Of a stretch of 64,000 nucleotides of DNA, positions 1 through 64,000 are shown piece by piece. Position numbers and translations under genes: made by a program. The stretch is taken from positions 16,916-80,915 of the forward strand of contig CBDFKU010000015.1 in assembly GCA_965248975.1 (NCBI GenBank), read 5' to 3'. This DNA comes from Dehalococcoidia bacterium (lineage in GTDB: Bacteria > Chloroflexota > Dehalococcoidia > Lucifugimonadales > JAGWBF01). How positions within the stretch are numbered: the stretch's first letter is position 1; the number at the start of each line of letters is the position of its first letter. Under the pieces are notes generated by a model that was given only the letters and a program-made list of their open reading frames with translations, made no database searches and was not told the origin of the DNA.

Positions 1-1
1 G

Positions 2-229
2 GACCTTCCCCACGAGGAGCTTACCCAGAGAGAGCTGGAGGTGCTTCAACTTGCCACAGACGGGTTCGCCAACAAGGAGATCGCGGCGAAGCTGGTCGTC
101 AGCGAAAAAACTGTCAAGAATCATGTAGCCAACATCTTCTCCAAGCTCCGGGTGAACGACAGGACCCAGGCCGTGCTGTATGCCCTGCGCAAAGGGCTGG
201 TCAGCATGCGACCGGAGGAACCGGGCTAG
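2..229 (+). CDS. LuxR/NarL-type HTH DNA-binding domain; 3' end of a regulator gene whose 5' part lies upstream of the window
   Basis: The frame is open from the window edge to TAG at 227-229. ELTQRELEVLQLATDGFANKEIAAKLVVSEKTVKNHVANIFSKL is the GerE/LuxR HTH signature. Confidence 0.85.
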   Translation, partial: DLPHEELTQRELEVLQLATDGFANKEIAAKLVVSEKTVKNHVANIFSKLRVNDRTQAVLYALRKGLVSMRPEEPG

Positions 230-318
230 CCTCTCCGTATGAGCTACAGCATGTCCATTCAGCTAAATGGGGAAAGCTCATATTCCTTTGGCGGGACTAT
301 GAGCCCCGGTCACCTATA

Positions 319-510
319 CTTAAACCGAGGTGAAACCAGCAAAGTCACAATAGGCATCGCGGAACTCGTCATTCCGGCGGAAGCCGGAATCCATGGCCAG
401 GACTGGACACCGGCTTTCGCCGGTGTGACGGGAATCCTAATCCAACGCTAGGGTGGATCCTGTAAAGTCACCATAGCCATCCATGTAGATTCCGCTTTGG
501 CTTTAGTTTA
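319..510 (+). repeat. ~190-bp two-hairpin intergenic repeat element, copy A (inverted partner at 28468-28663)
   Basis: Perfect 8-bp hairpins ATTCCGGC-GGAA-GCCGGAAT (371-390) and ACACCGGC-TTTC-GCCGGTGT (407-426). The reverse complement aligns by eye end to end with 28468-28663. Track ORF 239-451 is only its translation. Confidence 0.8.
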
Positions 511-641
511 GGCCCTTTTGCCCAGGCACGATGGGACCGGAACTCATTTCCTCAAGGCGAGCGTGTATTAGACTTCTCTCAGCAGCACTGTGGAAGGAAG
601 GGAATCATGAAGTCAGCCGTGGCACCGCATGGTGATGTCTT

Positions 642-1421
642 ATGAAACGGGTACATCTCTTCGAACTGGAAGACCAGACCTGGTTACCTGCATCTATTCG
701 CGATGCGGGCACGGATGTCCTCCGTTCAATGACCGAAGTCGGGAACATATACCGGTCCATCGTTCCCAAACTGAAGGATGCCCTGGTAAAAACGGGGAGC
801 CAGGAGGTCCTCGACCTTTGCTCAGGCGGCGGAGGGCCCGCTCTCCGAGTACGTGAAGCGCTGGTCAAAGCAGGCTGCCCCGTGACGATGACCCTTAGCG
901 ACAAGTTCCCGAACCGGGCGGCCTTCGAGTACTTGCGGAAGCGTTCGGGCGGAGGCGTGGATTTCGTCGATCAGCCGGTGGACGCGGCGCAGGTGCCCTC
1001 ACACCTGTCCGGGTTCAGGACTCTCTTTTCTTCTTTCCATCACTTCCCACCGGAGGCGGCCCGGAGCGTCCTGCTGGACGCGGTGCGCCAACGACGCCCC
1101 ATCGGGATTTTCGACCTGACCGCAAGAAGGCCTCCTCCGGTCGGAATGATGCTGTTGGCGAATCCTGTGGCCCATCTGCTGACAACGCCCTTCATCCGGC
1201 CCTTCCGCTGGAGTCGCCTCTTCTGGACTTACGTCGTCCCCCTTGTTCCTCTCTACGTCGCGTGGGACGGGTTCGCATCGGGGTTGCGGCTGTACTCCAC
1301 TCAAGAGCTACAGGAACTGGTGGACGGGCTACATCCCCATGGCAGTGACTACGTATGGGAGATCGGGCGGGAAGCTTTTCCGCACTCGATCACCTATCTC
1401 ATAGGCTATCCGAAAGCGTAG
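642..1421 (+). CDS. class I SAM-dependent methyltransferase-like protein
   Basis: 259-aa ORF. EVLDLCSGGGGP is a glycine-rich motif I typical of Rossmann-fold methyltransferases. No closer family recognised. Confidence 0.55.
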   Translation: MKRVHLFELEDQTWLPASIRDAGTDVLRSMTEVGNIYRSIVPKLKDALVKTGSQEVLDLCSGGGGPALRVREALVKAGCPVTMTLSDKFPNRAAFEYLRKRSGGGVDFVDQPVDAAQVPSHLSGFRTLFSSFHHFPPEAARSVLLDAVRQRRPIGIFDLTARRPPPVGMMLLANPVAHLLTTPFIRPFRWSRLFWTYVVPLVPLYVAWDGFASGLRLYSTQELQELVDGLHPHGSDYVWEIGREAFPHSITYLIGYPKA

Positions 1422-1570
1422 ATCAAAGATCATTGGCGAGTGCCACGGCGGTGATCAGGTGATACACACGTTTAGGTATCAAGAGCCGAACAGAGGCGGG
1501 CATCGCACACGCCAGCGGAGCCGCTGCCCAAAAGCCAATTCACCGCTCGCAGTCGGGGACGTACTACCCG

Positions 1571-2089
1571 CTATTTGTTGAGACCTCGCTGCAGGCCCCT
1601 GAGGTAACGGATATGGCCCACGTGCTGCCCGATCTCCGATAGCAGGTGGCTGAACATGCGGCCGACGGGCGCTCCTTCGAAGGAAGACTGCTCGATGACC
1701 AGGGGCCGGTCCAGGGCCTCAGCGGTTAGACTATCCAGGTAGTCCATGGTGTTCCTGCGAACGGCGCGGTAGTACTGCATCAGCTCTTCAACCGGCGGCG
1801 TCGGGAACTGGGCCAGTCTCGCCTCGTCGTAGACGTGGCCGGTTTCGTCGGTCGGGATTCCCCACTTGGTGGGCCAGCCGTCTCGTTCAAAGAGCTCCTC
1901 GACTCCCTGGGCGCGGCCCTGAACCCATACATCTTCGGCGCGGGTCACGTGCCAGAGGGTGAAGCCTATGGAGTTGGCCCAATCCGCCGGCCTCCAGGAA
2001 AGCTCCTCGGCTGTCAGTCCTTCCAGGGCGCTCTCCTGGTCCCTTTCCATCTCCTCCAGGGTGTCCACTATCAGTCTCTTCGCGTCCAT
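1571..2089 (-). CDS. DinB-family (DinB_2-like) four-helix-bundle protein
   Basis: 172 aa. LTAEELSWRP...NSIGFTLWHVTRAEDVW...HVGHIRYLRG is the DinB-like His pattern. SD GGAG lies upstream of the ATG. Confidence 0.7.
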   Translation of the reverse strand: MDAKRLIVDTLEEMERDQESALEGLTAEELSWRPADWANSIGFTLWHVTRAEDVWVQGRAQGVEELFERDGWPTKWGIPTDETGHVYDEARLAQFPTPPVEELMQYYRAVRRNTMDYLDSLTAEALDRPLVIEQSSFEGAPVGRMFSHLLSEIGQHVGHIRYLRGLQRGLNK

Positions 2090-2257
2090 TACGTCTCCTG
2101 ACCTAAAATAGAGTTTCCTACGATTCTACCAGGTCTAGTCTGGTGCGTGCCGCCTTTCGCGCCAGCGAGGCACTCCGTCGTGCGTCTTCGTTGACAATAA
2201 AGACCAACCCTCATAGAATCGACCCCGGCCAAAGGGATTCAGAGAGGATGATAGTCT

Positions 2258-3070
2258 ATGCTGACTCGTATGCTTGCCGGCCTCGAAGTCAATGCCGTCG
2301 GTTTGGGCACAGCCGGATCCTTCGAGATCGCCTCTTCGTGGGAGATCCCGCTCAGGCAGCAGGTCATCGACAACAGTCTGGCCTGCGACGCCAACTTCAT
2401 CGATACCTCGCCCATGTATGGGGAGAGTGAAAGGGTGGTGGGCTTGGCCATCCATGGCAAGCGAGACAAGTTCCATCTGGCGACGAAGGTATGGTGCCGC
2501 GGCGCAGACACCGGAAGGGCGCAGATCGCCAACTCCTTCCGGCTGCTGCAGACCGATTACATCGAGGTACTCCAGATCCACAACCTGGTGGACTGGCAGA
2601 CCCATCTCCCTGAGCTGGAGCGTCTCAAGGCCGATGGTAAGATCTGCCTTGTCGGAATCACCCACTACTCCCCCTCCACCTTTCCAGAGTTGATGGCCAT
2701 AATGAAGACCGGACGTATAGACGCGGTCCAGGTGCCCTACAACGTCCTGGAGAGGCGCTGTGAGGAATCTCTCCTGCCGTTGGCGGCTGAGATGGGGATC
2801 GGTGTGATCGTCATGGAGCCCCTGGGGTCCGGAAGCCTGGTGAAGCGCTTGCGGGGAGAACCCGACCTTTCTCCTTTGCGAGAACACGGTATAGACACCT
2901 GGGCCCAGGCATTGCTGGCCTGGGTCCTGGCCGACCCACGGGTCAGTGTGGTGATTCCCGCGACATCCAGGCCCGAGCGGGCGTTCGAGAACGCCCATGT
3001 GGGTTCCCTTTCGCCTTTGCCTGCTGATGTGAGAGATCACGTTTCTTCAGAAGCCAAGCGCTGCTGCTAG
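2258..3070 (+). CDS. aldo/keto reductase family oxidoreductase
   Basis: 270 aa. NFIDTSPMYGESERVVG...HLATKV...LQIHN...GITHYS fits the AKR catalytic Asp/Tyr/Lys/His context. Confidence 0.8.
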   Translation: MLTRMLAGLEVNAVGLGTAGSFEIASSWEIPLRQQVIDNSLACDANFIDTSPMYGESERVVGLAIHGKRDKFHLATKVWCRGADTGRAQIANSFRLLQTDYIEVLQIHNLVDWQTHLPELERLKADGKICLVGITHYSPSTFPELMAIMKTGRIDAVQVPYNVLERRCEESLLPLAAEMGIGVIVMEPLGSGSLVKRLRGEPDLSPLREHGIDTWAQALLAWVLADPRVSVVIPATSRPERAFENAHVGSLSPLPADVRDHVSSEAKRCC

Positions 3071-3284
3071 CGCCAAGATAGTCTTCCCTCAGCATCGAGT
3101 CCTCATAGCCTCACCGTGGCCTTCCCCGACGGCGTCTAGCCCCGCGACCTACCCCAAAACAGGGCAATCACACCGTGCTTTGGAGGGTGACAGCACTCTG
3201 CCCTGCCTCAGACATAACGCGAGATAATCGTTGATATGGCGCCCGGAGGATGTTTGATCTGAGCGCGGCAAGGAGGTGACGGGA

Positions 3285-3488
3285 ATGGGAAAGGTATCCA
3301 TCGAAACAGCATGCCGCCCCGAACCGATGTCGATTTCAAGGCTTGAGCAACTGGAGAACTTGATGTCCCTTCGAGACAGTGGTGACATCACCCCGACCGA
3401 ATTCGAGGCCGAGAAACGTTGCATATTCGTGGGTTCCATGACACCATCTCGTGTCCGCCGGCTGGGCTTGCTGCCCGATAAGTTCTAA
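3285..3488 (+). CDS. small SHOCT-domain-like protein
   Basis: AGGAGG at 3271-3276 lies 8 nt before ATG 3285 (the track start 3276 is a GTG inside the SD). SRLEQLENLMSLRDSGDITPTEFEAEKRCIF matches the SHOCT consensus pattern. Confidence 0.45.
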   Translation: MGKVSIETACRPEPMSISRLEQLENLMSLRDSGDITPTEFEAEKRCIFVGSMTPSRVRRLGLLPDKF

Positions 3489-3584
3489 CGAGGCCTTCGC
3501 CCGGTGGAGCAGGCCGCTTCGTTGACCTCCCAATAGGCCCTGGGGTACACTCCCATCGCCACATGTGCGACGGGAGGTAAAGCC

Positions 3585-3779
3585 ATGGCCTTCTCCAACG
3601 AGGCCCTCAAAGAGATAATCCGCGAGCTCCAGGGGCTTGAGCTTTCCGACGAAGAGCTGGACCTGATACGACCTGCGCTGGACGCATACATCGGTGAGAT
3701 CGAGCGGCTGCAGGAGCTCGACCTCACCGATGTGATGTCAGCCCGCCTGTTGAGAGCACAGGAAGGGGGACAGGGCTGA
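3585..3779 (+). CDS. small GatC/AtzG-like (DUF4089-like) amidase partner protein
   Basis: 64-aa acidic helical protein. Its stop overlaps the amidase start (TGATG at 3777-3781). Size and position are like GatC or AtzG next to an amidase-signature enzyme. Confidence 0.5.
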   Translation: MAFSNEALKEIIRELQGLELSDEELDLIRPALDAYIGEIERLQELDLTDVMSARLLRAQEGGQG

Positions 3780-5215
3780 TGGCGGACATAGAGCTGTCAA
3801 GGCTGAGCATCTCGGAACTGGCGCCCCGGATCAAGGCCAGGGAGGTCTCGCCGGTGGAGGTGATGGAGGCGACCCTGGCCCTGGTGGACCGGCTTCAGCC
3901 GGTACTGAACTCCTTCATCACGGTCATGAGTGACCGGGCGATGGTGGCGGCCAAGGAGCAGGAGACCGCTCTCGCCAGAGGAGAGTACCTGGGACCACTG
4001 CAGGGCATCCCCGTGGGCATAAAGGACAACATCAAAGTGGCTGGGGTCCTCGCCACCCTGGGCTCGAAAGTGTTCGCCGACTACGTCGCCGACGAGGACG
4101 CTCAGGCGGTTACCCTGTGCAAGAAGGCTGGGGCCATAATCCTGGGCAAGGAGAACCTGGAGGAGTTCGCCGCGGGGGCCACCTCCAACAATCCCCACTA
4201 CGGGGCGGTGCACAATCCCTGGAGCCTGGACCACGTGCCCGGAGGCTCCAGCGGGGGCGGCGGGGCCAACGTGGCCAGCTACGTTACCTTCGCCTCGCTG
4301 GGCACCGACATTGGCGGATCCGTGCGGCTCCCCGGTAGCTTCTGCGGAGTGGTCGGCCTGAAGCAGACCTTCGGCAGGGTGAGCCAGAGGGGGCTTCTGG
4401 GGACGAGCTTCAACGGGGACAACATCGGACCCCTGACCCGTTCTGTGCGGGACAGCGCTCTGGTCCTCCAGGCCATCGCCGGCTACGACCCCTTGGATCC
4501 CAGCACGGTGCCCGTCCCGGTGCCCGACTACACCGCATCCCTGGACAAGGGCCTGGCCGGTCTCAGGATGGGAATACCGGTCGACTACTACTTCGACGCC
4601 ATCGAGCCGGAGGTGGAGGAAGCGGTCCGCCGGGCTATCGCCGCTCTGGAGGAGCTGGGTGCCAAGCCGAAGGAGGTGAGGCTCCCGATGATGAAGTATC
4701 TGGGCGCCGCCCGCATCGCCTCCATGGTGGACACCGTTGTGACCAACGAGCCCTACATCAGAGACCGGCGCCAGGACTACAGCCCGGAGCTACTCTACCG
4801 CACCCTGGCTGCCCAGTTCGTCCTCGGGAGGGACTACTCCAAGGGGCTGAAGGTGCAGAGGCTGATCAAGGAAGAGTACGCCGAGGTTCTTCAGGAGGTG
4901 GACTTCCTGGTGACGCCCACGTCGCCCATAGCAGGCCTACGCATAGATGCCAAATCATTCACCGTTTCCGGCCAGGAGTATCCCGGAGGAATCCCCGGGT
5001 CGGGCCTCATCTCCAGGACCAGCGCTCCCTTCAACATAACCGGCCTCCCCACCATTTCCATCCCATGCGGCTTCAACCAGGCGGGGCTGCCCGTCGGCCT
5101 CCAGATCACCACCCGTCCCTTTGAGGAAGAGATGATGTTTCAGATAGCCCACGCTTACGAGGCCGTCTCGCCCAGCAAGGGCCGCCGGCCGCCGGTCGGA
5201 GGTTTCGGAACATGA
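3779..5215 (+). CDS. amidase-signature family amidase (GatA/AtzE-like)
   Basis: 478 aa with GIPVGIKDN and the GGSSGGGGANVA amidase-signature motifs. Confidence 0.9.
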   Translation: MADIELSRLSISELAPRIKAREVSPVEVMEATLALVDRLQPVLNSFITVMSDRAMVAAKEQETALARGEYLGPLQGIPVGIKDNIKVAGVLATLGSKVFADYVADEDAQAVTLCKKAGAIILGKENLEEFAAGATSNNPHYGAVHNPWSLDHVPGGSSGGGGANVASYVTFASLGTDIGGSVRLPGSFCGVVGLKQTFGRVSQRGLLGTSFNGDNIGPLTRSVRDSALVLQAIAGYDPLDPSTVPVPVPDYTASLDKGLAGLRMGIPVDYYFDAIEPEVEEAVRRAIAALEELGAKPKEVRLPMMKYLGAARIASMVDTVVTNEPYIRDRRQDYSPELLYRTLAAQFVLGRDYSKGLKVQRLIKEEYAEVLQEVDFLVTPTSPIAGLRIDAKSFTVSGQEYPGGIPGSGLISRTSAPFNITGLPTISIPCGFNQAGLPVGLQITTRPFEEEMMFQIAHAYEAVSPSKGRRPPVGGFGT

Positions 5216-5343
5216 GCCGGACACTCTGGCTCAAGGACCCCCTACACTATTTCCTCCGTGTCACCGATGGAGCAAACAAAACGGTGGGTATACCGGATGC
5301 CCACTTTCCGGGCTCCACCTGGACCTGCAAGTAGGAGGACGGA

Positions 5344-6444
5344 ATGACGGACTCAACCGGGCGGTCCGAGCTTATACCCCTGTCCGAGGAACCCCTCTGC
5401 CGTGAGTCGTCCCTGACGTCTCTCCGCACTCGGATTACCCCGACAGAAAGTTTCTACGTTCGCAACCACTTCCCCGAGACACCTGACCTGAAGGTCCCGG
5501 ACTGGCACCTGGAGGTCAACGGAGAAGTCCACAGTCCGGTAAGCCTCAGCTTCGACGATATCCTAGCTCTACCCAGCACAGAGATCGCCATGACGATGGA
5601 GTGCGCCGGCAACAGTCGGGCCTACGTAACCCCCCCAGCCGAGGGCTTGCGCTTTACTCATGGGGCCATAAGCACCGCTCGATGGAAGGGAGTGCCTCTC
5701 GCCCATCTGCTCTTGGACGTGGCCGGGCTGAAAAGCAGCGCCCGAGAAATCGTGTTCAAGGGGGCAGACCATGGGGAGGAAGAGGAAGAGGGAGTCTCCT
5801 TCGAGCTGGACTACAGACGGAGCCTGCCCCTGGACAAAGCCCTTTACCCCGACACGATTCTAGCCTATGAAATGAACGGCGAAAACCTGTTGCCGGTCCA
5901 CGGATACCCATTACGGTTGATCGTCCCGGGGTGGTATGGGATGGCGTCGGTGAAGTGGCTGGTAAACATCGAGGCTTCGGAGGGGGCCTTCGAGGGCTTC
6001 TTTCAGAAGCGCCGTTACGTGGTCATCAACGAGGGTCTGGAAAACTCCCTAGACCGGGAGCCTGTGACTGTTTTGAAAGTCAAGTCCCTCATCACGGCGC
6101 CCAGGCATGGCGAGGTCATCCCCCGAGGCCCCTTCACCATCAGGGGCCTAGCCTGGTCCGGTACCGGAGAGGTTACAAAGGTGGAGGTGAGCACCGAAGG
6201 GGGGCGTAGCTGGCAGGAAGCCAGGTTGCTGGAGGAGCCCATTTCTCATGCTTGGCGCCTGTGGGAAGCCGACTGGGACGCTGCCGAGACCGGCCACTAT
6301 ATCTTCATGGCGCGGGCGTTCGATTCTTCGGGTGACAGCCAGCCGACCAGCGTCGCATGGAACTTTCGGGGCTACGCCAACAACTCCATACACACGATAG
6401 CCGTCGAAGTCCCCCACCAACGGGCGGCCTCCGCCGGCCCGTAG
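5344..6444 (+). CDS. sulfite-oxidase-family molybdopterin oxidoreductase (no heme domain, no obvious signal peptide)
   Basis: 366 aa. FYVRNHF, the TMECAGNSR Mo-ligand Cys motif, the RLIVPGWYG..VKW motif and a C-terminal dimerisation-like domain. AGGAGG SD. Confidence 0.85.
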   Translation: MTDSTGRSELIPLSEEPLCRESSLTSLRTRITPTESFYVRNHFPETPDLKVPDWHLEVNGEVHSPVSLSFDDILALPSTEIAMTMECAGNSRAYVTPPAEGLRFTHGAISTARWKGVPLAHLLLDVAGLKSSAREIVFKGADHGEEEEEGVSFELDYRRSLPLDKALYPDTILAYEMNGENLLPVHGYPLRLIVPGWYGMASVKWLVNIEASEGAFEGFFQKRRYVVINEGLENSLDREPVTVLKVKSLITAPRHGEVIPRGPFTIRGLAWSGTGEVTKVEVSTEGGRSWQEARLLEEPISHAWRLWEADWDAAETGHYIFMARAFDSSGDSQPTSVAWNFRGYANNSIHTIAVEVPHQRAASAGP

Positions 6445-6625
6445 CAGCCTCAAACCTCTTTCAAGCCCTTCACACCCTACATTCTCACGATCCAGACAGT
6501 CTAATATAGCTAGAAAAGCGCCCAGAAACACGGCCGCCGCCGTGCGACGGGCGTTGACGCCTGCTGAATACTCTTCGGTCCGGACTGATTGATTAGGGCC
6601 GCACTGCAGCTCGCCAGGGGGAAGC

Positions 6626-8011
6626 TTGAATAGTCGGACTGCCGAACTGAAGGACCTGGACAAGACCCACGAGGAACTTATGGACGAGCTCTTCCAGATG
6701 CGGCAACGGGTGGCGCAACTGGAGGCCGCCGCCGCTCGGCGAGCCCAAGACGAGGAGGCCCTTAGGGAAAGCCTGGAGAGGTACAAAAGGATATTCGAGT
6801 CGGCTCCACTCCCCATGTTTGAAGAGGACTACTCCAAACTTATGTCGGTTTTGACCGGCTTGAGGGCTCAGGGGGTCACCGATATCCGGGGATATTTCGA
6901 CGAGCATCCCGAGTTTCTCCGCCAAACCATCGAGCTAATAATGGTCCGAGACGCCAACGCCGCCATGGTAAATACCTTCGGCGTCGAGAGTAAAGAGGCG
7001 CTGCTGGGACCCCTGCGGATAATCTTCGAAACTGAGACGTTGGATGACGTCTTCAAGGATCTTGTGGTCGCCCTGATCGAAGGAAAGACGTATTTCGAAT
7101 GTGAAACCGTCGGTCGTACTCTGGATGGACGCCGATATAACTCGCTGCTGAGCCTGGCGGTGCTTTCAAAGAGCGCTTGCCTCGACAGTGTCCTGGTCAC
7201 CACGATGGACATCACCAAGCTAAAGCAGACCGAAGAGGCCTTGAAACAATACAGCGATGACCTGGCCCGGTCGAATACAGAGCTGGAGCAGTTCGCCTAC
7301 GTGGCTTCCCACGATCTGCAGGAGCCGCTGCGCAAGATCCAAGCTTTCGGCGATCGCCTGGAGGCGACCAACGGCGATGCCCTCAGTGAACGTGGCCTGG
7401 ACTACCTGAGGAGGATGAAGGACTCCGCCTCTCGCATGCAAAACTTGATTTCCGACATGTTGACACTGTCGCGTGTCACCACCAAGGGGCAGCCCTTCGT
7501 GGTGGTGGAACTGGGCAACGTAGTCCGGGAAGTACAATCCGATCTTGAGGTGCGAATCGAGAAGGAAGGCGCTACACTGGATATCGGGGACCTGCCGGCC
7601 ATCGAGGCCGATCCGACCCAAATGCACCAGCTGTTCCTGAACCTCATCGGTAACGCCGTCAAATTTCGGCGCGAGGACGTGGCTCCGGTGGTCAAGGTGA
7701 GAAGCGAGCTCTTGACCGAGGAACCAAGCCTTCAGGCCGGAGGCCGGTGGTCCCAGCGGATCTGCCGGATCACCATACAGGACAACGGCATCGGGTTCGA
7801 CCAGAAGCATGCCGAACGCATCTTCACGATTTTCCAGCGCCTCCACGGACGCGAAGAATACGAGGGGACCGGCATCGGTTTGGCCATCTGCGACAAGATC
7901 GTCCAGCGACACAGTGGGACGATCACGGCGGAGGGTACGTCCGGGCAGGGAGCTTCGTTTACCATTACCCTTCCGACGAAACAAGCTGATGGAGAAGGTT
8001 CTGATGAGTAA
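6626..8011 (+). CDS. PAS-domain sensor histidine kinase
   Basis: 461 aa. N-terminal coiled coil, a PAS-like region, H-box FAYVASHDLQEPLRKI, and N/G boxes (LIGNAVKF, DNGIGF, GTGIGLAICD). TTG start is as given by the track. Confidence 0.9.
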   Translation: MNSRTAELKDLDKTHEELMDELFQMRQRVAQLEAAAARRAQDEEALRESLERYKRIFESAPLPMFEEDYSKLMSVLTGLRAQGVTDIRGYFDEHPEFLRQTIELIMVRDANAAMVNTFGVESKEALLGPLRIIFETETLDDVFKDLVVALIEGKTYFECETVGRTLDGRRYNSLLSLAVLSKSACLDSVLVTTMDITKLKQTEEALKQYSDDLARSNTELEQFAYVASHDLQEPLRKIQAFGDRLEATNGDALSERGLDYLRRMKDSASRMQNLISDMLTLSRVTTKGQPFVVVELGNVVREVQSDLEVRIEKEGATLDIGDLPAIEADPTQMHQLFLNLIGNAVKFRREDVAPVVKVRSELLTEEPSLQAGGRWSQRICRITIQDNGIGFDQKHAERIFTIFQRLHGREEYEGTGIGLAICDKIVQRHSGTITAEGTSGQGASFTITLPTKQADGEGSDE

Positions 8012-8450
8012 TCGCTCTGAAGCCGTCACCGTCCTTATAGCCGAGGACGACCCGGAGGACCGCATGCTGGTGAGAGAAGCCTGGGAAGAGAGCCAGATGG
8101 TCAATGAGCTCCGTTTCGTCCAAGATGGCGAGGAGCTGTTGGAATACCTGAACCGATCTGGTCCTTACGCAAGCCCGGCGGAGGCGCCGCGCCCAGGCCT
8201 TATCCTCCTCGATCTGAATATGCCCAAGAAGGACGGCCGCGACGCCCTTAACGAGATCAAGTCGGACCCCCGCCTCCGGCAGATTCCCATCATCGTGCTG
8301 ACCTCCTCCAAAGCCGAGGAAGATATAGTCCGAACCTACGACCTTGGGGTCAACTCGTACATCACCAAGCCGGTGACCTTCGACCAACTGGTGGAGACAT
8401 TGAAGACCCTAGGGAAGTATTGGATCGAAATCGTAGAGCTGCCGGCATAA
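8004..8450 (+). CDS. single-domain response regulator (CheY/Rcp1-like receiver)
   Basis: MSNRSEAVTVLIAEDDPEDR...LILLDLNMPKKDG...IIVLTSS...YITKP. The start overlaps the kinase stop (ATGAGTAA). Alternative in-frame ATG at 7989. Confidence 0.88.
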   Translation: MSNRSEAVTVLIAEDDPEDRMLVREAWEESQMVNELRFVQDGEELLEYLNRSGPYASPAEAPRPGLILLDLNMPKKDGRDALNEIKSDPRLRQIPIIVLTSSKAEEDIVRTYDLGVNSYITKPVTFDQLVETLKTLGKYWIEIVELPA

Positions 8451-8532
8451 GACCCAAGAGTGGTCTATCCAGGGAACAGGTGCCCTAGCAGCAACCAGTC
8501 TGACCCCAATGCTGAGCTAGAAGGGGTAAGAG

Positions 8533-9573
8533 ATGGCCGACACGGCCCCGGCGCTGAAGGTACTCCTGATCGAGGACGATCCCGACGACGCCTTCCTAGT
8601 ACGGGAGACGCTGTCGGAAACCAGAGGTGTGAGGATCGACCTGGAGGTCGTCGACCGTCTCTCCCCGGGACTGGCCCGTCTGTCAACAGGTGACATCGAC
8701 GTGGCCCTGCTGGACCTTTCCCTACCCGATAGTCACGGCCTGGACGGACTCGCGGAGGCCCATTCAAAGGCGCCCAATGTACCGATCATCATCCTTACCG
8801 GCCTCAACGACGAGTCACTGGCTATCGAAGCGGTGCGCAAGGGTGCCCAAGACTACCTGGTAAAGGGCCAGTTCGGCGCCCTGCTGCTGGAGAGGTCTTT
8901 GCTATACGCTAGGGAGCGCAACCGGCTGTTAAGAAACCTGGAAGCACGAATGAAGGATCTGCGCGCCAGCGAAGACCGTCTGCGCAAAGTCATTCGAAAC
9001 AACGCCGACGGGATCGTAATTCTCGATACGTCTGGAACGGTCCGGCTTGCCAACCCGGCAGCGGCCGCGATCCTTCAGCGTGACCCCAATGTTTTGTCCA
9101 TGGTCTCCTCCAGTTTTCCCGTGGCAGCTCAGGAAACCAGGGAGCTTACCGTCGGCGACCCCGAAGACGCCCAGACGATCGTAGAGATGCGGGTGGTGGA
9201 AACGGACTGGGAAGACGAACCCGCTTACCTTGCTACGCTGCGCGACGTGACGGAGCGAAAGAGGATTCTGGAGGAGAACGCCCGGCTGGAGATGCTGGTC
9301 CAGACCGCCAGGGCCCTTACGCATCATATTCGGAACGCGTTGAGCCCGATCATAGGTCGCGCCGAGGCATTCGACGAGAGTACGCCAGGAGCGGCCACCA
9401 ACCTGAAGACCAGCGCCCTTGCCGGAGCCCGGAGGATCGAGGCCGTGCTGGACGCCGTCACCGAGATGGCGAAAAGTGGGAACGTCGGCCTGACCGAATA
9501 TCCGGGAGCGCAAAACATGCTAGACATAGAGCCTTCGATCCGGCGTCACATGAAGGATGGCTTGGGGGAGTAA
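8533..9573 (+). CDS. response-regulator receiver + PAS + HisKA-like (DHp) helix protein lacking an ATPase domain
   Basis: 346 aa. KVLLIEDDPDD...LLDLSLPDSHG...IIILTG...YLVKG receiver, a PAS-like middle part, and an H-box-like ARALTHHIRNALSPIIGRAEAF. I could not see N/G1/G2 boxes after it. Confidence 0.8.
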   Translation: MADTAPALKVLLIEDDPDDAFLVRETLSETRGVRIDLEVVDRLSPGLARLSTGDIDVALLDLSLPDSHGLDGLAEAHSKAPNVPIIILTGLNDESLAIEAVRKGAQDYLVKGQFGALLLERSLLYARERNRLLRNLEARMKDLRASEDRLRKVIRNNADGIVILDTSGTVRLANPAAAAILQRDPNVLSMVSSSFPVAAQETRELTVGDPEDAQTIVEMRVVETDWEDEPAYLATLRDVTERKRILEENARLEMLVQTARALTHHIRNALSPIIGRAEAFDESTPGAATNLKTSALAGARRIEAVLDAVTEMAKSGNVGLTEYPGAQNMLDIEPSIRRHMKDGLGE

Positions 9574-9815
9574 TCGGCCTCAGAGCCGGATTCCGCTGGC
9601 CCGTTCCTCCTAGCACGATCTCTACCCAACTTCACACCCAATCTACACTACATTTTAATCTGGTTTGTCATTTAATAAAGTCATAGTTACCCCGGGATCG
9701 ATAGAGACCTGTAAACCACAAGCTACACATACACAGGTGACTATCCGTCCACATATCCGCCAGCCCCCACCTGGCCTTTCCAGCAGGCCAGCACCCCAAG
9801 GGAGGACTGTTCGCC

Positions 9816-10166
9816 TTGATCAAGGTCACTGTACCCAGGGACGCCATTGTAGACGTGCACCAGGTCGAGGACAACGAGAAGGTAATTATAAAAAGGAGCC
9901 GCACCCTAGAGTGCAGTTCGGATGGGATGGAAATAGAAGCCGCTTACAAGGTGCGCGCGCGAGGCAGAGTCTCTGACGACGCTGAAGTGACCATCTTCCT
10001 CGCCGAGGCCGACGGGACGACTCCCCTCAGTAACGTCGAGATCGGCGAGCTGAACGATTGGATCAGGGTGAGCGGCGTCGTACCTGGAGCTAGCTGCAAT
10101 GGACCGACAAAAACGGTAGTTCAGACCGATGGCGATGACGACGGTGATGACGATGACAATGACTAG
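9816..10166 (+). CDS. hypothetical protein with poly-Asp/Gly acidic tail
   Basis: 116 aa. SD AAGGGAGG upstream of a TTG start. C-terminus is DGDDDGDDDDND. No recognisable family. Preferred over the overlapping Arg/Pro-rich ORF 9665-9976. Confidence 0.4.
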   Translation: MIKVTVPRDAIVDVHQVEDNEKVIIKRSRTLECSSDGMEIEAAYKVRARGRVSDDAEVTIFLAEADGTTPLSNVEIGELNDWIRVSGVVPGASCNGPTKTVVQTDGDDDGDDDDND

Positions 10167-10199
10167 TAGTCAGACGCAACGGGGTACTACACCGCCTGG

Positions 10200-10694
10200 C
10201 TAGCCCAGGCCCAGTGCGTCTCGAAGCGCGGCGAGCTGTGCGAGGTGCTCTTTCCAATGACGCAGAAACAGCCCTTCCAGCAGCTCTTGGGCCGCCATCT
10301 CCCTGGTGCGGGAGTAGGTGATGGAGTTTAGGGTCAACCTCCTGCTGGAGAGGTCGGCGTCCGTAGCGGAGGCCAGGGCCCTATCCACCCCAGAGAGCAC
10401 CGCCTCGATGTCTTCCTGGGCCCCCGCTATGTCCTTCGCCTGACGCTCGGGATCAAGGTTGCTGAGGCTCGCCGTTACCGGCAGCTCTTGTATACGGCCC
10501 TGCAAGATGCCATCAATCGCAGCGTCGATGCCTCCATCAGGTGTGTCTACCAGATGGTAGACCAGGTCCCGGGCCGACCACTCCCCATCGGACGGCTTCC
10601 AGTCGAAGCAGTAGTCCATCCCATCCAGCAGGCGGCCCAGCTCGTCCCGCAGACCTCTCACTTCCTCCAGAAAAGAGTCCCTTTGAGACGTCAT
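10200..10694 (-). CDS. DinB-family protein (second paralog)
   Basis: AGGAGG lies 7 nt upstream of ATG 10694 (the track start 10721 is a GTG inside or upstream of the SD). ARDLVYHLVD...HWKEHLAQL is a DinB-like His pattern. Confidence 0.65.
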   Translation of the reverse strand: MTSQRDSFLEEVRGLRDELGRLLDGMDYCFDWKPSDGEWSARDLVYHLVDTPDGGIDAAIDGILQGRIQELPVTASLSNLDPERQAKDIAGAQEDIEAVLSGVDRALASATDADLSSRRLTLNSITYSRTREMAAQELLEGLFLRHWKEHLAQLAALRDALGLG

Positions 10695-10781
10695 CGGGCG
10701 TCCTCCTTCCCGATTGGACACAGCTTCGAGGACGAATGCTCACTAGGTATCCGGACATCGGCCCCGTACAAAGCGACCAGG

Positions 10782-11663
10782 CTAGGAGCCATTCGTGACC
10801 GCCTTCACCATCTGCCGGACAGCCTCGGACGTATCCTGGCGCTTGAGTCCGATCTCCAGCGACGCCCTCAGGAGGCCCAAGGGAGTCCCGCCGTCGTATC
10901 GCGTCCCCCGAAGCTGGTAGGCATACATCAACTGCTCTTCCAGCAACAGCGCCATGGCGTCTGTGATCTGGATCTCGCCTTTGGCCCCGGGGGTCGTGCG
11001 CTCCAGGCAGTGGAATATCTCCGGTGTGAGCACATATCTCCCCACGATGGCCAGGTTTGAGGGCGCCTCCTCCGGCTCCGGCTTCTCAACAAGGCCTTTT
11101 ACCTGGTGAACGCCCTCACCGATGGCCCGGGAGTCCACCACTCCATAGCTTCTGACCATCTCGCGAGGCACTTCCTCGACGGCGACAACGCTGGCCCCAA
11201 AGGCGTCGAAAACGCCGAGCATCTGGCTGGTGGCCCCCTCGGCGTGCCATATCACGTCGTCGGGAAGGATGACCACCAGGGGTTCGTTGCCGACCAGCTC
11301 TTTAGCCGTTAGCACAGCGTGCCCCAGGCCCCGGGGCTGCTCCTGGGTGACGAAAGATACCTTCGCCAGGGAAGAAACTCGGCGAACCTCTTCCAGCATT
11401 CCTACCGAGCCGCTTCGCTCCAGGTGGCGCTCCAACTCGGGATCTTCCCTGAAAAAATGCTCCAGGGCGTCCTTGCCGGGAGAGGTCACCACTATGACCT
11501 CTTCGATTCCAGCCGCCGCCGCTTCCTCGACGCCGTACTGGATCAGGGGTTTATCCAGGATAGGGAGCAGCTCTTTGGGGACGGCCTTGGATGTAGGCAG
11601 AAAGCGGGTGCCCAACCCGGCGGCGGGTATGACGGCCTTGCGAACCTTCGTCTGGCCTCTCAC
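10782..11663 (-). CDS. galU: UTP--glucose-1-phosphate uridylyltransferase
   Basis: KAVIPAAGLGTRFLPTSKAVPKELLPILDKPLIQY...VEKP. Start is taken at GTG 11663. The 495-aa track ORF extends it with an Ala-rich antisense artefact. Confidence 0.88.
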   Translation of the reverse strand: MRGQTKVRKAVIPAAGLGTRFLPTSKAVPKELLPILDKPLIQYGVEEAAAAGIEEVIVVTSPGKDALEHFFREDPELERHLERSGSVGMLEEVRRVSSLAKVSFVTQEQPRGLGHAVLTAKELVGNEPLVVILPDDVIWHAEGATSQMLGVFDAFGASVVAVEEVPREMVRSYGVVDSRAIGEGVHQVKGLVEKPEPEEAPSNLAIVGRYVLTPEIFHCLERTTPGAKGEIQITDAMALLLEEQLMYAYQLRGTRYDGGTPLGLLRASLEIGLKRQDTSEAVRQMVKAVTNGS

Positions 11664-11900
11664 GGGCGCTATTCTACCACCTCCCGTTCCTGGTGGACAA
11701 GAAATTGCCCTTCCGAGAGGTCGGCGACACATTGCCTCAACAGGGAAGGCGTTAGACGCGAGCTGGCTGGGGAGCCCCTCTTCACCTCGCGACAAAACCG
11801 CCCTAGTTGGTATTGACTGGGAAATCGCGCCTGTGTTAAGCTCGGGAAACATAACAGGCACCAAAGCGGTGAGAATCCGCTTTATGAAAGGAGCCCCAAC

Positions 11901-12272
11901 ATGCTCGAGGTCACGTCTCCCGCCCTGGAGAAGCTGAAGGAAGTGATGGAGGAGCAGAGCGAGAGCGACGCCGCGCTGCGTGTGATAGCCGTTCCCGGTG
12001 AGAACGGCGGCGTTCAGTACATGATGACCATGGAAAAGGAGACTCAGAAGGACGACACCATCATGGATCTGAACGGCATCCGGTTCGTGATGGACTCGGA
12101 CAGCGAGCCCTTCCTGGAAGAGGCCACGATAGACTACGTGGAGGACCTGACCAGGGTCGGCTTCGTCATCAACAACCCGATGTTCTCCGGCGGCGGGTGC
12201 GGGAGCGGCTGCGGTTGTGGTGCTGGTGGCGGCGGCTGTGGCTGCGGCAGCGGGGGCTGCGGCAGCCACTAA
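11901..12272 (+). CDS. HesB/IscA-like Fe-S assembly accessory protein with Gly/Cys-rich C-terminal tail
   Basis: 123 aa. HesB-fold-like pattern (ALEKLKEVM...ALRVIAV...GIRFVMD...IDYVED..GFVINNP), then the tail SGGGCGSGCGCGAGGGGCGCGSGGCGSH. SD AAAGGAG. Confidence 0.75.
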   Translation: MLEVTSPALEKLKEVMEEQSESDAALRVIAVPGENGGVQYMMTMEKETQKDDTIMDLNGIRFVMDSDSEPFLEEATIDYVEDLTRVGFVINNPMFSGGGCGSGCGCGAGGGGCGCGSGGCGSH

Positions 12273-12300
12273 TCGGCAAGTACGCTACCCTTAGTTAGCG

Positions 12301-12340
12301 AAACAAAAGGGCTTCCCCTAGTGGGGAAGCCCTTTTGTTT
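12301..12340 (+). terminator. intrinsic terminator hairpin downstream of the HesB-like gene
   Basis: Perfect 18-bp stem AAACAAAAGGGCTTCCCC / GGGGAAGCCCTTTTGTTT with TAGT loop. The 3' arm and flank are U-rich. Symmetric, so potentially bidirectional. Confidence 0.8.
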
Positions 12341-12399
12341 GTTCAGGGTTGGTTCGTCACATATAGTCTGACGCCGTCAAAATCTGCGGCAAGTGCTCC

Positions 12400-12428
12400 T
12401 TGCCACCGGTGGATCGCGCGCCTAGAAT
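12400..12428 (+). promoter_or_regulatory. sigma70-like promoter for the MFS gene
   Basis: TTGCCA (12400-12405), 17-nt spacer, TAGAAT (12423-12428). It lies ~40 nt upstream of ATG 12470. Confidence 0.45.
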
Positions 12429-12469
12429 ACTAGTTGCATCCGAGGATACCCAGAGGACGCTCTCGACGC

Positions 12470-13765
12470 ATGGCCCATCATCACGGCCCCATCGGCTCTG
12501 AAGACCAGGCCGGGACCTCTACAGGGCGGGGATTGTTCCGCCTCCAGACCTTCTCCGCCCTGAAACACGCCAACTATCGCTACCTCTGGATCGGCGACAG
12601 CTTCAGCAGTATGGCGGGCTGGATCCAGCAGGTCACCCTCGCGCTGCTGGTGGCGGATATGACCGATTCCGCCTTCTGGGTGCTGACCGTGCTGGGAATA
12701 CGGGCTCTACCCATCCTGCTGATAGGCCCCATGGCCGGGGTGCTAGTAGACCGGCTGGACCGGAAGATGATCTTCATGGTCACCCAGCTGTTCCTGTTCG
12801 CCATAGCCTTCCTCTTCGCTGTCGGAGTGGCGGAAGACAAGGTAAACGAGTACCATGCCCTCCTCTTCAGCTTCCTCCTGGGCCTGGACATGTCCGTCAA
12901 CCGGCCGGTGCGCCTGTCCCTGATCGCCAACGTGGTCCCCAGGGAGGACCTGACCAACGCCCTCGCGCTGGAGAACTCGGCGGGGAACGTGATCCGCATG
13001 GTGGCTCCGGCTATAGGCGTGGCTCTGATCACTCCCTTCGGCATGGAGGGCAACTTCTTCATCCAGTCGGCGGCCTACCTGGCCGTGCTCTTCATCGTCC
13101 TGCCGATGCGGACCCCGTTCCGGGAGCGGGTCGACAACGAGACATCGATGACTGGAAGCTTCATCGAGGGCCTGAAATACATCAAGACCGATACAACCTT
13201 GCTGCTGCTGATCGTAATGATTATCCTGCCGTCGGTGGTGGTCCACTCCACCCAGTTCCTTCTGGTGATATTCGCCAGGGAAATCATTGCCGGAGGAGAG
13301 AAGGTCGGGCTGGCGGTGCTGCTGACATCCATGGGGGCCGGCTCCCTGATCGCCACCCTCGGCATAGCGTCGCTAGGGGATTTTCAGAAGAAGGGGCTGG
13401 TGAACATGGCGGCCCTGGTCATGACGATGGCGCTGCTCATCGCCTTTGGTCTTGCCACCAAGCTGTCATCGAACCTGGAGCTGGCGGCGGTGCTCATCGG
13501 GCTGCTGGGCCTGTTCAACATGCTTTTCCACGTCGCCAACAACGCGATAATCCAGACTCGGACTCCGGATGTCCTCCGGGGACGGGTAAGCAGCATCTAC
13601 GTGTTGGACCACGGCGTGCAACCTCTGGGCATCCCCATCATAGGCCTGCTGGCGCTGGATGGAGTGCTGGGCCCGGAAAACGCGGTGGTCGTGGCGGGGC
13701 TGTTCGCCCTGGCTGTGACGGCCTTCATCGGACTGAGGTGGCGCGGCCTGTGGCGGCTGGCCTAG
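12470..13765 (+). CDS. MFS transporter
   Basis: Multi-TM protein with an MFS-type N-terminus (ALKHANYRYLWIGDSFSSMAGW) and the loop motif GVLVDRLDRKM. ATG 12470 is preferred because the predicted -10 box overlaps the track's TTG 12434 region. Confidence 0.85.
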   Translation: MAHHHGPIGSEDQAGTSTGRGLFRLQTFSALKHANYRYLWIGDSFSSMAGWIQQVTLALLVADMTDSAFWVLTVLGIRALPILLIGPMAGVLVDRLDRKMIFMVTQLFLFAIAFLFAVGVAEDKVNEYHALLFSFLLGLDMSVNRPVRLSLIANVVPREDLTNALALENSAGNVIRMVAPAIGVALITPFGMEGNFFIQSAAYLAVLFIVLPMRTPFRERVDNETSMTGSFIEGLKYIKTDTTLLLLIVMIILPSVVVHSTQFLLVIFAREIIAGGEKVGLAVLLTSMGAGSLIATLGIASLGDFQKKGLVNMAALVMTMALLIAFGLATKLSSNLELAAVLIGLLGLFNMLFHVANNAIIQTRTPDVLRGRVSSIYVLDHGVQPLGIPIIGLLALDGVLGPENAVVVAGLFALAVTAFIGLRWRGLWRLA

Positions 13766-13768
13766 CCT

Positions 13769-15205
13769 TCAGCCGTCGTAGTAGTCGCGCCACCACTCGG
13801 GGTACTCCCGAAGTCTCAGGAAGCGGAACAGCTCGGGATGGGTCTGTACTGCTAGCTTCATGGCCTCTTCCACCGGGCCCCTTATGGAGAAATGGGCTTG
13901 AGGCTGAGTACGCAGCTTGAACAGGTGATAGCACTCCCGCAGGTTCATCTTGGCCAGCAGCCGCCTCTTGTGCGCGTGGGTGACGACGTACTGCGCGAAC
14001 ACAGGTGAGACATGGTGAATGCTCCAGAAAGCGTTTTGCACCCGCTCCATCGTCTCGACGAACACGCCTCCTAGGCCCGCTTTTTCCAGCAGGGGCGGCG
14101 TAACGTATCCGTTGGCGACGGTCAGGGGCTGGGGCAGGTAGGTCTGCATCCGGTGGCGCTTGAACTCCCGATAGGCGCCGTAGTCCATCGTGAGCTCGAA
14201 GGTGTAGTCAACCACCTCCAACTCCCTGGCCGGTGAGTCGTGGGGACCCAGGCCTTCCAGGCACTCGAAGATCGCCTGGAGACGCTGGTCCTGGTCCATG
14301 TCATCCACCTGCCGCAGCACCTGGGAGTAGGGCACTCCGGCGAAGCGGTATAGCAGGGCGGCAGCCAGCTTTAGCTCAGCCTGCTGGTCGTAGTAGACCA
14401 GGCTCACCTCAGCCCCAACGTCGCCGTCCATGTCGGTAAAAGGCTCGGAACCCTTGCGCTGGGCCTCTCCGGCGGCTACCAGGTACTCGCTCCTCTCGGC
14501 ATACTTGATCAGGGTGGGCGTAATATCACGCCCCCGATCCTTCAGATGGCCCCCCAGCTCTCTCTCCTCGGTCAGCTCCGAGGAAAGGAGCTTGCTGATG
14601 GCGTGCTCCATGAGACGGGCATTCATCGTCACGCCCACGTTGGTAAGGGTGGCCGCCGGCAGGAGGAAGCGGCAGCTGTCGGTAGCCTCGCGCCTGAGCC
14701 GGAGGGCATAGGTCGAGTCCCTCTCCCCATCCTGTTGTTGGTATGCTCCCCGAAGATACTCGATGACGCCTTCAATCATCCGTTCGTAAGCGGCGAAGAG
14801 ATAGTCACAGGTAGTTATGTAAAGTTCTTTCAGGGTAGTGGTCTGCTCGTCAAGCTCCAACGGGACATGATAGTACCCTTGGGGAAGCACCTGGTAGCGG
14901 GAGGACTTCTCGGTGTAAGAGGCCAGACGGTTGTCTTCCAGCGAGTCGCAGGCCAGGCGAGAGATGTTCTCCACAGCCATGTGGAGAACCGCGTGCTCGG
15001 CTACCGAGGCGTGCCCGTAGCCCAGAACCCACCGCTCGTGGAAGTCGGCTGCCTTCTCCTGGCTTACCTGCTGGGCTATCTCGTCGAAGGGCTCGGGCCG
15101 GCGGGAGGTCATGGCAAAGACCACCGCGAGCTGCTCTTCGGTGAGGTCCCTGGGGCTCAGGGGATATACACGGCGGGGATAGGCCGGTGTTGAGTCAGCG
15201 GGCAT
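13769..15205 (-). CDS. thyX: FAD-dependent thymidylate synthase ThyX, long double-domain form
   Basis: 478 aa. GHASVAEHAV...DNRLASYTEKSSRYQ in the N-half and EFKRHRMQTY in the C-half are ThyX-type motifs. SD GGTGGGGG. Confidence 0.75.
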   Translation of the reverse strand: MPADSTPAYPRRVYPLSPRDLTEEQLAVVFAMTSRRPEPFDEIAQQVSQEKAADFHERWVLGYGHASVAEHAVLHMAVENISRLACDSLEDNRLASYTEKSSRYQVLPQGYYHVPLELDEQTTTLKELYITTCDYLFAAYERMIEGVIEYLRGAYQQQDGERDSTYALRLRREATDSCRFLLPAATLTNVGVTMNARLMEHAISKLLSSELTEERELGGHLKDRGRDITPTLIKYAERSEYLVAAGEAQRKGSEPFTDMDGDVGAEVSLVYYDQQAELKLAAALLYRFAGVPYSQVLRQVDDMDQDQRLQAIFECLEGLGPHDSPARELEVVDYTFELTMDYGAYREFKRHRMQTYLPQPLTVANGYVTPPLLEKAGLGGVFVETMERVQNAFWSIHHVSPVFAQYVVTHAHKRRLLAKMNLRECYHLFKLRTQPQAHFSIRGPVEEAMKLAVQTHPELFRFLRLREYPEWWRDYYDG

Positions 15206-15273
15206 GGATCCCCCACCTGTACGGGTAAAGTTTCCGGTCAGTGAACCGGTCCTGTCGGCGGCCCTCGCAGAGG

Positions 15274-16500
15274 CTAGAGCAGAAGAAGAACCGGGTGTTC
15301 CAGATTCCGCTTCACTTCCACCAGGAACTGGGCGCCCTCAGCCCCGTCGGCCACACGGTGGTCCACTGAGATGGTGGCGGTCATTATCTGGGCGACGACC
15401 ACCTGCCCGTCGCGTACCACCGGCTGTTCCTTCACCGTTGCCACCGCCAGCACCGCGGCGTTGGGAGGGAATATGATGGCGGCGAAGCTATCCACGTCGA
15501 ACATGCCCAGGTTGCTTATGGCGAAGGTGCCTCCGGTGTACTCCTCGGCCCGCAGGGAGCCGCTCTGCGCCCGCTGTATGAGGTCGCTGCTGGACTGGGC
15601 GATCTCCACCAGGGATTTGTCCTGGCAGCCGCTTATGGCCGGCACGATGAGACCCTGCTCCAGGGCTATGGCGATTCCTATGTTGAACTCGGGGTTGAGC
15701 TGAAGATAGTCCTCTTGGAAAGATGCGTTGAAGTTGGGAAACTTGTCCAGCGTCTTGGCCGCCGCCTTCACAACCATGTCGTTTACGCTGACGCGGACAC
15801 CGTCCGACAAAGAGTCGTTGAGCTGCTTCCGCAGGGCCATAGCCTCGGTCATGTCTACCTGAGAGGAGACGTAGAAGTGGGGTGACTCATGCTTGCTCTG
15901 GACGGTGACCTTGGCGATGGCACGGCGCATCCGGCTGAGCTCGATCCGCCCGCCTGGTGCCGCGCTTACCGCCTGGGCGGCAGCGGCAGGGGCGGGGGCC
16001 GCCTTTTCGTGGGCAAGCAAATCGGCTTCGGTGATGCGCCCGCCAGGCCCGGTGCCGGTGACGTTGGCCAGTTCGATGCCCTTCTCGCGGGCGAGCCGCC
16101 GGGCGATGGGTGTCGCCCTGACCTCGCCTGCGGGCGCCGAGGCCGTCGCCGCGGGGGCAGGACTCGGAGGCGGTGGGGCCGCCTGAGGTGCGGCGGCGGG
16201 AGCCTCGGCCGGAGCAGCAGTGGCGGTTGCCCCCAGTTCCTCCAGGGACGGGGCCGCCTCGCCGGATTCGGTGATCACGGCGATCAGGTCACCCACCGGT
16301 ACCGCTCTCCCCTCTTCCACCACGATCCTGCCCAGAACGCCGGCTGAGTAGGCCTCCATTTCCACGGTGGCCTTGTCGGTTTCGATCTCGGCGATGACCT
16401 CGCCCCGGGACACCTCGTCCCCTTCCTTCTTTCGCCAGCGTACGACGGTACCTTCTCGCATGTCGTAGCCCATTTGAGGCATAACGATTCTGGTTGCCAA
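15274..16500 (-). CDS. pdhC: dihydrolipoamide acyltransferase (E2) of a 2-oxoacid (pyruvate/acetoin-type) dehydrogenase complex
   Basis: Lipoyl motif EIETDKATVEMEA, Ala/Pro linker, E3-binding region (ATPIARRLAREKG), catalytic DHRVADGA. TTG start with SD AAGGAGGTG. Confidence 0.92.
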   Translation of the reverse strand: MATRIVMPQMGYDMREGTVVRWRKKEGDEVSRGEVIAEIETDKATVEMEAYSAGVLGRIVVEEGRAVPVGDLIAVITESGEAAPSLEELGATATAAPAEAPAAAPQAAPPPPSPAPAATASAPAGEVRATPIARRLAREKGIELANVTGTGPGGRITEADLLAHEKAAPAPAAAAQAVSAAPGGRIELSRMRRAIAKVTVQSKHESPHFYVSSQVDMTEAMALRKQLNDSLSDGVRVSVNDMVVKAAAKTLDKFPNFNASFQEDYLQLNPEFNIGIAIALEQGLIVPAISGCQDKSLVEIAQSSSDLIQRAQSGSLRAEEYTGGTFAISNLGMFDVDSFAAIIFPPNAAVLAVATVKEQPVVRDGQVVVAQIMTATISVDHRVADGAEGAQFLVEVKRNLEHPVLLLL

Positions 16501-16572
16501 GCTCCACCTCCTTCGTTACCGTGAGAGGTCGTGTGTGTGCGATCGAGGCCGGTCTAAACCCGGCCTCCGGGA

Positions 16573-17544
16573 TCAGATCAACGATCGGGCGGCTTCCGCG
16601 ATGGCCCTGCGATTGGGGATGGCCGCCTCCTCCAGGGGAGGGGAGTAGGGCATCGGTACCTCGGCCCCGGCCAGCCTCGAAACAGGTGCATCCAGGTAGT
16701 CGAAGGCCTGCTCGTTTATCTGTGCAGCCACTTCCGCCCCGAAACCACCGGTCTTCCAGACCTCTTCCACCACCAGGGCACGGTGGGTCTTACGCACCGA
16801 GTCCAGTACGGTGGGCATGTCCAGGGGCCTGAGGCTGCGCAGGTCGACGACCTCCGCCTCGATTCCTTCCTTTGAAAGCTCCTCGGCCCCAGCCAAGGCC
16901 TCTATCACCATCCTGGAGTAGGAGACGATGGTGAGGTCCTTGCCAGAGCGTTTCACGTCTGCCGAGCCCAGGGGCACCTTGTAATGGCCCTCGGGGACAT
17001 CGCCCCGGCTACTGTACAGCCTGATATGCTCGACGAACAGCACCGGGTCGACCTCATCGCGGCAGGACCTGAAAAGGCCCAGAGCGTCGTAGGGAGTGGC
17101 CGGCGTCACGACCTTCATCCCCGGTACCGAAGCGAACCAGCCCTCGAAGTTCTGGGAGTGAGTAGCCGCCACCTGGGCGCCGCCACCGGTAACCGTACGC
17201 ACGATCAGGGGAACCGATATCTGTCCCCCGGACATGTATCGCAGCTTTGCGGCATGGTTGATAATCTGGTCCATCGCCAGCAGGCTGAAGTTGATCGTCA
17301 TCAGCTCCACGATGGGGCGAAGCCCGCCCATGGCCGCTCCTACCCCAGCTCCGACGATGCCCGACTCGGACAGCGGAGAATCCTTGATGCGCTCCGGCCC
17401 GAACTCGTCCGTGAAGCCCTTGGTCACGGCATAGGCGCCGCCGTAGGGCCCGATATCCTCCCCTACCAGGAAGACCCGCGAGTCCTCGATAAGGGCTTCC
17501 CTCAAGGCGCTGCCGACGGCTTCACGATAAGCTACCTCTGTCAT
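16573..17544 (-). CDS. pdhB: 2-oxoacid dehydrogenase E1 component beta subunit
   Basis: MTEVAYREAV...VFLVGEDIGPYGGAYAVTKGF...DSPLSESGIVG. The ATG overlaps the E1alpha stop (ATGA at 17541-17544). The 625-aa track ORF is an out-of-frame N-terminal extension. Confidence 0.92.
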   Translation of the reverse strand: MTEVAYREAVGSALREALIEDSRVFLVGEDIGPYGGAYAVTKGFTDEFGPERIKDSPLSESGIVGAGVGAAMGGLRPIVELMTINFSLLAMDQIINHAAKLRYMSGGQISVPLIVRTVTGGGAQVAATHSQNFEGWFASVPGMKVVTPATPYDALGLFRSCRDEVDPVLFVEHIRLYSSRGDVPEGHYKVPLGSADVKRSGKDLTIVSYSRMVIEALAGAEELSKEGIEAEVVDLRSLRPLDMPTVLDSVRKTHRALVVEEVWKTGGFGAEVAAQINEQAFDYLDAPVSRLAGAEVPMPYSPPLEEAAIPNRRAIAEAARSLI

Positions 17545-18539
17545 GGCTGGCTCCCTGCCGTCCCGTAAACGTCTTCGTAAAGCGCCGTCAACTCCGGGAA
17601 GGGGCTCTCGGCGGCAAAGCGCGCCGCCTCCTCGACCTCCACCATCACCGCGGCGTCGATGTCCAGCAACTCCTGCTTCGAGGCCAGGCCATCGTCCAGC
17701 AGCTTGGCCTTGTAAGTGGCTATGGGGTCTTTCTGCATCCACCCCGATACCTCGATGCGGCGGCGGTACTCGGCGGGGTCGGCCATGGAGTGGCCACGGA
17801 ACCTGTAAGTCTGGGCCTCCAGGAACACGGGTCCGTGCCCTTCTTTGACGTACTTGACCGAGTCTTGGGTGACCCGGCTGACTTCCAGGACGTCCATTCC
17901 GTCCAGTCGCTTGCCCGGCATGTTGTAGGCGTCGGCCAGCTTGTATATGTTCTGGGACAGGGCCAGGGTGTCCTCGACGGGAGCGCCCATGCCGTAGAGG
18001 TTGTTCTCGCAGAGGAAAATCACCGGCAGCTTCCAGATGGACGCCAGGTTCATGGCCTCGTGGAACTCCCCTTCGTTGATAGCTCCGTCTCCCAGGTAGC
18101 ACATGACCAGACGATCTTCGCTTTTGTATTTGGCGGCCAGGGCCAGGCCCGTGGCCACCGGCATCTGGCCACCGACGATGGCGTACCCGCCCATGAAGTT
18201 CCTGGAGACGTCGAAGAGGTGCATCGAGCCGCCCTTGCCCTGGCTGCTGCCGGTGGCCTTGCCGAACAGCTCGGCCATGACCACCCTGCTCTCCATACCC
18301 CTGGCCAGGGCATGGCCGTGGTCCCGGTAGTGGGTTAGCAAATAGTCTTGAGGCCTCAGGGCTGAGATAGAGCCGACCGCGATGGCCTCCTCGCCTATGT
18401 AGAGATGGAGAAAGCCGCGGATGTTGCCCTGCATGTACTGCCGGCTGCACTCTTCCTCGAAAATCCGCACCAGCATTAGCTGGCGGTAAAACTCAAGGAG
18501 CTCTGTCTTGTCCAGCTCATTCTTCACTTTAACAGCCAA
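17541..18539 (-). CDS. pdhA: 2-oxoacid dehydrogenase E1 component alpha subunit (TPP-dependent)
   Basis: 332 aa. GFLHLYIGEEA and the TPP motif YLGDGAINEGEFHEAMN. TTG start. Confidence 0.92.
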   Translation of the reverse strand: MAVKVKNELDKTELLEFYRQLMLVRIFEEECSRQYMQGNIRGFLHLYIGEEAIAVGSISALRPQDYLLTHYRDHGHALARGMESRVVMAELFGKATGSSQGKGGSMHLFDVSRNFMGGYAIVGGQMPVATGLALAAKYKSEDRLVMCYLGDGAINEGEFHEAMNLASIWKLPVIFLCENNLYGMGAPVEDTLALSQNIYKLADAYNMPGKRLDGMDVLEVSRVTQDSVKYVKEGHGPVFLEAQTYRFRGHSMADPAEYRRRIEVSGWMQKDPIATYKAKLLDDGLASKQELLDIDAAVMVEVEEAARFAAESPFPELTALYEDVYGTAGSQP

Positions 18540-18554
18540 TGTAGTCGCACTCCC

Positions 18555-19946
18555 TCAGATATGGATTGCCTGCCCGTCGGCGGCCAGGGCAGCCTCTTTC
18601 ACGACTTCCGACAGAGTAGGATGGGAGTGGACCATCCAGCCCAGCTCGGTTGTGGTGCCTTCCAAGAGCCGGGCCATGGAAAGCTCAGCCAGCATCTCGG
18701 TTACCTCGGGGCCGATCATGTGGGCCCCCAGGATCTCGCCATATTTGTCGTCCACCACTAGCTTGACCATGCCCACAGTCTCGCCGATGGCAACCGCTTT
18801 ACCGCTGGCCTGGAACGGGAACTTCCCGATCCTGACGTTGTGTCCCTGATCCCGGGCCTGCTGCTCGGTCAGACCGAAGCTGGCCACCTGGGGCAGGCAG
18901 TAGGTCGCCCGGGGCATGTTGACGTAGTCGAGGGCTTGTGACTCAACGCCCGCCATGGTCTCCGCCGCCATCACTCCCTGGGCGGAGGCCACGTGGGCCA
19001 GGAGAAGCTTCCCGGTGACGTCGCCTATGGCGTAGATCCCAGGCACGTTGGTGGACATATGGTCGTCTATACCGACGTAGCCCCGCTCCGTGGCTACCCC
19101 GATCCCATCCAGATTCAGCTCCTCGGTGTTAGCCTGCACGCCTATGGCCACCAACACCTTCTCGCACTCGATCTCCTGCACTCCGTTGGATGACTCCACC
19201 TTCAACCTGGCTCCGCCGTCCAGCGGGGCCATCTCCGTGACCCCTGAGCCGGTCATGCACTTGATCCCTTCCTTGATGAAGGCTTCTTCCAACTGCTTGC
19301 TGATCTCTTCGTCTTCGTTGGGCACCACGCGTGGAAGGAGCTCCACGAGAGTCACGTCGACGCCATAGGTGTTGAGTATGTAGGCGAACTCCGCACCGGT
19401 GGCCCCGGCGCCCACTATGACCATAGAGGTGGGGAGCTGGCGCATATCCAGAGCATGGCGGCTGGTGAGCACGCGCTCGCCGTCGATGGGCAGGGCGGGG
19501 ATGCTCCTGGGGCGGGCGCCGGTTGCGATGATGATGTTCTTGGCGCCTATGACCTTCCCGTCGGGGGACACCTCCAGGGTATGGCCATCCCGGAACCTGG
19601 CCTCGCCCGCGATGTGGTCGACCTTGTTCTTCCGCAGGAGGAAGCCCACACCCTTGGTGTTGCGCTCGACTACCTTGCGGCTGCGCTCGACGGCCTTGGC
19701 ATAGTCGACGTGCAGCTTGTCGAAAGAAAACCCGAACTCATCGCCTCTATGAAGGAGGGACACGATCTCGGCGTTCTTGAGGAGAGCTTTGCTGGGTATG
19801 CATCCCCAGTTGAGGCATACGCCACCCAGCTCTTCCCGTTCGATTACCGCGACATTAAGCCCCAGTTGGGCCGCCCGGATCGCCGCGACATATCCTCCGG
19901 GCCCCGCTCCCACGACGACTACGTCGTACTCTGCATCCACCGCCAC
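18555..19946 (-). CDS. lpdA: dihydrolipoyl dehydrogenase (E3)
   Basis: 463 aa. GAGPGGYVAA FAD motif, redox disulfide GGVCLNWGCIPSK, C-terminal HSHPTLSE. GTG start. Confidence 0.93.
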   Translation of the reverse strand: MAVDAEYDVVVVGAGPGGYVAAIRAAQLGLNVAVIEREELGGVCLNWGCIPSKALLKNAEIVSLLHRGDEFGFSFDKLHVDYAKAVERSRKVVERNTKGVGFLLRKNKVDHIAGEARFRDGHTLEVSPDGKVIGAKNIIIATGARPRSIPALPIDGERVLTSRHALDMRQLPTSMVIVGAGATGAEFAYILNTYGVDVTLVELLPRVVPNEDEEISKQLEEAFIKEGIKCMTGSGVTEMAPLDGGARLKVESSNGVQEIECEKVLVAIGVQANTEELNLDGIGVATERGYVGIDDHMSTNVPGIYAIGDVTGKLLLAHVASAQGVMAAETMAGVESQALDYVNMPRATYCLPQVASFGLTEQQARDQGHNVRIGKFPFQASGKAVAIGETVGMVKLVVDDKYGEILGAHMIGPEVTEMLAELSMARLLEGTTTELGWMVHSHPTLSEVVKEAALAADGQAIHI

Positions 19947-20022
19947 CTTTTAAACCCCCACATTCTGATCATTTGGGCTGATCATTGCCCAGATCCGCAT
20001 GGCCTTCGTGTATGAAGCCCAT

Positions 20023-20052
20023 ATTATATTCCCGTTCTGAGTCGCTATTCAA
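20023..20052 (-). promoter_or_regulatory. sigma70-like promoter for the lpd-pdh operon
   Basis: On the minus strand: TTGAAT (20052-20047), 18-nt spacer, TATAAT (20028-20023). Confidence 0.4.
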
Positions 20053-20118
20053 GAACCGGACCACCCTTCTACCGGGGTGTTTTTGCTCCCTTTTAGGTCT
20101 ATATACGTGCAGACTACC

Positions 20119-20148
20119 TTGCCCGGCCTCAACTGTCCCTGATATTAT
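20119..20148 (+). promoter_or_regulatory. sigma70-like promoter (extended -10) for tatA
   Basis: TTGCCC (20119-20124), 18-nt spacer ending in TGA, TATTAT (20143-20148). Confidence 0.35.
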
Positions 20149-20185
20149 AATAGGCACCGGCAGGCTGGAATACAAGGAGGTCACC

Positions 20186-20410
20186 ATGGAGCTACCGCTG
20201 CTCCTTTTACGAGGCATCGGGCCCGCTGAAATCGCGATAATCGTGGTAGTACTGGTGATGGTCTTCGGGGCAACCCGACTGCCGAAGCTTGGGTCGTCCC
20301 TGGGCCAGAGCCTGAGGGCGTTCAAGAACGCGATAAGTGGACAAGACGAGGAAGGCGGCGACGACGAGACCAAGGCCGTCAAGTCCGCTTCAAAAGACCA
20401 GAAGGACTAG
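20186..20410 (+). CDS. tatA: twin-arginine translocase TatA/E-family protein
   Basis: SD AAGGAGG then an ATG. GPAEIAIIVVVLVMVFGATRLPKLGSSLGQSLRAFK is the TatA signature. The track ORF start 19985 is upstream of the SD. Confidence 0.85.
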   Translation: MELPLLLLRGIGPAEIAIIVVVLVMVFGATRLPKLGSSLGQSLRAFKNAISGQDEEGGDDETKAVKSASKDQKD

Positions 20411-20441
20411 ACCCCTCGGATCATCGCCACTATACGTGCCG

Positions 20442-21206
20442 CTAACCGCCTCGCGGCGCGACCTCCGGTTGGGTCTCCCTGCCACGGGCCGCAAACCTGG
20501 CCAGCAGTATACCCACTTCGTACAGCAGAATCAGGGGCGCGGCCACCAGGGACTGGTTTATAGGATCGAAGGTGGGGGTTATCAGGGCCCCAAGTACGAA
20601 GGCCACCACGACCCAGTAGCGCCTCCACCGGGCGAATCCCCTGCCCGTGACAATCCCCAGCTTGGCCAACAGGAACATCACTATGGGCGTCTCGAAGACG
20701 ATCCCCATCCAGAACAGCAGCATCACCATCACGTTCACGTAGTTCCCTATGCGTATCAGAGGGGTGGCCAGGTCGCTTCCCCAGCTCAGCAGGAAGTCGA
20801 TGGCCGGCGGAATCAGCACGAAGTAGCCGAAGGACACGCCCGCCGCAAAAGCCACCACCACTCCCGGCATGAAGCCGAAGAGGTAGCGCCTTTCCTTCGG
20901 GGTGAGTCCGGGAGCCACGAACATGATGACTTGGTAGAGGATCACCGGGAACGCCAGCACCAGCCCGGCCACTAGGGAGACCTTGAAGGTAACGGCCACC
21001 ATCTCGGTGACCTCCACGAATACGAGCCCTGGCCCTCCGCCTGTCGCGGCGGTCAGGTCATCGGCAGGGCGCAGCAGCAGCCTTATGATGTCCTTGTAGA
21101 AGACGAAGGCCACGGCGATGCCTACCACCGTGGCCAGGCCGGAGATCGTCAGCCTGCGTCGGAGCTCGGCCAGGTGCTGGGTCACCGGCCTCTCCCGGTC
21201 CTTCAA
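20442..21206 (-). CDS. tatC: twin-arginine translocase subunit TatC
   Basis: 254 aa, six-TM pattern. HLAELRRRL...PGLTPKERR are typical TatC motifs. Confidence 0.9.
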   Translation of the reverse strand: MKDRERPVTQHLAELRRRLTISGLATVVGIAVAFVFYKDIIRLLLRPADDLTAATGGGPGLVFVEVTEMVAVTFKVSLVAGLVLAFPVILYQVIMFVAPGLTPKERRYLFGFMPGVVVAFAAGVSFGYFVLIPPAIDFLLSWGSDLATPLIRIGNYVNVMVMLLFWMGIVFETPIVMFLLAKLGIVTGRGFARWRRYWVVVAFVLGALITPTFDPINQSLVAAPLILLYEVGILLARFAARGRETQPEVAPRGG

Positions 21207-21439
21207 CTGTGCCCCCCGGGAGGCCTTCTTCCGTCGCCGTCGGGGGGTTCGATGTTTTCCATCTCCCGACGCAGATCCCGCTCCTCGGCCTCGACGGCTT
21301 TGGACAGATCGCCCATGGCGCGACGCACTTCACCCAGGGCTTTGCCGGCGCCCCGGGCCATATTGATGGCTTTGGCCGGGCCCAACACGACCAAGGCGAT
21401 GGCTATTATCATCATCAGCTCAAGACCACCGATACCCAT
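21203..21439 (-). CDS. tatB: TatA/TatB-family protein (TatB-like), translationally coupled to tatC
   Basis: MGIGGLELMMIIAIALVVLGPAKAINMARGAGKALGEVRR. The stop overlaps the tatC ATG (ATGA). Confidence 0.7.
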   Translation of the reverse strand: MGIGGLELMMIIAIALVVLGPAKAINMARGAGKALGEVRRAMGDLSKAVEAEERDLRREMENIEPPDGDGRRPPGGHS

Positions 21440-21444
21440 GAAGC

Positions 21445-23346
21445 TCAATTCGGATGCACTCCTTCCCCAGGACCCGACGCTTTGAGGGGACACCGCGAGC
21501 AGCCGTCGGTCGCCGGTGCGTGGTGCGTCCACTCCTCCCCGAGGCCCGCGTCGGCCAGTAAATCTGTCAGGGTGCACAGCGGGAGCCCAACCACGTTGGT
21601 GTAGCACCCGTCCACGTGGGCCGCGGGCCGAAACGCCGGGTCCTGGACCGCGTATGCCCCGGCTTTGTCCATGGGCTCGCCGGAAGCGACGTAGGCCGCC
21701 ACTTCACCATCCGAGTAATTCCGCATGGTCACGTGACTGACCAGGCTTGCCACTCGCTCGCTCCCGCCTCCGGCGCCCACAACCGCCACGCCGGTTACGA
21801 CCTGGTGTTCTCGGTTCCTGAGACGGGAGAGCATTTCCGCGGCCTCGTCCTCGTCCCTGGGCTTGCCAAGTGCTTCCCCGTCCAGTACTACGGTGCTATC
21901 GGCTCCCACCACCAGGCCCGACGTACGAGACGAAGCAACCTTCCTGGCCTTGGATAGGGCCAGCCGCTCTACCATGTCCCCGGGCGACTCACCATCCTGA
22001 GTGTCTTCGGCCACGTCCGGCGCGACGACGCTGAACTCCAGGCCCAGCTGGGCCAGCAGCTCCCTCCTCCTGGGCGAGGTGGATGCCAGGACGACGTCGG
22101 ACTGCGGGGAGGAGTGCTGCGCGGCCGGCGCACCGGGTTCGGCGGCATGCCCGTCCCACACCAGAGTCGCCACGCACTCGATGTGATGGGTCTGGGGGAA
22201 CATGTCCACCGGCTGCACGCTCTCCAGTCTGTAAGGGCCACAAAGCACCTTCAGATCACGAGCCAGGGCTTCTGGGTCACAGGAAACATATACCACCCTC
22301 TCTGGAGCCAGCCGGATGACGGCTTCGAGGGCGTTGGGGCGGCAGCCCACTCTGGGCGGATCGAGTATCAGCCCGTCGGGTGGCTCCTCCATCAGGGCCA
22401 GCACCTCTTCGGTCTTCCCATGAATGAATCGTAGATTGTCGATGCCTTCGGCGTTGGCCTCGGCGTCCTGTACAGCAGAGGCCGAATCTTCGATGGCCAC
22501 TACCTGCCCGGTATGGGGCGCCAACATGACTGCAAACACGCCGACGCCAGCATAGGCATCTACGACCGACTCCCTCCCAGACAACCTCAGGCCGTCCTTC
22601 ACCAGCTCGAGGATCCGTTCCGCCTGCCTGGTGTTGACCTGGAAGAAGGAGGAGCTGGCGACACGAAACTCCCGGCCATCCAGGCGCTCGCTATAGTGGG
22701 TTTGGCCGGACACCAGGCACACCTCTTCCGTCTTCAACACAGGCTGGACCAGAAAATCGCCGGTGTTCACCCCGTATCTGAGGGACAGCTGGCTGGTCTC
22801 GGCGCACTTGCGCTGGAGCAGGCCCAAGGCGTCGTTGATCCAGGGGTGCATCAGCAGGCACCTGTCCACCACGACGAACCTGCGGCTCTCGCGGTTGACG
22901 AAGCCCAGCTCTCCATAGCGTCTGCCGACGGTAAACCGGGCGTGGTTCCGGTATCCGTACTCCTCGGGCGAGGGTAGTGTGGGATGGACCAGGCTTACGT
23001 CAAAGCCGCCGGCACGCTCGAGGGCCTCCACCACCATGCTTCTCTTGGTCCGAAGCTGGTGCTGATAGTCAACGTGCTGCCACTGGCAGCCGGTGCATGA
23101 CCCGAAGTACGAGCACGGCGCCTCGATCCGATGTGGTGAGGGCTCGATGACCCGGGTCACCCGCGCGGCGATATAGTCCCGCCGACCCGTTATCACCTCG
23201 GCTTCTACCTCTTCTCCTGGGATGCCTCCGAATACACGAACCTCCTGCCCATTATGGCTAGCCAGGGTCTCCCCCTGACGTCCCCAACATTCGAGGCGCA
23301 CCGTTATGTGCTCTACGGGCAGATCTTGTCGCACTTTCGACGCCAT
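21445..23346 (-). CDS. fusion protein: RlmD/RumA-like 23S rRNA (uracil-C5) methyltransferase (TRAM + 4Fe-4S Cys + SAM MTase) fused to a Maf nucleoside-triphosphate pyrophosphatase domain
   Basis: Single uninterrupted frame. N-part has APCSYFGSCTGCQWQH, VDAYAGVGVF, DPPRVG and a C-terminal MTase end FPQTHHIECV. After the linker AAEPGAPAAQHSSPQS comes Maf: VLASTSPRRRELL...GADSTVVLDG..LGKP...DKAGAYAVQD (21445-22098). Start is uncertain (ATG 23346, ATG 23409 or GTG 23433). Confidence 0.8.
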   Translation of the reverse strand: MASKVRQDLPVEHITVRLECWGRQGETLASHNGQEVRVFGGIPGEEVEAEVITGRRDYIAARVTRVIEPSPHRIEAPCSYFGSCTGCQWQHVDYQHQLRTKRSMVVEALERAGGFDVSLVHPTLPSPEEYGYRNHARFTVGRRYGELGFVNRESRRFVVVDRCLLMHPWINDALGLLQRKCAETSQLSLRYGVNTGDFLVQPVLKTEEVCLVSGQTHYSERLDGREFRVASSSFFQVNTRQAERILELVKDGLRLSGRESVVDAYAGVGVFAVMLAPHTGQVVAIEDSASAVQDAEANAEGIDNLRFIHGKTEEVLALMEEPPDGLILDPPRVGCRPNALEAVIRLAPERVVYVSCDPEALARDLKVLCGPYRLESVQPVDMFPQTHHIECVATLVWDGHAAEPGAPAAQHSSPQSDVVLASTSPRRRELLAQLGLEFSVVAPDVAEDTQDGESPGDMVERLALSKARKVASSRTSGLVVGADSTVVLDGEALGKPRDEDEAAEMLSRLRNREHQVVTGVAVVGAGGGSERVASLVSHVTMRNYSDGEVAAYVASGEPMDKAGAYAVQDPAFRPAAHVDGCYTNVVGLPLCTLTDLLADAGLGEEWTHHAPATDGCSRCPLKASGPGEGVHPN

Positions 23347-23600
23347 TGCAGACACTATAACCCAACCCTCTTTCAGTGCCAAGGGACGATGGATAGCGAC
23401 GTTAGGCATAGATGACTGGGTTCTGTTTCTCACGGTCTCCGTCGGGCAGCTAGCAAGGGTCTTTTCACCTTCCTGTCATGCTGAGGAGCCCTTCGGCGTT
23501 TCTCAGGGTAAACTACGCGACGAAGCATCTGGTGGGGGGCGGTCACCGCCTCAGGCTCAGGGTGACAATGAAAAGACCAGGGGAGGCCAACCGACCCAGG

Positions 23601-23628
23601 TTGACCTTATCTCTACGGTCGGTATAAA
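23601..23628 (+). promoter_or_regulatory. sigma70-like promoter for trxA (and probably selC)
   Basis: TTGACC (23601-23606), 16-nt spacer, TATAAA (23623-23628). Confidence 0.45.
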
Positions 23629-23713
23629 CTGTCACCCAGAGCAAAGCTCCAGATGAACCTGTGGAGCGTCTTAACAATCTAATACATGTAAAGCGAGTTA
23701 GGAAAGGAGCCAA

Positions 23714-24040
23714 ATGGCAGAACCCTTCGCAGTAACCGATAACGACTTCGACGAGAAGGTCTTGAAGTCCGACCGCCCAGTGCTGGTGGACTTTTGGGCC
23801 GACTGGTGCATGCCCTGCAAGATGATTGCCCCGATAGTCGAGGAGCTCTCCGCAGAGTACGATGGAAAGTTGGACTTCGCCAAGCTGGACGTCGACTCCA
23901 ACGACAAGACCGCTATGACCTACGGCGTACGCAGCATTCCCACCCTCCTCATCTTCAAGGAGGGTCAACCAATAGACCAGATCGTTGGGGCAGTGCCCAA
24001 AGGCGTGCTGAAGAAAAAGATCGACTCGGCCCTGGGTTAA
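23714..24040 (+). CDS. trxA: thioredoxin with atypical WCMPC active site
   Basis: 108 aa. VLVDFWADWCMPCKMIAP...YGVRSIPTLLIFK. SD AGGAAAGGAG. Confidence 0.9.
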   Translation: MAEPFAVTDNDFDEKVLKSDRPVLVDFWADWCMPCKMIAPIVEELSAEYDGKLDFAKLDVDSNDKTAMTYGVRSIPTLLIFKEGQPIDQIVGAVPKGVLKKKIDSALG

Positions 24041-24071
24041 GGCCCGTCGACGGTCGATCCCTCCCCACCTC

Positions 24072-24167
24072 GGGAGTGGATGGGGCCCGGTGGCTCTTGC
24101 GGACTTCAAATCCGTTGTGCCTCGTTAGCACGGGGTAGGTGGGTTCGACTCCCTCTCACTCCCGCCA
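24072..24167 (+). tRNA. selC: tRNA-Sec (UCA anticodon)
   Basis: Hand fold: 8-bp acceptor stem (GGGAGTGG / TCACTCCC), 6-bp D stem with 4-nt loop, anticodon loop CUUCAAA, long extra arm (GTGC-CTCGTTA-GCAC), GGTTCGACTCC T arm, discriminator G and an encoded CCA. Close in layout to E. coli selC as I recall it. Confidence 0.9.
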
Positions 24168-24211
24168 GTGTGAGCTGAATATAGTAGGCTCCGCCAAACG
24201 ATTAGGTGGCA

Positions 24212-24252
24212 CCAAAAAGTATGGCTCCGGCTGTGTCGCCGGAGCCATACTT
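24212..24252 (-). terminator. intrinsic terminator for the minus-strand amidohydrolase gene (may also stop trxA-selC readthrough)
   Basis: 15-bp perfect stem AAGTATGGCTCCGGC / GCCGGAGCCATACTT with a 6-nt loop. A-run on the plus strand gives a U-run after the hairpin on the minus strand. Confidence 0.75.
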
Positions 24253-24364
24253 CTCGTCCTCGATGTGAAATGTAGGGATGTTTCTAGCCGTAGTCATCGG
24301 CGGCGCGCCGACAGCAGCCTTCTCCTTCTCTGTGCTTGTACCGTCCTCGGATCCCCTTAACGCG

Positions 24365-25390
24365 TTAAACCTCTACCCGATACACTCGTGCCGCGGTGTC
24401 ATGGAACATGGACGCGCGCTCGGCGGCCGAGTAGCCCGTGGACAGCCGCTTGAAGGCGTTGTACATCACGTGGTAGGAGAAGGACACCTTGTCGGCGGGA
24501 AAGTTGCTCTCGAACATACACCGGTCGTGGCCGAACTGCTCGATGCAATAGTGGATGTATGGGGCCATGGATTCTGCCAGCTCTTCCGAGCCAATGGGCG
24601 CCTCACGGGTATGCCAGCCATAGCCGGTGTGGGGCATTCCAAGGCCACCCAGCTTCATGTAGACGTTAGGGCACTGGGCCACGGCCGCGATGCCCCTCCG
24701 CCACACCGCCATCACCTCGTCGTCCCGATTGGCGTAAGGGCCGACGCGCAAGAGTCCCCCGATGTGGTTAAGGATTATGGTCAGGTCCGGTACCGCCCTG
24801 GCGAAATCAGCAAGCTCGGGCATCTGGGGGAAGAACAGCCAACCCTCCAGAGACATCCCCATGCGCGCCAGCACCCTGGCGCCCGCCCGGAAGCTGTCCA
24901 TGCCCAGCTGGCCTTCCAATTTATGGGCGGGGGTGTTATCTACTTCGGGATGAGGGTCCCAGGTAACGGAGTGGCGGATGCCGCGAAACCGGTTGGGGCT
25001 GGCCGCCTGTGACGCCTCCAGGACCGGCTTAACCCCGTCGCCCAGGAGGAGGTTGGCGTGGCCGACTATTGCCGCCGGGGCCCGGGCCGGGCCGTACAGA
25101 CCGCTGGCACTGGCCGCAGCCAGGCCCTGAACGAACTCGACTTCACCGACGGGACGCATCTCCTCCGGCTCGTCCGCGCGATACATAGATCTAGCCTCGA
25201 CGTACACCGTGGACCGGACGTTGTGGCCGCTGTTGATGTCGTCGGCCAGCTCGTGGAGGAGATATCGCGCGTAAGGACCGCGCTCGGTCCGGAAGTCCCA
25301 GAAATGGTGGTGAGGGTCGCAGATGGGGATCTCCGGCTCCAGTGTGGGTTCCGAGGTCAGGGCCAGCCAGTCGTTGCCTGTGAGCGCCAT
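24365..25390 (-). CDS. amidohydrolase-2 family (TIM-barrel metal-dependent hydrolase/decarboxylase-like) protein
   Basis: 341 aa. PICDPHHHFWD N-terminal metal-binding motif, and size typical of the PF04909-type family. Confidence 0.75.
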   Translation of the reverse strand: MALTGNDWLALTSEPTLEPEIPICDPHHHFWDFRTERGPYARYLLHELADDINSGHNVRSTVYVEARSMYRADEPEEMRPVGEVEFVQGLAAASASGLYGPARAPAAIVGHANLLLGDGVKPVLEASQAASPNRFRGIRHSVTWDPHPEVDNTPAHKLEGQLGMDSFRAGARVLARMGMSLEGWLFFPQMPELADFARAVPDLTIILNHIGGLLRVGPYANRDDEVMAVWRRGIAAVAQCPNVYMKLGGLGMPHTGYGWHTREAPIGSEELAESMAPYIHYCIEQFGHDRCMFESNFPADKVSFSYHVMYNAFKRLSTGYSAAERASMFHDTAARVYRVEV

Positions 25391-25514
25391 GATGGGGCCT
25401 CCACTGCAGAATTCGGCGGCCCCATCATATCACCTCGTTCATTTCCTGGACATATCACCCCGGTTTCGTATACCTTGTCTTGGAACCGAATCCAACTGGA
25501 ACGTGAGCAATGCC

Positions 25515-26450
25515 ATGGGCAAGAAACGATCGAAGGTCCCCCACGTGTATGCCGGGAATCCGCTGGACAGGGGTGACCGCCAGCGTCGCGATGAAAACTG
25601 GATCCGTGACACGGCCATGGACTCCACCAGCAGGTTCCTGCCGCTGCGGGAGCTCGACGTCCTCATAGCCGAGGGATCACAACCGAGTCTGGGCTGGCTG
25701 GCAGTCGGGGATCTGGAAAGGCTCGGGGTCGATGCCAACCCGATCTTTCTTGGACTGCTTGAAGAGACGGCCTATTTCGCCGTAGATGTGTCCAGCTACG
25801 ACAGCGCCGCCCGAGAGCTAGTCGAAGACGTGGACCGGAGGTTCGAGGATGCCCGCTCGGCTACGGAAGTGCTCAGCGCGTCTGATTCCGGGATCGTCGC
25901 GCAAGCGAGGGCACAGCTCAACTGGCATAACACCCACGGCTTTTGCTCGACGTGCGGGCACCAGACTGTGGTAGGACGCGGCGGACAGGTCCGGGTCTGC
26001 TCCAAATGCGGCAGGGAACATTTCCCGCGCACCGATCCCGTGATTATCACGGTAGTCTCCGATGGCGACCGTTGCCTGCTGGGCCAATCCCACGGCCGCC
26101 TCTCTCGCACCAACATGTACTCCGCCCTGGCTGGTTTCATGGACCAGGGTGAGTCCATCGAGGAGGCTGTTGCCCGGGAGGTCATGGAGGAAGCGGGGAT
26201 CAGGGTAGAGAACGTGAGGTACCACTCGTCCCAGCCCTGGCCCTTTCCGTCGTCCCTCATGATCGGGTGCCACGCGGACGCCGCGACCACGGATATCTCC
26301 ATCGACCCCGAGGAGATGGCGGACGTCCGCTGGTTCCATCGGGAAGAGGTCCTTCTGGCGCTGGAAGAAAAGAGCGCCAATCTCAAGGTCCCTGGGCGAA
26401 TCGCCATCGCCCACCACCTGATAAAGGCCTGGGCGACCGAAAGCACCTGA
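25515..26450 (+). CDS. nudC: NAD+ diphosphatase (NADH pyrophosphatase) NudC
   Basis: Zinc ribbon CSTCGHQ...CSKCGREHFPRTDP followed by the Nudix box GFMDQGESIEEAVAREVMEEAGI. ATG 25515 is chosen over the longer track ORF, which overlaps the divergent gene. Confidence 0.85.
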   Translation: MGKKRSKVPHVYAGNPLDRGDRQRRDENWIRDTAMDSTSRFLPLRELDVLIAEGSQPSLGWLAVGDLERLGVDANPIFLGLLEETAYFAVDVSSYDSAARELVEDVDRRFEDARSATEVLSASDSGIVAQARAQLNWHNTHGFCSTCGHQTVVGRGGQVRVCSKCGREHFPRTDPVIITVVSDGDRCLLGQSHGRLSRTNMYSALAGFMDQGESIEEAVAREVMEEAGIRVENVRYHSSQPWPFPSSLMIGCHADAATTDISIDPEEMADVRWFHREEVLLALEEKSANLKVPGRIAIAHHLIKAWATEST

Positions 26451-26496
26451 CGACGAAGGCTTGAGAACCAAATGTAGTTCGACAACGGGAGGAGTC

Positions 26497-26844
26497 ATGG
26501 GCATCTACCACCTGTACTCGGGTAACGACGGCCAATCGCACATCAAAGAGCTGGACCTGGCAGAGCATCCAGAGCTGACGTCGCCCCACGCCGTAACCAC
26601 GGCGACCTTCAGAGAGTGGCCGCCGGGCCACTTCATCGACTGGCATCCGGCACCCCGCCGCCAGTACATTGTATCCCTGAGCGGCCTGCTGGAGATCGAC
26701 CTGGGCGACGGCACTAAATGGCGGTTTGGGCCGGGCGACGCCCGTCTCATCGAAGACACGACTGGACAGGGCCACACCACCAGTGTCCCGGGTGATGAGC
26801 CCAACGTTCATATGATCATTCCGCTGGCGGACGGGTCTCCCTAG
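26497..26844 (+). CDS. small cupin-like protein of unknown function
   Basis: GGAGGAG SD then ATG 26497. 115 aa beta-rich sequence (WHPAPRRQYIVSLSGLLEIDLGDGT...GPGDARLIEDTTGQGH), cupin-like. Confidence 0.5.
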   Translation: MGIYHLYSGNDGQSHIKELDLAEHPELTSPHAVTTATFREWPPGHFIDWHPAPRRQYIVSLSGLLEIDLGDGTKWRFGPGDARLIEDTTGQGHTTSVPGDEPNVHMIIPLADGSP

Positions 26845-27085
26845 CGCAGGCTGAGGCGGCTACCCAGACGTCCAGACCCATGTCTCGACAGTAGCCGCTG
26901 TTGACATAGGTCCTGCAGCGCCCGTAGGATACTTGTGTCCACTCGACCAAGATTTGATAGTTGCCTCCACCCCATCTTAGCCTTCACCCTTGACGATAGA
27001 GAGTCAGAGTGAGGGTGATACGACGCACCAATTTAAGGTTGGCCGGATACTAGCCATCAGGCCCGGAGAAAAAAGGAACCTTTAA

Positions 27086-28435
27086 TTGTCCCTACAGTCT
27101 ACCCCAACCAGTAGGGGAGCCAGCACAGGTTTCCTCACAAACGGTCCCCTGAGGCCCTTTTCTTATCCGCAATTTCGCTTCCTCTGGGCAGCCTCCCTGG
27201 CCTCCATGATGCCGTTCCTCATAGGGATGGCCGCCCGGGGATGGCTTGTCCTGGATATGACCGACTCCCCCTTCCTGGTGACCGGCGTCCAGGGCATACT
27301 GATGCTGCCGATGGCGTTGCTAACCCCCTTCGGAGGGGTTATCGCCGACCGTCTCAACCGGAAGACAATATTGATTACAAGCGACGTGGCCACCCTGTTG
27401 ATCTTCGTGGTGCTTGCGCTGCTCCTATTCTTGGACGTCGTCCAGGTATGGCACGTCTACGTGCTCGCCTTCCTAAACGGCAGCACGTTCGCAATGTCGA
27501 TGCCGACCAGGGCCACCGTGGTCCACGACGTGCTAGGCCCGGTAGACGTAGCCAAGGGCGTGGGCATATACACCACCGTTTTTGCTATCGCCCAGCTCGC
27601 CGGTCCGGCCCTGGCTGGATACGTCATGGACCGAAACCCGGACCAGTTAGGCTGGCCTTTCCTGGTTGGGGCCGCGTTTCTGGTGCCGGCCATCGCCTTC
27701 CTTCTGCTGCTTCAAATTCCGGAAAGGCCAAATGCCCCGAAAGGAGCGCGCCGGCCATCTGTCGCTGCGAGCATCGTCGAGGGTCTGGCCTACGTCAAGG
27801 GCAGATCGCTTCTTGTGGGCCTGGTCCTCATGAGCGTGGTGCTGGCGGTTTTCGGGCTCCCATATCAGACCCTCTTGCCCGTGTTCGCCCGCGACATCCT
27901 CGATACGGGTCCCGCCGGATTGGGATTTCTGCTGGCGGCGACCGGAGCCGGGTCCATACTGGGGTCCCTTGCCATTGCGTTTTTCAGTAGCTCTAGGCAA
28001 CTGCAGACCCTTATCCTGAGCTCGGGCTTCCTCTTCGCCCCGACGGTGATTCTCTTCGCCTTCTCCCAGTATTTCCCGGCCTCTCTGGCGTTGGCCTTGT
28101 TCATGGGATGGCTACTACAGGTCTTCGGAGTCGGCTCTTTCGCCGTAGTCCAAGTGGGCACTGATTCCCGGATCCGTGGCCGGATCATCGGGATCATGAT
28201 GCTGGCCTGGGGATTCGGTCCGGCGGGGATGTTCCTGCTGGGATTCGGTGCGGAACTCCTGGACCCCAAGGTTGCCCTGCTGGTGATGGGTAGCGCGTCC
28301 TTCGTTTTGATGTCCGCTGTCGTATTGGCCGTCCCGGCATTGAGGCGGATGGCCGTGGAGCTGGGAGACCGCGGACCCAATCTGCTGGAAGAGGCCTTCT
28401 CGCCGGAACCGGCGGTCGGCGCCGAGGACAACTGA
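27086..28435 (+). CDS. MFS transporter
   Basis: 449 aa, ~12 TM. YPQFRFLWAASLASMM and GGVIADRLNRK loop motif. Same subfamily look as 12470-13765. Confidence 0.85.
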   Translation: MSLQSTPTSRGASTGFLTNGPLRPFSYPQFRFLWAASLASMMPFLIGMAARGWLVLDMTDSPFLVTGVQGILMLPMALLTPFGGVIADRLNRKTILITSDVATLLIFVVLALLLFLDVVQVWHVYVLAFLNGSTFAMSMPTRATVVHDVLGPVDVAKGVGIYTTVFAIAQLAGPALAGYVMDRNPDQLGWPFLVGAAFLVPAIAFLLLLQIPERPNAPKGARRPSVAASIVEGLAYVKGRSLLVGLVLMSVVLAVFGLPYQTLLPVFARDILDTGPAGLGFLLAATGAGSILGSLAIAFFSSSRQLQTLILSSGFLFAPTVILFAFSQYFPASLALALFMGWLLQVFGVGSFAVVQVGTDSRIRGRIIGIMMLAWGFGPAGMFLLGFGAELLDPKVALLVMGSASFVLMSAVVLAVPALRRMAVELGDRGPNLLEEAFSPEPAVGAEDN

Positions 28436-28467
28436 CGCCGGCGGACGTGATGCCCGTCCACCTCACT

Positions 28468-28663
28468 TAAACTAAAGCCAAAGTAGAATCTACATGGATG
28501 GCTGTGGCGAACTTTGCAGGATTTACCTTGGTGTTGGATTAGGATTCCCGTCACACCGGCTTTCGATGGTGTCCATCCCTAGCCGTGGATTCCGGCTTAC
28601 GCCGGAATGACGAGTTCCGAGATGCCCAGGCAACTCTGCGGGTTCACCTTGGCTAAAGTTTAG
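28468..28663 (-). repeat. two-hairpin repeat element, copy B (inverted relative to copy A at 319-510)
   Basis: The reverse complement aligns with copy A. The core ...GGAACTCGTCATTCCGGC(GTAA)GCCGGAATCC...GGTGTGACGGGAATCCTAATCCAAC...CCATCCATGTAGATTC...TTTGGCTTTAGTTTA is conserved. Confidence 0.8.
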
Positions 28664-28669
28664 AAGCGC

Positions 28670-28698
28670 TTGACGCCCCGGGCGGCCCCCACTACAAT
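28670..28698 (+). promoter_or_regulatory. sigma70-like promoter for the CoA-transferase/D-aminoacylase genes
   Basis: TTGACG (28670-28675), 17-nt spacer, TACAAT (28693-28698). It immediately abuts repeat copy B. Confidence 0.5.
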
Positions 28699-28774
28699 CG
28701 CGCTCATCAGACAAGGGATTCGTCCGCCTAATGAAGGCTGGCGCGAAGGCTAGCGCCGAAGAGGAGGGTCGCCG

Positions 28775-30052
28775 ATGATGCCGGGCTTACTGGACGGTAT
28801 CAAGGTGCTGGACTTCACCACCGCCTTTGTGGGACCCTTCTGCAGCCGGATCATGGCCGACATGGGGGCCGATGTCATAAAAGTGGAGCGTCCCATCACG
28901 GACCAGTCCAGCCGGCTGGACCGTCCCGACCAGTTCGCCCCGGAAGTAGTCAAGATCAGCGACGGCGTCTCCTACCTTCACCTCAACGGAGGGAAGAAGA
29001 GCTTGTGCGTCGACCTGAAGCACCCCCGTGGCCTGGAGATCGTCCGGTCCCTGGTCAAGCAGGTGGACGTTTTCGTGGAGAACTTCACTCCACACGTGGT
29101 CCGCAGCTACGGCCTGGACTACCCCAACCTACGCACCCTGAATCCCGGTATAATCATGTGCTCGATGACCGGCTACGGGCCCGAAGGCTTCAACGGCAAC
29201 CCCGAGCACGTCTGCACCGACCCAATCGCCCAGGCCATGAGCGGGCTCAACTGGATCACGGGAGAGCGAGGCGGTGATCCCTACACCATCGGCGGCGGCA
29301 TTGGGGATACCATCACCGGTATGAACGGGGCGATGGCAGTGGGTTACGCGCTGTTCTACCGTGAGCGGACGGGGTTGGGTCAGCACATAGACCTCTCCAT
29401 GATCGAGAGCCTCCTCTTCATGGATTCCACCGCCATGCCCTACGTGGGGGCCAACAACGGCGCCGCAATCCAGCACAGGAACGGGAAGCAGAACACCTAC
29501 ACGTTCCCCATGGGCATCCTGAAGGCCAAGGAGGGCTACATCGCCATCCAGGCCCCGGGACAGGGCCCCGGTAGCCCCTGGGTCAGGCTGTGCTCCCTCA
29601 TCGGCCGTCCCGACCTGATCGAGGACCCGGGCTACCTGACCGACGCCGACCGGCTCACCAGATCCGAAGAGGTGGTCGCCCTCATCGAGGGATGGCTTCA
29701 GACCACCTCAGACGACGAATCCGCACTGGCGGCCCTGGCCGATGCGCGGATCTCCTCCGGTCCCGTCCTTTCCCAACTCCAGATATTCCAGCATCCCCAC
29801 TTCAGGAGCCGAGGCGCCTTCCAAGTAATCGACTATCCGGAGCTGGGGCCCATCGAGGTCGTGGCTCCTCCCTACAAATGCACCGAGACCCAGGCAAAGA
29901 TCCGGGGGCCGGCTCCCCAGCCCGGCGAGCACAACCACGAGGTCCTGACCTCCTACCTCGGCTTCACCCCCGCTGAAATAGAAACCATGACCGACCAGGG
30001 AATCCTATACGAGTCCGAGGCGGCCCGGAAGCGCCGCCTGACCCATCGATGA
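28775..30052 (+). CDS. CaiB/BaiF family (class III) CoA-transferase
   Basis: 425 aa. LDGIKVLDFTTAFVGPFCSRIMADMGADVIKVERP is the family N-terminal signature. Confidence 0.88.
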   Translation: MMPGLLDGIKVLDFTTAFVGPFCSRIMADMGADVIKVERPITDQSSRLDRPDQFAPEVVKISDGVSYLHLNGGKKSLCVDLKHPRGLEIVRSLVKQVDVFVENFTPHVVRSYGLDYPNLRTLNPGIIMCSMTGYGPEGFNGNPEHVCTDPIAQAMSGLNWITGERGGDPYTIGGGIGDTITGMNGAMAVGYALFYRERTGLGQHIDLSMIESLLFMDSTAMPYVGANNGAAIQHRNGKQNTYTFPMGILKAKEGYIAIQAPGQGPGSPWVRLCSLIGRPDLIEDPGYLTDADRLTRSEEVVALIEGWLQTTSDDESALAALADARISSGPVLSQLQIFQHPHFRSRGAFQVIDYPELGPIEVVAPPYKCTETQAKIRGPAPQPGEHNHEVLTSYLGFTPAEIETMTDQGILYESEAARKRRLTHR

Positions 30053-30074
30053 ACGTGGACGAGGCTGACTAGAC

Positions 30075-31649
30075 ATGTTGGACCTGCTGATAGCCAACGG
30101 GATGGTCATCGACGGCAGCGGAAGCCCGGGCTTCCGGGCGGCGGTGCTGGTCGATGGCGAGACGATTACCATCCATCGCGGGGATGCTTCTGATTTGGAG
30201 GCGGCCCGGGTGATAGACGCCACGGGACACGTGGTCTGTCCCGGCTTCGTCGATCTCCACTCCCACGCGGGCTTGACCATACTAGGTGCCCCGCATCACG
30301 ATCCCAAGGTACGCCAGGGCGTCACCACGGAGCTTGTGGGCATCGACGGAATATCCCACGCTCCTTTCAAGAGCCGGGAAGAGTTAAATCGGTACATCTG
30401 GCTGGACTCCGGCCTCAACGGGTATCCTCCGATGCCGGCCGACTGGCTAACCGTCGCCGATCTGCTGAGCAAGTACGACAACAATGTGGCCGTCAACATG
30501 GCATATATCCTGGGTAACTCCCCTGTGCGCATCTGGGCCGTGGGCTGGAACGACCGGCCGGCCACGGGAGCCGAGCTGGAGGAGATGAAGTCGGTGATCC
30601 GGGAGGCGATGGAGGAAGGAGCGTGGGGGCTGTCCACCGGCCTGGACTATCCGCCGGGGAGCTACGCCGACACCGACGAGCTCGTGGCCCTTGCGGAGGA
30701 GTCGGCTCGAATTGGAGGTTTCTACCACACCCACACCCGGGCCGCACTCAAGTCACGAGGTCTGCTGGCTCCCTGGGAGGAGGCCGTGGAGATCGGCAGG
30801 CGAAGCGGCAGTCCCGTCCACCTCACCCATTACCGCCAGGGCGCCCAGGGCGTGGGCAGCCACCTGGACTACCTGGGGCTGGTGGAGGGGGCCAGAGAGG
30901 AAGGTCTGGACGTCACCTTCGACTGCTATACCTATCCCTACTCGGGCACGACCATCACTATCGGGTTCCCCGGATGGTCCAAGGACGGCGGCCCGGAGCG
31001 ACTGATGGCCGCCCTCAGGGACCCATCGGACCGGGCGCGGCTCAAGGTGGACATGGCAAGGGAGTGGGTGGAGAACCAGTGGTTGACCAACTTCACACGA
31101 CCGCAGAACGGCAACTACGACGGCAGGCTGCTGACTGACATCGCCGAGATGCGGGGCCAGGACCCGGAGGACGCCCTCTTCGACTTGCTGATCGAGGAGA
31201 ACCTGGGCATCTCCACGGTATCCCTGGGCACCAACCCCCATACTCTTCCGGCCTTCGTCTCCCACTCCTACGGGATGATCGCCAGCGACGCCATACTTTT
31301 CGGGGAGTACCCCAACCCGCGGTCCTACGGCTGCTTCCCCATCGTGCTGGCGGAGTTCGTCCGGGCGGAGAAGCATCTGAGACTGCCAGAGGCGATCCGC
31401 AAGATGACCTCCTTCCCCGCTCAGCGCCTGGGTCTGCCCGACCGGGGCCTGCTGAGGGACGGGTTCAAGGCGGACATCGTGGTGTTTAACCCGGACACGG
31501 TGAAAACCCACGCGACGAAGAACGACCCGAAGCACTATCCGGTGGGGATCGAATACGTGATCGTGAACGGCCGGGTGGTCATCGACCGGAAAGAGAATAC
31601 GGGCGCTTTACCCGGCCGCGCACTGCGGCGCGGCCGGGTAGCTACCTAG
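30075..31649 (+). CDS. N-acyl-D-amino-acid deacylase (D-aminoacylase) family amidohydrolase
   Basis: 524 aa. LLIANGMVIDGSG...VIDATGHVVCPGFVDLHSHA plus the characteristic C-terminal beta domain (ADIVVFNPDTV...VIVNG). Confidence 0.85.
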   Translation: MLDLLIANGMVIDGSGSPGFRAAVLVDGETITIHRGDASDLEAARVIDATGHVVCPGFVDLHSHAGLTILGAPHHDPKVRQGVTTELVGIDGISHAPFKSREELNRYIWLDSGLNGYPPMPADWLTVADLLSKYDNNVAVNMAYILGNSPVRIWAVGWNDRPATGAELEEMKSVIREAMEEGAWGLSTGLDYPPGSYADTDELVALAEESARIGGFYHTHTRAALKSRGLLAPWEEAVEIGRRSGSPVHLTHYRQGAQGVGSHLDYLGLVEGAREEGLDVTFDCYTYPYSGTTITIGFPGWSKDGGPERLMAALRDPSDRARLKVDMAREWVENQWLTNFTRPQNGNYDGRLLTDIAEMRGQDPEDALFDLLIEENLGISTVSLGTNPHTLPAFVSHSYGMIASDAILFGEYPNPRSYGCFPIVLAEFVRAEKHLRLPEAIRKMTSFPAQRLGLPDRGLLRDGFKADIVVFNPDTVKTHATKNDPKHYPVGIEYVIVNGRVVIDRKENTGALPGRALRRGRVAT

Positions 31650-31673
31650 CTGAACCCGGGAGCGGCTCCGGGT

Positions 31674-33068
31674 CTACATGGTGGGCTTGATGTTCTGGTT
31701 GAGCCGGAACAGGTTTGTAGGGTCGTACTTGTTCTTCAGCGCGACCAGCCTATCGTAACCGGCGCCGTAAGCCTCTTTCACCCGATCGTCGCCTTCCTCT
31801 TCCAGGGCATTGACATAGACGCCGCCCATAGAAAAGGGCTTCATGGCATCCCCGAACTCTCGGGCCCAACGGACGTTCTCTTCGTCCTTTGCCGGGTCGG
31901 TCCACATCGATATGGCCTCGAAGTCGTAGGTCGCCTCCCTGTGGGCAAAGGCTGTCTGATCTTTGGGGACCCGGATTGCCTCGCCGCCCATGTGGAAAAT
32001 AAGCACCGGGGAAAGAGGCGAAGGAACATCGGCGAACCTGCTGATCATGATGTCCATCGCCTCGTCTGGCAGGTCCGTCATGAAGTGCGACCTCAGGTAG
32101 TATCGCTGACCGGGGGCGGCCGCTTCGTCCAGGAGTGTCTGCATCACGGTATACGGCATGGGACTCAGGTGGTCTTCGATGGGCGGCCCGAACTCCCGCA
32201 GCGGCTTCACCACTTTCTCACCCTCTTCCATGGATCCACAATAGCACGCCAGGATGGCCACGCCCGGGTGACCCTCGGGAGAAGTCATCAGTACCGCAGC
32301 CGTCGTTAGCTCGTCAGGCGCCTTTGACGAAAACTCGCGGAAGAACTGCAAGACTTCTTTGGCTCGGTCGATGGGATGTATCACCATCCCGCCCAGCACT
32401 GGCCCGAGGGGGAATACCCGATATTCGAAGGAAGTGACAACACCGAAGTTCCCGCTGCCGCCGCGAAGTCCCCAGAAGAGGTCCGGGTTCTCGGTGGCGC
32501 TGGCAATCACCAGCCGTCCATCGGCCGTGACCACGTCGGCGGACACGAGGTTGTCGACGGTGAGGCCGTGCTTCCCCATGAGCCAGCCGAACCCACCGCC
32601 GAGGGTGAGGCCGGCGATGCCGGTGTCGGAGACTGTCCCTGCCACGGTGGCCAGACCGAAGGCCTGGGTCTCCCGGTCCAGGTCTCCCAGCCGGCAACCG
32701 CCCTCGGCTCGGGCCGTCATACGTACAGGATCCACCCGGACGCTCTTCATCAGCGACAGGTCGATAACGATGCCCCCATCGCAGGAGGACTTGCCGGGGA
32801 AGCTGTGGCCGCCGCCCCTCACCGCAACCAGCATTTTGCTTTCCCGGGCGAAGTTGACACAGGCAACGACATCACCTGCCCCGGCGCATCGGGCGATGAT
32901 GGCGGGCCGTTTGTCGATCATGCCGTTCCACAGCGGACGGGCTTCCTCGTAGCCCTCGTCTTCTACCATCAGCAACTGACCCCGCATGCCGGCCCTTAGC
33001 TTCTCGATGGCCCCATCTTCCACCACACCCTCGGTGCCTGATATGGTGGTAACCTGAACGTCGACCAT
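31674..33068 (-). CDS. FAD-linked oxidase (FAD_binding_4 + BBE-like C-terminus)
   Basis: 464 aa. VAVRGGGHSFPG, and a C-terminal YDRLVALKNKYDPTNLFRLNQNIKP typical of berberine-bridge-enzyme-like oxidases. Confidence 0.85.
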   Translation of the reverse strand: MVDVQVTTISGTEGVVEDGAIEKLRAGMRGQLLMVEDEGYEEARPLWNGMIDKRPAIIARCAGAGDVVACVNFARESKMLVAVRGGGHSFPGKSSCDGGIVIDLSLMKSVRVDPVRMTARAEGGCRLGDLDRETQAFGLATVAGTVSDTGIAGLTLGGGFGWLMGKHGLTVDNLVSADVVTADGRLVIASATENPDLFWGLRGGSGNFGVVTSFEYRVFPLGPVLGGMVIHPIDRAKEVLQFFREFSSKAPDELTTAAVLMTSPEGHPGVAILACYCGSMEEGEKVVKPLREFGPPIEDHLSPMPYTVMQTLLDEAAAPGQRYYLRSHFMTDLPDEAMDIMISRFADVPSPLSPVLIFHMGGEAIRVPKDQTAFAHREATYDFEAISMWTDPAKDEENVRWAREFGDAMKPFSMGGVYVNALEEEGDDRVKEAYGAGYDRLVALKNKYDPTNLFRLNQNIKPTM

Positions 33069-33330
33069 GACTAACCCTCCCTACGTTATTTTGTTTAATC
33101 CGCTTCAATTGGTTCGCATATTGGAGTATAGAACTCCGTAAGAGGTTCATCAAGGGGACATGGGATAGAGCCGCTAAGGGTGAACAATCCCGTCGCTGGA
33201 CGCGTCGCACGAGCTTGTACAGATACCGATCTGGGAATAGAATACGAATGTTGGGGCCGTCAGATTCCTTTCGGTCCAGAGTGATTTCCGTGGACATCGG
33301 CCGCACCAGGACAGGCTAGTACGGCGAAGC

Positions 33331-33361
33331 CCACCCGAAATCGGGTGGTGAATTTTTGTTT
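33331..33361 (+). terminator. terminator-like hairpin + U-run inside the leader of the tandem MFS genes (attenuator or sRNA 3' end)
   Basis: CCACCCG-AAAT-CGGGTGG (33331-33348) followed by TGAATTTTTGTTT. There is no plus-strand gene upstream for it to terminate. It lies 40 nt before ATG 33402. Confidence 0.4.
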
Positions 33362-33401
33362 ACGGCCTGAAGGATCTTCGGGCCACCATCGAGCCACATT
33401 T

Positions 33402-34772
33402 ATGGAACGCCGCATATTATTGTCGGGGTTACTCCAGGCGACCAGCGTGGGACGCCGCGTCAACGGCGTCTACTACGGCTGGTGGCTGGTCGGCGTCTCC
33501 GGCGCGATCATGTCACTATCGGTCGTGCCCCTCTTCTACGGCATGACGGCCTGGCTACCCGTGTTCGAAAGGACTTTTGGTTGGAGCAGGGGCCAGCTAT
33601 CCCTGGGATTCGCCTTCGCCCGGGTAAATGGCTCTGTGGTGGGGCCGCTGACCGGCTACCTCACCGACCGGCTGGGCCCCAAACGGATGGTGCTGGTAGG
33701 GATGCTCATCCTGGGGTCCGGCCTGGTAATGCTGAGCCAGATACAGAACCTGTGGCAGTTTTACCTGGCGTTCATCGTGGCCAGTGCAGGGGCCAGCCTG
33801 GGCTCCTGGCTGCCCATGATGACAGTGCTCAACAACTGGTTCCTGAAGAAGCGCGCCATGGCCATGTCAGGGGCCCTGGCAATATCGTCCTTGGCGGCCA
33901 TCCTGCTTGTGCCGGTGCTGGCCTGGGCCATATCGCCCGACAACTTCGGCCCCGACCGTTGGAGAACCGTGGCCATGGGGATCGGAATAGCCGTCATTGT
34001 CCTGGCCTTCCCCCTGTCGAGGCTGGTGCGCCGCCGCCCAGAGGACTACGGCTTCCGTCCCGACGGCGACCCTCGCGGTCCCGAGCTCATCTCCGCTCCC
34101 GCGGAGGTCGGCTCGTCTGCGCCCGACGAAGTGGGACTGACCCTGCGCCAGATCTTCAGGACCCGAGCCTTCTGGATGATCAGCGTGGGGGACGCCTGCA
34201 CTACCTCGGTCATGGTGTCGGTCACCGTCCATCTGGGTCCTTTGCTCAACGTAGACCGGGGACTATCCCTGGAAACCGTGGGGCTGGTGGTGTCCGCGTA
34301 TATGATCGTCGCTACCATATTTCAGCTGGTCGGGGGGTACATGGGTGATCGGATGTCCATGCCGGTGCTCCTGTTCGCCTTTTCCAGCATACAGTCGGCC
34401 GCCGTGGTGGTCCTGCTGCGAACCGAAGACCTGGCCATGGCCTTCGTCTTCGCCGTGCTTATGGGTGTGGGTTTCGGCGCCCGCGCTCCTTTATCCATGG
34501 CCATCAGAGGGGCCTACTTCGGGCGCCGAAACTTCGGCCGGTTGATCGGCATGTCCCAGATACCGATGAACGTCCTCAACCTCGCCATGCCCCTCTTCGC
34601 CGGCTACATGTTCGACGCCCGGCAAAGCTACAACATTCCCTTTGGGGTGCTAGCCGGAGTGGGCATGGTAGGAGCCTTCCTGTTCCTCATGCTGGGCAAG
34701 ACCAGGCCCGCGACATCCGGCAGGCCTGATCCGGCCCCTTCATGGACCGGGCCGGATAGGTACTCACGTTGA
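33402..34772 (+). CDS. MFS transporter (oxalate/formate-antiporter-like subfamily look), tandem paralog 1
   Basis: GVYYGWWLVGVSGAIMSL...WSRGQLSLGFAF...GYLTDRLGPKRMV. Start is taken at the ATG giving MERRILLSG. The track start 33345 is further upstream. Confidence 0.8.
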   Translation: MERRILLSGLLQATSVGRRVNGVYYGWWLVGVSGAIMSLSVVPLFYGMTAWLPVFERTFGWSRGQLSLGFAFARVNGSVVGPLTGYLTDRLGPKRMVLVGMLILGSGLVMLSQIQNLWQFYLAFIVASAGASLGSWLPMMTVLNNWFLKKRAMAMSGALAISSLAAILLVPVLAWAISPDNFGPDRWRTVAMGIGIAVIVLAFPLSRLVRRRPEDYGFRPDGDPRGPELISAPAEVGSSAPDEVGLTLRQIFRTRAFWMISVGDACTTSVMVSVTVHLGPLLNVDRGLSLETVGLVVSAYMIVATIFQLVGGYMGDRMSMPVLLFAFSSIQSAAVVVLLRTEDLAMAFVFAVLMGVGFGARAPLSMAIRGAYFGRRNFGRLIGMSQIPMNVLNLAMPLFAGYMFDARQSYNIPFGVLAGVGMVGAFLFLMLGKTRPATSGRPDPAPSWTGPDRYSR

Positions 34773-34782
34773 GTAAGCCACG

Positions 34783-36138
34783 TTGAGTAAGAAAGAAGGA
34801 TTCTCCTCACTAGAGGGCAGGGAGTTGGGCAGCCCCATTAGGCGGCTCAACCGAGTTTTCTACGGCTGGTGGCTGGTGGGCGTGTCGGGGTTCATCATGC
34901 TCTTGGTAACGGTACCCATTTTCTACGGCATGTCCGCCTGGTTCCCGGTGCTGGAGAAAAGCTTCGGCTGGAGCCGGGGCCAGCTATCTCTCGCCTTTTC
35001 CCTGACCCGGGTCGAGGGCTCCGTCACAGGCCCCCTGGGGGGTTACCTGGTCGACAAGCTAGGCTCCCGACGCATGGTGCTCATAGGTTTCCTGATCATG
35101 GGATGCGGGTTCATACTCTTCGGACTGGTCCAGGATCTGTGGCAGTTCTACCTGGCTTTCATAGTGGTGAGCATGGGTGCGGGTTTGGGCAGCTGGATGC
35201 CCATGATGGCCGTCCTGAACAACTGGTTCTTGAAAAAGCGAGCCACGGCCATGTCCAGGGCGATGGCGGGGTCGGCGGTGGGAGGGCTGCTGCTAGTACC
35301 GGTGCTGGCCTGGTCCATCGACCCGGACCGCTTCGGCCTCGACCGGTGGAGGGACGTAGCCACGGTGCTAGGGATTGGCTCGCTGATCCTGGCCTTCCCT
35401 CTATCCCTGCTGGTACGCAACCGTCCCGAAGACTACGGGCAGCATCCCTACGGCTTCCCCTCAACGGAGGACGCCGCGCCGGTGGACCAGACGCCAGCTC
35501 CCTCGGAGGACTCCGGCTTCACCTGGCAGGAAGCGATACGCACCAGGGCCTTCTGGTTGATTAGCATAGGCCACGCCTCGTCGGCGGCCGTGATGACCAC
35601 CTTGACGGTGCATCTGGGCTCGATACTCTTCCTGGACAGGGGGATCCCCCTGGGCAACGTGGGCTTCGTGATCTCCACGTATCTGGCAGTGGGCGCAACC
35701 TTCAACCTGGTGGGCGGCTACATCGGCGACCGGGTCCCTATACGGATGGCTGTCTTTGGGTTTTCCGTGGTTCAGTCCATTGCCATCGTCGTGCTGTTGC
35801 TGGCTGGCACGTCCTATCTGATCTACGTCTTCGCGGTCCTTCTGGGTATTGGCTTCGGCGGAAGGGCTCCGCTGACTACCGCCATCCGTGGCGTCTACTT
35901 CGGTCGCCGGGCCTACGGCCGCATCATGGGGATATCGATGCTGCCCATGAACGCGTTCCTGTTTGCCATGCCCGTCTACGCCGGTTTCATGTTCGATGCC
36001 ACAGAGAGCTACACCATTCCCTTCATTACCCTGGCCGTCCTGAACTTCGTGGGTTCTTGTTTCTTCCTGATGATAGGACCGCCCACCGCCATGCCCGTCA
36101 GACAGCCGACCGTCACCGAGGGACCCACAACGGCATAG
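34783..36138 (+). CDS. MFS transporter, tandem paralog 2
   Basis: 451 aa, colinear and clearly homologous to 33402-34772 (RVFYGWWLVGVSGFIML...WSRGQLSLAFSL...GYLVDKLGSRRMV). Confidence 0.8.
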   Translation: MSKKEGFSSLEGRELGSPIRRLNRVFYGWWLVGVSGFIMLLVTVPIFYGMSAWFPVLEKSFGWSRGQLSLAFSLTRVEGSVTGPLGGYLVDKLGSRRMVLIGFLIMGCGFILFGLVQDLWQFYLAFIVVSMGAGLGSWMPMMAVLNNWFLKKRATAMSRAMAGSAVGGLLLVPVLAWSIDPDRFGLDRWRDVATVLGIGSLILAFPLSLLVRNRPEDYGQHPYGFPSTEDAAPVDQTPAPSEDSGFTWQEAIRTRAFWLISIGHASSAAVMTTLTVHLGSILFLDRGIPLGNVGFVISTYLAVGATFNLVGGYIGDRVPIRMAVFGFSVVQSIAIVVLLLAGTSYLIYVFAVLLGIGFGGRAPLTTAIRGVYFGRRAYGRIMGISMLPMNAFLFAMPVYAGFMFDATESYTIPFITLAVLNFVGSCFFLMIGPPTAMPVRQPTVTEGPTTA

Positions 36139-36445
36139 CCCGTGAGGGAGCCAAGGCTGGCAGCCGCCAGGCCTGTGCCATAATCCGGGTGCCACGCGAA
36201 CTTCCCCGTAAACTTCCCCAAGGAGGGAAAGATACCCCAGTACGCAGTCCTCGGGTCACATCCGCCGGACAACTGCCCCCTAACAAACAAGGCGGTGAGG
36301 GAGTTCCTCATGGGAATCGCTCCCAAGTGGCCGGAGCTGGAAAAGGAATTCATCCGGCGAGTCGACGAATTTACACCAACGATATACTAGGGCAAGTGCC
36401 CGGCAGAGGAGCTCTGGAGGATCAGCCATAGACGTACGACCCTTC

Positions 36446-37579
36446 ATGGTAGAGGTACCGGAAGCTGTACTGGCAGACCTGCAGGAACGCCTGGCCCGCA
36501 CCCGCTGGCCCGACGAAATCGCGGGCTCCGGCTGGGACTACGGCGCTAACCTGAGCTACGTTAAGGAGCTTACCGACTACTGGCGCACCGGCTTCGATTG
36601 GCGGGCCCAGGAGCGGGCCATCAACGAGTTCCCTCAGTTCAGGGCGAACGTTGACGGGACGGGCATCCATTTCGTCCACCGGCGTGGTGTGGGGCCGGAC
36701 CCCTTCCCCCTGGTCGTCACCCACGGCTGGCCCGGCTCCTTCGTGGAGCTGCTGAAGATCGTCCCGCTCCTCACCGACCCGGCCGCCCACGGAGGCGACC
36801 CCGCCGACGCCTTCGACGTCGTGGTCCCCTCCATGCCGGGATACGGCTTCTCCGATATTCCGACCCAGCGGGGCATGAGCCCCCGACGGATCGCCGGGCT
36901 CTGGGCCAAGCTGATGACCGAGGACCTGGGGTACACACGCTTCGGAGCCCAGGGCGGCGATTGGGGAGCGGTGGTGTCCACGGCGTTGAGCCACGACCAC
37001 TCAGACAAGGTGGCAGGCATTCACTTGAACATGGTCGGCGGCCCGCCGCGGACTCCGGGGCCGGATGAGCCGCCGCTGTCCAGAGCAGAGGTGTCTTATC
37101 TGGAGGAGAGGGAGCGATGGTGGCAGGAGGAGCAAGGGTACATCCACATGCAGAGGACCAAGCCCCAGACTCTGGCCTACGGGCTCAACGACTCTCCCAC
37201 GGGCCTGGCGGCATGGATCGTCGAGAAGTTCCGTACCTGGAGCGACTGCGACGGCGACGTGGAGACCAAGTTCACCAAGGACGAGATCCTCACCAACATC
37301 ACCATCTACTGGGTGACCCGAACCATCAACGCCGCCAACCGCCTTTACTACGAGGCCGGACGGGACCCCCTGAGCCTGGAACGTGGTCAGCGGCTGAAGG
37401 CTCCCACGGCTGTGGCGATGTTCCCCAGGGAGATCAGCCGCCCTCCAAGGGAGTGGGTGGAACGCACCATGAACGTGCAGCGGTGGACCGACATCCCCAG
37501 GGGCGGCCACTTCGCCGCCATGGAAGAGCCGGAGTTGCTGGCCGAAGATATCCGAGCCTTCTTCCGAACGGTGCGATAG
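36446..37579 (+). CDS. epoxide hydrolase (microsomal/EHN-type alpha/beta hydrolase)
   Basis: 377 aa. EHN N-terminal domain (LADLQERLARTRWPDE...), oxyanion HGWPGS, nucleophile GGDWGA, C-terminal GGHFAAMEEPELLA. Confidence 0.88.
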   Translation: MVEVPEAVLADLQERLARTRWPDEIAGSGWDYGANLSYVKELTDYWRTGFDWRAQERAINEFPQFRANVDGTGIHFVHRRGVGPDPFPLVVTHGWPGSFVELLKIVPLLTDPAAHGGDPADAFDVVVPSMPGYGFSDIPTQRGMSPRRIAGLWAKLMTEDLGYTRFGAQGGDWGAVVSTALSHDHSDKVAGIHLNMVGGPPRTPGPDEPPLSRAEVSYLEERERWWQEEQGYIHMQRTKPQTLAYGLNDSPTGLAAWIVEKFRTWSDCDGDVETKFTKDEILTNITIYWVTRTINAANRLYYEAGRDPLSLERGQRLKAPTAVAMFPREISRPPREWVERTMNVQRWTDIPRGGHFAAMEEPELLAEDIRAFFRTVR

Positions 37580-37601
37580 TCGGCGGTGAACTCCCGGGCC
37601 G

Positions 37602-37630
37602 TTGTCAGCCGCGGGCTTCTCTGGTAGGCT
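37602..37630 (+). promoter_or_regulatory. candidate promoter for lutA
   Basis: TTGTCA (37602-37607), 17-nt spacer, TAGGCT (37625-37630). Confidence 0.3.
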
Positions 37631-37674
37631 GAGTCTGGCGTTTCTAGCTGTTTCCCGATGATCGAGGTAGGTCC

Positions 37675-38445
37675 GTGTCGACAGTCCCCGGGATAAAGGC
37701 GTCCCTGTTCGTCACTTGCATCGTCGACCAGCTCTTTCCGGAGGTCGGCGTGGCGGCTGTGCGGCTGCTGCGGCGACTGGGAGTCGAGTTGGACTTTCCC
37801 CGGGACCAGACCTGCTGCGGCCAGGCGGTGTTCAACTCGGGCTTCACCAGGGAGGCCGGGCTGCTGGCCCGGCGCGTTCTGAGGAGTTTCCCCCCATCCG
37901 GGGGCGATGGGAACGCCGATTACGTCGTGGTGCCCTCGGGCTCCTGCGCCAGCATGATGCGGATCTTCTACCCCCGGCTGTTCGACGACGATCCCGGGCG
38001 TCGAGTCCAGGCCGAGGAGCTTGCGCCGCGAGTCTACGAGCTCTCTGAGTTCATCGTCAAGGTCCTGGGGGTTACCGACGTTGGGGCCAGCTACCAGGGC
38101 AAGGTAACCTATCACCCTTCCTGTCACCTGCTCAGGGAGTTGGGAGTGTCCGAGGAACCCCGGGCGCTGATCGGGAAGGTTCGGGGCGCGGACCTGATCG
38201 AGATGGACCAGGCCGAAACCTGCTGCGGCTTCGGCGGCACCTTCTCGGTGAAGTATCCCCACATCTCAGGGGGCATGCTGAAGGACAAACTGGACAACGT
38301 GGCGATGACCGGGGCGGATGCGCTAGTGGCCTGCGACATGAGCTGCCTGATGCACATGTCGGGAGGGCTGAGCCGTACGGGGGCCAAGGTGCAGCCGATG
38401 CACCTGGCTCAGCTGCTGGAGCCTGCCACAGAGCCTCGAAGATAG
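37675..38445 (+). CDS. lutA: lactate utilization protein A, (Fe-S)-binding CCG-domain oxidoreductase
   Basis: 256 aa. Two CCG motifs (QTCCGQAVFNSG, ETCCGFGGTF). GTG start. Confidence 0.85.
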   Translation: MSTVPGIKASLFVTCIVDQLFPEVGVAAVRLLRRLGVELDFPRDQTCCGQAVFNSGFTREAGLLARRVLRSFPPSGGDGNADYVVVPSGSCASMMRIFYPRLFDDDPGRRVQAEELAPRVYELSEFIVKVLGVTDVGASYQGKVTYHPSCHLLRELGVSEEPRALIGKVRGADLIEMDQAETCCGFGGTFSVKYPHISGGMLKDKLDNVAMTGADALVACDMSCLMHMSGGLSRTGAKVQPMHLAQLLEPATEPRR

Positions 38446-38485
38446 ATAAGATGTCGCCTCACTTTCCGATACAAGGTGGACCAGT

Positions 38486-39187
38486 ATGACCCACGACTCT
38501 CGCGAATTCTGGAACGAAATGTGGGCCAAACACGACGACGTCACCCCCGACCCGGATGACCTGCTGGTAACCGAGGTGGAAGGTCTAATCCCGGGGCGTG
38601 CGCTGGAGTTAGGCTGCGGCGCCGGTGGCAACCCGATTTGGCTGGCCGAGCATGGCTGGCAGGTGACGGCAATAGACTTCTCCGAAGCCGCAATCGAGAA
38701 AGGCAAGCGGCTGGCGGCCGAACGAGGTGTACAGGTGGGATTTGTCGTCGCAGACGCCACAACCTTCCAACCCGACGGCCGGTACGACTTGATCACTTCC
38801 TTCTACATACAGGTGTCCCCTGACCAGCGGGCGAAGATGCTGTCCATGGCCGCCGCCGCTCTAGCGCCCGGAGGCACACTGCTGTTCGTTAGCCACGACA
38901 AGTCCAGTCCGCCTCCAGGGTGGACGGACGAGGACATGTTAAGCTTGACAACTCCCGAAGAAGTCGCGCCTGAACTCTCTGGTCTGGAAATCGAGCGGGC
39001 TCTTGTTGTGGAACACAGTGGTGGAGAACATGCTGCCCACGCCCAGGATTCTGAAGCCGATCATGACCCAGATGAGCGGATTAGAGATGAACGTCACGAC
39101 TCGCATGTTACCGGCAGCACCGTTGTCAGGGCCGTTCGTCTGCGCGGGATTACTTGTGACTGTGACTCTGTGAGGAAAGGGCAGTAG
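38486..39187 (+). CDS. class I SAM-dependent methyltransferase (TehB/TPMT-like look) inserted between lutA and lutB
   Basis: 233 aa. ALELGCGAGGNPIWLAEHGWQVTAIDFSEAAI motifs I/II, then LLFVSH. Confidence 0.7.
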   Translation: MTHDSREFWNEMWAKHDDVTPDPDDLLVTEVEGLIPGRALELGCGAGGNPIWLAEHGWQVTAIDFSEAAIEKGKRLAAERGVQVGFVVADATTFQPDGRYDLITSFYIQVSPDQRAKMLSMAAAALAPGGTLLFVSHDKSSPPPGWTDEDMLSLTTPEEVAPELSGLEIERALVVEHSGGEHAAHAQDSEADHDPDERIRDERHDSHVTGSTVVRAVRLRGITCDCDSVRKGQ

Positions 39188-39196
39188 AGAAGTTCC

Positions 39197-40636
39197 GTGG
39201 CTGACGTCAAGACCCGCGAATTCAAGAAGGCCTCGACCATCGCCATGGCCGACGCCAAGCTCCAGGCCGCGCTGCGGCGTGCTGGCGGGGGCTTCGACGA
39301 CGCCCGTCTCGACGCCATCGAAGAGCTTGGAGCCGAGCGTTGGGAGGAGCTGAGGGAGCGGGCCAGGGAGATCAAGAACCACACCATCGACCACCTGGAC
39401 CACTATCTGGAGCTGCTAACTGAGAGATTTACCAGGAACGGTGGTCAGGTCCACTTCGCGCGGGACGCTGCCGAAGCCAACGCCATAGTCGCAGGACTGG
39501 CCAGGTCCAGCGGGACCAAGCTGGTCACCAAGAGCAAGTCCATGGTCTCCGAAGAAATGGGCCTCAACGAGGCCCTGGAGGATACGGGCGTCGAAGTGGT
39601 GGAAACGGACCTGGGCGAGTACATCATCCAGCTTGCCGACGAAACTCCCTTTCACATCATCGCGCCAGCCATGCATAAGAGCCGGCAGGACGTCTCGGAG
39701 CTCTTCGGCCGGAAAATCGGGGTGCCTAATCTCGTGGAGATCGAGGAGATGGCCCGGACGGCGCGCGAGACCCTCCGGGAGAAGCTTCTGCATGCCGACA
39801 TGGGGATTACCGGGGCCAACTTCCTGGTGGCCGAGACCGGCACCCTGACTATCGTCACCAACGAGGGCAACGGTCGCTTCTGCACGTCGGTGCCCCGCAT
39901 CCATGTGGCCCTGGCCGGCATGGAGAAGCTGATCCCTTGCCTGGAGGACCTGTCCGTATTCCTTCGCCTACTCCCCAGGGCGGCCACCGGGCAGCGCATG
40001 ACCAGCTATGTCAGCCTTATCTCTGGACCCAAGCGCCCACAGGACGAAGACGGCCCCGAGGAGGTCCACCTGGTAATCGTGGACAACGGCCGTTCGCGGC
40101 TCCTGGAAGACCCTGAGCTGAGGGAGTCCCTCAACTGCATACGCTGCGGGGCGTGCCTCAACATCTGCCCCGTGTATCGCAAGGTCGGGGGCCACTCCTA
40201 CGGATGGGTCTATCCCGGACCCATCGGCGCAGTGATCTCTCCCGTGCTAGTGGGCCTCAAGGAGGCCGGGGACCTGCCCTACGCATCCAGCCTGTGCGGG
40301 GCCTGCCGGGAGGTGTGTCCGGTCAAGATAAACATCCCCCACATGCTCTTGCACCTGCGCACCCGCCTCACCGAGGGCCAGAGCAGCGAGCGCAAGTCGG
40401 CGTTGTGGGAGAGGCTCCTGGCCCGGGGCTACTATCGCATCATGAGCGGCCCCGCCATGCTGTCATGGGTCCACCGCATCGGCCGGCTGGCCCAGGTCCC
40501 CTTTGCGCGAAACGGCAGGATACGAAGTATCCCCGTACCACCCTTCTCCCGCTGGACCCGGGACAGGGACCTGCCGTCCCTACCGCCAAAGACCTTCCGC
40601 CGGATCTGGGACGAAGACCTGTCGAAGAAAGAATAG
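39197..40636 (+). CDS. lutB: lactate utilization protein B, 4Fe-4S ferredoxin-type iron-sulfur protein
   Basis: 479 aa. LUD-type domain, then CIRCGACLNICPVY and CGACREVCPVKI cluster motifs. GTG start. Confidence 0.88.
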   Translation: MADVKTREFKKASTIAMADAKLQAALRRAGGGFDDARLDAIEELGAERWEELRERAREIKNHTIDHLDHYLELLTERFTRNGGQVHFARDAAEANAIVAGLARSSGTKLVTKSKSMVSEEMGLNEALEDTGVEVVETDLGEYIIQLADETPFHIIAPAMHKSRQDVSELFGRKIGVPNLVEIEEMARTARETLREKLLHADMGITGANFLVAETGTLTIVTNEGNGRFCTSVPRIHVALAGMEKLIPCLEDLSVFLRLLPRAATGQRMTSYVSLISGPKRPQDEDGPEEVHLVIVDNGRSRLLEDPELRESLNCIRCGACLNICPVYRKVGGHSYGWVYPGPIGAVISPVLVGLKEAGDLPYASSLCGACREVCPVKINIPHMLLHLRTRLTEGQSSERKSALWERLLARGYYRIMSGPAMLSWVHRIGRLAQVPFARNGRIRSIPVPPFSRWTRDRDLPSLPPKTFRRIWDEDLSKKE

Positions 40637-40656
40637 CGCCACTCAAGGAGGGGTAG

Positions 40657-41382
40657 CTGGACAAGGGAGAGTTCATCAGATCCGTACGGCGAAGCCTCGG
40701 TAAGACGGCCGAGCCATCCGCCTTCGACGACCGCCTCGGCGAGACCCTGCCCGAGCTGGAGGAGAGGGTCCGCACCATGACGGCCGAGGCAGAGTCCCCG
40801 GATCCCGGGCGGCTGGACAAGCTAGCGGAGGTCGCGGCGCTGCGGGGCTGGAAGGTTTGCAGGGCACCCGATCCGGAAGCGGCCGTAGGCTATATATGCG
40901 ACCTCGCGTCGGATCGGGGCGTCACCCATGTCGTTCGTTCCGACGAGGAGGTCTTTCGGTTGGTCCCCATCGACGACCCCTTTGCCCACCAGGGAGTAGA
41001 GGTGACGCTGATGGCTCGGGCGGCCTCGGGGCTTTCGCCGGAGTCGATGCGTCAGAGTGCGGCGCAGGCCGGGATGGGCATAACCGGCGTCGACTACGCC
41101 ATCGCCGAAACGGGATCGGCGGTGGTCCTGCCACGGCCGGGCTTGAGCCGGCTGGTCTCTCTTCTGCCTCCGATCCACGTGGCCATAGTTCGCCCCGAGG
41201 ACGTGGTGGACAGCCTGGAGGATATCTTCGCACTTAGGCGCCTCGCTTACCACCGGGGAGACGGAGACATGGGCAGCTACATGAACTTCATCACGGGTCC
41301 CAGCCGGACCGCCGACATCGAGCAGACCCTGGTGATCGGCGTCCACGGGCCTGCCGAGGCGCACATGGTTATCCTGGGCTAA
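40657..41382 (+). CDS. lutC: lactate utilization protein C (LUD domain), probable CTG start
   Basis: LUD-like body from 40777. The in-frame region 40657-40776 (LDKGEFIRSVRRSLGKTAEP...) looks like a LutC N-terminus. It contains no ATG/GTG/TTG, and CTG 40657 sits 5 nt after AAGGAGG (40645-40651) and directly after an in-frame TAG. Confidence 0.6.
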   Translation: MDKGEFIRSVRRSLGKTAEPSAFDDRLGETLPELEERVRTMTAEAESPDPGRLDKLAEVAALRGWKVCRAPDPEAAVGYICDLASDRGVTHVVRSDEEVFRLVPIDDPFAHQGVEVTLMARAASGLSPESMRQSAAQAGMGITGVDYAIAETGSAVVLPRPGLSRLVSLLPPIHVAIVRPEDVVDSLEDIFALRRLAYHRGDGDMGSYMNFITGPSRTADIEQTLVIGVHGPAEAHMVILG

Positions 41383-41402
41383 GGCACTAGGGAGGATCGG
41401 GT

Positions 41403-41744
41403 TTGCCGGTAAGGATCGGGTTCGCAACATACAGGCAGGGAGCGCTGGAAGCCGAGCTGAACCGTGTCGTCGAGATGATACCCCAGCTCGGCGTCCAGCG
41501 GGCCGTTCTCGTCGGCGACCTGGCCGCCGACCGTGTGGGGCCGGAGAGCATCCTGGAGCTGGTCATGGTTATGGAGATTCAGGGCAATTTTACCCGGCGC
41601 ATGGACTTCTTCACTAGCCACTTGGGCCCCATGATCGCCACCAACTACTTCGTGTACACGCCGGAAGAGTTCGACGATCTGCAATACACCAACACCTTCC
41701 TGCGAAACGCCCTGAAGGGCGGGAGGACCGTTTATGAAGCCTGA
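41403..41744 (+). CDS. minimal nucleotidyltransferase (MNT)-like protein, putative antitoxin partner of the HEPN protein
   Basis: 113 aa, with the size, position and C-terminal YTPEEFD pattern of the MNT family. The usual GS...DxD catalytic motif looks degenerate (VGDLAADRVGPESILELVMVME). Confidence 0.5.
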   Translation: MPVRIGFATYRQGALEAELNRVVEMIPQLGVQRAVLVGDLAADRVGPESILELVMVMEIQGNFTRRMDFFTSHLGPMIATNYFVYTPEEFDDLQYTNTFLRNALKGGRTVYEA

Positions 41745-42144
41745 CCCCCAGGTCGAAGGAGCTCGATGGATGAAGCAGGCGGAGCGGGACCTGGAGGATG
41801 CCGGATACCTTCGCGAAGGTGGCCGGCACAACCTGGCCTGCTTCCTGGGCCAGCAGGCTGGCGAGAAGGCCTTGAAGGCCTACCTCTACTATCACGGCGC
41901 CGAGGACGTCTGGAGCCGGTCACTGGCGGACCTGTGCGAGGACGCCAAGATTCTCAACCGCATGTTCGACGTCATCAAGTCCACCGCCATATTGCTGGAC
42001 AAGTACCACGACCTGACCCGTTACCCCCATATGCTGCCCAGCGGCATACCCGCCGACGCCTACGACGAGGTGGACTCTGAGCGGGCCATCTACGTCGCGG
42101 GCGAGGTCATCTCCTTCATCAAAGTGCAGATGGTGGAAGAGTAG
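41734..42144 (+). CDS. HEPN domain protein
   Basis: 136 aa. WMKQAERDLEDA...ACFLGQQAGEKALKAYL...LDKYHDLTRYPH is a PF05168-type HEPN pattern. It overlaps the MNT gene by 11 nt. Confidence 0.75.
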   Translation: MKPDPQVEGARWMKQAERDLEDAGYLREGGRHNLACFLGQQAGEKALKAYLYYHGAEDVWSRSLADLCEDAKILNRMFDVIKSTAILLDKYHDLTRYPHMLPSGIPADAYDEVDSERAIYVAGEVISFIKVQMVEE

Positions 42145-42340
42145 TCGGATCTTCTGGAATGATCTCGCCGTGGTCCTTCATACTTTCCACGGTCATCTGT
42201 AGCACTTCTTGAATGTTCTTTAAGGCCTCTTCTTGAGTCTGTCCCCAAGTAGCGCCGCCTCGGTCTTTCAGGGCAAGAGCGTACGCCACCCAGCGCTCTT
42301 CATCAGGCTCAACTACAACTCGGAATACATAGCTTTTCAT
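42119..42340 (-). CDS. HicB-like antitoxin-fold protein (UPF0150 type), no adjacent HicA
   Basis: 73 aa. YVFRVVVEPDEERWVAYALALKDRGGATWGQTQEEALKNIQEVLQM is typical of the HicB-like N-terminal domain. Confidence 0.65.
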   Translation of the reverse strand: MKSYVFRVVVEPDEERWVAYALALKDRGGATWGQTQEEALKNIQEVLQMTVESMKDHGEIIPEDPTTLPPSAL

Positions 42341-42441
42341 GGCTAAGCTCCTGGCAGGACCTGGAACGCGTGGTTATGAGATGAGACATGAGTGTAACAG
42401 CACTGTATGCGTATCCACGACTTGGGACGCAGTGTCCATTC

Positions 42442-43605
42442 TCAGGTAGTCTCGAGACCCCGCGGCACGAATTGCTCGCCCATCTCCAGCAGGCGCATGG
42501 TCCTTTCGGCAGCCTTCCGGAGGAGCTCGTAGGTCCGTGAGATGCTGTCTTGGAAGCTCATAGCCCTGTCGGGAATAGGCACCACCGCGTCGATCCCGTG
42601 ATGGTAAACCTCTTCGTAGCCGACCCCCAGGCTGCCCGCTAACGCTATCACCGGTATCTTCAGGGCCTTCGCCCTCCGGGCCACCCCAACGGGCGCCTTA
42701 TCGTAGACAGTGGAAGAGTCGATACGTCCCTCTCCGGTGATTACCAGGTCTGCTCCCTGGAGGTGCTCGTCCAGTCCCAGGACTCTGCATATCAAGTCGA
42801 TCCCCGACTCGATCCGGGCGTCGGCGAAGGCCAGCAGCCCCGCACCCAGTCCACCGGCCGCACCGGCGCCGGGCCTGTCGCGGACGTCGACGCCCAGATT
42901 GCGCTGTATCACGCGCCCCAGGTGGTCCAGAGCGGCGTCAAGCTCCTTGACCACCTGGGGCGAGGCCCCCTTCTGAGGGCCGTAGACAGCCGACGCCCCA
43001 CTGGGGCCACACAGCGGATTGGTGACGTCCGTGGCCGCCGTGATCTTCGCTTCCATCACGCCGAGGCGCATAGCGGACATGTCGATTCTAGCCAACCGGG
43101 GCAGTGCGGCGGCACCCCGAGGCAGCTCCCTGCCGTTGGAGTCCAGGAACTGGACGCCCAGGGCCTGGGCCATTCCCGCTCCACCGTCGTTAGTGGCACT
43201 CCCACCAAGGCCCACGATGATTTCCCTGTACCCCCGGTCCAGGGCCTCGCCTATGAGCTGCCCAGCGCCGTAGCTCGTGGTCAACCGGGGGTTGCGACGG
43301 CGGGGGGGCACCAGGGCCAGTCCCGATGACCTGGCCACCTCGATTACCGCAGTTTCCCCGTCACCCATGACACCCCAGAGAGCGCCCACCGGCTCCTCCA
43401 GCGGGCCGACTACCCAGGTCGTGAACAGCTCGCCGCCGGTGCTCTCCACGAGGGCGTCCAACGTGCCGTCGCCCCCGTCGGCCACCGGCACCCTTACGGT
43501 TTCCGCCTCGGGACAGACTGCCAGGACCCCCTCTTCAATCGCCCGGGCCACCTCTCCTGCCGGCAGGCCACCCTTGAACGTCTGGGGCGCTATCACCACC
43601 TTCAC
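42442..43605 (-). CDS. glxK: glycerate kinase
   Basis: 387 aa. MKVVIAPQTFKGGL...PVADGGDGT...GGSATNDGG...ITGEGRIDSST are glycerate kinase family motifs. Confidence 0.9.
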   Translation of the reverse strand: MKVVIAPQTFKGGLPAGEVARAIEEGVLAVCPEAETVRVPVADGGDGTLDALVESTGGELFTTWVVGPLEEPVGALWGVMGDGETAVIEVARSSGLALVPPRRRNPRLTTSYGAGQLIGEALDRGYREIIVGLGGSATNDGGAGMAQALGVQFLDSNGRELPRGAAALPRLARIDMSAMRLGVMEAKITAATDVTNPLCGPSGASAVYGPQKGASPQVVKELDAALDHLGRVIQRNLGVDVRDRPGAGAAGGLGAGLLAFADARIESGIDLICRVLGLDEHLQGADLVITGEGRIDSSTVYDKAPVGVARRAKALKIPVIALAGSLGVGYEEVYHHGIDAVVPIPDRAMSFQDSISRTYELLRKAAERTMRLLEMGEQFVPRGLETT

Positions 43606-43743
43606 AAGGCCATTATATACTCTGGACCGGCCCCTATCCTCCCTTGATCGATACTCCCTTACCGCTGATGTTCAATTCCAGCGGTCTCTGCTACAATCGT
43701 TCTCTGTAACTTGGGCACTGTCAGCACTCCAGGAGGTGGGCCT

Positions 43744-45078
43744 ATGCCCTCTAACGCAGACCTGAAGGCTAGGGTAAACTCAGAGATCGATTCCCGGGCC
43801 GAAGAGATCGTCCGCATCAGCAAGACCATCCTGGATAACCCGGAGCCGGGATTCCGGGAGGAGAAAACCTCCAGACTGGTCTCGTCGAAGCTTCGGGAGA
43901 TGGGGGTCTCCTTCAAAGATGGCATCGGCCTCACAGGGATCAAGGGAGAGCTGAAGGGCGGCGGTCCCGGCCCTTCGGTGGCCGTTATCGGAGAGCTGGA
44001 CTCCCTCATAGTCCGAGACCACCCCCTTGCCGACGCCAACACCGGCGCCGCCCATGCCTGCGGACACCACGCGCAGATCGGTATGATGCTGGGCGCTGCC
44101 ACAGGCCTAATGGCCGAAGGCGTCCTGGGCTCGCTGGCCGGCCGGGTTGTGCTCATCGCGGTCCCCGCGGAAGAGTACATCGAGGTGGAGTACCGCGACG
44201 GCCTGCGACGCCAGGGCAAGATCGAGTTCCTGGGCGGAAAGCCCGAGTTCGTCAGGCTGGGAGAGCTGGACGATGTAGACCTGGCCATGATGTGCCACAC
44301 CACCAGCATCCCTGAGGAAAAGAAGATCTCCATGAGCAGCACCAATAACGGCATCGTGGCCAAGGTGATACAGTTTATAGGCCGGGGTGCTCACGCCGGC
44401 GGCGCTCCCCACCTGGGCATCAACGCCCTCAATGCCGCCTCCCTCGCCCTGATGGCCATCCACGCCAATCGGGAGACCTTCCGGGACGACGACACCATCC
44501 GAGTGCATCCCATCATCACCAAGGGCGGCGAGGCGGTCAGCGCCATTCCCGCCGACGTGCGGATGGAGACCTTCGTGCGTGGCAAGACCCTGGAAGCGGT
44601 TATGGACGCCAACCGCAAGGTGGATAGGGCGCTGAAAGCCGGGGCCATGGCCGTGGGTGCCAAGGTCAACATCCAGACCATGCCCGGATATCTGCCCTTG
44701 CGGCAATCTGGTGCGCTTGCGGATGTCTTCCGCGCCAACGCCGTCAATCTGGTGGGCGAGGAGAACGTGGGCCAAACGGGCCATCGCACCGGCTCCACGG
44801 ACATGGGGGACGTCAGCCAGCTGATGCCGGCGATACATCCCTATGTCGGCGGTGCAACGGGCCTGGGCCACGGCTCCGACTACGTGGTCCAGGACTACGA
44901 GCTGGCGGTGGTTACTGCGGCCAAGACACTAGCGGGGACCGTCATCGACCTCCTGGCCGACGGCGCCGGCGAGGCGGGGCGTATCGTCTCGGCCCACAAG
45001 CCGGCCATGACCAAGACCGACTACCTGAGCTTCATGCGGGGCCTGGCTACGGAAGACCTGTACGAGTTCGAGGATTAA
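43744..45078 (+). CDS. M20-family metallo-amidohydrolase (AbgB/aminobenzoyl-glutamate-utilisation-like), paralog 1
   Basis: AGGAGGTG SD before ATG 43744. AAHACGHHAQIG and GSTDMGDVS motifs. Confidence 0.8.
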   Translation: MPSNADLKARVNSEIDSRAEEIVRISKTILDNPEPGFREEKTSRLVSSKLREMGVSFKDGIGLTGIKGELKGGGPGPSVAVIGELDSLIVRDHPLADANTGAAHACGHHAQIGMMLGAATGLMAEGVLGSLAGRVVLIAVPAEEYIEVEYRDGLRRQGKIEFLGGKPEFVRLGELDDVDLAMMCHTTSIPEEKKISMSSTNNGIVAKVIQFIGRGAHAGGAPHLGINALNAASLALMAIHANRETFRDDDTIRVHPIITKGGEAVSAIPADVRMETFVRGKTLEAVMDANRKVDRALKAGAMAVGAKVNIQTMPGYLPLRQSGALADVFRANAVNLVGEENVGQTGHRTGSTDMGDVSQLMPAIHPYVGGATGLGHGSDYVVQDYELAVVTAAKTLAGTVIDLLADGAGEAGRIVSAHKPAMTKTDYLSFMRGLATEDLYEFED

Positions 45079-45089
45079 CGAGGGCCGGG

Positions 45090-46439
45090 ATGCCCGATAA
45101 GGAAGACCTGAAGCGCTGGGCCTGCGACGCCATCGACAGGCGGAAGTCCCAGGTCATCGATGTCTCCAGGGATATCCTGAACCACCCCGAGACGGGTTTC
45201 AACGAGCACCTGACGGCCCAGGTGGTGGCTGACGCCTTCAGCGACCTCGAGATTCCCCACCGCACAGGGTTGGCCATCACGGGGGTTAAGGGAGCCCTTC
45301 AGGGTGCCGCCGGTCCCGGGCCACGGGTAGCCGTCATTGGGGAGCTGGATTCCCTGGTGGTAAACCAGCATCCCCAGGCCGACGCCTGCACCGGGGCTGC
45401 CCACGCTTGCGGCCACAATGCTCAGATAGGCATGATGCTGGGAGCGATCATAGGCCTGAGCGACCAGCGTGTCCTCTCTCACCTCTCGGGCTGGGTCATC
45501 CCCTTCGCGGTTCCCGCCGAGGAGTTCGTGGAGGTGGAAGACCGGCTGGCCCTCCGAGAGGCAGGTAAGCTGGAGTTTCTGGGAGGAAAGCAGGAGCTAA
45601 TACGCCTGGGGGAGTTCGACGACGTGGACATGGCAATGTTGTGCCACACCGCCAGCGAGATGGGTGACCGGATGTTCTCGGTCGGTGGAAGCAGCAACGG
45701 GCACATGGTGAAGTTCGTCGAGTATACCGGCCGTGGTGCCCACGCCGGCTCGTCGCCACACCTGGGAATAAACGCCCTCAACGCCGCCAACCTCGCCATG
45801 GCGGGGATCCATGCCAACCGGGAGGTTTTCAGGGAAAAGGAGACCGTCAGGGTCCACGGCATCGTCAACCGTGGCGGGGAAGTGGTCAACGCAGTGCCCT
45901 CCGACGTCCGGCTGGAGTGGAGGGTCCGATCGTCTGCGCCGGAAGACCTGGAGAAGAACAACAAGCTGGCGGACCGGTCCTTCAAGGCGGGGGCCCTGGC
46001 CGTTGGCGCAACGGTAAAGATCACCAGCATTCCCGGCTATTTTCCCCTCCGCCACGACGCCATCCTGCAGGAGCTGTTCCTGACCAACGCTTCGCGCCTC
46101 CTGGGTGGGGAGCGCGTGCTGGTGGTCTCCGGAGACAGAAACCGGGGCGGCTCGACTGACATGGGGGATCTGAGCCAGATCATGCCGGTGTGTCATCCCT
46201 ACACCAGCGGATCCACCGGGGCGGGCCACAGCAAGGAATATTTCATCAAGGACTACGAGCAGGCCGTCGTGAATCCCGCCAAGATCATGGCGATGGTGGT
46301 GATCGACCTGCTGGCCGACGGCGGCGCCAAGGCCAGGGAGGTCTTGGCCGGCACATTACCTCTGATGACAAGGGACGAGTACGTGGCCCTTCAGCGTCGG
46401 CGGGCCAAGGTCGAGGTGTTCGACGGTTCTAAGCTGTGA
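45090..46439 (+). CDS. M20-family metallo-amidohydrolase, paralog 2
   Basis: 449 aa, colinear with 43744-45078 (AAHACGHNAQIG, GSTDMGDLS). Confidence 0.8.
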   Translation: MPDKEDLKRWACDAIDRRKSQVIDVSRDILNHPETGFNEHLTAQVVADAFSDLEIPHRTGLAITGVKGALQGAAGPGPRVAVIGELDSLVVNQHPQADACTGAAHACGHNAQIGMMLGAIIGLSDQRVLSHLSGWVIPFAVPAEEFVEVEDRLALREAGKLEFLGGKQELIRLGEFDDVDMAMLCHTASEMGDRMFSVGGSSNGHMVKFVEYTGRGAHAGSSPHLGINALNAANLAMAGIHANREVFREKETVRVHGIVNRGGEVVNAVPSDVRLEWRVRSSAPEDLEKNNKLADRSFKAGALAVGATVKITSIPGYFPLRHDAILQELFLTNASRLLGGERVLVVSGDRNRGGSTDMGDLSQIMPVCHPYTSGSTGAGHSKEYFIKDYEQAVVNPAKIMAMVVIDLLADGGAKAREVLAGTLPLMTRDEYVALQRRRAKVEVFDGSKL

Positions 46440-46456
46440 GAGCATCTTAGCCGCGG

Positions 46457-47080
46457 TCAAACACCCGTCGCAGTCATGGCAGCTCCCGCAACCAAGGGAA
46501 TAGCCAGGTTGTCGTCCAGGACGAATGGGACCAGCTCCACCAGCGCTGCCACAGCCGCGCCTACCACAATCCCCCAGTGATACGAAACCGCTCCCGTGCC
46601 CGACAGAACACCGGCTACCGCCATGGACACCCCGAAAAAGGCCAGGGAGCCCCAGGGCGACTTGCCAGCCAGTCTGACCCCGCCCATCCTGCTGCCAACC
46701 AGCGCCGCCGCAGGGTCCCCCAGGGACAGAAAAAAGAGGGCGACGATGGCTACTTCCTTGTCGAAGACCAGGAAGGCAACCAGTGCTGAGATGGCGATGT
46801 AGGTCGCTCCGGTGAGCCTGCGGTCCTCCACATCTTTCAGGAGGGGCCGGAGTCTCTTGACCAGGACGCTATTGAGCCGGGGAAGCCGCAGCCTGACCGC
46901 CTCGACGGTCAGGGCAAGACCGCACAGGACGGCCATTAGGGCCACCATCACTGGTGAGTTTATGAAAATGGCCAGGAGGGGAATGGAGCTGCCGGCCGCC
47001 AGGTGGAAGAGCCTTCGCCAGACGGGAGGTGCCGCCGGTACCGAGGCAGGCAGTCCCAGAGGAATCCGGGACTCAGACAA
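46457..47080 (-). CDS. polytopic membrane protein, dolichol/phytol kinase or CDP-alcohol (CTP_transf_1)-like family
   Basis: 207 aa, ~6 TM. RRLTGATYIAIS...LSLGDPAAALVG pattern resembles polyprenol/diacylglycerol kinase-like proteins. TTG start. Confidence 0.45.
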   Translation of the reverse strand: MSESRIPLGLPASVPAAPPVWRRLFHLAAGSSIPLLAIFINSPVMVALMAVLCGLALTVEAVRLRLPRLNSVLVKRLRPLLKDVEDRRLTGATYIAISALVAFLVFDKEVAIVALFFLSLGDPAAALVGSRMGGVRLAGKSPWGSLAFFGVSMAVAGVLSGTGAVSYHWGIVVGAAVAALVELVPFVLDDNLAIPLVAGAAMTATGV

Positions 47081-47145
47081 GCGACGGCCATACCTTTAGA
47101 GAGCTACGAGGCAGTGAACTATAGCGTGGGATCCCGCCACCGCCT

Positions 47146-48225
47146 TCAGTTGCTGCTTATGTAAACCGAGTCTCCGGCTTCCCATCGCAACGCCCGGTGC
47201 TCCGTGCCCTTGGGCACCTCGAACACCACCCAGCCCTGCACCGAGTGATCCTGGAGAAGACCCGAACGCGTTTCACCCGTCGCCGTGGGTGTGTGGATCG
47301 GACCCCAGAGAAAGGGCACCAGGGTGTTTTCCGTGGGATGGGTCCCCTGGACGACCTTTACGTTCGCCTCATTCTCGGGCCGCAGGCTTATTGGTTTGTA
47401 AACATCGTTGGTTCCGAAGACGATCAGCTCGGCGGCTTCCTCGTCGATTGTCATTATTGCGGAGGTTGATTCGGCATTGTGTACCAGGATGTTCATCGCG
47501 ATCAACTCGCTTCCGCTATTGGAGGGGGCGATCAGGTAGTGGTTCTGGTCGATATCGACGGTGAGATCGTCGCCCGCCTTCCAGTCCAGCGCCCTGGGAC
47601 CAAGCTCTTTGGGCACCTCGAACACCACCGATCCTGCCAATGAGCTGGTAGGAGGCAAAAGAATCGGGCCGCCTGTAAAAGCGGACACAGTCAGAACATT
47701 AGGGTCCTCTTGGTCCTGGGATTCAGGTACCATACTTATGTTGTCGACATTTCCAGGGCTAAGATCCAGAGCGCTAATCAATTGGTTGTCACCGATTCCC
47801 TTTAGCACCGGACTGTCCTCGCCTACTGCAACCGAGACGTCCCCTGTGCTTAGATTGCTCAAGTTAACACTTATCACAACCAATTCATTTTCCACATTTG
47901 ACGGCACCGCAGAGAATTTACTCAGGTCGGGTAATCGATACCGCACCTCTGGCACCCTCTGTATATCCACAAGATCTACTCGGAGTATCTCCCCGGAGGC
48001 GCTGTTGAGCCCGGTCGCCTGGTATCTTATCTCCTGCAACGTCTGGATGTCGTCTATCCGGACGATCAGGGTCTGCCCCTTACGGGCCACGCCGATAGGG
48101 ACCTGTTCACCGCCATCGGAGCAGGCCAGCGGTACCAGGGGGAACAAAATGAGCATCGACAATAGGAGGGCTTTCCTGTATCGACGCAGGCCATATAGTG
48201 TTTTGATGCGAAGTAGGTTTACCAT
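47146..48225 (-). CDS. lipoprotein with two DUF4352-like Ig-fold repeats
   Basis: MVNLLRIK...LILFPLVPLAC lipobox (L-A-C). Two repeats end GSVVFEVPKELGPRALDWKAGDD and GWVVFEVPKGTEHRALRWEAGDS. The track ORF start 48429 overlaps nifS. Confidence 0.65.
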   Translation of the reverse strand: MVNLLRIKTLYGLRRYRKALLLSMLILFPLVPLACSDGGEQVPIGVARKGQTLIVRIDDIQTLQEIRYQATGLNSASGEILRVDLVDIQRVPEVRYRLPDLSKFSAVPSNVENELVVISVNLSNLSTGDVSVAVGEDSPVLKGIGDNQLISALDLSPGNVDNISMVPESQDQEDPNVLTVSAFTGGPILLPPTSSLAGSVVFEVPKELGPRALDWKAGDDLTVDIDQNHYLIAPSNSGSELIAMNILVHNAESTSAIMTIDEEAAELIVFGTNDVYKPISLRPENEANVKVVQGTHPTENTLVPFLWGPIHTPTATGETRSGLLQDHSVQGWVVFEVPKGTEHRALRWEAGDSVYISSN

Positions 48226-48233
48226 ACAGTCCT

Positions 48234-49430
48234 CTACGGATTTGTTGGAGTAAGGGAAGGCATCTCTCTCAGCCGCCCGACCATCTCTACCACGACAGAG
48301 AGGAGGTAGTCGACCTCCTCCTCTGTGTTGTCCCTGCCCAGAGTCAGACGCAGACTGCCTCTGGCCAGGTCTGCCGATTGACCCAGGGCCAGCAGAACGT
48401 GGGAGGGCTCCAGGGACCCCGAGCTGCACGCGCTGCCGCTGGAGGCGGCTATGCCAGCCATGTCCAGGCCCAGAAGAATGGACTCCCCCTCCACGTCCTC
48501 GAAGGAGAAGTTCACGTTGTTGGGCAGGCGTAACACGGTGTGCCCGTTCAGATGGGCGCGGGGTACCTTTTGCCCTATCCCCTGGATGAGCCTGTCCCTG
48601 AGGCGGAGGCAGTGCTCGCTGACGCTCTCTCGCGACGAATCCGCCATCTCCATGGCCATCGCCGCGCCAACTATGCCTGGCACGTTCTCGGTACCAGACC
48701 GGCGCTCCCGCTCCTGGCCACCGCCCAGCTGCTGGGTCAGGTATGGTGTCCCACGGCGCACGTAAAGCACGCCTACACCCTTGGGGCCATGAAACTTGTG
48801 CGCCGAAAGGCTGAGCATGTCGACATCCAGCTGCCGGACATTCAGGTCCAGGAAACCGGCGGCCTGGACCGCGTCGGTGTGCACAACGATGGTCCGGTCC
48901 ATGGCCGCGGCCCGCTCCTTGACCCGTCGTGCTATTTCGGCAACGGGCTCGATGGTCCCGACCTCGTTGTTGGCGTACATTATGCTCACGATGATTGTCC
49001 GGTCGGTGACGGCACGGGCGACATCGTCGGGGTCCAGGGTTCCGTAGCTATCCACCGGCAGGTAGGTCACATCGAAACCCAGGCTTTCCAGGTACTGGCA
49101 TGTATGGAGGACCGCATGGTGCTCTACGCTGGAGGTGATTATGTGGTTACCGGTCTCCCTGAGTGCCGCGGCCGCTCCCTTGATCGCGGCGTTGTCGGAT
49201 TCGGTGCCGCCGCTGGTGAAGACGACCTCGCTGGTTCGGCAGCCCAGAACCTGGGCCACAGTCTCTCTGGCGTCGTCAAGGGCCCGCCTGGCTTCCTGAC
49301 CGATGGAGTGGATGCTGGAAGGATTCCCAAAGTCCTTGGAGAAGTAGGGCATCATCGCCGCCAGCACCCGAGAGTCCAGCGGCGTAGTGCCGGCATGATC
49401 CATATAGATGAACCCGTTGGCCGAGTCCAT
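48234..49430 (-). CDS. nifS: cysteine desulfurase (NifS/IscS family, PLP-dependent)
   Basis: [13 protein letters not shown]-Lys [10 protein letters not shown], active-site loop SSGSACSS. Start is taken at MDSANGF (49430). An upstream ATG near 49506 is possible. Confidence 0.88.
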
Positions 49431-49551
49431 GGGCAAGGCTTCGCTCCTGTCGCTGTCCTCTGCGATCGATGTCCCCCCGGTTGAGGTATGAACGTATTTT
49501 AGCATAAGGGAAATTGTGGGTGGAACAGCATGGCATTGTTCATCGAAACTG

Positions 49552-50682
49552 TTAGGCGCCTGCCGCCGAGTGGGCTTTAGCGAAACGCCGCATGTTGTCC
49601 CGGACGATGAAGCCCTGCAGGAACGCGCCATCACTGACCGCAACGGCCTCGACGCCATCGCCATCCAGCAGATCCATAACGTTGTTGGCCGCTTCCTCGG
49701 GACCTACTGAAGCCAGCTTGGTCAGCGGCTCCATGACTGATCCCGTGGTTGTCTCCGCCCATCGAGCCTTGGGTATCCGGTCGATAGCCTGGCGGGTGAC
49801 CACTCCCAGCGGACTCCCGGCCCAGGTAACCACCGCGAAATCTCTCCCTGACGGACCGATGTGGTCATCCACCAGCCGATCCAGGGTGGCGTCGGCGAAC
49901 ACGACCGGCCAGCCGGTGGTCATCAGGTCCCGAGCGGTGTAGTCTCGCAGCCCCTCCCTCTGGCGCAGCTGTCGGAAGGCGGCCGATGCGGCAAGATAGA
50001 GGAATATGCCCACGGCTACCAGCCAGACCCAACGAAGCCCTGGACCGCTTCCCAGAACCGCCAGGGCGATTCCGCCGGCGATCATCGACGTAGCGATGAT
50101 CTGTCCACCGATGGCGGCTATCCGTGTCGCCGACCAGTAATTTCCGGTCACGCCCCATGTCACGGCCCGCACCATACGACCACCGTCCATTGGAAAGCAG
50201 GGCAGGAGGTTAAAGGCCCCTACCATCACTATATTGGCGACCCCCAGTATCCAGGCACTGGCTGAAAGGTGCTGGCTGACGCCCTCCAGTGCCACACCCA
50301 GGCCGACGAAAATGAGGCCCAGGAGGATGCTGGAAAGGGGCCCCACCAGCGCTACGATGAAATCCGTGGAGGGCCGGGGTGACTCCCTCGCCAGGTGGGA
50401 AACTCCGCCCAGGATGAAGAGGGTGATCCCGTGCACCTTTACACCACTCCGCATGGCCACCAGGCTGTGGGACAGCTCGTGGACCAGCACTGTCACGAAA
50501 AGCATTAGGCTGGTGCCCAGGGCCAGGACCCATCTCTCCTCGGCCGACCACGAGCTGAAGCTCCTGTCCCGGCCGAAGTAGCCCTCGAGGATGAAAGCGA
50601 ACAGGAGGAATACTATGAACCAGCTAAAGTGCAGGCTCACCGGTACGCCCAGTATTTTCCCCAGTTTCAGGGACGTTCCCAT
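49552..50682 (-). CDS. site-2 protease (M50) family zinc metalloprotease with C-terminal CBS pair
   Basis: 376 aa. HELSHSLVA HExxH in TM context, then a CBS-like C-terminal half. Confidence 0.85.
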
Positions 50683-50698
50683 GGTCTCCTAAACATTA

Positions 50699-51676
50699 CT
50701 ACACCGGCCACTGACCGCCCTCAGGCGCCGCCAATGGGCTCACCCGCCCGTCCGAGCGTTCACCCGTGCCAGGAGTCGGCAGGAGAGTCGAGTAAGCCAC
50801 CAGCTTGTAAACTAGCTTCGCCGCCGTATAAGCGCAGGCAACGGGACCCTGGGACGGGCTCAGCTCGGTCACGTCGAAACCCACTATCCGCCTCTCTTCG
50901 GCCACCGCCCGCAGAAGCGAGGTCACCTGATACCAGTCCATTCCACCAGGCTCGGGCGTGCCGACGGCAGCCATGATGGCGGGGTCAAGGACGTCCAGGT
51001 CGATACTCACGTAGACATTCTTCGATAGCAGGCCAATTACATCACTTGTACGAAGGGGGCCAAACGCCGGATTTACCCCGTCCCCGGCCGGCGGCGGCCA
51101 AAAGAAGGTGCTGACCTTCCCAGCCCGGATGTATTCACTCTCGTCCTGGCTCAGGCAGCGCACGCCGACCTGAACCACGGGGCAGATCTCGGAGACCCTC
51201 CGAGCCGCCGAAGCGTGTCCCCAAGGTGTGCCCATGTACTCGTCCCTGAGGTCGGCGTGGGCGTCCAGGTACAGGACGGACAGGTCGGGGTAGCGCTCCA
51301 CCAGCGCCCTCACGTGGCCGACGCTCACCGAGTGTTCGCCACCCAGCAAGGCCACCAGCTTGCCTGCTGCAATGAAGGTCTGGACCGCCTCGTAGACCCG
51401 GTCGATCATCCGGCTGGGACCGGCCATATGGGCCTCCAGCCAGGGGGTGGTATGGATCCCCACCTCAGCCACGTCGGCGTCCAGCTCCGGGTCGTAGTCC
51501 TCCAGGTTGGCGGAGGCGTCGATGATGGCCCGAGGCCCCTCTCGGGCACCACTCTTGTAAGAGGTGGTGCTGTCGTACGGTACCGGTAGGACCACAACCC
51601 TGGCGCTGTCCAGCCGGCTCTGCTCATCGGGTAAAGCCAGGAAGTTAAAGGGGACCCAGGGAGAGCCTTCTCCCAT
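50699..51676 (-). CDS. speB: agmatinase (ureohydrolase/arginase family)
   Basis: 325 aa. GGEHSVS, LDAHADLRDEY, SIDLDVLDP Mn-binding motifs. Confidence 0.85.
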   Translation of the reverse strand: MGEGSPWVPFNFLALPDEQSRLDSARVVVLPVPYDSTTSYKSGAREGPRAIIDASANLEDYDPELDADVAEVGIHTTPWLEAHMAGPSRMIDRVYEAVQTFIAAGKLVALLGGEHSVSVGHVRALVERYPDLSVLYLDAHADLRDEYMGTPWGHASAARRVSEICPVVQVGVRCLSQDESEYIRAGKVSTFFWPPPAGDGVNPAFGPLRTSDVIGLLSKNVYVSIDLDVLDPAIMAAVGTPEPGGMDWYQVTSLLRAVAEERRIVGFDVTELSPSQGPVACAYTAAKLVYKLVAYSTLLPTPGTGERSDGRVSPLAAPEGGQWPV

Positions 51677-51739
51677 CTGGCTACCGCGTCCACATTTTCG
51701 TGGAGGTCACTCGGCAGGCTTCTACCGGTCTCGGTACCC

Positions 51740-52141
51740 TCACCCTGAGGGCCCCGCCGACCCTTGAAGCGTGGGTACCTGCCGGTTCTCCAGATGGTCC
51801 AGTCCACGGTCCAGCAGCCAGATCCTGACCTCTTTCAGGGAGAAGAGCTTCTTCACGTCCTCCAGAGCGCGCTGGTTGTCGAAGTTCTTGCAGGAGAACA
51901 CGTCTACGTTCAGGTAGTCGCGGTGGGGAAAGGTATGAATGCTGATATGGCTCTCGGCGATGACCACAAACCCGGATACCCCCGAGTCCTCATCTTTGGG
52001 TCCGTTGTATGTAAAGGCCTGAGCCTCGGAGATCCTGTTCATTCCCAATGTGGACGGATATTCCTCTAAAAAACCGCGTACCAACTCCACGTCCCACATC
52101 TTGGCCAGGTCTCCTCCGTATCCATCTATGAGCAGATGCAT
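51740..52141 (-). CDS. speH: S-adenosylmethionine decarboxylase proenzyme (small pyruvoyl SpeH type)
   Basis: 133 aa from MHLLIDGYGG. Self-cleavage motif VIAESHISIHTFP. The 415-aa track ORF is an antisense extension over the ABC gene. Confidence 0.85.
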   Translation of the reverse strand: MHLLIDGYGGDLAKMWDVELVRGFLEEYPSTLGMNRISEAQAFTYNGPKDEDSGVSGFVVIAESHISIHTFPHRDYLNVDVFSCKNFDNQRALEDVKKLFSLKEVRIWLLDRGLDHLENRQVPTLQGSAGPSG

Positions 52142-52309
52142 CCCGGTCTCTCTCCCTCCTGGGGTAGACTTTAATGCCCGAACTGGGGCCCCGAGTCCCT
52201 TGGCAAACAGTAGTATATAGAATATCATCCTTGGAGATATTACAATGGTTAAGTATAAAGCTTGCGAGCCCATAAGGCTACGCCCTTGGACGGAAGGGAA
52301 GGAAACTCC

Positions 52310-53260
52310 ATGGCGGGCATGATAGAAGCAAAGGAGCTTACAAAGTTCTACGGCGACTATTCGGCCATCGAAAACGTGTCCTTCGAAGTAAGGAAGGGCG
52401 AGATCCTGGGCTTTCTCGGGCCCAACGCCGCCGGAAAGACAACCACCATGCGAATCCTCACCGGCTTCATGCCCCCAAGCGCCGGCACCGCCACCGTTGC
52501 GGGCTACGACGTTATGGACAAGTCGCGGGAAGCCCGGAAGCAGATAGGGTACCTTCCCGAAACAGTGCCCCTCTATACCGACATGACCGTGGAGGGCTAT
52601 CTCGGCTTCATGGGCACCCTGCGGAGCATGAATCCGAAGCGGATCAAGGTCCGTACGAGAGAAGTGATTGACATATGCCGTCTTGGGGACTATCGCAAGA
52701 CCATCATAGGCAAACTGTCGAAGGGGTTTCGTCAGAGGGTGGGGATAGCGCAGGCAATCATCCATGAACCAACGGTGCTGGTGCTGGACGAGCCTACCAT
52801 AGGCATCGACCCGATCCAGGTGGTGGGCACCAGAAACCTCATCAAGGATCTGGGCAAAGAGCACACCATCATCCTGAGCACTCACATTCTGCCCGAGGTC
52901 AGCATGGTCTGCCAGCGGGTCCTCATCATCAACGAGGGCCAGATCATGGCGGAGGACAGCCCACGAAACCTGGCCGAAAGGCTTCAAGGAGTCGAGAAAG
53001 TCCAGCTGGAAGTCCGCGGGCCGGACCCGGAAGTCACCAAGGCCCTCAAGAGCGTCAGGGGCGTGCTAAACGTGACCTCGTCCCCCGAAGGAGATAGAAC
53101 CGTCTACACCGTGGAAGCCAAGCGAGGCCTCGACCTCAGGAGCACGATATCCCGGGTGGTGATCAGTAACGGCTGGAACCTCCTGACCATCCAGTTGGTG
53201 GGCATGAGCCTCGAAGAGATATTCCTGAAGCTGACCACGGACGAGGAGCTGCCGGAGTGA
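52310..53260 (+). CDS. ABC transporter ATP-binding protein (GldA-like, ABC-2 type)
   Basis: Walker A GPNAAGKTTT, signature LSKGFRQR, Walker B VLVLDEPT. Confidence 0.9.
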   Translation: MAGMIEAKELTKFYGDYSAIENVSFEVRKGEILGFLGPNAAGKTTTMRILTGFMPPSAGTATVAGYDVMDKSREARKQIGYLPETVPLYTDMTVEGYLGFMGTLRSMNPKRIKVRTREVIDICRLGDYRKTIIGKLSKGFRQRVGIAQAIIHEPTVLVLDEPTIGIDPIQVVGTRNLIKDLGKEHTIILSTHILPEVSMVCQRVLIINEGQIMAEDSPRNLAERLQGVEKVQLEVRGPDPEVTKALKSVRGVLNVTSSPEGDRTVYTVEAKRGLDLRSTISRVVISNGWNLLTIQLVGMSLEEIFLKLTTDEELPE

Positions 53261-53359
53261 AGGTTGCTCTGGCCATAGCCTGGAGAAATATCCAGGGATA
53301 TTTCACAATGAGGGTTGCTCTGGCCATAGCCTGGAGGGAGATACAGGGATATTTCACCA
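53258..53359 (+). repeat. 51-bp tandem duplication spanning the ATPase-stop/permease-start junction
   Basis: 53258-53308 (TGAAGGTTGCTCTGGCCATAGCCTGGAGAAATATCCAGGGATATTTCACAA) versus 53309-53359 (TGAGGGTTGCTCTGGCCATAGCCTGGAGGGAGATACAGGGATATTTCACCA). Six mismatches by eye. Confidence 0.9.
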
Positions 53360-54021
53360 GCCCCATGGGATACATAGTGGCCCTGGTCTTCCTGGCCCTA
53401 ACGGGTATCTTCTTCGGCTTCAGCATCAGCGGGTCCTTCCAAGAGGCCAAAGTGGACGGTTTCATCGAGCCGGCAGCCTTCATCCTGGTGCTGCTAGCTC
53501 CTGCGATGACCATGCGGCTCATGGCAGAGGAGCAGAAGCTAGGCACGGTGGAGCTACTGCTGACGGCCCCCATCAGAGACTGGGAGGTTGTGCTGGGCAA
53601 GTTCATTGCCAGCCTGGTCTTCTTCATCGGTACGCTATCCCTCACCCTCTACTTCGTGTTGCTCCTTTACGTTTTCGGCGAGCCCGACTCCGGTCCGGTC
53701 TGGAGCGGGTACCTGGGCCTAATCCTGTACGGCGGAACGGCCCTTGCGGTCGGGCTGCTGGCATCTTCGTTGACCAGCAACCAGATCGTGGCCCTCGTGG
53801 TAGGGTTCGGGATACTCCTGGCACTTTCGGTGCTGGATCAGGCCTCCACTCTGGTGGACGGGGTCAGCTCTGACGTACTAAGCCATGCGAGCACTACCAG
53901 CCACCTGGGCGACTTCTATCGAGGAATAGTCGATACCAAGCACATTATCTATTACGTCACGGTGACCGCCGTTTTCCTCTTCTTGACGGTAAGGTCCCTG
54001 GAGTCACGACGCTGGAGGTAG
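53308..54021 (+). CDS. ABC-2 type transporter permease (GldF-like)
   Basis: MRVALAIAWREIQGYFTSPMGYIVA... with 6 TM. An alternative GTG 53257 (GTGA overlap with the ATPase stop) would add a duplicated 17-aa N-terminus. Confidence 0.8.
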   Translation: MRVALAIAWREIQGYFTSPMGYIVALVFLALTGIFFGFSISGSFQEAKVDGFIEPAAFILVLLAPAMTMRLMAEEQKLGTVELLLTAPIRDWEVVLGKFIASLVFFIGTLSLTLYFVLLLYVFGEPDSGPVWSGYLGLILYGGTALAVGLLASSLTSNQIVALVVGFGILLALSVLDQASTLVDGVSSDVLSHASTTSHLGDFYRGIVDTKHIIYYVTVTAVFLFLTVRSLESRRWR

Positions 54022-54046
54022 AGCCTGCCGGGATGCAGGCGAAGGA

Positions 54047-56065
54047 ATGAGCCAGGAACCACAAGACCCCGTCGAGGATAAACTCTCCGGAACACTTCTG
54101 GGCGGCTTTCAAGGCGTATCCAGGGCCCTGGGACCTTTGAGCACCACCTTTAGCCTGGCGGGCGCAGTCGCGCTACTGCTGGCTATAATCCTGCTCATCG
54201 TCGCCTACGACCTGAAGGTATACAGCTTCATACTTCTTGGTGTCGCCGCAGTCCTACTGTTGGCGTCGGCCATCATCTCCTTCCAGACAGTGAAGGAAGC
54301 GGTGACCAGCCGCCGCGGCAAATACGGAACCAACACCGCGATAATGGTGACCGCCTTCATCGGTCTGGTGGCCGTGGCGAATTTCCTGGCGGTCGAAAAC
54401 TTCAGCCGTATGGACGTGACGGCTACCAGCCAGTTCAGCATGGCGCCCCAGACCAAGGAGATCCTGAAAAACCTGGACCGGCCCATCAGGGCGACCGCCT
54501 TCTTCCTACCCGGCCGCACCGCAGAGGAAGATGTTTTCCTTGAGGTGCTTCGAGGCCAGGCGGACGACTTCCTCCGGGAGTTCGAGGCCCGCGCCGGCGA
54601 TTTCTCCTACGAGTTCGTCGATCCCGTTATCGAGCGGTTGGTGGCCGAGGAGTTGGATGCAACTATCTACCCTACTATAGTGTTCGTATCCAACCCCGAC
54701 GATGCCGACCAGAGAAAAAGACACGAGGTGAACCTCAACAGCTTTCTCACTTCAGGACGCCTGCCTTCCCTCGAGCAGGACTTTGTTACGGCACTGCTGA
54801 TAGTCACCGGACAAGAGCAAAAAGAGATCTACTTCTTAGCTGGCCATGAAGAGAAAGACGTTTTCAATGCGCAGCGTGGCACGGATGGACTCGGTATTGC
54901 CCGGGAGGCGATCCGCAGCGAGAACTACGCCGTCAATATCGTCTCCCTGTTCCAGGAGAACGAGCTGGTAAAGCTGTTCCCCGAACCGGATCCCGAAGGT
55001 AAACGAACGGTTAACATGCTGGTTGTGGCGGCGCCTCTGAGAGATCTCCTCGCGGGGGAGGCGGAGCTGATGGACCGGTACCTTAAGGAAGGCGGCCGAA
55101 TTCTGTTCCTGGTCGATTCGGGGTTCCCTCCCAGTTTCCTCGAGTTCCTCGAACGGTGGGGCGTCACCGTGGGTAATGGCCACATCGTCGACGAGAGGAG
55201 TCTCAGGGATAACCCCGAGATTGTGTCACTAACCAGAGGTTCCTCCTTTCTACCCGTCCCGGGCCTGGAACAAGTCACCGGTCTCTTGAGCAGCACATAC
55301 CACCCTGGGGTCACCTCCCTCATGCCAACCGAGGGCGTGGACTTTATACCGGATCTGACCGCCAACGGAGAAGCGCCGTCCGAAGAGAACCCGGAAGAGG
55401 AGCCGGAAACTCCCTCCTTCGTCCGCGGCGGCGCACTGGCCATCACCTCGGATAATAGCTGGCTGATAGAAGATATCGCGAGAAACGAGCCTAGCCCTGA
55501 CGAGGACACCCAAGGACCCTTCTTCCCCGCCGTGGCGATCATCGCTTTCAAGCCCCTCTTCCAGTTCAGCGTCGGACTGAGGTTCGAGGCAGAGCTGAGG
55601 AACGGACTGATATCCGAGGCCCTCGTCGGGGTGTTCGAGGAAAACGACCTGCCGCTCACCACCCTGGATACAGTGGCCACCGACGAGGAAGGGGCCAGGT
55701 GGCTCATAACCCACGGCTCGACCCGCTATGCGGTCCAGAAGCGGGGAGGGAAGCTAACGGTAGACCCCACTCCGGACGAAGACTTTGTCCCCATCTCCGC
55801 CCCCGGCTCGATAGTAGTTTTCGGCGATTCGGATTTCGCGAGCAACAATTATTTCGACGCCGTTAACAACGGCGACTTCTTCCTCAATTCCATCAACTGG
55901 CTCGTGGGCGACATACCCCTGGCCAGCATCAGACCGAAACAATTTGTGCTGCGCCAACTGAATTTGACGCCTAACGAGTTCAACTTCATGCGATACTCGG
56001 GCTGGCTCCTCCTCCCCGTCCTGATGGCGGTCCTCGGGGGCTTCGTCTGGTGGCGCAGACGCTAG
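54047..56065 (+). CDS. GldG-like ABC transporter auxiliary component (ABC_transp_aux family)
   Basis: 672 aa. N-terminal TM helices, a large extracytoplasmic domain, C-terminal TM plus WWRRR. Canonical position after GldA/GldF-like genes. Confidence 0.7.
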   Translation: MSQEPQDPVEDKLSGTLLGGFQGVSRALGPLSTTFSLAGAVALLLAIILLIVAYDLKVYSFILLGVAAVLLLASAIISFQTVKEAVTSRRGKYGTNTAIMVTAFIGLVAVANFLAVENFSRMDVTATSQFSMAPQTKEILKNLDRPIRATAFFLPGRTAEEDVFLEVLRGQADDFLREFEARAGDFSYEFVDPVIERLVAEELDATIYPTIVFVSNPDDADQRKRHEVNLNSFLTSGRLPSLEQDFVTALLIVTGQEQKEIYFLAGHEEKDVFNAQRGTDGLGIAREAIRSENYAVNIVSLFQENELVKLFPEPDPEGKRTVNMLVVAAPLRDLLAGEAELMDRYLKEGGRILFLVDSGFPPSFLEFLERWGVTVGNGHIVDERSLRDNPEIVSLTRGSSFLPVPGLEQVTGLLSSTYHPGVTSLMPTEGVDFIPDLTANGEAPSEENPEEEPETPSFVRGGALAITSDNSWLIEDIARNEPSPDEDTQGPFFPAVAIIAFKPLFQFSVGLRFEAELRNGLISEALVGVFEENDLPLTTLDTVATDEEGARWLITHGSTRYAVQKRGGKLTVDPTPDEDFVPISAPGSIVVFGDSDFASNNYFDAVNNGDFFLNSINWLVGDIPLASIRPKQFVLRQLNLTPNEFNFMRYSGWLLLPVLMAVLGGFVWWRRR

Positions 56066-56105
56066 ATAGCGTCTCTGGATCCAACCAAAGTTTGGTGACA
56101 GGAAC

Positions 56106-57056
56106 ATGAACGTACGCTTGTCCTTTCTGTTGGTGGCGGTTCTGCTGGTCGTCGGTGGCGCGGTCGTCATCACCCAGGTGGTGCTGGACGAAAAGGAGAG
56201 CAGACCCCAGGTCGACTGGATCTACAAGATGGACGTAGACGACATCTACGGCATATCCGTCGTTCATGAAGACGCCCTGCAGGGTTACGAGCGGCAGGAA
56301 GATGGTCAGTGGGTCATCGTGGACGGCGACGATACTCCGGTTTTCCAGCCGAAGTGGTCAGGCACCACCCTGCTCCTCAGCGGGCCCCGGGGCAGCCGCC
56401 AGGTGTCCGATACCATCGACGACCCGGCCAAATACGGGCTGGTGGACCCGCAGACCACCGTACAGGTAATCGACAGGAGCGGAGTCCCCCTAGTCTTCCA
56501 CCTGGGCGCCCCGACGGCCAGCGGCAAAGACTGGTACGCCAGGGTAGTGGGCTCCGAAAAGCTCTTCACGGTGAACGCCGAGTGGGCCAAGGTAGTCACG
56601 GATCTGGCGATAGTTCCCCCTTACGAGCCCACCCCTCTTACGCTGAACATAGATCATCTGTCGCGCCTCTCTGTCACTCATGAGGAGACGAAGATAGAGT
56701 TTTTCGTTCTGGGCGACGAGTGGGTGGTCCGGGAAGAAGGCAGTCCCAGGGTGGACACGGACAAGTGGGCCGACACCATGGAGCTTCTGAGGGATCCCAG
56801 ATTGAGCCGTGTGGTGTCGGAGACGATCGACGATCCAGCGGAGTATGGGTTGGAAGAGCCCCAGACCACCGTCAGCGCGGACATCACGGAGCCTTCAGGT
56901 CAGAAAGTGTTTCACCTGGGAGGCCCGACCCCCGACGGGACCGAGTGGTACGTGAGCATAGACGGCTCCGAGGAGCTGTTCGCCGTGGTCGCCGCCATCA
57001 GAGAAGGGCTCTTGAAGCTGCTGTTGGAGCCCCCCTACAAAGCCGAAGCCGCCTGA
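56106..57056 (+). CDS. DUF4340-like protein (N-terminal anchor, repeated DDPAKYGL/DDPAEYGL modules)
   Basis: 316 aa. Signal-anchor MNVRLSFLLVAVLLVVGG. Internal repeat ...DTIDDPAKYGLVDPQTTV.../...ETIDDPAEYGLEEPQTTV... typical of DUF4340 proteins that follow GldG. Confidence 0.6.
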   Translation: MNVRLSFLLVAVLLVVGGAVVITQVVLDEKESRPQVDWIYKMDVDDIYGISVVHEDALQGYERQEDGQWVIVDGDDTPVFQPKWSGTTLLLSGPRGSRQVSDTIDDPAKYGLVDPQTTVQVIDRSGVPLVFHLGAPTASGKDWYARVVGSEKLFTVNAEWAKVVTDLAIVPPYEPTPLTLNIDHLSRLSVTHEETKIEFFVLGDEWVVREEGSPRVDTDKWADTMELLRDPRLSRVVSETIDDPAEYGLEEPQTTVSADITEPSGQKVFHLGGPTPDGTEWYVSIDGSEELFAVVAAIREGLLKLLLEPPYKAEAA

Positions 57057-57138
57057 GCCTCTTAAAGCGTCTGGTTCCTCGACCGGCCGTCTCGGCGGTG
57101 GTGTCCACCCAGGCTTACCTACCGCCAAAGGAGTCTCC

Positions 57139-58368
57139 ATGAACGCCGAGGTCATCTCCATCGGGACCGAGCTGTTGATGGGCGAGATCACCGATACCAA
57201 CGCCTCTTTCATCGCCTCGCAGCTGCCTCCGTTGGGCATCCGTTTACAACGGGTTTCCCAGCTGGGAGACGACCTGGACGTACTGAGCGAGGCCTTCAGC
57301 CGCGGATTGGACCGTTCCGACATCGTATTTACCACCGGCGGGCTGGGTCCCACCAAAGACGACCTCACCCGCGAGGCGATAGCCAGGGCCCTGGGCCAAG
57401 AGATGGTCGTACAGGACGACCTTCTGCAGCACTTGAAGGGATATTTCCACAACCGCGGCTGGGAGATGCCCGCCACCAACATAAAGCAGGCCACGCTGAT
57501 TCCTTCAGCCCAATCCATCCCAAATCGACTAGGCACGGCGCCCGGATGGTGGGTGGAGCAGGACGGTAAGATCATCGTTTCAATGCCCGGTCCACCTTCG
57601 GAGCTGCACGGTATCTGGGACGAAGAGGTGGTGCCCAGGCTGCGGCAGAAGGTCCGAGGCGAGGTCATCATCACCCGAACCATAAAGACGACCGGCCTCT
57701 CCGAAGGCGGCCTGGACGAGATGGTTTCCCAGTACCTGGGCGGTGAGAACCCCTATCTCGGCATCTACGCTAAATCCGACGGTATCCACCTTCGGATCAT
57801 AGCCCGGGCCCCGGACGAAGAGGCGGCCAGACGTCTCGTCGAGCCGGTGGAGCTAGGCCTGGTTTCCTTGGTCGGCCCCTACGTCTGGGGTTACGACGAC
57901 GTTACGCCCCAGCAGGAGGTGGCCGGCCTGCTGGCCACCAAAGGCCTTACCCTGGCTACCATGGAGTCGGGCACCGGGGGATTGCTGGCCAACACTATCA
58001 GCGATGTTCCGGGGAACGGCTACTGTTTTCGCGGTGGCATCGTGATCCACGATACGGAGTCGGCCATCTCAGGGGGCGTCCCGGTTGCGGTGGTGGGTGC
58101 CCACGGCCTCGTGAGCGAAGAAGCAGCGGTAGCCATGAGCCGCACCGCCATGGAACGGCTGGAAGCAGACATCGGCATAGGGTTATCCGGTGTCGTCGGG
58201 CCCGAGGAGGTAGAGGGGAAGCCGGTGGGGAGGGTCCACACGGCCATCGTTATGGCAGACTGGGCCCTGCATTTTTCCTCGGAGCTGCCACCCCGCAGGC
58301 CGATCGTAAAGAGCCGCGCGGTGGCAAACGCCTTGATCGAGCTGAGACGGCTGCTCAATTCACTGTAG
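57139..58368 (+). CDS. cinA: CinA family protein (MoCF-like domain + nicotinamide-nucleotide amidohydrolase PncC domain)
   Basis: MNAEVISIGTELLMGEITDTNASFIA N-terminus. C-terminal TMESGTGGLLA PncC motif. Confidence 0.88.
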   Translation: MNAEVISIGTELLMGEITDTNASFIASQLPPLGIRLQRVSQLGDDLDVLSEAFSRGLDRSDIVFTTGGLGPTKDDLTREAIARALGQEMVVQDDLLQHLKGYFHNRGWEMPATNIKQATLIPSAQSIPNRLGTAPGWWVEQDGKIIVSMPGPPSELHGIWDEEVVPRLRQKVRGEVIITRTIKTTGLSEGGLDEMVSQYLGGENPYLGIYAKSDGIHLRIIARAPDEEAARRLVEPVELGLVSLVGPYVWGYDDVTPQQEVAGLLATKGLTLATMESGTGGLLANTISDVPGNGYCFRGGIVIHDTESAISGGVPVAVVGAHGLVSEEAAVAMSRTAMERLEADIGIGLSGVVGPEEVEGKPVGRVHTAIVMADWALHFSSELPPRRPIVKSRAVANALIELRRLLNSL

Positions 58369-58426
58369 CCGGCTCCCTTTCCGGGTGCCTGATACAGCGC
58401 TCGCACATAGCAAGGGGAGGCTGACG

Positions 58427-59711
58427 GTGGACCCACAGCGGCCACCGAGGAAACCCACCGATCGCAGGTTCCTTACCCGACTTGTGTCCGAAATTCAGGC
58501 CTGGCAGGACCAGGGCATCATAACCCCGGAACAGGGCCGGGCATTGATCTCCAGCTACGGGATCTCTCCGGAGTTGGCCGCCTCCCACAGAGCCTACGGT
58601 CGCCTGGTCACCATCCTCGCAATCATGGGAGCGATCCTCATAGGGCTGGGGATCGTCCTGTTTTTCGCTTCTAACCGTCAGGACATCCTCCCCAGTGGGG
58701 CGAAGCTGGCCCTGGTCATGATAGGAATGCTGGCCGCCTACGGGCTTGGCTACTGGCTGAGGTATACCCGCGATTATCTACGGGTGGGGACTGCCGTGAT
58801 CCTGCCTGGCAACGTTGGTATACGGCGCAGGGATACACCTGGTGGCCCAGGTCTACAACTTCCCGGTCAATGACCCCAGGCTTTTCTCCTTCTGGTTTCT
58901 CGGCGTCCTGCCTCTGGCCTACCTTACCCGGTCCGCGGCCATCCTCGCCCTGGCCATCGGCCTTTTCTTGGCAGCAACCGGCTTCCACATCCCCAATTGG
59001 CTGGACGGCATCGGCTATGGCGATCGCGGGGAGGTGATCGCGGCTACCGCACTGTTCCTGAACCTGGGAATCATGCTGTTCGCCCTGGGCCGGTTCCAGG
59101 CCTTCCATAGCCTCACCCGGGCCTACGCCCAGATGTACGAGACCCTTGGGCTGCTCACCGTCCTTGCCGCCGTTTACCTACTCTCCTTCCGTTTCTGGTT
59201 CGAGGATCTCGGCCGTGGGTTCCACCGCCTGGACGTGGACATCGCCACGGGGTTCTGGGTGCTGTTTTACGTGTCCGCGGTAGCGGGGGTGACCCTTTTC
59301 GCGGCCAGCATAGCCATTCAACTCCGGCGACAGCGGACGTTGATGACCCTGCCTTACGAGGCCGCGGCCGGGCTCTTGATGTTGATCGGGGCCTTCCTTC
59401 TGTCGTACCTGGAGGTCGGCAGCGACGTGTTTTACCCCATCGTGTTCAACGCACTGCTGCTCCTAAGCATCGTCGGACTGGTTTTCGGGGGCTATTTCCG
59501 GGAGCGGGGCCAGTGGGTCAACGTCGCCCTGGTTTTCTTCGGACTGGGCGTGATAAGCAGGTACTTCGAGTTCGGCTGGAGCCTGTTAGACCGGTCCCTG
59601 GTCTTTATCGTGGCCGGGATTATTCTCCTGGTGGGCGGATTCTTCCTGGAGCAGGGCCGGAGGAAGATGTTCCGGAGGATGGGCGCCCAAGGTGGATACC
59701 ATGTGCCCTAA
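58427..59711 (+). pseudogene. DUF2157-like polytopic membrane protein interrupted by a 1-nt frameshift near 58805
   Basis: Frame 2 reads ...YLRVGTAVIL (to 58804). Frame 0 continues LATLVYGAGIHLVAQVYNF... from 58806. Removing one C at about 58805 restores one continuous TM-rich protein. GTG 58427 is preceded by GGGGAGG. Confidence 0.7.
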
Positions 59712-60207
59712 GTTCAGATTGGCCTTCGGAGTCGTGCTGGCCGCCCAGGTGATCCTGCTGCTAGGACTGATCGGGGACAAGGAGTACATCCTTCGTACCG
59801 GCACTGACGTGGTGCTACAGACCATCCCGGTAGACCCCAGGTCCCTGCTGCAGGGTGACATCGCCATCCTCGACTACGAAGTAGCCCGCCTTCGCTCGGG
59901 CACCAGCTATCCTGAAGGTGTCACATGGTACGTCACGCTGGTGGAGGGAGAGGAAGTATGGGTCGCGGAGGATTACTCAACCAAGCGCCCCTCCGCCGAC
60001 AACGTTTTCATCAAGGGAACCGTCGAACGCAACGGGATACTGGACTTCGGCATCGGAACCTACTTCGTGCCTGAGGGCACTGGACATATCATAGAGGGGG
60101 CCGTGGACATCAAGGTCGTAGTCTCGGTCAGCGGATCGGGCAGGTCCGTTATCCAAGAGGTGCTGGTTGATGGCGAATCCTTCGACCCCAGCCTTCGGTC
60201 CGATTAG
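59692..60207 (+). CDS. GDYXXLXY-domain membrane-anchored protein
   Basis: 171 aa. N-terminal TM, the motif LQGDIAILDYEV (G-D-x-x-x-L-x-Y), and a later FVPEG. It overlaps the preceding gene end by 20 nt. Confidence 0.7.
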   Translation: MDTMCPKFRLAFGVVLAAQVILLLGLIGDKEYILRTGTDVVLQTIPVDPRSLLQGDIAILDYEVARLRSGTSYPEGVTWYVTLVEGEEVWVAEDYSTKRPSADNVFIKGTVERNGILDFGIGTYFVPEGTGHIIEGAVDIKVVVSVSGSGRSVIQEVLVDGESFDPSLRSD

Positions 60208-60503
60208 CACCCCATCAGTGGTTCCCGCTCGCCCTGAACTGAGGGTCGGTGCTCACACACCGGCTGCGCCGCCGCTGCAAAGTGGACCCCACGCTGCCTC
60301 CTCCCGAACGTTGCGGCCCGATTTTCTGGCTAAAGAGCCAACAATACTACCAAGTCATACTAATGGTGGGTGAGGGAATCATTAGAATAGCCGATGCCGC
60401 CTGGAACAAGCCATACGTATTATAGTAGCTGTAGAGCGGTTAATGGCGAGGGTGCTTACCTGAGGGCGTTTCAATGATTCTCAACTAAGATAGGAGGCAC
60501 TGC

Positions 60504-60752
60504 ATGGCAGATCTTAAGATCAGGATATTCAAAGGTGGCGCGATAGACCCGGAAACCACTGTCACCGTCCCTGGCGGAGTCCTGAAGGTGGCGTCGAAGT
60601 TCATCCCCGAGCAGGCAGCTTCTGCTCTTCAGGAGAAGGGGATCGACCTAAATGAGCTGGTTCGACTCTCACAGAGGCCCGACGTGCAGGGGACTCCTGT
60701 CGAGGTCGAGGAGCACAAGAAGGGCAAGAGGGTCGTCATAACCGATGAGTAA
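60504..60752 (+). CDS. small hypothetical protein translationally coupled to the ABC ATPase
   Basis: 82 aa. Strong SD TAGGAGG. The stop overlaps the next start (ATGAGTAA). No family recognised. Confidence 0.55.
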   Translation: MADLKIRIFKGGAIDPETTVTVPGGVLKVASKFIPEQAASALQEKGIDLNELVRLSQRPDVQGTPVEVEEHKKGKRVVITDE

Positions 60753-61688
60753 GCCTCACGTAGAAGCTGACCATTCGACTCGTGCCCTCGAGATAAACGA
60801 AGTCACGAAAGTATACGGTCGCCGTACGGTGGTCGACAAGGTTTCCCTCATGGTGGAGCGCGGCGAGATTTTGGCTTGGTTGGCCCCAATGGCTCTGGCA
60901 AGACGACTACAATTCGCATGGCATTAGACATCATCCGTCCGGACGCAGGTCGAGTGAGCCTCTTGGGAGGAATGCCCACGCGGGATGCACTGATGCGCAT
61001 CGGGTACCTGCCGGAGGAGCGGGGGCTGTACCGGAAGGAACGGGTGCTGGACATCCTGCGCTATTTCGGACGGCTCAAGGGGCTGGCCGCCAACATAGCC
61101 GAAGCGAGGGCGGAGCAGATGCTCAGGCGCGTCGGTCTCCACGAATATCGTTTCTCGAAGGTGGGATCCCTCTCCCGTGGTATGAGCCAGCTAGTGCAGT
61201 TCGCCGGGGCGCTAATCCACGAGCCCGACTTGATCATCCTGGACGAGCCCTTCTCCGGCCTCGATCTGCTCAACATGCGGCTAATCAAGGAGATCATCAG
61301 GGAGCAACAGGAGCGCGGCGCGGCGATCATATTCAGTACCCACATAATGCCGGATGTCGAGGAGCTGTGCGAACGGGTACTCCTGATCAGCGATGGTGAA
61401 GTCCTCCTGTACGGGCGACTGGACGAGCTAAAGAGGTCCAGGGGCTCCCGTTGCGTCCGCGTGGTAGCGGAGCGGCAACCCGACGGGATAATGACAGAAG
61501 TGTTACAAGCCGAGCGCCGCAACGGCCACTTTCAATATCTGCTGAGCAAGGGGGTGGAGCCCGACGCAGTGCTTCGGTCGTTCCTGAACGCCGGCATTTC
61601 GATAGAGCGGTTCGAGGTGGCCTTGCCGACTTTGAGCGAAATCTTCGTCGAGGAGGTGAGCCATGCTCGGAACTCTAACAGAAATTAG
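60745..61688 (+). pseudogene. ABC transporter ATP-binding protein (NatA/DUF4162-type) with a 1-nt frameshift in a T run just before Walker A
   Basis: Frame 1 reads ...VSLMVERGEI (to 60870). Frame 0 reads FGLVGPNGSGKTTTIRM from 60870. One extra T in TTTT (60869-60872) would give the canonical GEIFGLVGPNGSGKTT. Downstream LSRGMSQ and IILDEP are intact. Confidence 0.75.
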
Positions 61689-62895
61689 GACGATCTTCGC
61701 GGAGGAGTTCCGGCGGGCAATCCAGCGCAAGAGCTACCGCATACTGACCCTGGCTGTCCCGGTCGTCCTGCTGATCCTGCTTGTTGCGGTCTCGGTCATC
61801 AGGATCGGGGACGATGACGAAGACCGCGATAAAGACCAAGATCAGATCGGCATTCTGGAACTCTCTGGCGAGCTAGCGGTAGATGCAGACACGGTGTCAG
61901 GGTTTCAGATATATCAGGATCGAGAGTCAGGGATAGCTGCACTGCTGGCTGACGAGATCAAAGGGTTCTTCGTTATTCCGGAGGACTATTTGGCCACTGG
62001 GACGGTCGAATGGCTTGATCCTGACGCCGGCATCATTCCCAGCGGGTCCATGAGGGGCAGAGTTCGGGAGTTTCTGAGGGCTGCACTGGTTGCTGACGCT
62101 CTGGCGCCGGAGCTGGTTAAGCGAATGCTCGATCCGGCCGACTTCGACCGCATCAAGGTCAATGAAGACGGTTCGATCGATAAGGACCCGGACGGGGCTG
62201 GCCGCATCCTGATCCCACTCCTATTTGGTGGGCTACTGATGTTCGGGATCATGATCGGCGGCAACATCCTGCTCAATAGCGTCTCCGAAGAGAAGGAGAC
62301 CCGCATGATCGAGGTACTCCTGACTTCTGTCTCGCCGCTTGCGGTGATGGTTGGCAAGGTCCTTGCCCTGGGTGCGACTGGCCTCATCCAGATCGCCGTG
62401 TGGGTGGCCTCGGTGGCGATCATCGGTCCCCACATCTTCGATCAAATCCCGGATGCTGGCCAGTTGGCCATTGAGCCAAGAATCCTGGCCATCGTGATCG
62501 GGTTTTTCCTGACTGGGTACTTGGTGTTTGCCGCGACGATGGCCGGTATCGGCGCGGCGACTACCTCTAAGGAAGAAGGTTCACAGATCTCCCTGATAGT
62601 CACCTTGCCCAGCTTTATCCCGGTGTGGTTCCTTGAGACGATCCTCGATAACCCAGACGGTGGGCTTTCCCGGCTTTTCTCATTCATTCCGTTCACAGCA
62701 CCGGTGACGATGATGATCCGGCTGGCTGGGTCAGATGTCCCGCTCTGGGAGGTCTTGGCGAGCCTTGCCGTGTTACTACTGACCGGTGTGGCTCTGCTCT
62801 GGGTATCAGCGCGGGTGTTCCGAGCTGGGCTGCTGATGTACGGCCAACGGATGAGCCTCCCTGGCGTGTTCGCTGCTCTGCGCCGGGCGGGCTAG
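61663..62895 (+). CDS. ABC-2 family transporter permease (NatB-like)
   Basis: 410 aa. N-terminal TM, large periplasmic loop, then 5 C-terminal TM with SEEKETRMIEVLLTS, the ABC-2 NatB-type motif. Confidence 0.8.
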   Translation: MLGTLTEIRTIFAEEFRRAIQRKSYRILTLAVPVVLLILLVAVSVIRIGDDDEDRDKDQDQIGILELSGELAVDADTVSGFQIYQDRESGIAALLADEIKGFFVIPEDYLATGTVEWLDPDAGIIPSGSMRGRVREFLRAALVADALAPELVKRMLDPADFDRIKVNEDGSIDKDPDGAGRILIPLLFGGLLMFGIMIGGNILLNSVSEEKETRMIEVLLTSVSPLAVMVGKVLALGATGLIQIAVWVASVAIIGPHIFDQIPDAGQLAIEPRILAIVIGFFLTGYLVFAATMAGIGAATTSKEEGSQISLIVTLPSFIPVWFLETILDNPDGGLSRLFSFIPFTAPVTMMIRLAGSDVPLWEVLASLAVLLLTGVALLWVSARVFRAGLLMYGQRMSLPGVFAALRRAG

Positions 62896-63101
62896 AATCG
62901 CATATCCGGGCCAAGATGACGAAGCTCCTAGTACCGGAAAGAACACTTGGTATATTCTGGACATCTTGGGAAAACTTTTTGCTGATATGCTGCTGCCCTT
63001 ACTGGACAATTCAGCAAATTGAACTGGGTTGAGAAACAGATGGAGCTAGAAGAAGTCTTCTGTCTCTTGAGTGACCGGTTCCTCGTTGCTGGATAATTGG
63101 C

Positions 63102-64000
63102 CTAGGTAGTAAGCATTCGGTAGAGCATCGGCAGGCGCTGTGGTAGGGACCAGATGTTGTCCAGCACTTCGTAGCTCATGTCGCCGCACATCGCCTTGAG
63201 GTAGTCGTGGCCCGCCTTGTCCACGGTGAGACAGAAGGGGACGATGGACTTTCGCTTGGCCTCCACCAGCGCCATGTGGGTGTCGTGTACGGCGTATTCC
63301 TTCTCCACGCCCTCCCGGCTGTAGCCCCGGTCTTGAGGCCTCCCGTCGCTAATGAGGAACAGGATCTTGGTCTTGGAGTCCTGGGTATCGAGCTTGGAGG
63401 TGGCGTGGCGAATGGCCGGACCCATGCGGGTGGCGTGCATAGGTGTAATCTTGTCTATGCGCCGCTTCACCTTGTCATGGAAGGGCTCGTTTATGTCCTT
63501 GATTACATAGAACTCTACGTTCTCCCTGCCGTAGCCAGAAAAGCCGTAGATGCCATAGGCATCACCGATGGTCTCAAGGGCCTGTATAAGGAGGGCGCTG
63601 CTCTCCTTTTCCAGGTCTATGATCCGTTTATAGTGGCGCCGCACCAGGCCCTCTCTGCGGGTCCGAAGCCACATCATGTACTCCACCGGGTCGTCGGGGG
63701 CGTCCCGGTCGTCGATGGCCGGGCGACCCTCCTCGATGGCCTCGGCGGTCGACGCGCTCATGTCCAGGAGGAACACGACGCCGACGTCCCGCTCGATCTT
63801 GTTCCTCCGCCACCAGATCTTCTCTGAGGGGGTGATGCCGATCTCCCAGTCTACTTTGGCTTCGATGACAGCGTCAATGTCCAGGTCCTCTCCATCGATT
63901 ACCTTCCGCACTTTGCGGAAGCTCTCAGGAACAACCAACTCGAACTGACGCCTGACGTCGGCCGAAAGAGCAGCGTAGTTGCGCAGGGTATCGTTGAAGA
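63102..64000 (-). CDS. NorD/CbbO-like von Willebrand factor A domain protein, 3' part (5' end beyond window)
   Basis: The frame stays open to the window edge (…FNDTLRNYAALSADVRRQFELVVPESF…). MIDAS-like VVFLLDMSASTAE and ILFLISDGRPQD, with a C-terminal CLTVD motif. Confidence 0.75.
   Translation of the reverse strand, partial: FNDTLRNYAALSADVRRQFELVVPESFRKVRKVIDGEDLDIDAVIEAKVDWEIGITPSEKIWWRRNKIERDVGVVFLLDMSASTAEAIEEGRPAIDDRDAPDDPVEYMMWLRTRREGLVRRHYKRIIDLEKESSALLIQALETIGDAYGIYGFSGYGRENVEFYVIKDINEPFHDKVKRRIDKITPMHATRMGPAIRHATSKLDTQDSKTKILFLISDGRPQDRGYSREGVEKEYAVHDTHMALVEAKRKSIVPFCLTVDKAGHDYLKAMCGDMSYEVLDNIWSLPQRLPMLYRMLTT

Follow-up and report, generated by a model that had tools for sequence, protein, structure and literature searches.

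RumA/RlmD of E. coli, the 23S rRNA m5U1939 methyltransferase (PDB 1UWV, 2BH2), consists of a TRAM domain, a central domain with a four-cysteine [4Fe-4S] cluster and a SAM-dependent methyltransferase domain with a catalytic Cys and Glu. Among its relatives, RlmCD of S. pneumoniae and B. subtilis is a dual enzyme for U747 and U1939, and PAB0719 of P. abyssi (PDB 2JJQ/2VS1) the tRNA m5U54 enzyme. A covalent link between a Maf protein and a methyltransferase is found in human ASMTL (PDB 2P5X), which carries an N-terminal YhdE-type Maf and a C-terminal ASMT-like methyltransferase.

The role of Maf proteins in vivo is debated between house-cleaning of modified NTPs and control of the dTTP/UTP pool and of cell division. 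Their catalytic signature S-R-E-K-D-K corresponds to S10, R13, E33, K52, D70 and K82 of YhdE (PMC3899018), and the subfamilies are told apart by the motif R-T-Q in YhdE versus W-Q-E in YceF. The preferred substrate of YhdE-type Mafs is m5UTP, which was kinetically the best in all four enzymes tested, and house-cleaning of modified nucleotides via RNA turnover has been proposed (PMC3899018). dTTP and UTP are hydrolysed by these enzymes as well, and a connection with the control of growth and division has been reported; the KM of YhdE for both nucleotides lies within physiological ranges, and its overexpression was reported to retard growth. A functional link between Mafs and methyltransferases was already argued in 2013 from the ASMTL fusion and from archaeal gene neighbours.

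In this study a gene was analysed that joins a RumA/RlmD-like methyltransferase to a Maf domain, located on a 64,000-nt stretch of Dehalococcoidia DNA (the window; Table 1). As in ASMTL, a Maf is covalently joined to a SAM-dependent methyltransferase, but the domain order is opposite, ASMTL is eukaryotic, and its methyltransferase is a homologue of small-molecule O-methyltransferases and not of the RNA m5U type. With its N-terminal methyltransferase of the RumA RNA m5U type the window protein lies outside the ASMTL type, to which it is analogous; both of its modules belong to ordinary known families. The first-pass annotation presented this architecture as one not known to have been described. 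A full-text literature search returned no paper on a RumA/RlmD-Maf fusion (papers on BREX and Dnd, which appeared as matches, did not contain the stand-alone word 'Maf' and were discarded). The architecture itself is nevertheless common in databases, where NCBI names such proteins only 'RlmD' and JGI once used 'RumA/MAF protein'. The name 'RlmD' hides the second enzyme and presupposes an rRNA target; for the window protein it is uncertain, since related enzymes are able to act on tRNA or on two positions in rRNA.

Table 1. Positions of the fusion gene, its parts and its neighbours in the window (residues are numbered from the start of the maximal ORF)
Feature	Position	Strand	Remarks
Maximal ORF	21445..23433	-	662 codons, then TGA (21445-21447); GTG start
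Likeliest CDS	21445..23346	-	633 aa; ATG 23346 is ORF residue 30; alternative start GTG 23355
Promoter-like TTGGCA-17 nt-TATAGT	23354..23382	-	10/12 matches
TRAM-like N-terminal RNA-binding domain	23143..23313	-	residues ~41-97; aligns to RumA 15-74
Fe-S motif C107-x5-C113-x2-C116 (CSYFGSCTGC)	23086..23115	-	aligns to RumA cluster cysteines
Fourth Fe-S cysteine C192 (VDRCLLMH)	22858..22860	-	aligns to RumA 'vkqCpil'; Cys in 127/127
Class I SAM-dependent m5U methyltransferase catalytic domain (predicted)	22159..22716	-	residues 240-425
Ala/Pro-rich linker	22096..22158	-	residues 426-446; no in-frame start codon
Maf domain, YhdE subfamily	21541..22095	-	residues 447-631
C-terminal extension with C645-x2-C648	21448..21540	-	residues 632-662; pLDDT 71-81
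tatA	21203..21439	-	PF02416; ATG 5 nt after the fusion stop
tatC	20442..21206	-	PF00902, 2.6e-64; 4-nt overlap with the tatA stop
Thioredoxin gene (trx)	23714..24040	+	divergent, conserved upstream neighbour

The two modules of the fusion protein

The ORF listing contained a single 662-aa ORF, which confirms the one unbroken frame noted in the first-pass annotation, and every motif cited there was found in its translation. The start coordinate given there (23433) probably has to be moved 87 nt downstream. In 97/126 homologues the start aligned to ORF residues 32-33, P0002 with 85% identity has a length of 634 aa, and a promoter-like site ends 8 nt upstream of the ATG at 23346; therefore this ATG is probably the real start and the 5' end of the ORF over-extended. 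Because of the same short distance, an mRNA made from the promoter-like site would be leaderless or near-leaderless. Three sites of this kind were observed, versus 0.4 expected in shuffles.

To describe the N-terminal module, profile searches, alignments and an AF2 model (mean pLDDT 90.3, pTM 0.67) were combined. Pfam tRNA_U5-meth_tr (PF05958) matched residues 253-422 (8e-20, 71.5 bits, cutoff 23) and NCBIfam TIGR00479 rumA scored 313.2 bits (cutoff 183.55), while the score of the stricter RlmD model NF009639 was below its cutoff (227 versus 458 bits). The alignment to E. coli RumA spans RumA 15-181 and 241-426; its first part covers the N-terminal ~180 aa with TRAM and the complete set of four Fe-S cysteines. 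Identity to RumA is only ~25%, but the folds agree (TMt 0.77-0.78), and RlmCD/RumA were matched over the full target length with a TMt of 0.75-0.78. C107, C113 and C116 are invariant in 127/127 fusion proteins and, together with C192, are the predicted ligands of a [4Fe-4S] cluster. The catalytic domain contains motif I (DAYAGVG) and DPPR, with C385 (VSCDP) as the predicted nucleophile and E419 (HHIEC) as the predicted general base, and D292/G296, DPPR, C385 and E419 are invariant among the 127 fusion proteins. The position aligned to E419 is Q in PDB 5xj2/5zq0, versus E in the related chain 5xj1. The complete RumA/RlmD-type m5U module claimed in the first-pass annotation is thus supported by profiles, alignment and fold. 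Of the profile matches expected for the protein, those to tRNA_U5-meth_tr and Maf were obtained, but Pfam TRAM (PF01938) gave no significant match to the window protein in the Pfam profile search. This profile is recorded for several homologues, and the corresponding region of the AF2 model shows the strand pattern of a beta-barrel. Judged by family threshold, TRAM, four cysteines, catalytic Cys and Glu and SAM motifs, the module belongs to the RumA/RlmD type (COG2265).

The RNA target could be U1939 or U747 of 23S rRNA or U54 of tRNA. A choice by sequence was abandoned, as tRNA and rRNA enzymes score equally: the scores of RlmCD and PAB0719 against the window protein equal that of RumA (E about 1e-39 to 1e-38), and these two proteins are the best fold matches of the window model. 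The Fe-S motif is shared with PAB0719, whereas RlmCD has no Cys at the aligned positions.

The C-terminal module is a complete Maf domain, as had been proposed, and of the YhdE type. Pfam Maf (PF02545) matched residues 447-628 (1.1e-56, 192 bits, cutoff 27), NCBIfam TIGR00172 maf scored 163.7 bits (cutoff 117.15), and the AF2 model superimposes on YhdE with a TMt of 0.93 at 43% identity. The signature is intact (S453, R456, E476, K495, D512 and K524) and conserved in 126-127 of 127 fusion proteins. With E. coli YhdE and B. subtilis Maf (BSU28050) the window protein shares all of S-R-E-K-D-K as well as R and Q of the R-T-Q motif. Its subfamily residues are R455, S513 and Q597, of which R455 and Q597 show no or almost no variation among the 127 fusion proteins; at the position of the YhdE threonine (T71) Ser is found in 93/127, including the window protein, and Thr in 34/127. 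By these residues the motif is clearly not YceF-like, and the base pocket could differ slightly from that of YhdE as the T71 equivalent is Ser. No second Maf or COG2265 gene was found in the 64,000-nt window.

The two modules are separated by the Ala/Pro-rich linker of about 20 aa described in the first-pass annotation. In the AF2 model its pLDDT is below 50 at model residues 404-414 (ORF residues 433-443), and in relatives it varies between 7 and 35 aa and in sequence. Given this disordered and variable linker and a pTM of only 0.67, no fixed interface between the domains is predicted, and neither such an interface nor channelling is supported by the model. Separate translation of the Maf part was rejected, since no usable in-frame start codon exists: residues 426-473 are free of start codons, as had been pointed out for the Maf N-terminus, the nearest in-frame GTGs (residues 421 and 425) lie inside the last methyltransferase strand without a Shine-Dalgarno sequence, and a start at the next one (V474) would remove the catalytic S-P-R-R motif.

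Fused and unfused genes in relatives

PF05958 and PF02545 were both present in all of the best-scoring 120 clusters (90% identity), and the in-frame fusion was found in 14 independent Dehalococcoidia/Chloroflexota genomes (L001-L012, L015, L017), at 50-85% identity. The search of relatives suggested in the first-pass annotation therefore bears out a genuine in-frame fusion: by these comparisons the gene is real and conserved and bears both complete modules. A common, already annotated architecture had been named there as a refuting outcome, and this applies in part, as the architecture is widespread under the single label 'RlmD'.

An assembly or sequencing artefact, in which an indel masks a stop between two genes, is extremely improbable. 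In its favour, the two genes are separate and in different frames in some relatives, and one cluster (P0046) seems to be frameshifted at the junction. However, the same in-frame fusion recurs in the best-scoring 120 clusters and 14 independent assemblies, a relative with 85% identity (P0002) carries it as a 634-aa gene with the same neighbours on a 2.2-Mb contig, and a separate Maf would have no start codon. An assembly frameshift was therefore rejected.

In nine Dehalococcoidia genomes (L014, L016, L018, L019, L022-L024, L027, L045) rlmD and maf are adjacent but unfused. In L014 the junction consists of an in-frame stop and an ATG 33 nt further on; in L045 the two genes overlap in an ATGA. 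The neighbours trx, tatA and tatC are retained in relatives, whether fused or unfused. As these nine genomes retain adjacent separate genes, the fusion grew from a conserved block of trx and rlmD-maf-tatA-tatC, presumably when the stop/start junction of the adjacent, often overlapping, genes was lost. In the window tatA is probably co-transcribed with the fusion gene, because its ATG lies so close to the fusion stop; no terminator-like site was found between the two genes. In a neighbour-joining tree fused and unfused genes were interleaved, which speaks for genes that fuse and split readily and not for strong selection to keep them covalently joined. The tree was built from simple distances, and the core clade within Dehalococcoidia had only 48/100 bootstraps.

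Fusions of the same two families in the order Maf-TRAM-RumA were detected in Saganbacteria/WOR-1, Omnitrophica, Aminicenantes/Acidobacteriota, Ratteibacteria and Clostridiales, comprising at least 120 clusters in at least five phylum-level groups other than that of the window. Like the window protein, these fusions, for example P0205 and P0292 of candidate division WOR-1, have retained both active sites as well as the Fe-S motif. The reverse-order proteins have a length of ~640 aa and 28-38% identity to the window protein in the methyltransferase; their Maf is N-terminal with the canonical R-T-Q, unlike that of the window. Their methyltransferase domains form a clade of their own with 96/100 bootstraps, which in no case joined the window clade, its separateness being the only well-supported feature of the tree, and the genes lie in unrelated contexts without tatA/tatC synteny. 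The pairing of Maf and m5U methyltransferase thus arose at least twice independently. This strengthens the Rosetta-stone argument of the first-pass annotation, which had read the fusion as a link between m5U formation and sanitation of m5U nucleotides.

Possible roles of the pairing

Taken together, the most probable explanation, which we hold with reasonable though not high confidence, is a single bifunctional polypeptide of ~633 aa whose fusion obliges co-expression of an m5U producer and an m5UTP sanitiser. The N-terminal module would use Cys385 as nucleophile and Glu419 as base to methylate a specific uridine of a structured RNA at C5. The C-terminal Maf is predicted to convert a pyrimidine NTP to NMP and PPi in a metal-dependent reaction; hydrolysis and not mere binding is expected, since the catalytic signature is invariant. 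By family precedent m5UTP would be the best substrate, with pseudo-UTP, m5CTP, dTTP and UTP also accepted, and the m5U-nucleotide substrate that the first-pass annotation named for YhdE-type Mafs agrees with the reported preference (PMC3899018). The modules are tethered by the disordered linker and most likely act independently. Channelling is not likely because the methyltransferase product lies inside RNA and becomes a Maf substrate only after RNA turnover and re-phosphorylation, and the disorder of the linker likewise favours co-expression over channelling. Obligatory co-expression would keep m5UTP out of the transcription pool. We infer that producer and sanitiser are coupled in this way since YhdE-type Mafs prefer m5UTP and are recurrently fused to an m5U maker.

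A neutral fusion, in which rlmD and maf are chance neighbours in an old Dehalococcoidia housekeeping block and their activities have no physiological tie, appears unlikely to us, although several features of the locus suit it. The block of rlmD-maf-tatA-tatC with divergent trx is conserved regardless of fusion and includes the functionally unrelated tatA and tatC, so that the adjacency could be inherited synteny and the fusion the near-neutral loss of a stop; relatives have short overlaps or gaps at the junction, from which a single mutation would lead to fusion (L014, L045), and the unconserved linker, the interleaved tree and the lack of a predicted inter-domain interface fit as well. Chance neighbourhood does not, however, account for fusion of the same families in reverse in at least five further phylum-level groups, in unrelated neighbourhoods and with a separate methyltransferase clade, nor for a Maf subfamily whose best substrate is the triphosphate of the nucleoside made by the partner. 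Still less probable is that the Maf mainly acts as a dTTP/UTP pyrophosphatase controlling pyrimidine pools, growth or division, a role proposed for YhdE and B. subtilis Maf, or as a nucleotide-sensing regulator of the methyltransferase, and not as an m5UTP sanitiser. The physiological KM of YhdE for dTTP and UTP, the growth retardation reported upon its overexpression and the Ser at the T71-equivalent position of most fusion members point in this direction. Against it stand the fully invariant catalytic signature and the kinetic preference for m5UTP of all four YhdE-type enzymes tested, and the repeated pairing with an m5U methyltransferase would be left unexplained.

Beyond the favoured producer-sanitiser coupling, it is a tentative and rather doubtful extension that the recurrent fusion reflects selection for stoichiometric coupling of m5U synthesis to m5UTP destruction, that m5UTP and not dTTP/UTP is the physiological Maf substrate and that stray m5U costs fitness. 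In a stronger version the domains could communicate, for instance with the Maf signalling the state of the m5UTP/dTTP pool to the methyltransferase or with both working on one RNA-decay intermediate. As the pairing arose at least twice, it lends the house-cleaning model independent support from genomes and points to m5UTP as the substrate. With producer and sanitiser on one polypeptide, the fusion offers a compact system for testing the hazard of recycled modified nucleotides.

A conserved cysteine set in the Maf module

Apart from the Ser in place of Thr71 and the covalently attached methyltransferase, the window protein differs from YhdE by a C-terminal tail of ~30 aa and a conserved set of four cysteines, which is likewise absent from the reverse-order Mafs. 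Two of them, C610 and C620, lie in the final segment of the Maf domain (about 21574-21606), and the other two, C645 and C648, in the C-terminal extension. C610 and C620 are conserved in 127/127 fusion proteins and C645 in 126/127, and at C648 115 Cys and 9 His were counted. The same four cysteines also occur in stand-alone Dehalococcoidia Mafs and may form a metal site.

A conserved in-frame fusion and its translation start

In the first-pass annotation the gene was read as one uninterrupted frame, and this reading was borne out when the window protein was used as a query. The best-scoring 120 clusters at 90% identity all contained PF05958 and PF02545 (590-705 aa, 54-100% identity), and among GTDB species representatives both halves lay in one stop-free frame in 14 Dehalococcoidia/Chloroflexota genomes (loci L001-L012, L015 and L017); this recurrence rules out an assembly artefact. 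Clustering at 50% left seven full-length representatives of the window architecture as well as fragments. The fusion is thus real and conserved, but not unique to the window. The architecture is common in databases, where one JGI product name is "RumA/MAF protein". A full-text literature search found no paper on a RumA/RlmD-Maf fusion. A functional tie between Maf and methyltransferases was put forward in 2013, drawing on human ASMTL and on gene neighbourhoods in archaea (PMC3899018). The methyltransferase of ASMTL is ASMT-like with unknown substrate, whereas that of the window is of the RumA/RlmD type. Rather than representing a novel type of system, the window gene is a widespread, apparently undescribed variant of the Maf-methyltransferase theme.

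Features of the fusion gene and its surroundings (window positions)
Feature	Position	Strand	Remarks
Fusion ORF, maximal	21445..23433	-	662 codons, single ORF in ORF listing
Likely CDS	21445..23346	-	633 aa, ATG 23346
Promoter-like TTGGCA-17-TATAGT and likely ATG	23346-23382	-	motif ends 8 nt before ATG 23346
Four-Cys set	21448-21606	-	C610, C620, C645, C648
Second TatA/E-family gene	20186-20410	+	74 aa, PF02416 1.7e-17, convergent with tatC
Divergent thioredoxin gene, conserved	23714-24040	+	active site WCMPC (canonical: WCGPC)

Since 97 of 126 homologues start at a position that aligns with residues 32-33 of the maximal ORF, a relative with 85% identity has 634 aa and a promoter-like site lies near the likely ATG, the ORF probably includes a noncoding stretch at its 5' end. 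The position of this site suggests that the gene is possibly expressed from a leaderless mRNA. Codons 1-29 of the maximal ORF are probably untranslated, as is the extra 5' part of the public gene call P0001 (654 aa).

As the annotation had stated for the Maf N-terminus, no in-frame ATG, GTG or TTG occurs across residues 426-473. The closest upstream GTGs (residues 421 and 425) lie inside the last methyltransferase strand without a Shine-Dalgarno sequence, and a protein initiated at V474 would lack the catalytic SPRR motif. As no usable start is present near its N-terminus, the Maf module would be made only as part of the fusion.

The methyltransferase and Maf modules

Judging by the family matches, neither module stands out from the well-studied family to which it belongs. 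All motifs quoted in the annotation for two complete modules were present, and the family models scored above cutoff: TIGR00479 (rumA) with 313 bits (cutoff 183.55) and TIGR00172 (maf) with 163.7 bits (cutoff 117.15). In Pfam, residues 253-422 matched tRNA_U5-meth_tr (8e-20) and residues 447-628 matched Maf (1.1e-56).

The N-terminal ~180 residues could be aligned with RumA 15-181, a stretch that includes the TRAM domain, C-x5-C-x2-C and the fourth cluster cysteine. For its C-terminal portion, the methyltransferase could be aligned with RlmCD, RumA and the P. abyssi tRNA m5U54 enzyme; this alignment takes in both the nucleophile Cys (VSCDP) and the general base Glu (HHIEC). The latter position is Gln in PDB 5xj2/5zq0 and Glu in the related chain 5xj1. 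The four Fe-S cysteines, D292, G296, E315, D358, P359, C385 and E419 are invariant across 127 window-type fusions. Because the tRNA enzyme, the dual-site RlmCD and RumA score equally against the window protein, which falls under the cutoff of a stricter RlmD model, the label "RlmD" used in NCBI and JGI records is not secure. Several proteins of both fusion orders (clusters P0091, P0294, P0304, P0320 and others) carry the NCBI product name '23S rRNA (uracil(1939)-C(5))-methyltransferase RlmD'; such names hide the Maf enzyme and assert an unverified RNA target.

Over its full length, the Maf part could be aligned with E. coli YhdE and B. subtilis Maf. K495, D512, K524 and Q597 are invariant in the 127 fusions, S453, R455, R456 and E476 occur in 126, and YhdE Thr71 corresponds to Ser in 93 and to Thr in 34. 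Judged by the published subfamily criteria (S-R-E-K-D-K signature; R-T-Q versus W-Q-E; PMC3899018), the window Maf is probably YhdE-type with a conservative T-to-S change. In the representative of cluster P0046 the first ~20 Maf residues fail to align (ELQEARAPGRSGHWLSGR), which resembles a local frameshift. The four-Cys set forms GC-x9-C in the last Maf segment and C-x2-C in a ~30-aa C-terminal tail. It is conserved in 127/127, 127/127 and 126/127 fusions at the first three positions, with 115 Cys and 9 His at the fourth, and most Dehalococcoidia Mafs encoded separately beside rlmD have it too. It is lacking in YhdE, in B. subtilis Maf and in the reverse-order fusions described below; the set may be a Zn or Fe site particular to this lineage.

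An AlphaFold2 model (101 homologues, mean pLDDT 90.3) matched RlmCD/RumA with TMt 0.75-0.78 and YhdE with TMt 0.93 (43% identity); none of its structure matches was a solved structure spanning both halves. Direct channelling between the modules is unlikely, as the linker is disordered in the model and variable (7-35 aa among relatives), pTM is 0.67 and the m5U that the methyltransferase would make lies buried within RNA.

Origin from a gene pair and a second, reverse-order fusion

In nine other Dehalococcoidia genomes, including one SAR202 and one Dehalococcoidales at 36% identity, rlmD is directly followed by a separate maf in another frame or after a stop (L014, L016, L018, L019, L022-L024, L027, L045; junctions at ~7120-7330 in locus coordinates, with overlaps or short gaps). 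The L045 junction is an ATGA overlap, and in L014 an in-frame stop is followed by an ATG 33 nt on. In all these loci, fused or unfused, tatA and tatC come next after the pair, and a divergent thioredoxin gene usually precedes it. A conserved gene pair inside an old syntenic block was thus the source of the fusion. Through the convergent second TatA/E gene, an arrangement shared with the 85%-identical relative L085, two tatA paralogues flank tatC at the window locus.

Neighbour-joining on the methyltransferase domain intermingled fused and unfused genes, so that fusion or fission may have occurred several times, but support inside that clade is weak. In L013 (Dehalococcoidia MAG Baikal-deep-G114) a 437-aa ORF at 7338-8651, whose translation looks like a membrane transporter, separates rlmD and maf; its RlmD groups with the fused genes, suggesting a secondary split. 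The assemblies of L016, L019, L023 and L024 have UUID-style isolate names and, at a guess, may be long-read, in which case some 'separate' gene calls could be frameshift errors.

The 50% representative search also returned ~640-aa proteins with an N-terminal Maf (Pfam: Maf 2-185, then TRAM, then tRNA_U5-meth_tr to the C-terminus). A search with one of these, P0205 from candidate division WOR-1, gave at least 120 clusters with both domains in all (39-100% identity, 94-100% coverage) from WOR-1/Saganbacteria, Omnitrophica, Aminicenantes/Acidobacteriota, Ratteibacteria and Clostridiales MAGs. In these proteins the two active sites are conserved, together with the Fe-S motif and the R-T-Q that is canonical for YhdE. 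Their methyltransferase domains are monophyletic in 96/100 bootstraps, never group with the window clade and share 28-38% identity with the window domain, compared to 38-58% for adjacent-gene Dehalococcoidia RlmDs; their gene neighbourhoods differ from one another and contain no tatA/tatC. Given the reversed order, the separate clade and the unlike neighbourhoods, the same two families have, as read from these comparisons, been joined at least twice.

A proposed house-cleaning partner for an m5U producer

YhdE-type Mafs hydrolyse dTTP, UTP, CTP, m5UTP, pseudo-UTP and m5CTP, with consistently the lowest KM and highest kcat/KM for m5UTP, and it was proposed that modified NMPs freed by RNA turnover are re-phosphorylated and need removal (PMC3899018). 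Joining an m5U-making enzyme to an m5UTP-hydrolysing Maf would fit this model, and a plausible benefit would be co-expression and co-regulation of both enzymes. We regard a producer fused to its house-cleaning Maf as the best explanation, with moderate confidence. The chief alternative, that operon neighbours fused in a near-neutral event, is favoured by the tatA/tatC synteny and the ease of fusion and fission but weakened by the independent reverse-order fusion in other phyla. With so specific a partner, the house-cleaning hypothesis becomes more precise and open to testing.
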